The translations under genes and the position numbers were made by a program. A DNA stretch of 5,371 nt, taken from assembly GCA_001179505.1 (NCBI GenBank), contig CDMY01001041.1, positions 1 through 5,371 of the forward strand. Reading direction: 5' to 3'. This document shows, piece by piece, positions 1-5,371 of this stretch; position 1 is the first letter of the stretch, and the number at the start of each line of letters is the position of its first letter. The notes beneath the pieces are model-generated. The model was not told the origin of the DNA, did no database searches, and was given only the letters and a program-made list of their open reading frames with translations. The stretch comes from Vitrella brassicaformis CCMP3155. Its lineage: Eukaryota > Protista > Chromerida.

Positions 1-1282
1 CTTCCCACTTCAGGTAAAAATCACGTGCCGTCCCTCATTGCAGCACTTCTTAGACAGAATTGCTTGTGTGTTTTCTCAGGAGCTCAACGAAATGGGAGCG
101 GATTATCAGCGGGGCGAGGGCGACCTGAGCTTCGAGAGGCGGAACGAGGCGTACCTTCAGTATGCTCCTGGTTTGGCAGTGGCTGCGGCGTCGAAGGCGT
201 TGTCTGACTGGGGTGGTCGTGCGAGCGACATAACCCACGTCATCGGCGTGACGTGCACGGGTCTGATAGTGCCGGGTATCGAGTACCACGTGATCCAAGG
301 GCTCGGTTTGCCGCTGACGACGCAGCGTCTGTCGATCACGCTGATGGGGTGCTTCGGAGGGTGCAGTGGCCTCAAGGCCGCCGCCGCCATTGCGGCTCAG
401 TCGTCGTCGCATCGTGTGCTGGTGGTGTGCTGTGAGCTGTGCACCATCTCGAGCGCCATGGCGACCGAGGTGCACACGGACCAGCTGATCGCCAGCATGC
501 TCTTCGGCGATGGAGCCAGCGCCATTGTGGTGGGATCGGGCATCAGAGCTTGTTCAACGACAGGCTCGAACGACATGAGCAGCAGCAACGAGTACAGCTA
601 CACTGAGCGGCCCATCTATGAGTTCCTCAAGAGCGGCTCGTGCATCATCCCCAACACCCTCCACATGATGGGCTGGGACCTCAGCACCAACGGATGGGAG
701 ATCACCTTGAGCCAGGACATCACACGACAGCTCGGCGACACCATCTGCAGCTTCACCGACACACTCGTCCGCGACGCCCTGGCGCCAAACAACACCTCTG
801 GTGGTCCCACATCATCATCGCAGCAGCAGCAGCAGCCACAACAGCAACACGAGACGACCAGTGGCGGGGCCGCTGGTGCTGGTGATTCGGATCAACCCCA
901 AGCTGCTGGCGGTGCAGCACCACGGTGTCCATCTGCAGCATTGCCGAGCTACAGTGACATGATGTGGCCTCTTCACCCTGGCGGCATGGCCATCATCGAG
1001 GCCATCGAGGTGGCTTGCGGCCTTGACCCCGACTTCCACACCAAGAGCACCCGCCACGTCCTCAAGCAAGTGGGCAACATGTCCAGCGGCACCGTCTACT
1101 TCGTCCTTGACGAACTACGCAAGATGCCCAGAGACAAACTCAAACCATACGCTATGATGTAAGCCACAATCCTTGACTGCACAGCACAGTGAGACTCATT
1201 CTCGGTCTGTTGCTTGTCGCTTGCCTCCAGGGCCTCGTTCGGTCCCGGTCTCACCACCGAAGGAAACCTCCTGAGGATCTGC
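1..1282 (+). CDS. Type III PKS domain A (N-terminus upstream of the window), catalytic triad intact
   Basis: Cys in LMGCFGGC (codon 350-352), His in WPLHPGG (974-976), Asn in VGNMSS (1076-1078). Also LFGDGA and, after splicing, ASFGPGLTTEGNLLRIC. Confidence 0.93.
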
Positions 1283-4200
1283 AACGTTGGTCAAGGACCC
1301 GAGATGGCCATTCCTCGGCCGCTCAGCTTACCGCCTCTTGCCGTGCCCCGGAGGCTTGGGACAGGAACCAACGCACGAGGGGAGAGGGCCACTCCTTACA
1401 TCTTCGGGATAGGCACAGCTAATCCCGAGAATGTCATACCAACCATGGAGGCTGCTGAGGGCTTGGTCGGCTACTATCAAGGCAGGATGGATGAGAGGGA
1501 AGCCAGGCGACTCCGTCGGATCGCCAAGACTTGCGGCATCGATCAGAGGCGGAGTGTCTTCCCACTTCAGGTAAAAATCACGTGCCGTCCCTCATTGCAG
1601 CACTTCTTAGACAGAATTGCTTGTGTGTTTTCTCAGGAGCTCAACGAAATGGGAGCGGATTATCAGCGGGGCGAGGGCGACCTGAGCTTCGAGAGGCGGA
1701 ACGAGGCGTACCTTCAGTATGCTCCTGGTTTGGCAGTGGCTGCGGCGTCGAAGGCGTTGTCTGACTGGGGTGGTCGTGCGAGCGACATAACCCACGTCAT
1801 CGGCGTGACGTGCANNNNNNNNNNNNNNNNNNNNNNNNNNNNNNNNNNNNNNNNNNNNNNNNNNNNNNNNNNNNNNNNNNNNNNNNNNNNNNNNNNNNNN
1901 NNNNNNNNNNNNNNNNNNNNNNNNNNNNNNNNNNNNNNNNNNNNNNNNNNNNNNNNNNNNNNNNNNNNNNNNNNNNNNNNNNNNNNNNNNNNNNNNNNNN
2001 NNNNNNNNNNNNNNNNNNNNNNNNNNNNNNNNNNNNNNNNNNNNNNNNNNNNNNNNNNNNNNNNNNNNNNNNNNNNNNNNNNNNNNNNNNNNNNNNNNNN
2101 NNNNNNNNNNNNNNGCCACGTCCTCAAGCAAGTGGGCAACATGTCCAGCGGCACCGTCTACTTCGTCCTTGACGAACTACGCAAGATGCCCAGAGACAAA
2201 CTCAAACCATACGCTATGATGTAAGCCACAATCCTTAACCGCACAGCACAGTGAGACTCATTCTCGGTGTGTTCCTTGTCGCTTGCCTCCAGGGCCTCGT
2301 TCGGTCCCGGTCTCACCACCGAAGGAAACCTCCTGAGGATCTGCGAGTGCGATGCCAATCCAGCAGGGGCTCGTTTCCCCGCAGCATCTGGGTTGTGCGA
2401 GTCGGACGAACAGCCTGATTCACCCAATGGCAAGATCGACAGGATACCAGATCCCTGTATCAACGAGTCGATCGGGAAGATCCTCGGCTTCCCTGTTGCT
2501 GAGCTGACAAGGGCAGCTACGGGCTTCCCTGTTGCTGAGCTGACAAGGGCACCTACGTTGCGGACTCTCAGACGGCCACCTCCCCTCACTCTTCCTCCCC
2601 CTCGGAAGGACGGCGTGGGTCCTCACCCATCGTGCATGTTCCGCTCCATGCGGTCGTTCATTCTGGGCATCGGTACTGCTGTTCCGTCGACATGTTTGAA
2701 GACCTCAGATGTTGAGTCGCTCGTCCTGGCCCTCAGCCCTGAGGGTCTGAGTGGCTTTGAGATCGTGAGGAGCAAGTTTGTGGCGCGGACGTGCGGGGTC
2801 GACCAAAAGTGGAGCGCCATTACACCACAGGTGAGATGAAGAAGGGACGAATATGAATGACACAATTTCATTTCCCCATTTGTGGTTGTCTGCTCTCCTA
2901 TTCTTTCGCATGATCCGATCAGGACATTGTCAACTTCAAGAATGGTGCAAGCTCGAGCTCGACCGACAGAAAGAACGGCTTTGAGCTGAGGAACGACATA
3001 TTCTGCCGACAGGCTCCTACGCTCGCGGCATTGGCTGCCGAGAAAGCCATCCAGGAGTGGGGCGGTCCGAAGGATGAAATCACTCACATCGTTGGTATCA
3101 CAAGCACGGGAATGGCGGTGCCTGGGATCGAGTTCCACGTCATCAGCAAGCTGGGCCTGCCCCGGACCACACAGCGGGTGTCCGTGACCCTCATGGGGTC
3201 CAACGGGGCGGGGGCTGGCTTGAAGCTTGCAGCAGCCTTCGCGATGCAGAGCTCCCAGTCCAGAGTGCTGGTGGTTTGCTGTGACATGCCGCTTGTGGCT
3301 GCGGCTGGCGTCGGCGACCTGCGAGCAAACGAGGCCCTCATCCCACTTTACGGTGACGGGGCGTCTGCGGTGGTGATCGGATCCACGCTGCGGTCAAGTG
3401 AGAGTGCTCTGTACGAGTACCTGGCCGGTCGGTCCGAGATCCTGCCGAACACCGACGACCTCGAGTCGTTTACCTGCAGCAAGGAAGGCGTTGAGATCTC
3501 TTTCAGTGCCGACATCCCCCGCAGGATCTGCCACAAGATCCCCGACTTCGTAGACAACCTGTCGATGGCGGCCTTTGGTCAACACATCCCCTTCGATCAG
3601 ATGCTCTGGCCGGTCCACCCAACAGCCCTCCCCTACATCAGCATGTTCGAGGAGGCATGCGCTCTCGACCCGGATCTCAGCACCATGGCTTCGCGGGAGT
3701 GTCTGCGAAAATTCGGCAACATGTATGGGGCGTCCCTCTTCTTCGTCCTCGACGATCTGAGGAGGCGGCCACCGACAGTCGAGTGTGCAGTGACGGCGTC
3801 GATAGCGCCAGGGCTCGCGATGGAGGGTGACATCTTCAAGATCTGCCACGGAGACGGCGAAATGGACACTGCAGAGGGGGTCGTCAGAAGGATTCTGGAA
3901 CAAAGGGACGAACACATGCCATCGCATTTCCCTCTGCCCCCCGCCGTCCCAATGCGCTACACTCTCGAGAATCCGCACATTCTCGGCATCGGGACGGCGA
4001 ATCCCGAGAATGCGATCCCGACTCTTGAGGCGGCAGATGGGATGATCAACTTCTACCGCGAGAGCATCACGGAGAAGGAGGCCAGGCGACTCCGTCGGAT
4101 CGCCAGGACCTGCGGCATCGATCAGAGGCGGAGTGTCGTCACGCTCGAGGTCAGCAACAAAAGACGCTGCCCAAGCCACGCACCGTATCTTCATTGTCAT

Positions 4201-5371
4201 TGGTTGCTTCATGTGTGTAGGAGCTGAATGCACTGGGCGAGGAGCTGAAGCGCGGCGAGGTTGACCTGAGCTTCGAGACTCGGAACGACCTCTATCGTCA
4301 GTACGCTCCTGGTTTGGCAGTGGCTGCGGCGTCGAAGGCGTTGTCTGACTGGGGTGGTCGAGCGAGCGACATAACCCACGTCATCGGCGTGACGTGCACG
4401 GGTCTGATAGTGCCGGGTATCGAGTACCACGTGATCCAAGGGCTCGGTTTGCCGCTGACGACGCAGCGTCTGTCGATCACGCTGATGGGGTGCTTCGGAG
4501 GGTGCAGTGGCCTCAAGGCCGCCGCCGCCATTGCGGCTCAGTCGTCGTCGCATCGTGTGCTGGTGGTGTGCTGTGAGCTGTGCACCATCTCGAGCGCCAT
4601 GGCGACCGAGGTGCACACGGACCAGCTGATCGCCAGCATGCTCTTCGGCGATGGAGCCAGCGCCATTGTGGTGGGATCGGGCATCAGAGCTTGTTCAACG
4701 ACAGGCTCGAACGACATGAGCAGCAGCAACGAGTACAGCTACACTGAGCGGCCCATCTATGAGTTCCTCAAGAGCGGCTCGTGCATCATCCCCAACACCC
4801 TCCACATGATGGGCTGGGACCTCAGCACCAACGGATGGGAGATCACCTTGAGCCAGGACATCACACGACAGCTCGGCGACACCATCTGCAGCTTCACCGA
4901 CACACTCGTCCGCGACGCCCTGGCGCCAAACAACACCTCTGGTGGTCCCACATCATCATCGCAGCAGCAGCAGCAGCCACAACAGCAACACGAGACGACC
5001 AGTGGCGGGGCCGCTGGTGCTGGTGATTCGGATCAACCCCAAGCTGCTGGCGGTGCAGCACCACGGTGTCCAGCTGCAGCATTGCCGAGCTACAGTGACA
5101 TGATGTGGCCTCTTCACCCTGGCGGCATGGCCATCATCGAGGCCATCGAGGTGGCTTGCGGCCTTGACCCCGACTTCCACACCAAGAGCACCCGCCACGT
5201 CCTCAAGCAAGTGGGAAACATGTCCAGCGGCACCGTCTACTTCGTCCTTGACGAACTACGCAAGATGCCCAGAGACAAACTCAAACCATACGCTATGATG
5301 TAAGTGACAGACTGTTATAGCAATGGCCTGCAATCCCTCTCAATACATCCTTTTCCTGTGTGGCTCAGGGC
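1..5371 (+). CDS. Partial spliced CDS, open at both ends: multi-domain tandem type III PKS (chalcone synthase-like) protein. Exons: <1-13, 80-1158, 1231-1570, 1637-2220 (contains gap), 2293-2830, 2923-4149, 4221-5299, 5369->5371
   Basis: Manual splicing at GT-AG sites joins the ORFs 38..1162, 1214..2224, 2267..2839, 3031..4227 and 4314..5303 into one stop-free frame. This is about 1620 codons counting the N gap, or about 1785 if the gap hides a full A-like core. Splicing restores split CHS motifs, e.g. KPYAM-M-ASFGPGLTTE (CHS GFGPGLTxE). CHS motifs recur up to four times: ILGIGTANP, LMGCxGG, LFGDGA, HPGG, GNMSS, FGPG. Confidence 0.9.
14..79 (+). other. Spliceosomal intron, 66 nt, phase 0
   Basis: CAG|GTAAAA ... 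GTGTTTTCTCAG|GAG. Same position as the stop-containing or frame-breaking introns 2831-2922 and 4150-4220. Confidence 0.8.
821..835 (+). repeat. (CAG)5 coding microsatellite, short polyQ; second copy at 4962-4976
   Basis: CAGCAGCAGCAGCAG within SSSQQQQQPQQQH. Confidence 0.85.
1159..1230 (+). other. Spliceosomal intron, 72 nt, phase 2
   Basis: AT|GTAAGC ... TTGCCTCCAG|G. Contains the in-frame TAA; removal gives YAMMASFGPG. Confidence 0.93.
1397..2344 (+). CDS. Type III PKS domain B, tandem copy of A; core hidden by the assembly gap
   Basis: Starts YIFGIGTANPEN and ends GNMSS...FGPGLTTEGNLLRIC (Asn codon 2138-2140). Visible coding sequence that overlaps A is identical to A. The Cys and His codons fall in the N run and cannot be verified. 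Confidence 0.8.
1558..1814 (+). repeat. Exact direct repeat of 1-257 (period 1557 nt)
   Basis: Base-by-base comparison found no mismatch over 257 nt, including the 66-nt intron. Confidence 0.97.
1571..1636 (+). other. Spliceosomal intron, 66 nt, phase 0 (identical to 14-79)
   Basis: Same sequence and same homologous position as intron 14-79. Confidence 0.8.
1815..2114. other. Assembly gap (300 N)
   Basis: Run of N. The flanks correspond to A positions 257 and 1053, so a full A-like copy would need 795 nt here. Confidence 0.98.
2115..2344 (+). repeat. Direct repeat of 1053-1282
   Basis: 230 nt with 4 mismatches, all inside the intron (1175/2237, 1178/2240, 1207/2269, 1212/2274). The sequences diverge right after the LLRIC codons. 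Confidence 0.95.
2221..2292 (+). other. Spliceosomal intron, 72 nt, phase 2
   Basis: AT|GTAAGC ... CCTCCAG|G. Four substitutions relative to 1159-1230. Confidence 0.93.
2486..2557 (+). repeat. In-frame 36-nt tandem duplication (2 copies) in the B-C linker
   Basis: GGCTTCCCTGTTGCTGAGCTGACAAGGGCA(G/C)CTACG twice; encodes GFPVAELTRAAT then GFPVAELTRAPT. Confidence 0.95.
2657..3846 (+). CDS. Divergent type III PKS domain C with catalytic Cys replaced by Ser (putative pseudo-enzyme or decarboxylase-only domain)
   Basis: FILGIGTAVP start. LMGSNGAG with Ser codon TCC at 3199-3201, LYGDGA, WPVHPTA (His 3616-3618), FGNMYGAS (Asn 3718-3720), SIAPGLAME. The frame is uninterrupted after removing intron 2831-2922. 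Confidence 0.9.
2831..2922 (+). other. Spliceosomal intron, 92 nt, phase 0
   Basis: CAG|GTGAGA ... pyrimidine tract ... GATCAG|GAC. AT-richer than the exons and contains stops. Removal joins SAITPQ to DIVNFK and into the 3031 ORF frame. Confidence 0.88.
3976..5371 (+). CDS. Type III PKS domain D, catalytic triad intact, C-terminus runs off the window
   Basis: HILGIGTANPEN start. Cys 4491-4493, His 5115-5117, Asn 5217-5219. The last exon begins at 5369 with the same G-GC as the FGPG exons of A and B. Confidence 0.93.
4150..4220 (+). other. Spliceosomal intron, 71 nt, phase 0
   Basis: GAG|GTCAGC ... GTGTGTAG|GAG. Removal joins RRSVVTLE to ELNALGEE, matching RRSVFPLQ|ELNEMGAD in B. Confidence 0.92.
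4305..5304 (+). repeat. Direct repeat of 164-1163
   Basis: 1000 nt with 3 mismatches: 220/4361 (silent), 932/5073 (Ser/Ala), 1075/5216 (silent). Confidence 0.95.
5300..5368 (+). other. Spliceosomal intron, 69 nt, phase 2
   Basis: AT|GTAAGT ... CTTTTCCTGTGTGGCTCAG|GGC. Same position as 1159-1230 but unrelated in sequence beyond GTAAG. Confidence 0.9.

Follow-up and report, generated by a model that had tools for sequence, protein, structure and literature searches.

A spliced, expressed gene of Vitrella brassicaformis encodes at least four tandem type III polyketide synthase domains

Polyketide synthases (PKSs) of type III usually occur as stand-alone homodimers (about 40-45 kDa). In a stretch of 5,371 nucleotides from Vitrella brassicaformis CCMP3155, a marine alga with a GC-rich genome, several such domains lie one behind the other (contig CDMY01001041.1; the whole stretch is called the window below). 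The question is whether these domains belong to one polypeptide or to separate genes misassembled into one and, if they are joined, how such a chain might work. We found the window to be one real, expressed, intron-containing gene whose mRNA, once spliced, codes for four or more type III PKS domains in tandem. The order of the units is A - linker (38 aa) - A' - linker (104 aa) - C - linker (43 aa) - A''.

One stop-free frame passes through all four units once seven short introns are spliced out. The exons of the model, all on the forward strand, are 2-13, 80-1158, 1231-1570 and 1637-1814, then, past an assembly gap filled with Ns, 2115-2220, 2293-2830, 2923-4149, 4221-5299 and 5369 onwards. 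The introns have lengths of 66, 72, 66, 72, 92, 71 and 69 nt with GT..AG borders in seven of seven cases; the spliced frame is free of stops for 536 aa to the left of the gap and for 983 aa to the right of it. Three times the end of a unit, ...GPGL...(R/K)IC, leads in frame through a linker into the start of the next unit, (Y/F/H)I(F/L)GIGTA. A preliminary description had claimed just this, a single spliced frame through three domain-linker-domain junctions, with linkers of 38-104 aa and with neither a stop nor intergenic space between the domains; the exon model and the spliced RNA contigs bear it out, and the linkers of 38, 104 and 43 aa match the range. The same description had counted at least four domains. 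Four units are indeed in frame, with only unit C complete within the window; since the frame is open at both window ends, the number of units, as seen within these 5,371 nt, is at least four.

RNA contigs of two runs (X8 and X10) confirm every splice site of the window gene. At its left edge, unit A's N-terminal exon is represented by its final 12 nt (2-13, ..FPLQ), identical to 1559-1570 and followed by a 66-nt intron (14-79). This intron is in frame and stop-free, yet it is removed in RNA: in an X10 contig 1566 is joined to 76, the equivalent of a joint of 1566 with 1633. The body exon of unit A (80-1158; Pfam Chal_sti_synt_N 8.6e-31, Chal_sti_synt_C 2.1e-17) contains the catalytic Cys codon at 350-352, the HPGG and GNMSS motifs and a Q-rich low-complexity insert. 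Splicing of the next intron (1159-1230, 72 nt, phase 2) is required because of an in-frame TAA inside it, and X8 and X10 RNA contigs have loose ends at 1159 and 1231. The exon model and the residue map place the C-terminal strand of unit A, ASFGPGLTTEGNLLRIC, at 1231-1282; it is followed by the Pro-rich linker 1 (1283-1396, 38 aa, ..RPLSLPPLAVPRR..), which has the DNA depth of a single-copy sequence and is covered by RNA at 1231-1444 (X10) and 1253-1355 (X8).

Unit A' starts with YIFGIGTA... in an N-terminal exon part at 1397-1570, which X10 RNA (1419-1566) shows spliced to an A body. Its 66-nt intron (1571-1636), identified by the exon model and by sequence comparison, is a copy of 14-79, and the body to the left of the gap (1637-1814) is 100% identical to 80-257. 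The gap itself occupies 1815-2114; the exon model continues the body at 2115-2220 and, after a 72-nt intron (2221-2292, RNA loose ends at 2221 and 2293), assigns the C-terminal strand of A' to 2293-2344. Two tandem copies of a 36-nt sequence (2486-2521 and 2522-2557, GFPVAELTRA..) and the motif RRPPPLTLPPPRK lie in linker 2 (2345-2656, 104 aa); RNA contigs cover 2315-2455, 2430-2593 and 2617-2827.

The N-terminal exon part of unit C, FILGIGTA..., extends over 2657-2830 (exon model and residue map) and is separated by a 92-nt intron (2831-2922, X8 RNA joint 2827 to 2920) from the body at 2923-3846, which is supported by Pfam, the Steely1 alignment, the residue map and AF2. Linker 3 (3847-3975, 43 aa, ..HFPLPPAVPMR..) lies in a single X8 RNA contig of 1827 nt that runs from 3417 to 4147, then from 4219 to 5300 and on into the next exon, thus taking in C, linker 3 and A''. 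The N-terminal exon part of A'' (HILGIGTA..., 3976-4149) is 76-80% identical in DNA to its counterpart in A'; behind a 71-nt intron (4150-4220, joint 4147 to 4219 in X8 and X10) comes the body exon (4221-5299), 98.6% identical to unit A and with the Cys codon at 4491-4493. The last intron (5300-5368, 69 nt) is followed by the first bases of the C-terminal-strand exon of A'' (5369-5371); an RNA loose end past 5300 reads GCCTCGTTCGGTCC, the next exon, and the gene runs on past the window.

Linkers 1 and 3 are crossed by RNA contigs entirely, and linker 2 except for 23 nt. The RNA contigs are de Bruijn assemblies in which repeats are collapsed, and therefore no single molecule was seen with all four units. 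When the linkers were shuffled, all three came out stop-free in 0.34% of trials; only linker 2 discriminates in this test, the other two being free of stops in every forward frame.

Could the arrangement be an array of separate genes in tandem that was collapsed or wrongly scaffolded, with accidental read-through? The N gap sits in a repeat, the left contig starts and ends with the same 257 nt, and no DNA contig in any run spans the gap, de Bruijn contigs collapsing the repeat. In unit A the flanks of the gap match positions 257 and 1053, so that ~795 nt (265 codons), not 300, are absent, with the phase kept; the missing piece of A' is the equivalent of A positions 258-1052. An X10 RNA contig of 1246 nt leads from an A'-type N-terminal exon through a complete A body into the next exon, and a metagenome contig, L001, extends to the left of position 2115 into A-body sequence. 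Against an artefact stand spliced RNA contigs that in two independent runs join body, linker and next unit at three of three junctions, the order A'-C-A'' in frame in the independent metagenome assembly, the distinguishable 3' introns of the three A copies, and the absence of stop codons and intergenic space between units. In DNA, the A body is covered ~1.8-3 times as deeply as C and linker 1, which agrees with three copies of this body in the window and no large hidden array. We consider an artefact to be very improbable.

The metagenome contig L001 is 96% identical to the window, uses the same intron sites and, when spliced, stays free of stops over 953 aa. Indels of 8, 2, 4 and 4 nt, all of them frame-breaking, are located in introns, while the sole exon indel, of 36 nt, removes one copy of the linker 2 repeat and keeps the frame. 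Introns differ from those of the window by 11-14% (one by only 3%), e.g. the intron at 2221-2292 by 14% with indels of 8 and 2 nt, and most exon regions by 1-5%; the N-terminal exon of A'' is 8.6% diverged. The pN/pS values against L001 are 0.50 for linker 2 (17 differences), 0.29 for linker 3 (2 differences) and 0.23 for unit C, all from small counts. Judging from the frame and the indel pattern of L001, the linkers appear to be under coding constraint. Thus, the earlier claim of a single mRNA with concatenated domains finds support in both the linker-crossing spliced RNA contigs and the frame of L001.

The Pfam search proposed in the preliminary description detected Chal_sti_synt_N and Chal_sti_synt_C in all three long exons, with 107.6-109.1 bits for the N-domain and 55.9-63.9 bits for the C-domain in A, C and A'' (cut-off 27). 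DNA identity among the three A units is 98.6-100%, and these units possess a complete Cys-His-Asn triad, with the Cys codons at 350-352 and 4491-4493 and the HPGG and GNMSS motifs. No carrier or docking domain was matched in the linkers by Pfam, and no KS, AT, DH, ER, KR or ACP module within the window, which stops short of the gene's 5' end. The best PDB match of both A and C is Steely1 (2H84; 2.3e-47 and 1.8e-39, respectively), and in the proteins most closely related to unit A the type III domain follows type I PKS or acyl-AMP-ligase-ACP modules in a fusion. Because of these relatives and of Steely1 as the best solved match, the A units may use fatty-acyl starters and make alkylresorcinol, alkylpyrone or acylphloroglucinol-type lipids, a weak inference.

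Unit C has a Ser (TCC, 3199-3201) at the position of the catalytic Cys, a residue nearly invariant across homologues; His and Asn are retained. L001, the RNA contigs and the DNA contigs show the same Ser as the window. Other changes include HPGG to HPTA, GFGPG to SIAPG, and Tyr at the positions of Phe215 and Ser338 of CHS. Unit C is thus without the nucleophilic Cys and the GFGPG loop, two features of a catalytically competent type III PKS, and the FGPG end motif that the preliminary description had ascribed to each domain is found in the A units, with IAPG in its place in C. In the tree A and C form sister branches (SH-aLRT 98) with lengths of 0.30 and 1.34, respectively. Unit C is a fast-evolved in-gene duplicate of an A-like unit with a remodelled pocket and, by its pN/pS against L001, is under purifying selection. 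A metagenome scan with unit C returned relatives at 33-60% only. AF2, run on the largest single-exon piece of the window gene, gave pLDDT >90 for unit C and 31-51 for linker 3, i.e. C is predicted to be confidently folded and linker 3 to be flexible.

The concatenated type III PKS layout is rare, not unique. No description of a homo-multidomain type III PKS was found in the searchable literature, in line with the preliminary description, which knew of no such chain; databases, however, contain uncharacterised proteins with 2 to 12 tandem domains from Cymbomonas, Pyramimonas and metagenomes. The longest of them, a hypothetical protein of Cymbomonas tetramitiformis (KAK3233920.1, 4818 aa), has 12 Chal_sti_synt N+C pairs, organized as six d1-d2 repeats in one 4868-codon ORF with short linkers within pairs and longer Pro/Ala-rich ones between them; the gene has no introns and is located downstream of a 6919-aa type I PKS, at a distance of 104 nt. 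Two-domain proteins were seen in Pyramimonas (MMETSP1081) and in JGI data (P0014, P0097 and P0085 make up the green-algal set). P0085, a transcript-like JGI record, is a complete 879-aa ORF with two domains 12 aa apart; its predicted structure is a compact body with a pTM of 0.80, the sole measure of geometry used. P0028 (Musa) and several three-stretch matches were rejected as concatemers, being fragmented single domains or probable gene-model merges. The window's annotated protein was not among the matches of a search restricted to 1365-4343 aa (Steely-like query) or of a single-domain search. In a review table whose headers are not visible, the column taken as type III PKS has 0 for Vitrella; the tree of another paper contains a Vitrella homologue.

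The window gene shares with the Cymbomonas, Pyramimonas and P0085 proteins several complete N+C pairs per ORF (12, 2 and 2 in these) and near-identical repeat units and, with Cymbomonas, a two-domain period of short and long Pro-rich linkers. It differs in that all Cymbomonas domains checked, unlike unit C, keep Cys-His-Asn, and in that the Cymbomonas gene is intronless, stands beside a type I PKS and belongs to another clade. Units A and C of the window fall together with Rhodelphis and Steely-like sequences, while the green-algal d1/d2 clade is separate (support 100), and therefore the fusion arose independently there, by convergent concatenation. As in Steely1 and Steely2 of Dictyostelium, the type III domains of the window sit in a large multi-domain chain, and the closest long relatives of unit A are Steely-like fusions; Steely proteins, however, combine type I FAS/PKS with one C-terminal type III domain, whereas the window has four type III domains in a row and only type III domains.

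The reading that we prefer, with a probability of roughly 0.55, is that the chain would stay uncut after translation and fold into two tethered pseudo-dimers, A.A' and C.A'', with C as a non-condensing partner. The A.A' pair would resemble a homodimer; in C.A'' an active subunit would be combined with a non-condensing one. Short linkers would lie within the pairs and the long, flexible, Pro-rich linker between them, a pairing that we infer from three linker lengths. Unit C could be a structural or pocket-shaping partner or a malonyl-CoA decarboxylase, cf. the chain-length factor (CLF) of type II PKS. In KS-beta and KSQ a homologous subunit without the nucleophilic Cys shapes the pocket or decarboxylates malonyl units, and a Cys-less homologue beside a condensing enzyme, as in KS-alpha/KS-beta, is the role proposed for C next to A''. 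Still, the type II KS/CLF pair belongs to another branch of the thiolase superfamily, has Cys replaced by Gln and not by Ser, and consists of separate proteins or type I domains, whereas the C.A'' heterodimer is putative. Tethered dimers, already suggested in the preliminary description, are plausible given the short-long-short linkers, the pTM of P0085, the d1-d2 pairs of Cymbomonas and the predicted flexibility of linker 3. The number of domains could be odd or larger, and an ACP or a type I PKS could lie upstream of the window.

The main rival, not raised in the preliminary description and which we regard as unlikely though well worth considering, is a polyprotein: one precursor cut by a protease in the linkers into ~45 kDa monomers that would form free dimers, C/A heterodimers included, with concatenation serving dosage, as in the polyproteins of dinoflagellates and Euglena. 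Alveolates provide a precedent, since dinoflagellate Rubisco II and light-harvesting proteins are made as tandem units without stops and cut after translation, and a three-domain dinoflagellate luciferase is another alveolate tandem-unit protein (PMC11453091). The window gene likewise has tandem units in one ORF with no stop codons between them; the near-identity of its A units is the pattern of arrays homogenised by unequal crossing-over, and its linkers are flexible and weakly constrained (GC3 0.58-0.65 versus 0.75 in the domains). Near-identical units, like the alveolate precedent, are just as compatible with a dosage or polyprotein logic. However, dinoflagellate polyproteins have stereotyped units and, in plastid proteins, an N-terminal presequence and cleavage, while in the window chain one unit is a diverged pseudo-enzyme, processing is putative, and the heterogeneous linkers have no more in common than a loose PL.LPP..P(R/K)-like motif and contain no stereotyped cleavage peptide. 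The ~12-aa linkers of green-algal relatives are packed in the model and hardly processable, and a possible start, MAGTAS directly followed by NPHILGIGTA in one RNA contig only, would leave no room for a targeting presequence.

There is a less probable explanation, in which alternative first exons or exon skipping would yield mRNAs with fewer units (one or two), the four-domain chain being one of several products. One X10 RNA contig matches the window rightwards from 3970, preceded by 110 other bases that end in ..CAGATGGCGGGCACTGCATCC, in frame; 3968-3969 is AG, a possible acceptor, and X1, X2 and X3 DNA contigs pass 3970 unbroken. A 21-mer of this foreign 5' part is absent from the window. 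But the contig was recovered only with the likeness threshold reduced to 90%, has a depth of ~2.8 versus 6.2 for the linker-containing form, and may come from the true start of the gene, being unit A's N-terminal exon, or from a paralogue; 30 of the 110 foreign bases are visible. More doubtful still is the type III assembly line also raised in the preliminary description, with units performing successive different steps and handing the intermediate on. Two kinds of unit in a fixed order conserved in L001 would suit it, but three of the four units are near-identical and therefore not specialised, the sole divergent unit is without a nucleophile, Pfam detected no carrier or docking domains in the linkers, and type III PKSs use free CoA thioesters.

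Returning to tethered dimers, a wider proposal may be put forward tentatively, as a possibility rather than an expectation: the chain of ~200 kDa might be the first natural covalent type III PKS hetero-oligomer, two tethered dimers in which the Cys-to-Ser pseudo-enzyme acts as a CLF-like or decarboxylase partner, and it may make long-chain alkyl phenolic lipids, possibly for a resistant wall. If true, it would be the type III counterpart of the type II KS/CLF pair.

What is new here is an RNA-supported chain of four type III domains that includes a catalytically disabled unit kept by selection. Taken with the convergent 2- to 12-domain green-algal chains, it shows that type III PKSs have been tethered more than once in evolution. 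It offers a natural system for asking how covalent dimerisation or heterodimerisation affects type III PKS specificity, whether a dead subunit tunes the pocket of its partner, and how alveolate tandem-unit genes originated; such chains could also be templates for engineered single-chain heterodimeric type III PKSs. For the chromerids, photosynthetic relatives of apicomplexan parasites, the gene may point to a polyketide lipid pathway not yet known in these organisms.

The window has a GC content of 59% and eukaryotic-type DNA with short GT..AG introns. A Pfam scan, proposed in the preliminary description, found chalcone/stilbene-synthase N and C domain pairs in each of its three long exons. 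When the window was compared with itself, we observed one unit type in three near-identical copies (A, A' and A'') along with a divergent unit, C: A (108-1163) shares 98.6% identity with A'' (4249-5304), and A' matches A at 100% over 257 nt and at 98.3% over 230 nt. The exon model (2-13, 80-1158, 1231-1570, 1637-1814, a run of Ns, 2115-2220, 2293-2830, 2923-4149, 4221-5299 and from 5369 onwards; introns of 66, 72, 66, 72, 92, 71 and 69 nt) translates into two stretches of 536 and 983 residues without a stop codon, with the units in the order A, linker 1 (38 aa), A', linker 2 (104 aa), C, linker 3 (43 aa), A''. This agrees exactly with the concatenated four-domain layout, with linkers of 38-104 aa, claimed earlier from the sequence. 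Both window ends are open; the 5' and 3' ends of the gene lie beyond them.

The sequences on either side of the N run (1815-2114, inside A') align with positions 257 and 1053 of A without a change of codon phase; instead of 300 nt, the gap therefore conceals ∼795 nt (265 codons) from the body of A'. No DNA contig bridging the gap was seen. Still, the hidden body is supported by three observations: an RNA contig of 1246 nt from run X10 passes from the A'-specific N-terminal exon through a splice into a whole A body and the next exon; in the ENA metagenome contig L001 (3100 nt, 96% identical to the window) A-body sequence goes on leftwards of the equivalent of position 2115; and the downstream introns tell the three A copies apart, which makes them separate loci rather than a single copy assembled thrice. 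Over the A body, DNA contigs are ∼1.8-3 times as deep as over C or linker 1. This fits a ratio of three A bodies to one C and speaks against a large concealed array. In X1, a DNA run labelled with the same organism as most others, a 226-nt contig at ∼1.6 times single-copy depth differs from the window at 1564, 1565 and 1596 (end of the A' N-terminal exon and its intron), where DNA run X3 matches exactly; it may come from another strain or from a variant copy of the A/A' junction.

Runs X8 and X10 are RNA, because both hold spliced contigs. Their splice joints are 2827>2920, 4147>4219 and 1566>76 (equivalent to 1566>1633), and loose contig ends give the junctions 1158/1231, 2220/2293 and 5299/5369. 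A single RNA contig of 1827 nt contains the C body, linker 3, the A'' N-terminal exon, the A'' body and the next exon; further contigs join the FGPG exon to linker 1 and the A' N-terminal exon. RNA contigs thus traverse linkers 1 and 3, and linker 2 in all but 23 nt (2594-2616), over which DNA contigs are unbroken; these are the junctions that the preliminary description had singled out for checking.

Comparison with L001 bears on the coding status of the linkers. Intron indels are of 8, 2, 4 and 4 nt, and the sole exon indel is of 36 nt, since a 12-codon repeat of linker 2 has one copy less in L001. Divergence is 11-14% in two introns and only 3% in a third; it is 1-5% in most exon regions, reaching 8.6% in the A'' N-terminal exon. 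With splicing at the window's sites, L001 reads through linker 2, C, linker 3 and A'' for 953 residues without meeting a stop. The pN/pS values, from small counts, are below one in both linkers tested (0.50 for linker 2, 0.29 for linker 3), and shuffled linkers were all open in just 0.34% of trials. The linkers are therefore coding sequence, and the multi-domain mRNA is real; the spliced RNA contigs and the L001 frame confirm at mRNA level the earlier claim of several type III PKS domains in one chain. The repeat itself (2486-2557; two 36-nt copies, 97% identical, encoding GFPVAELTRA(A/P)T) is an in-frame copy-number polymorphism, L001 having one copy.

Spliced transcripts of a slightly different close relative were present in a sediment metatranscriptome (window 2130-2222 and 3022-3392, part of unit C included), indicating that the gene is expressed in nature. 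Metagenome matches to the window came from reef, sediment and mat samples.

One X10 RNA contig fits the window from 3970 (linker 3 / start of A'') rightwards, preceded by 110 foreign bases absent from the window. Their last bases, ..CAGATGGCGGGCACTGCATCC, encode M-A-G-T-A-S in frame with the NPHILGIGTA that follows. Window positions 3968-3969 are AG, and DNA contigs run through 3970 unbroken. The foreign part may represent the exon for the N-terminus of unit A, in which case the protein would start without a presequence; it may also be an alternative 5' exon spliced to that AG, or come from a paralogue.

In the alignment, A units carry a complete Cys-His-Asn triad and SFGPG loop, plus two lineage-specific low-complexity inserts. 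A CAG microsatellite in their Q-rich insert (819-837 and 4958-4978), where X1 DNA contigs branch to unrelated sequence as loose ends, is likely to cause trouble in assembly. In unit C the nucleophile, Cys in at least 90% of homologues, is replaced by Ser (TCC, 3199-3201); His and Asn are retained, HPGG has become HPTA and GFGPG has become SIAPG, and Tyr occupies the positions of CHS Phe215 and Ser338. The presence of the Ser in DNA contigs, RNA contigs and L001 excludes both sequencing error and editing as its source. A pN/pS of 0.23 against L001 and an AlphaFold2 pLDDT >90 over its body argue that C is not decaying. The domain tree places A and C as sister branches (support 98) with lengths of 0.30 and 1.34, respectively, which indicates within-lineage duplication, fast change and then constraint. 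An antisense ORF of 279 aa (minus strand, 3394-4233), opposite C, linker 3 and A'', probably results from the high GC content.

A search of 1.84 billion protein cluster representatives gave 3448 matches. Concatemers rank high because scores are summed, so the best 150 should include most of them; four clusters among these 150 were concatemers. The largest is a hypothetical protein of Cymbomonas tetramitiformis (P0014, 4818 aa), whose 12 complete domains form a two-domain unit of 791 aa repeated six times. Its gene (LGRX02035604.1, 1-17607) is one intron-less, uninterrupted genomic ORF of 4868 codons that begins 104 nt downstream of a multimodular type I PKS gene (6919 aa) on the same strand; compared with Steely, the Dictyostelium type I-type III fusion, the layout is split and multiplied. 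Two domains each are found in Pyramimonas (MMETSP; P0097) and in JGI records (P0085, a complete ORF on mRNA-like records). The fourth, P0067 (1145 aa, ENA metagenome contig of 7433 nt), belongs to a bacteria-like clade and has two identical tandem domains (297-677, 692-1072), possibly a third independent concatenation or else an assembly duplication. The green-algal domains form a clade of their own (support 100), so their concatenation is independent of the window gene. Unit A is most closely related to a protein of Rhodelphis (47-53% identical) and to type III domains that follow type I PKS or AMP-ligase-ACP modules in fusion proteins. Among solved structures Steely1 is the best match, and the single-domain search found no protein >50% identical. 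The preliminary description knew of no characterised chain of several type III domains. Indeed, the literature searched yielded no account of a homo-multidomain type III PKS. Such a multi-domain layout is nevertheless not unique in databases, with Cymbomonas, Pyramimonas, JGI and metagenome examples.

Type III PKSs function as dimers. Of the two readings offered earlier, intramolecular dimers and an assembly line, we favour the former: the chain probably stays intact and would fold as two tethered pseudo-dimers, A.A' and C.A''. This is suggested by the short-long-short succession of linker lengths, the parallel two-domain period in Cymbomonas, the 12-aa gap between the P0085 domains together with its whole-chain model (pTM 0.80), the low predicted order of linker 3 and the Pro-rich, heterogeneous character of the linkers. 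The main rival is a polyprotein cleaved after translation, as are dinoflagellate Rubisco II and light-harvesting proteins (PMC11453091). Near-identical A units and loose constraint on the linkers would fit cleavage; linker heterogeneity does not, and the short linkers of the green-algal relatives would be unprocessable. A type III assembly line is unlikely, given identical units, no carrier domain and a sole divergent unit, C, that is disabled. That the chain is an assembly artefact is very unlikely.

Within the tethered pseudo-dimers C, conserved yet lacking the nucleophile, makes most sense as the obligate partner of an active unit, where it may shape a shared pocket or decarboxylate malonyl-CoA. 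Chalcone synthase Cys mutants retain decarboxylase activity, and in type II PKSs a ketosynthase is paired with a Cys-less chain-length factor. Fusion of relatives to modules that supply acyl groups points to fatty-acyl starters, with alkyl-phenolic lipids as the putative product. The most interesting and testable feature of the gene is the embedded, conserved Cys-to-Ser unit.

Follow-up and report, generated by a model that had tools for sequence, protein, structure and literature searches.

Organisation of the locus

The window analysed here corresponds to an entire scaffold (5371 nt) of Vitrella brassicaformis CCMP3155, and all its features are given on the forward strand. The annotated protein on the scaffold is CEM39573.1 (1501 aa), an unnamed product that bears the UniRef name "Chalcone synthase". 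Our own splice model yields a protein identical to this entry: with four GT-AG introns removed, a single frame runs across the type III polyketide synthase (PKS) domains A, B, C and D. The gene is cut off at both scaffold ends and has a 300-N gap within B, so we speak of at least four units and not of a full architecture.

Domain A (80-1282) corresponds to residues 1-373 of CEM39573.1. In the splice model it forms one frame from two exons (80-1158 and 1231-1282; intron 1159-1230), and the exon encoding its N-terminus falls outside the scaffold, on the upstream side. A linker of 39 aa (1283-1399 in the same model) leads to domain B (1400-2344; exons 1400-1570, 1637-1814, 2115-2220 and 2293-2344), in which the assembly gap covers 1815-2114. 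The proline-rich B-C linker of 104 aa (2345-2656) is followed by domain C, with exon 1 at 2657-2830, a GT-AG intron of 92 nt at 2831-2922 and exon 2 at 2923-3846, the latter supported by Pfam, PDB alignment, family columns and AlphaFold. Finally, a C-D linker of 44 aa (3847-3978), with a helix predicted within it, connects to domain D (3979-5299; exons 3979-4149 and 4221-5299, intron 4150-4220), whose last strand is encoded in an exon past the scaffold end. The intron of C occupies the first-intron position of A, B and D. The linkers of the gene share a proline-rich motif, and in the B-C linker a 36-nt segment is duplicated in tandem and in frame (2486-2521 and 2522-2557).

The A, B and D units are near-identical (98.6-100% at the nucleotide level, with 98.6% between A and D). 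The preliminary description placed C between catalytically intact domains. This is correct for A and D, which have Cys-His-Asn; in B the Cys and His are unreadable because both fall in the N gap. Contig depth is about equal for the A-B linker contig (22.6) and the C contig (23.3), which, depth not being copy number, is no more than a hint that each is present once and that the gene has about four domains.

Domain C and its active site

Domain C matches both halves of the family, Chal_sti_synt_N (PF00195; 3e-31, 109 bits) and Chal_sti_synt_C (PF02797; 6.6e-15, 55.9 bits), each above the gathering cut-off of 27. Once the intron is removed it spans 366 codons free of stops and frameshifts, against some 365 in the first estimate.

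The change from GC to GS at the nucleophile, reported from the letters alone, is real. The codon at 3199-3201 is TCC, and its Ser lies opposite the catalytic Cys of Steely1 (PDB 2h84; 'lmgsngag' in C against 'lmgclagl'), in a column that is Cys in 120 of 120 family domains. The triad of C is thus Ser-His-Asn and not Cys-His-Asn; in CEM39573.1 these residues are Ser825, His964 and Asn998, and the Cys of D is Cys1232. The other motif changes were also found: HPGG is HPTA, with the His codon (3616-3618) kept; GNMSS is GNMYG, with the Asn codon kept at 3718-3720 and the Tyr codon of S338Y at 3724-3726 in exon 2; LFGDG is LYGDG, with the Tyr codon at 3349-3351; FGPG is IAPG; and GIDQRRS is GVDQKWS, the motif in which exon 1 ends. 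In alfalfa chalcone synthase (CHS) numbering, the changes are Cys164 to Ser, Phe215 to Tyr, Gly305-Gly306 to Thr-Ala, Ser338-Ser339 to Tyr-Gly and GFGPG to SIAPG, so that neither the GFGPG loop nor the Phe215 gatekeeper of type III PKSs is kept.

These replacements are concentrated in the active site. Among conserved active-site positions 9 of 15 are changed in C, compared with 2 of the 27 conserved positions elsewhere (Fisher p = 4e-4), the remaining 25 being retained. As for the consequence, Cys-to-Ser mutation abolishes activity both in tomato CHS (C164S; PMC7608815) and in RppA (C138S; PMC6274091), and for this reason a normal condensing role is excluded for C. Since it has no Cys-His-Asn triad, we regard C as a homolog by descent and not as a functional condensing member of the family.

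Expression of domain C

A DNA contig spanning 2315-4327 has 0 differences to the window. The same is true of a 2837-nt RNA contig that joins C and D, with splices at 2830|2923 and 4149|4221; both splices recur in a second RNA run, and the RNA contigs of the two runs (X6 and X8) skip exactly the 92 nt of the C intron. Domain C is transcribed, spliced and in frame with D on one mRNA. The TCC codon was verified in the DNA contig, in the spliced RNA contig and in an independent ENA metagenome contig (L001). Beyond domain D, whose splice is seen in RNA, the RNA contig continues into the next exon (loose end GCCTCGTTCGGTCC).

In terms of the first half of the gene, the A-B junction is covered by a single contig each of DNA and RNA, and splicing at the B-type exon junction (1570|1637) is seen in an RNA contig. 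An apparent joint from 2344 to 4072 was considered as a transcript that skips C and was rejected: the joint has 210 letters between its ends, equal to positions 1283-1492 of the window, and stems from the A-B junction, which was mapped to shared sequence.

Selection and origin of domain C

The metagenome contig is 96.3% identical to the window and colinear with it across the end of B, C and D, although it lacks the 36-nt duplication of the B-C linker. TCC is present there too, as is each of the 11 deviant positions of C, so the Ser is fixed in two lineages, and in neither of them does C have a stop or frameshift. Coding indels between the two are in frame (36 nt) and intron indels are not.

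Between these sequences dN/dS of C is 0.27 (14 non-synonymous and 16 synonymous substitutions; binomial p = 6e-4 against neutrality), a value that describes 30 substitutions in one sequence pair, of which the metagenome member may be a paralog and not an ortholog. In the same comparison, purifying selection on C is no weaker than on D.

In the tree, C and its metagenome counterpart are the sister of D and A (SH-aLRT 99), and the stem of C exceeds that of D and A 4.6-fold in length (1.23 vs 0.27). Judged from its sequence and its place in the tree, C is a fast-evolved paralog of the adjacent A/B/D-type domains.

Predicted fold and pairing with domain D

Domain C is predicted to have a complete CHS-like thiolase fold. 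Its AlphaFold model has a pLDDT of 93.2 and a pTM of 0.93, and Foldseek aligns it to solved type III PKSs with TM scores of 0.89-0.92. Together with the dN/dS value and the splicing and expression with D, this confident and complete fold bears out the earlier view that C does not look like a decayed pseudogene.

A single-chain model of C and D, with D lacking its last strand, is compact and has a pTM of 0.88 over 827 residues; it was judged by its pTM, and AlphaFold might bring any pair of such domains together. The linkers are short between A and B (39 aa) and between C and D (44 aa), as opposed to the long one between B and C (104 aa).

Tandem type III PKSs in prasinophytes

Several type III domains on one polypeptide, with short and long linkers in alternation, are also found in prasinophyte green algae: Cymbomonas tetramitiformis (KAK3233920.1), a Pyramimonas MMETSP1081 transcript and the JGI contigs Ga0186053_101663 and Ga0186052_101792. 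Here di-domains, which we call X-Y, have an X-Y linker of 19-20 aa. In the short-linker pair of two of these proteins, the domain on the N-terminal side has, like C, lost the triad and evolves faster; at the triad positions Pyramimonas MMETSP1081 has Ala-His-Asp and a JGI contig Ser-Glu-Tyr. The prasinophyte case differs from Vitrella in arising from a separate duplication according to the tree, in degenerate domains that have also lost His and/or Asn, and in Cymbomonas, where Cys-His-Asn is intact in 12 of 12 domains. For Pyramimonas, "overlapping N and C domains" have been remarked on and left uninterpreted (PMC7284882).

A probable non-condensing partner for domain D

Type III PKSs act as homodimers (PMC5898002). 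We infer a partner role for C: being without the catalytic Cys and yet expressed and conserved, C is most likely the non-condensing partner of the adjacent active unit. With modest confidence, we favour the reading that C arose by tandem duplication within one Vitrella gene and is maintained as the non-condensing half of a pseudo-dimer with D; this reading draws on sequence and structure models.

By this account, a tandem duplication inside one gene would have produced C from an A/B/D-type domain. A burst of change would then have struck the active site of C, leaving the structural core as it was, and purifying selection would have held the domain since. Presumably no longer condensing, C would pair with D within the chain, across the 44-aa linker, as the non-catalytic member of a pseudo-dimer, and the four-domain protein would consist of two pairs, A:B and C:D, connected by the 104-aa B-C linker. 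An asymmetric pair might bring gains in stability, regulation or substrate and product handling. The retained His and Asn may leave room for residual catalysis by C.

The preliminary description had suggested a fused structural or chain-length partner. The C-D model, the linker pattern and the prasinophyte parallel favour a fused heterodimer partner; the chain-length part did not hold up. Met137 of CHS reaches into the cavity of the partner; at the equivalent position C and D both have Val, so that a role of C as chain-length factor is unsupported.

Alternative roles for domain C

Among the other readings, the least unlikely is that C is a dedicated malonyl-CoA decarboxylase, whose His and Asn would supply the adjacent condensing domains with an acetyl starter, much as KSQ or CLF primes PKSs of other types. 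Alfalfa CHS C164A and C164S do retain most malonyl-CoA decarboxylation, whereas F215Y, which C also carries, severely impairs it in the same enzyme (PMC6274091). C has G305T/G306A in addition, and in tomato CHS the canonical activity is lost in the G305A mutant (PMC7608815); with S338Y, a bulky side chain stands next to the Asn. Purifying selection on C speaks for some function having been kept. Retention of His and Asn was nevertheless rejected as proof of catalysis: at 43% overall identity the keeping of two residues is not significant and their joint retention by chance is not unlikely, and the prasinophyte counterparts persist despite loss of Asn, or of His and Asn. The starter-generating decarboxylase proposed at the outset is weakened by the replacements F215Y, G305T/G306A and S338Y, even though His and Asn do remain.

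A slightly less probable reading is that the gene encodes a polyprotein cleaved within its linkers, with C as a free monomer, homodimer or member of a mixed dimer and with no fixed partner in D. The near-identical A, B and D units and the 12-unit Cymbomonas protein do resemble copy-number amplification, and the proline-rich motif is common to the linkers. Against this, we found no cleavage motif or proteomic evidence, the alternation of short and long linkers in two lineages suits fixed pairs, and the di-domain model is compact.

We also give low probability to a new Ser-nucleophile activity, in which C would act as an acyltransferase or esterase through an acyl-O-enzyme and might load starters or release products. 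The KAS III-like DpsC is an example of such an enzyme. Ser, His and Asn are all there in C, and its active site appears remodelled and not randomised, with 11 of 11 deviant positions the same in the second lineage. DpsC-type enzymes, however, have a Ser-His-Asp triad, and C differs from DpsC-like KAS III proteins in its third residue, Asn, and in its CHS-type family. Moreover, no characterised relative has the active site of C, no other Ser-His-Asn domain occurs in the best 150 of 2424 HMMER matches, bar a near-identical environmental copy, and CHS C164S shows no acyl loading (PMC7608815).

That C is a dead domain drifting to loss, tolerated merely as a spacer, is very improbable. The long stem and the missing Cys would be expected of such a domain, but dN/dS is significantly below 1, two lineages are without stop or frameshift, the conserved positions outside the active site are nearly all intact and the model reaches a pLDDT of 93. 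Lastly, an artefact of sequencing or assembly, whether in the Ser codon or in the position of the domain, can practically be dismissed: the scaffold is short, repeat-built and has an N gap, but C and both its linkers are unique sequence, are covered by one DNA and one RNA contig without differences, and are matched by a colinear C in the independent metagenome contig.

Comparison with known systems

With the canonical homodimeric type III PKS, of which the Steely1 C-terminal domain (2h84) is the closest solved by sequence, C has in common the Pfam domains and the fold (TM about 0.9). It keeps His303, Asn336, Pro375 and most structural conserved residues, and differs in the Ser at the nucleophile position and in the replacement of Phe215, Gly305, Gly306, Ser338, Ser339, Phe373 and Gly374. 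C is also fused in tandem with type III PKS domains, while the canonical enzyme is a free subunit. Steely-type fusions of type I FAS/PKS and type III PKS likewise have a type III domain within a larger eukaryotic multidomain protein, and the Vitrella domains have related fusions (P0009, P0012 and P0013) among their closest relatives; they combine one active type III domain with type I modules or ligases, whereas the Vitrella protein has type III domains only.

The type II KS-CLF (KS alpha/KS beta) and PqsBC, like the pair proposed here, consist of a thiolase-fold condensing enzyme and a selected Cys-less paralog. In CLF, which shapes the chain tunnel, the Cys position is occupied by Gln; PqsB is without any of the catalytic residues. 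Domain C resembles both in being a paralog of an active unit without the Cys, under purifying selection in the one lineage pair compared. Unlike them, it is joined covalently to its putative partner, retains both His and Asn and has no sign of a tunnel-shaping role, and the two systems belong to another branch of the thiolase superfamily. The KSQ/KSS loading domains of modular type I PKSs, which decarboxylate malonyl-ACP, share with C a natural replacement of the active-site Cys on the same polypeptide as active domains. C differs from them in having no ACP context and in its extra changes, namely F215Y, which impairs decarboxylation in CHS mutants (PMC6274091), and a replacement at G305, where G305A abolishes canonical activity in CHS (PMC7608815).

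As for closer relatives, a word search with the 308-aa exon of C returned only the 97%-identical environmental copy, and a scan of JGI metagenome loci gave only matches of 30-41% identity. A word search among long proteins, of low sensitivity in that known distant matches were also missed, gave no C-type relative. In the literature we found no description of a Vitrella type III PKS, of a natural Cys-less or pseudoenzyme type III PKS, or of a tandem or di-domain one; a genome-mining survey, whose table columns are unlabelled, appears to list no type III PKS from Vitrella (PMC7073580).

Implications for type III PKSs

The prasinophyte parallel suggests a general route, in which tandem fusion is followed by the loss of one active site. 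More tentatively, and with somewhat less confidence than we place in the pairing of C with D, tandem-fused type III PKSs could be obligate intramolecular pseudo-dimers, with a KS/CLF-like asymmetry evolved at least twice, in the chromerid Vitrella and in Pyramimonas-type green algae. If this is true, the heterodimeric type III PKS would be a natural and recurring architecture, in which the inactive half would adjust how stable the active half is, which substrates reach it or what it produces.

The usual picture of a type III PKS is a simple homodimer with two identical active subunits, and the principle of an active subunit plus a dead paralog is already known from type II KS-CLF, PqsBC and KSQ domains. 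A selected natural fusion with a Cys-less half would bring this principle to the third PKS class. It would also offer a single-chain system for the contribution of the second protomer in the type III PKS dimer, and it flags the uncharacterised multi-domain type III PKS genes of algae.

Gene and protein architecture

The window (60% GC, with a 300-N run at 1815-2114) holds a single stop-free reading frame once short GT-AG introns are spliced out. Exons lie at 80-1158, 1231-1570 and 1637-1814, followed by the gap, and then at 2115-2220, 2293-2830, 2923-4149 and 4221-5299. By exact sequence match, the window is a complete contig of Vitrella brassicaformis CCMP3155. The annotated product is CEM39573.1 (UniRef A0A0G4H7E4, 1501 aa, "unnamed protein product / Chalcone synthase"), with the same splice model as ours, the N gap being simply skipped. 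Type III PKS (chalcone-synthase-type) domains, A-B-C-D, follow one another along this protein.

The scaffold truncates the gene on either side. Domain A starts off the scaffold, and the last strand of domain D (3979-4149 and 4221-5299) is found in an exon past its end. Domain C occupies 2657-2830 and 2923-3846. Domain B is broken by the gap, which hides its Cys and His. Since CEM39573.1 joins the gap flanks directly (…ITH to QVGN…), the B domain as annotated is a chimera whose reduced length is an artefact. The B-C linker contains an in-frame 36-nt tandem duplication (12 codons, GFPVAELTRA-type) at 2486-2557, present as a single copy in the environmental relative L001 (ENA metagenome contig ERZ893784).

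Active site of domain C

Both chalcone-synthase halves are recognised in C by Pfam (3e-31 and 6.6e-15). In a PDB sequence search, C aligns along its length to the Steely1 type III PKS domain (1.3e-39), with Ser (TCC, 3199-3201) opposite the Cys of the catalytic triad; the triad His and Asn are matched by His 3616-3618 and Asn 3718-3720.

An alignment of 120 family domains drawn from the exhaustive search has 42 columns with 85% conservation or more, and that of the catalytic Cys is invariant (100% Cys). C deviates in 11 of these 42. Numbered after alfalfa CHS on the basis of motifs, the changes are C164S, E192D, F215Y, G305T, G306A, S338Y, S339G, F373I and G374A, together with one Trp-to-Phe and one Leu-to-Phe elsewhere in the domain. 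All motif changes listed in the preliminary description are thus real. Conserved active-site positions are changed in 9 of 15 cases, versus 2 of 27 for other conserved positions (Fisher p = 4e-4). Change in C is directed at the active site, with the scaffold spared.

Sequence confirmation and expression

Contigs from public runs were compared with window 2115-4861. A DNA contig spanning 2315-4327 shows 0 differences, as does a 2837-nt RNA contig (run X6), which splices exactly from 2830 to 2923 and from 4149 to 4221. The latter reaches from the B-C linker across C and the C-D linker to D and on into the exon that follows. Both C and D are therefore translated from a single mRNA, in one frame. 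Run X8, from another study, has the identical two splices, and the A-B junction and the B-type exon junction were also found in RNA. In terms of the Ser codon, RNA and DNA agree, and the TCC read in the original sequence is confirmed by both contigs and by L001.

Runs X2, X8 and X10, catalogued under different organism codes (B, C, D), contain 64-98% of the stretch; in X8 it is spliced and has 0 differences. These matches could represent the same species under another label, co-culture or contamination.

Maintenance and fold of domain C

The independent contig L001 is colinear with the window at 96.3% identity, over the end of the domain before C, then C itself and on into D. TCC is retained in it, as are all 11 of the deviant residues. 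Introns differ by 3-14%, with indels that are not multiples of three; the sole coding indel is the 36-nt one. Between the two C domains there are 14 non-synonymous and 16 synonymous changes, giving a dN/dS of 0.27 from this one sequence pair (p = 6e-4 vs neutrality) and not a value near 1. Constraint on C is no weaker than on the D exons (0.2-0.47, same single pair).

As for the fold, AlphaFold2 with a 62-sequence alignment gives C a pLDDT of 93.2 and a pTM of 0.93, and the model superposes on solved type III PKSs with TM ~0.9. The earlier view that C is no decaying pseudogene holds, given its dN/dS, its expression and its confident predicted fold.

Microbial-mat and marine-sediment metagenomes (runs X13-X19) contain 20-40% of the words of the stretch. 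In X13, the one run compared, contigs are ~96% identical and share with L001 a 4-nt intron deletion at 4156; a close Vitrella relative is thus present in such habitats.

Origin of domain C

Domains A and D share 98.6% DNA identity (108-1163 vs 4249-5304), and A and B 100% wherever both are readable (1-257 vs 1558-1814), introns included. C does not share this and has only 43% protein identity to A, B and D. The pattern suggests that A, B and D have recently been duplicated or undergone gene conversion with one another, bypassing C.

Maximum-likelihood analysis of 63 domains places C and its environmental copy as sister to A/D (SH-aLRT 99), with a C stem of 1.23 changes per site vs 0.27 for the A/D stem. 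C is therefore a duplicate that arose within this gene lineage, changed fast and was later frozen. The first intron of A, B and D has a counterpart at the same position in C, which lacks their second intron and both low-complexity inserts.

These inserts in A/D-type domains are a Gln- and Gly-rich stretch of ~55 aa between the fold halves (4935-5100 and 794-960) and a Ser-rich one of ~17 aa. Both are missing from outside relatives as well, and have AlphaFold pLDDT <50.

Tandem relatives in prasinophyte green algae

Besides the environmental copy, no Ser-His-Asn domain was found among the best 150 of 2424 exhaustive-search hits. The search also yielded multi-domain type III PKSs from prasinophyte green algae, built of pairs with a short linker (X, then Y). 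Cymbomonas tetramitiformis KAK3233920.1, a hypothetical protein of 4818 aa for which we found no description, has 12 type III PKS domains in six near-identical X-Y repeats, with Cys-His-Asn in all 12.

A Pyramimonas transcript (MMETSP1081) encodes an X-Y di-domain in which X has Ala-His-Asp and Y keeps the triad. Another pair (P0014, JGI contigs Ga0186053_101663 and Ga0186052_101792) has Ser-Glu-Tyr in X, again with the Y triad kept. P0014 opens with the tail of a preceding domain, and a hydrophobic stretch at its end could be a membrane tail anchor.

The X/Y duplication is independent of that in Vitrella. End branches of degenerate X domains are ~2.6x those of their Y partners in the 63-domain tree. 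Linkers alternate in both groups: X-Y 19-20 aa and Y-X 48-60 aa in prasinophytes (19 and 60 aa in KAK3233920.1), and A-B 39 aa, C-D 44 aa and B-C 104 aa in Vitrella. In both, it is the N-terminal domain of a short-linker pair that has degenerated.

Possible role of domain C

C is almost certainly non-condensing, because Cys-to-Ser mutants of tomato CHS (PMC7608815) and of RppA (PMC6274091) lose product formation fully. The preliminary description had proposed, as one alternative, that C makes a starter by decarboxylation. C164S alfalfa CHS does keep decarboxylation, but F215Y, present in C, severely impairs it (both PMC6274091). Tyr215 does occur in a natural type III PKS, the Evodia alkylquinolone synthase, as seen in the structure comparison. 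The main reaction of that enzyme is not known to rely on malonyl-CoA. Furthermore, G305A abolishes canonical activity of tomato CHS (PMC7608815), where C has G305T, and Tyr replaces Ser338 beside the Asn. The decarboxylase reading is therefore weaker than it looked. A Ser-based acyltransferase, polyprotein processing and simple drift have lower odds.

The AlphaFold2 model of C-linker-D has a pTM of 0.88 over 827 residues, with 83 linker and insert residues disordered. Such a value is unreachable for two independently floating domains and speaks for a defined C:D packing.

KS-CLF, PqsBC and KSQ likewise combine an active thiolase-fold enzyme with a Cys-less paralog. The Vitrella case belongs to the CHS branch of that superfamily, and its putative partner is joined covalently. 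Our literature search found no paper on tandem type III PKSs or on a type III PKS domain that naturally lacks its Cys. One survey appears to have no type III PKS for Vitrella (PMC7073580, from unlabelled table columns), and another noticed odd Pyramimonas domain matches and left them unexplained (PMC7284882). The sequence is not new, as CEM39573.1 is already in public databases; the reading is.

Lastly, type III PKSs are homodimers (PMC5898002). Taking this with a non-condensing C and the C-D model, we read C as the putative non-catalytic partner in a pseudo-dimer that it would form with D inside the one chain. The whole protein would then consist of two pairs, A:B and C:D, with some benefit presumably arising from the C:D pairing.
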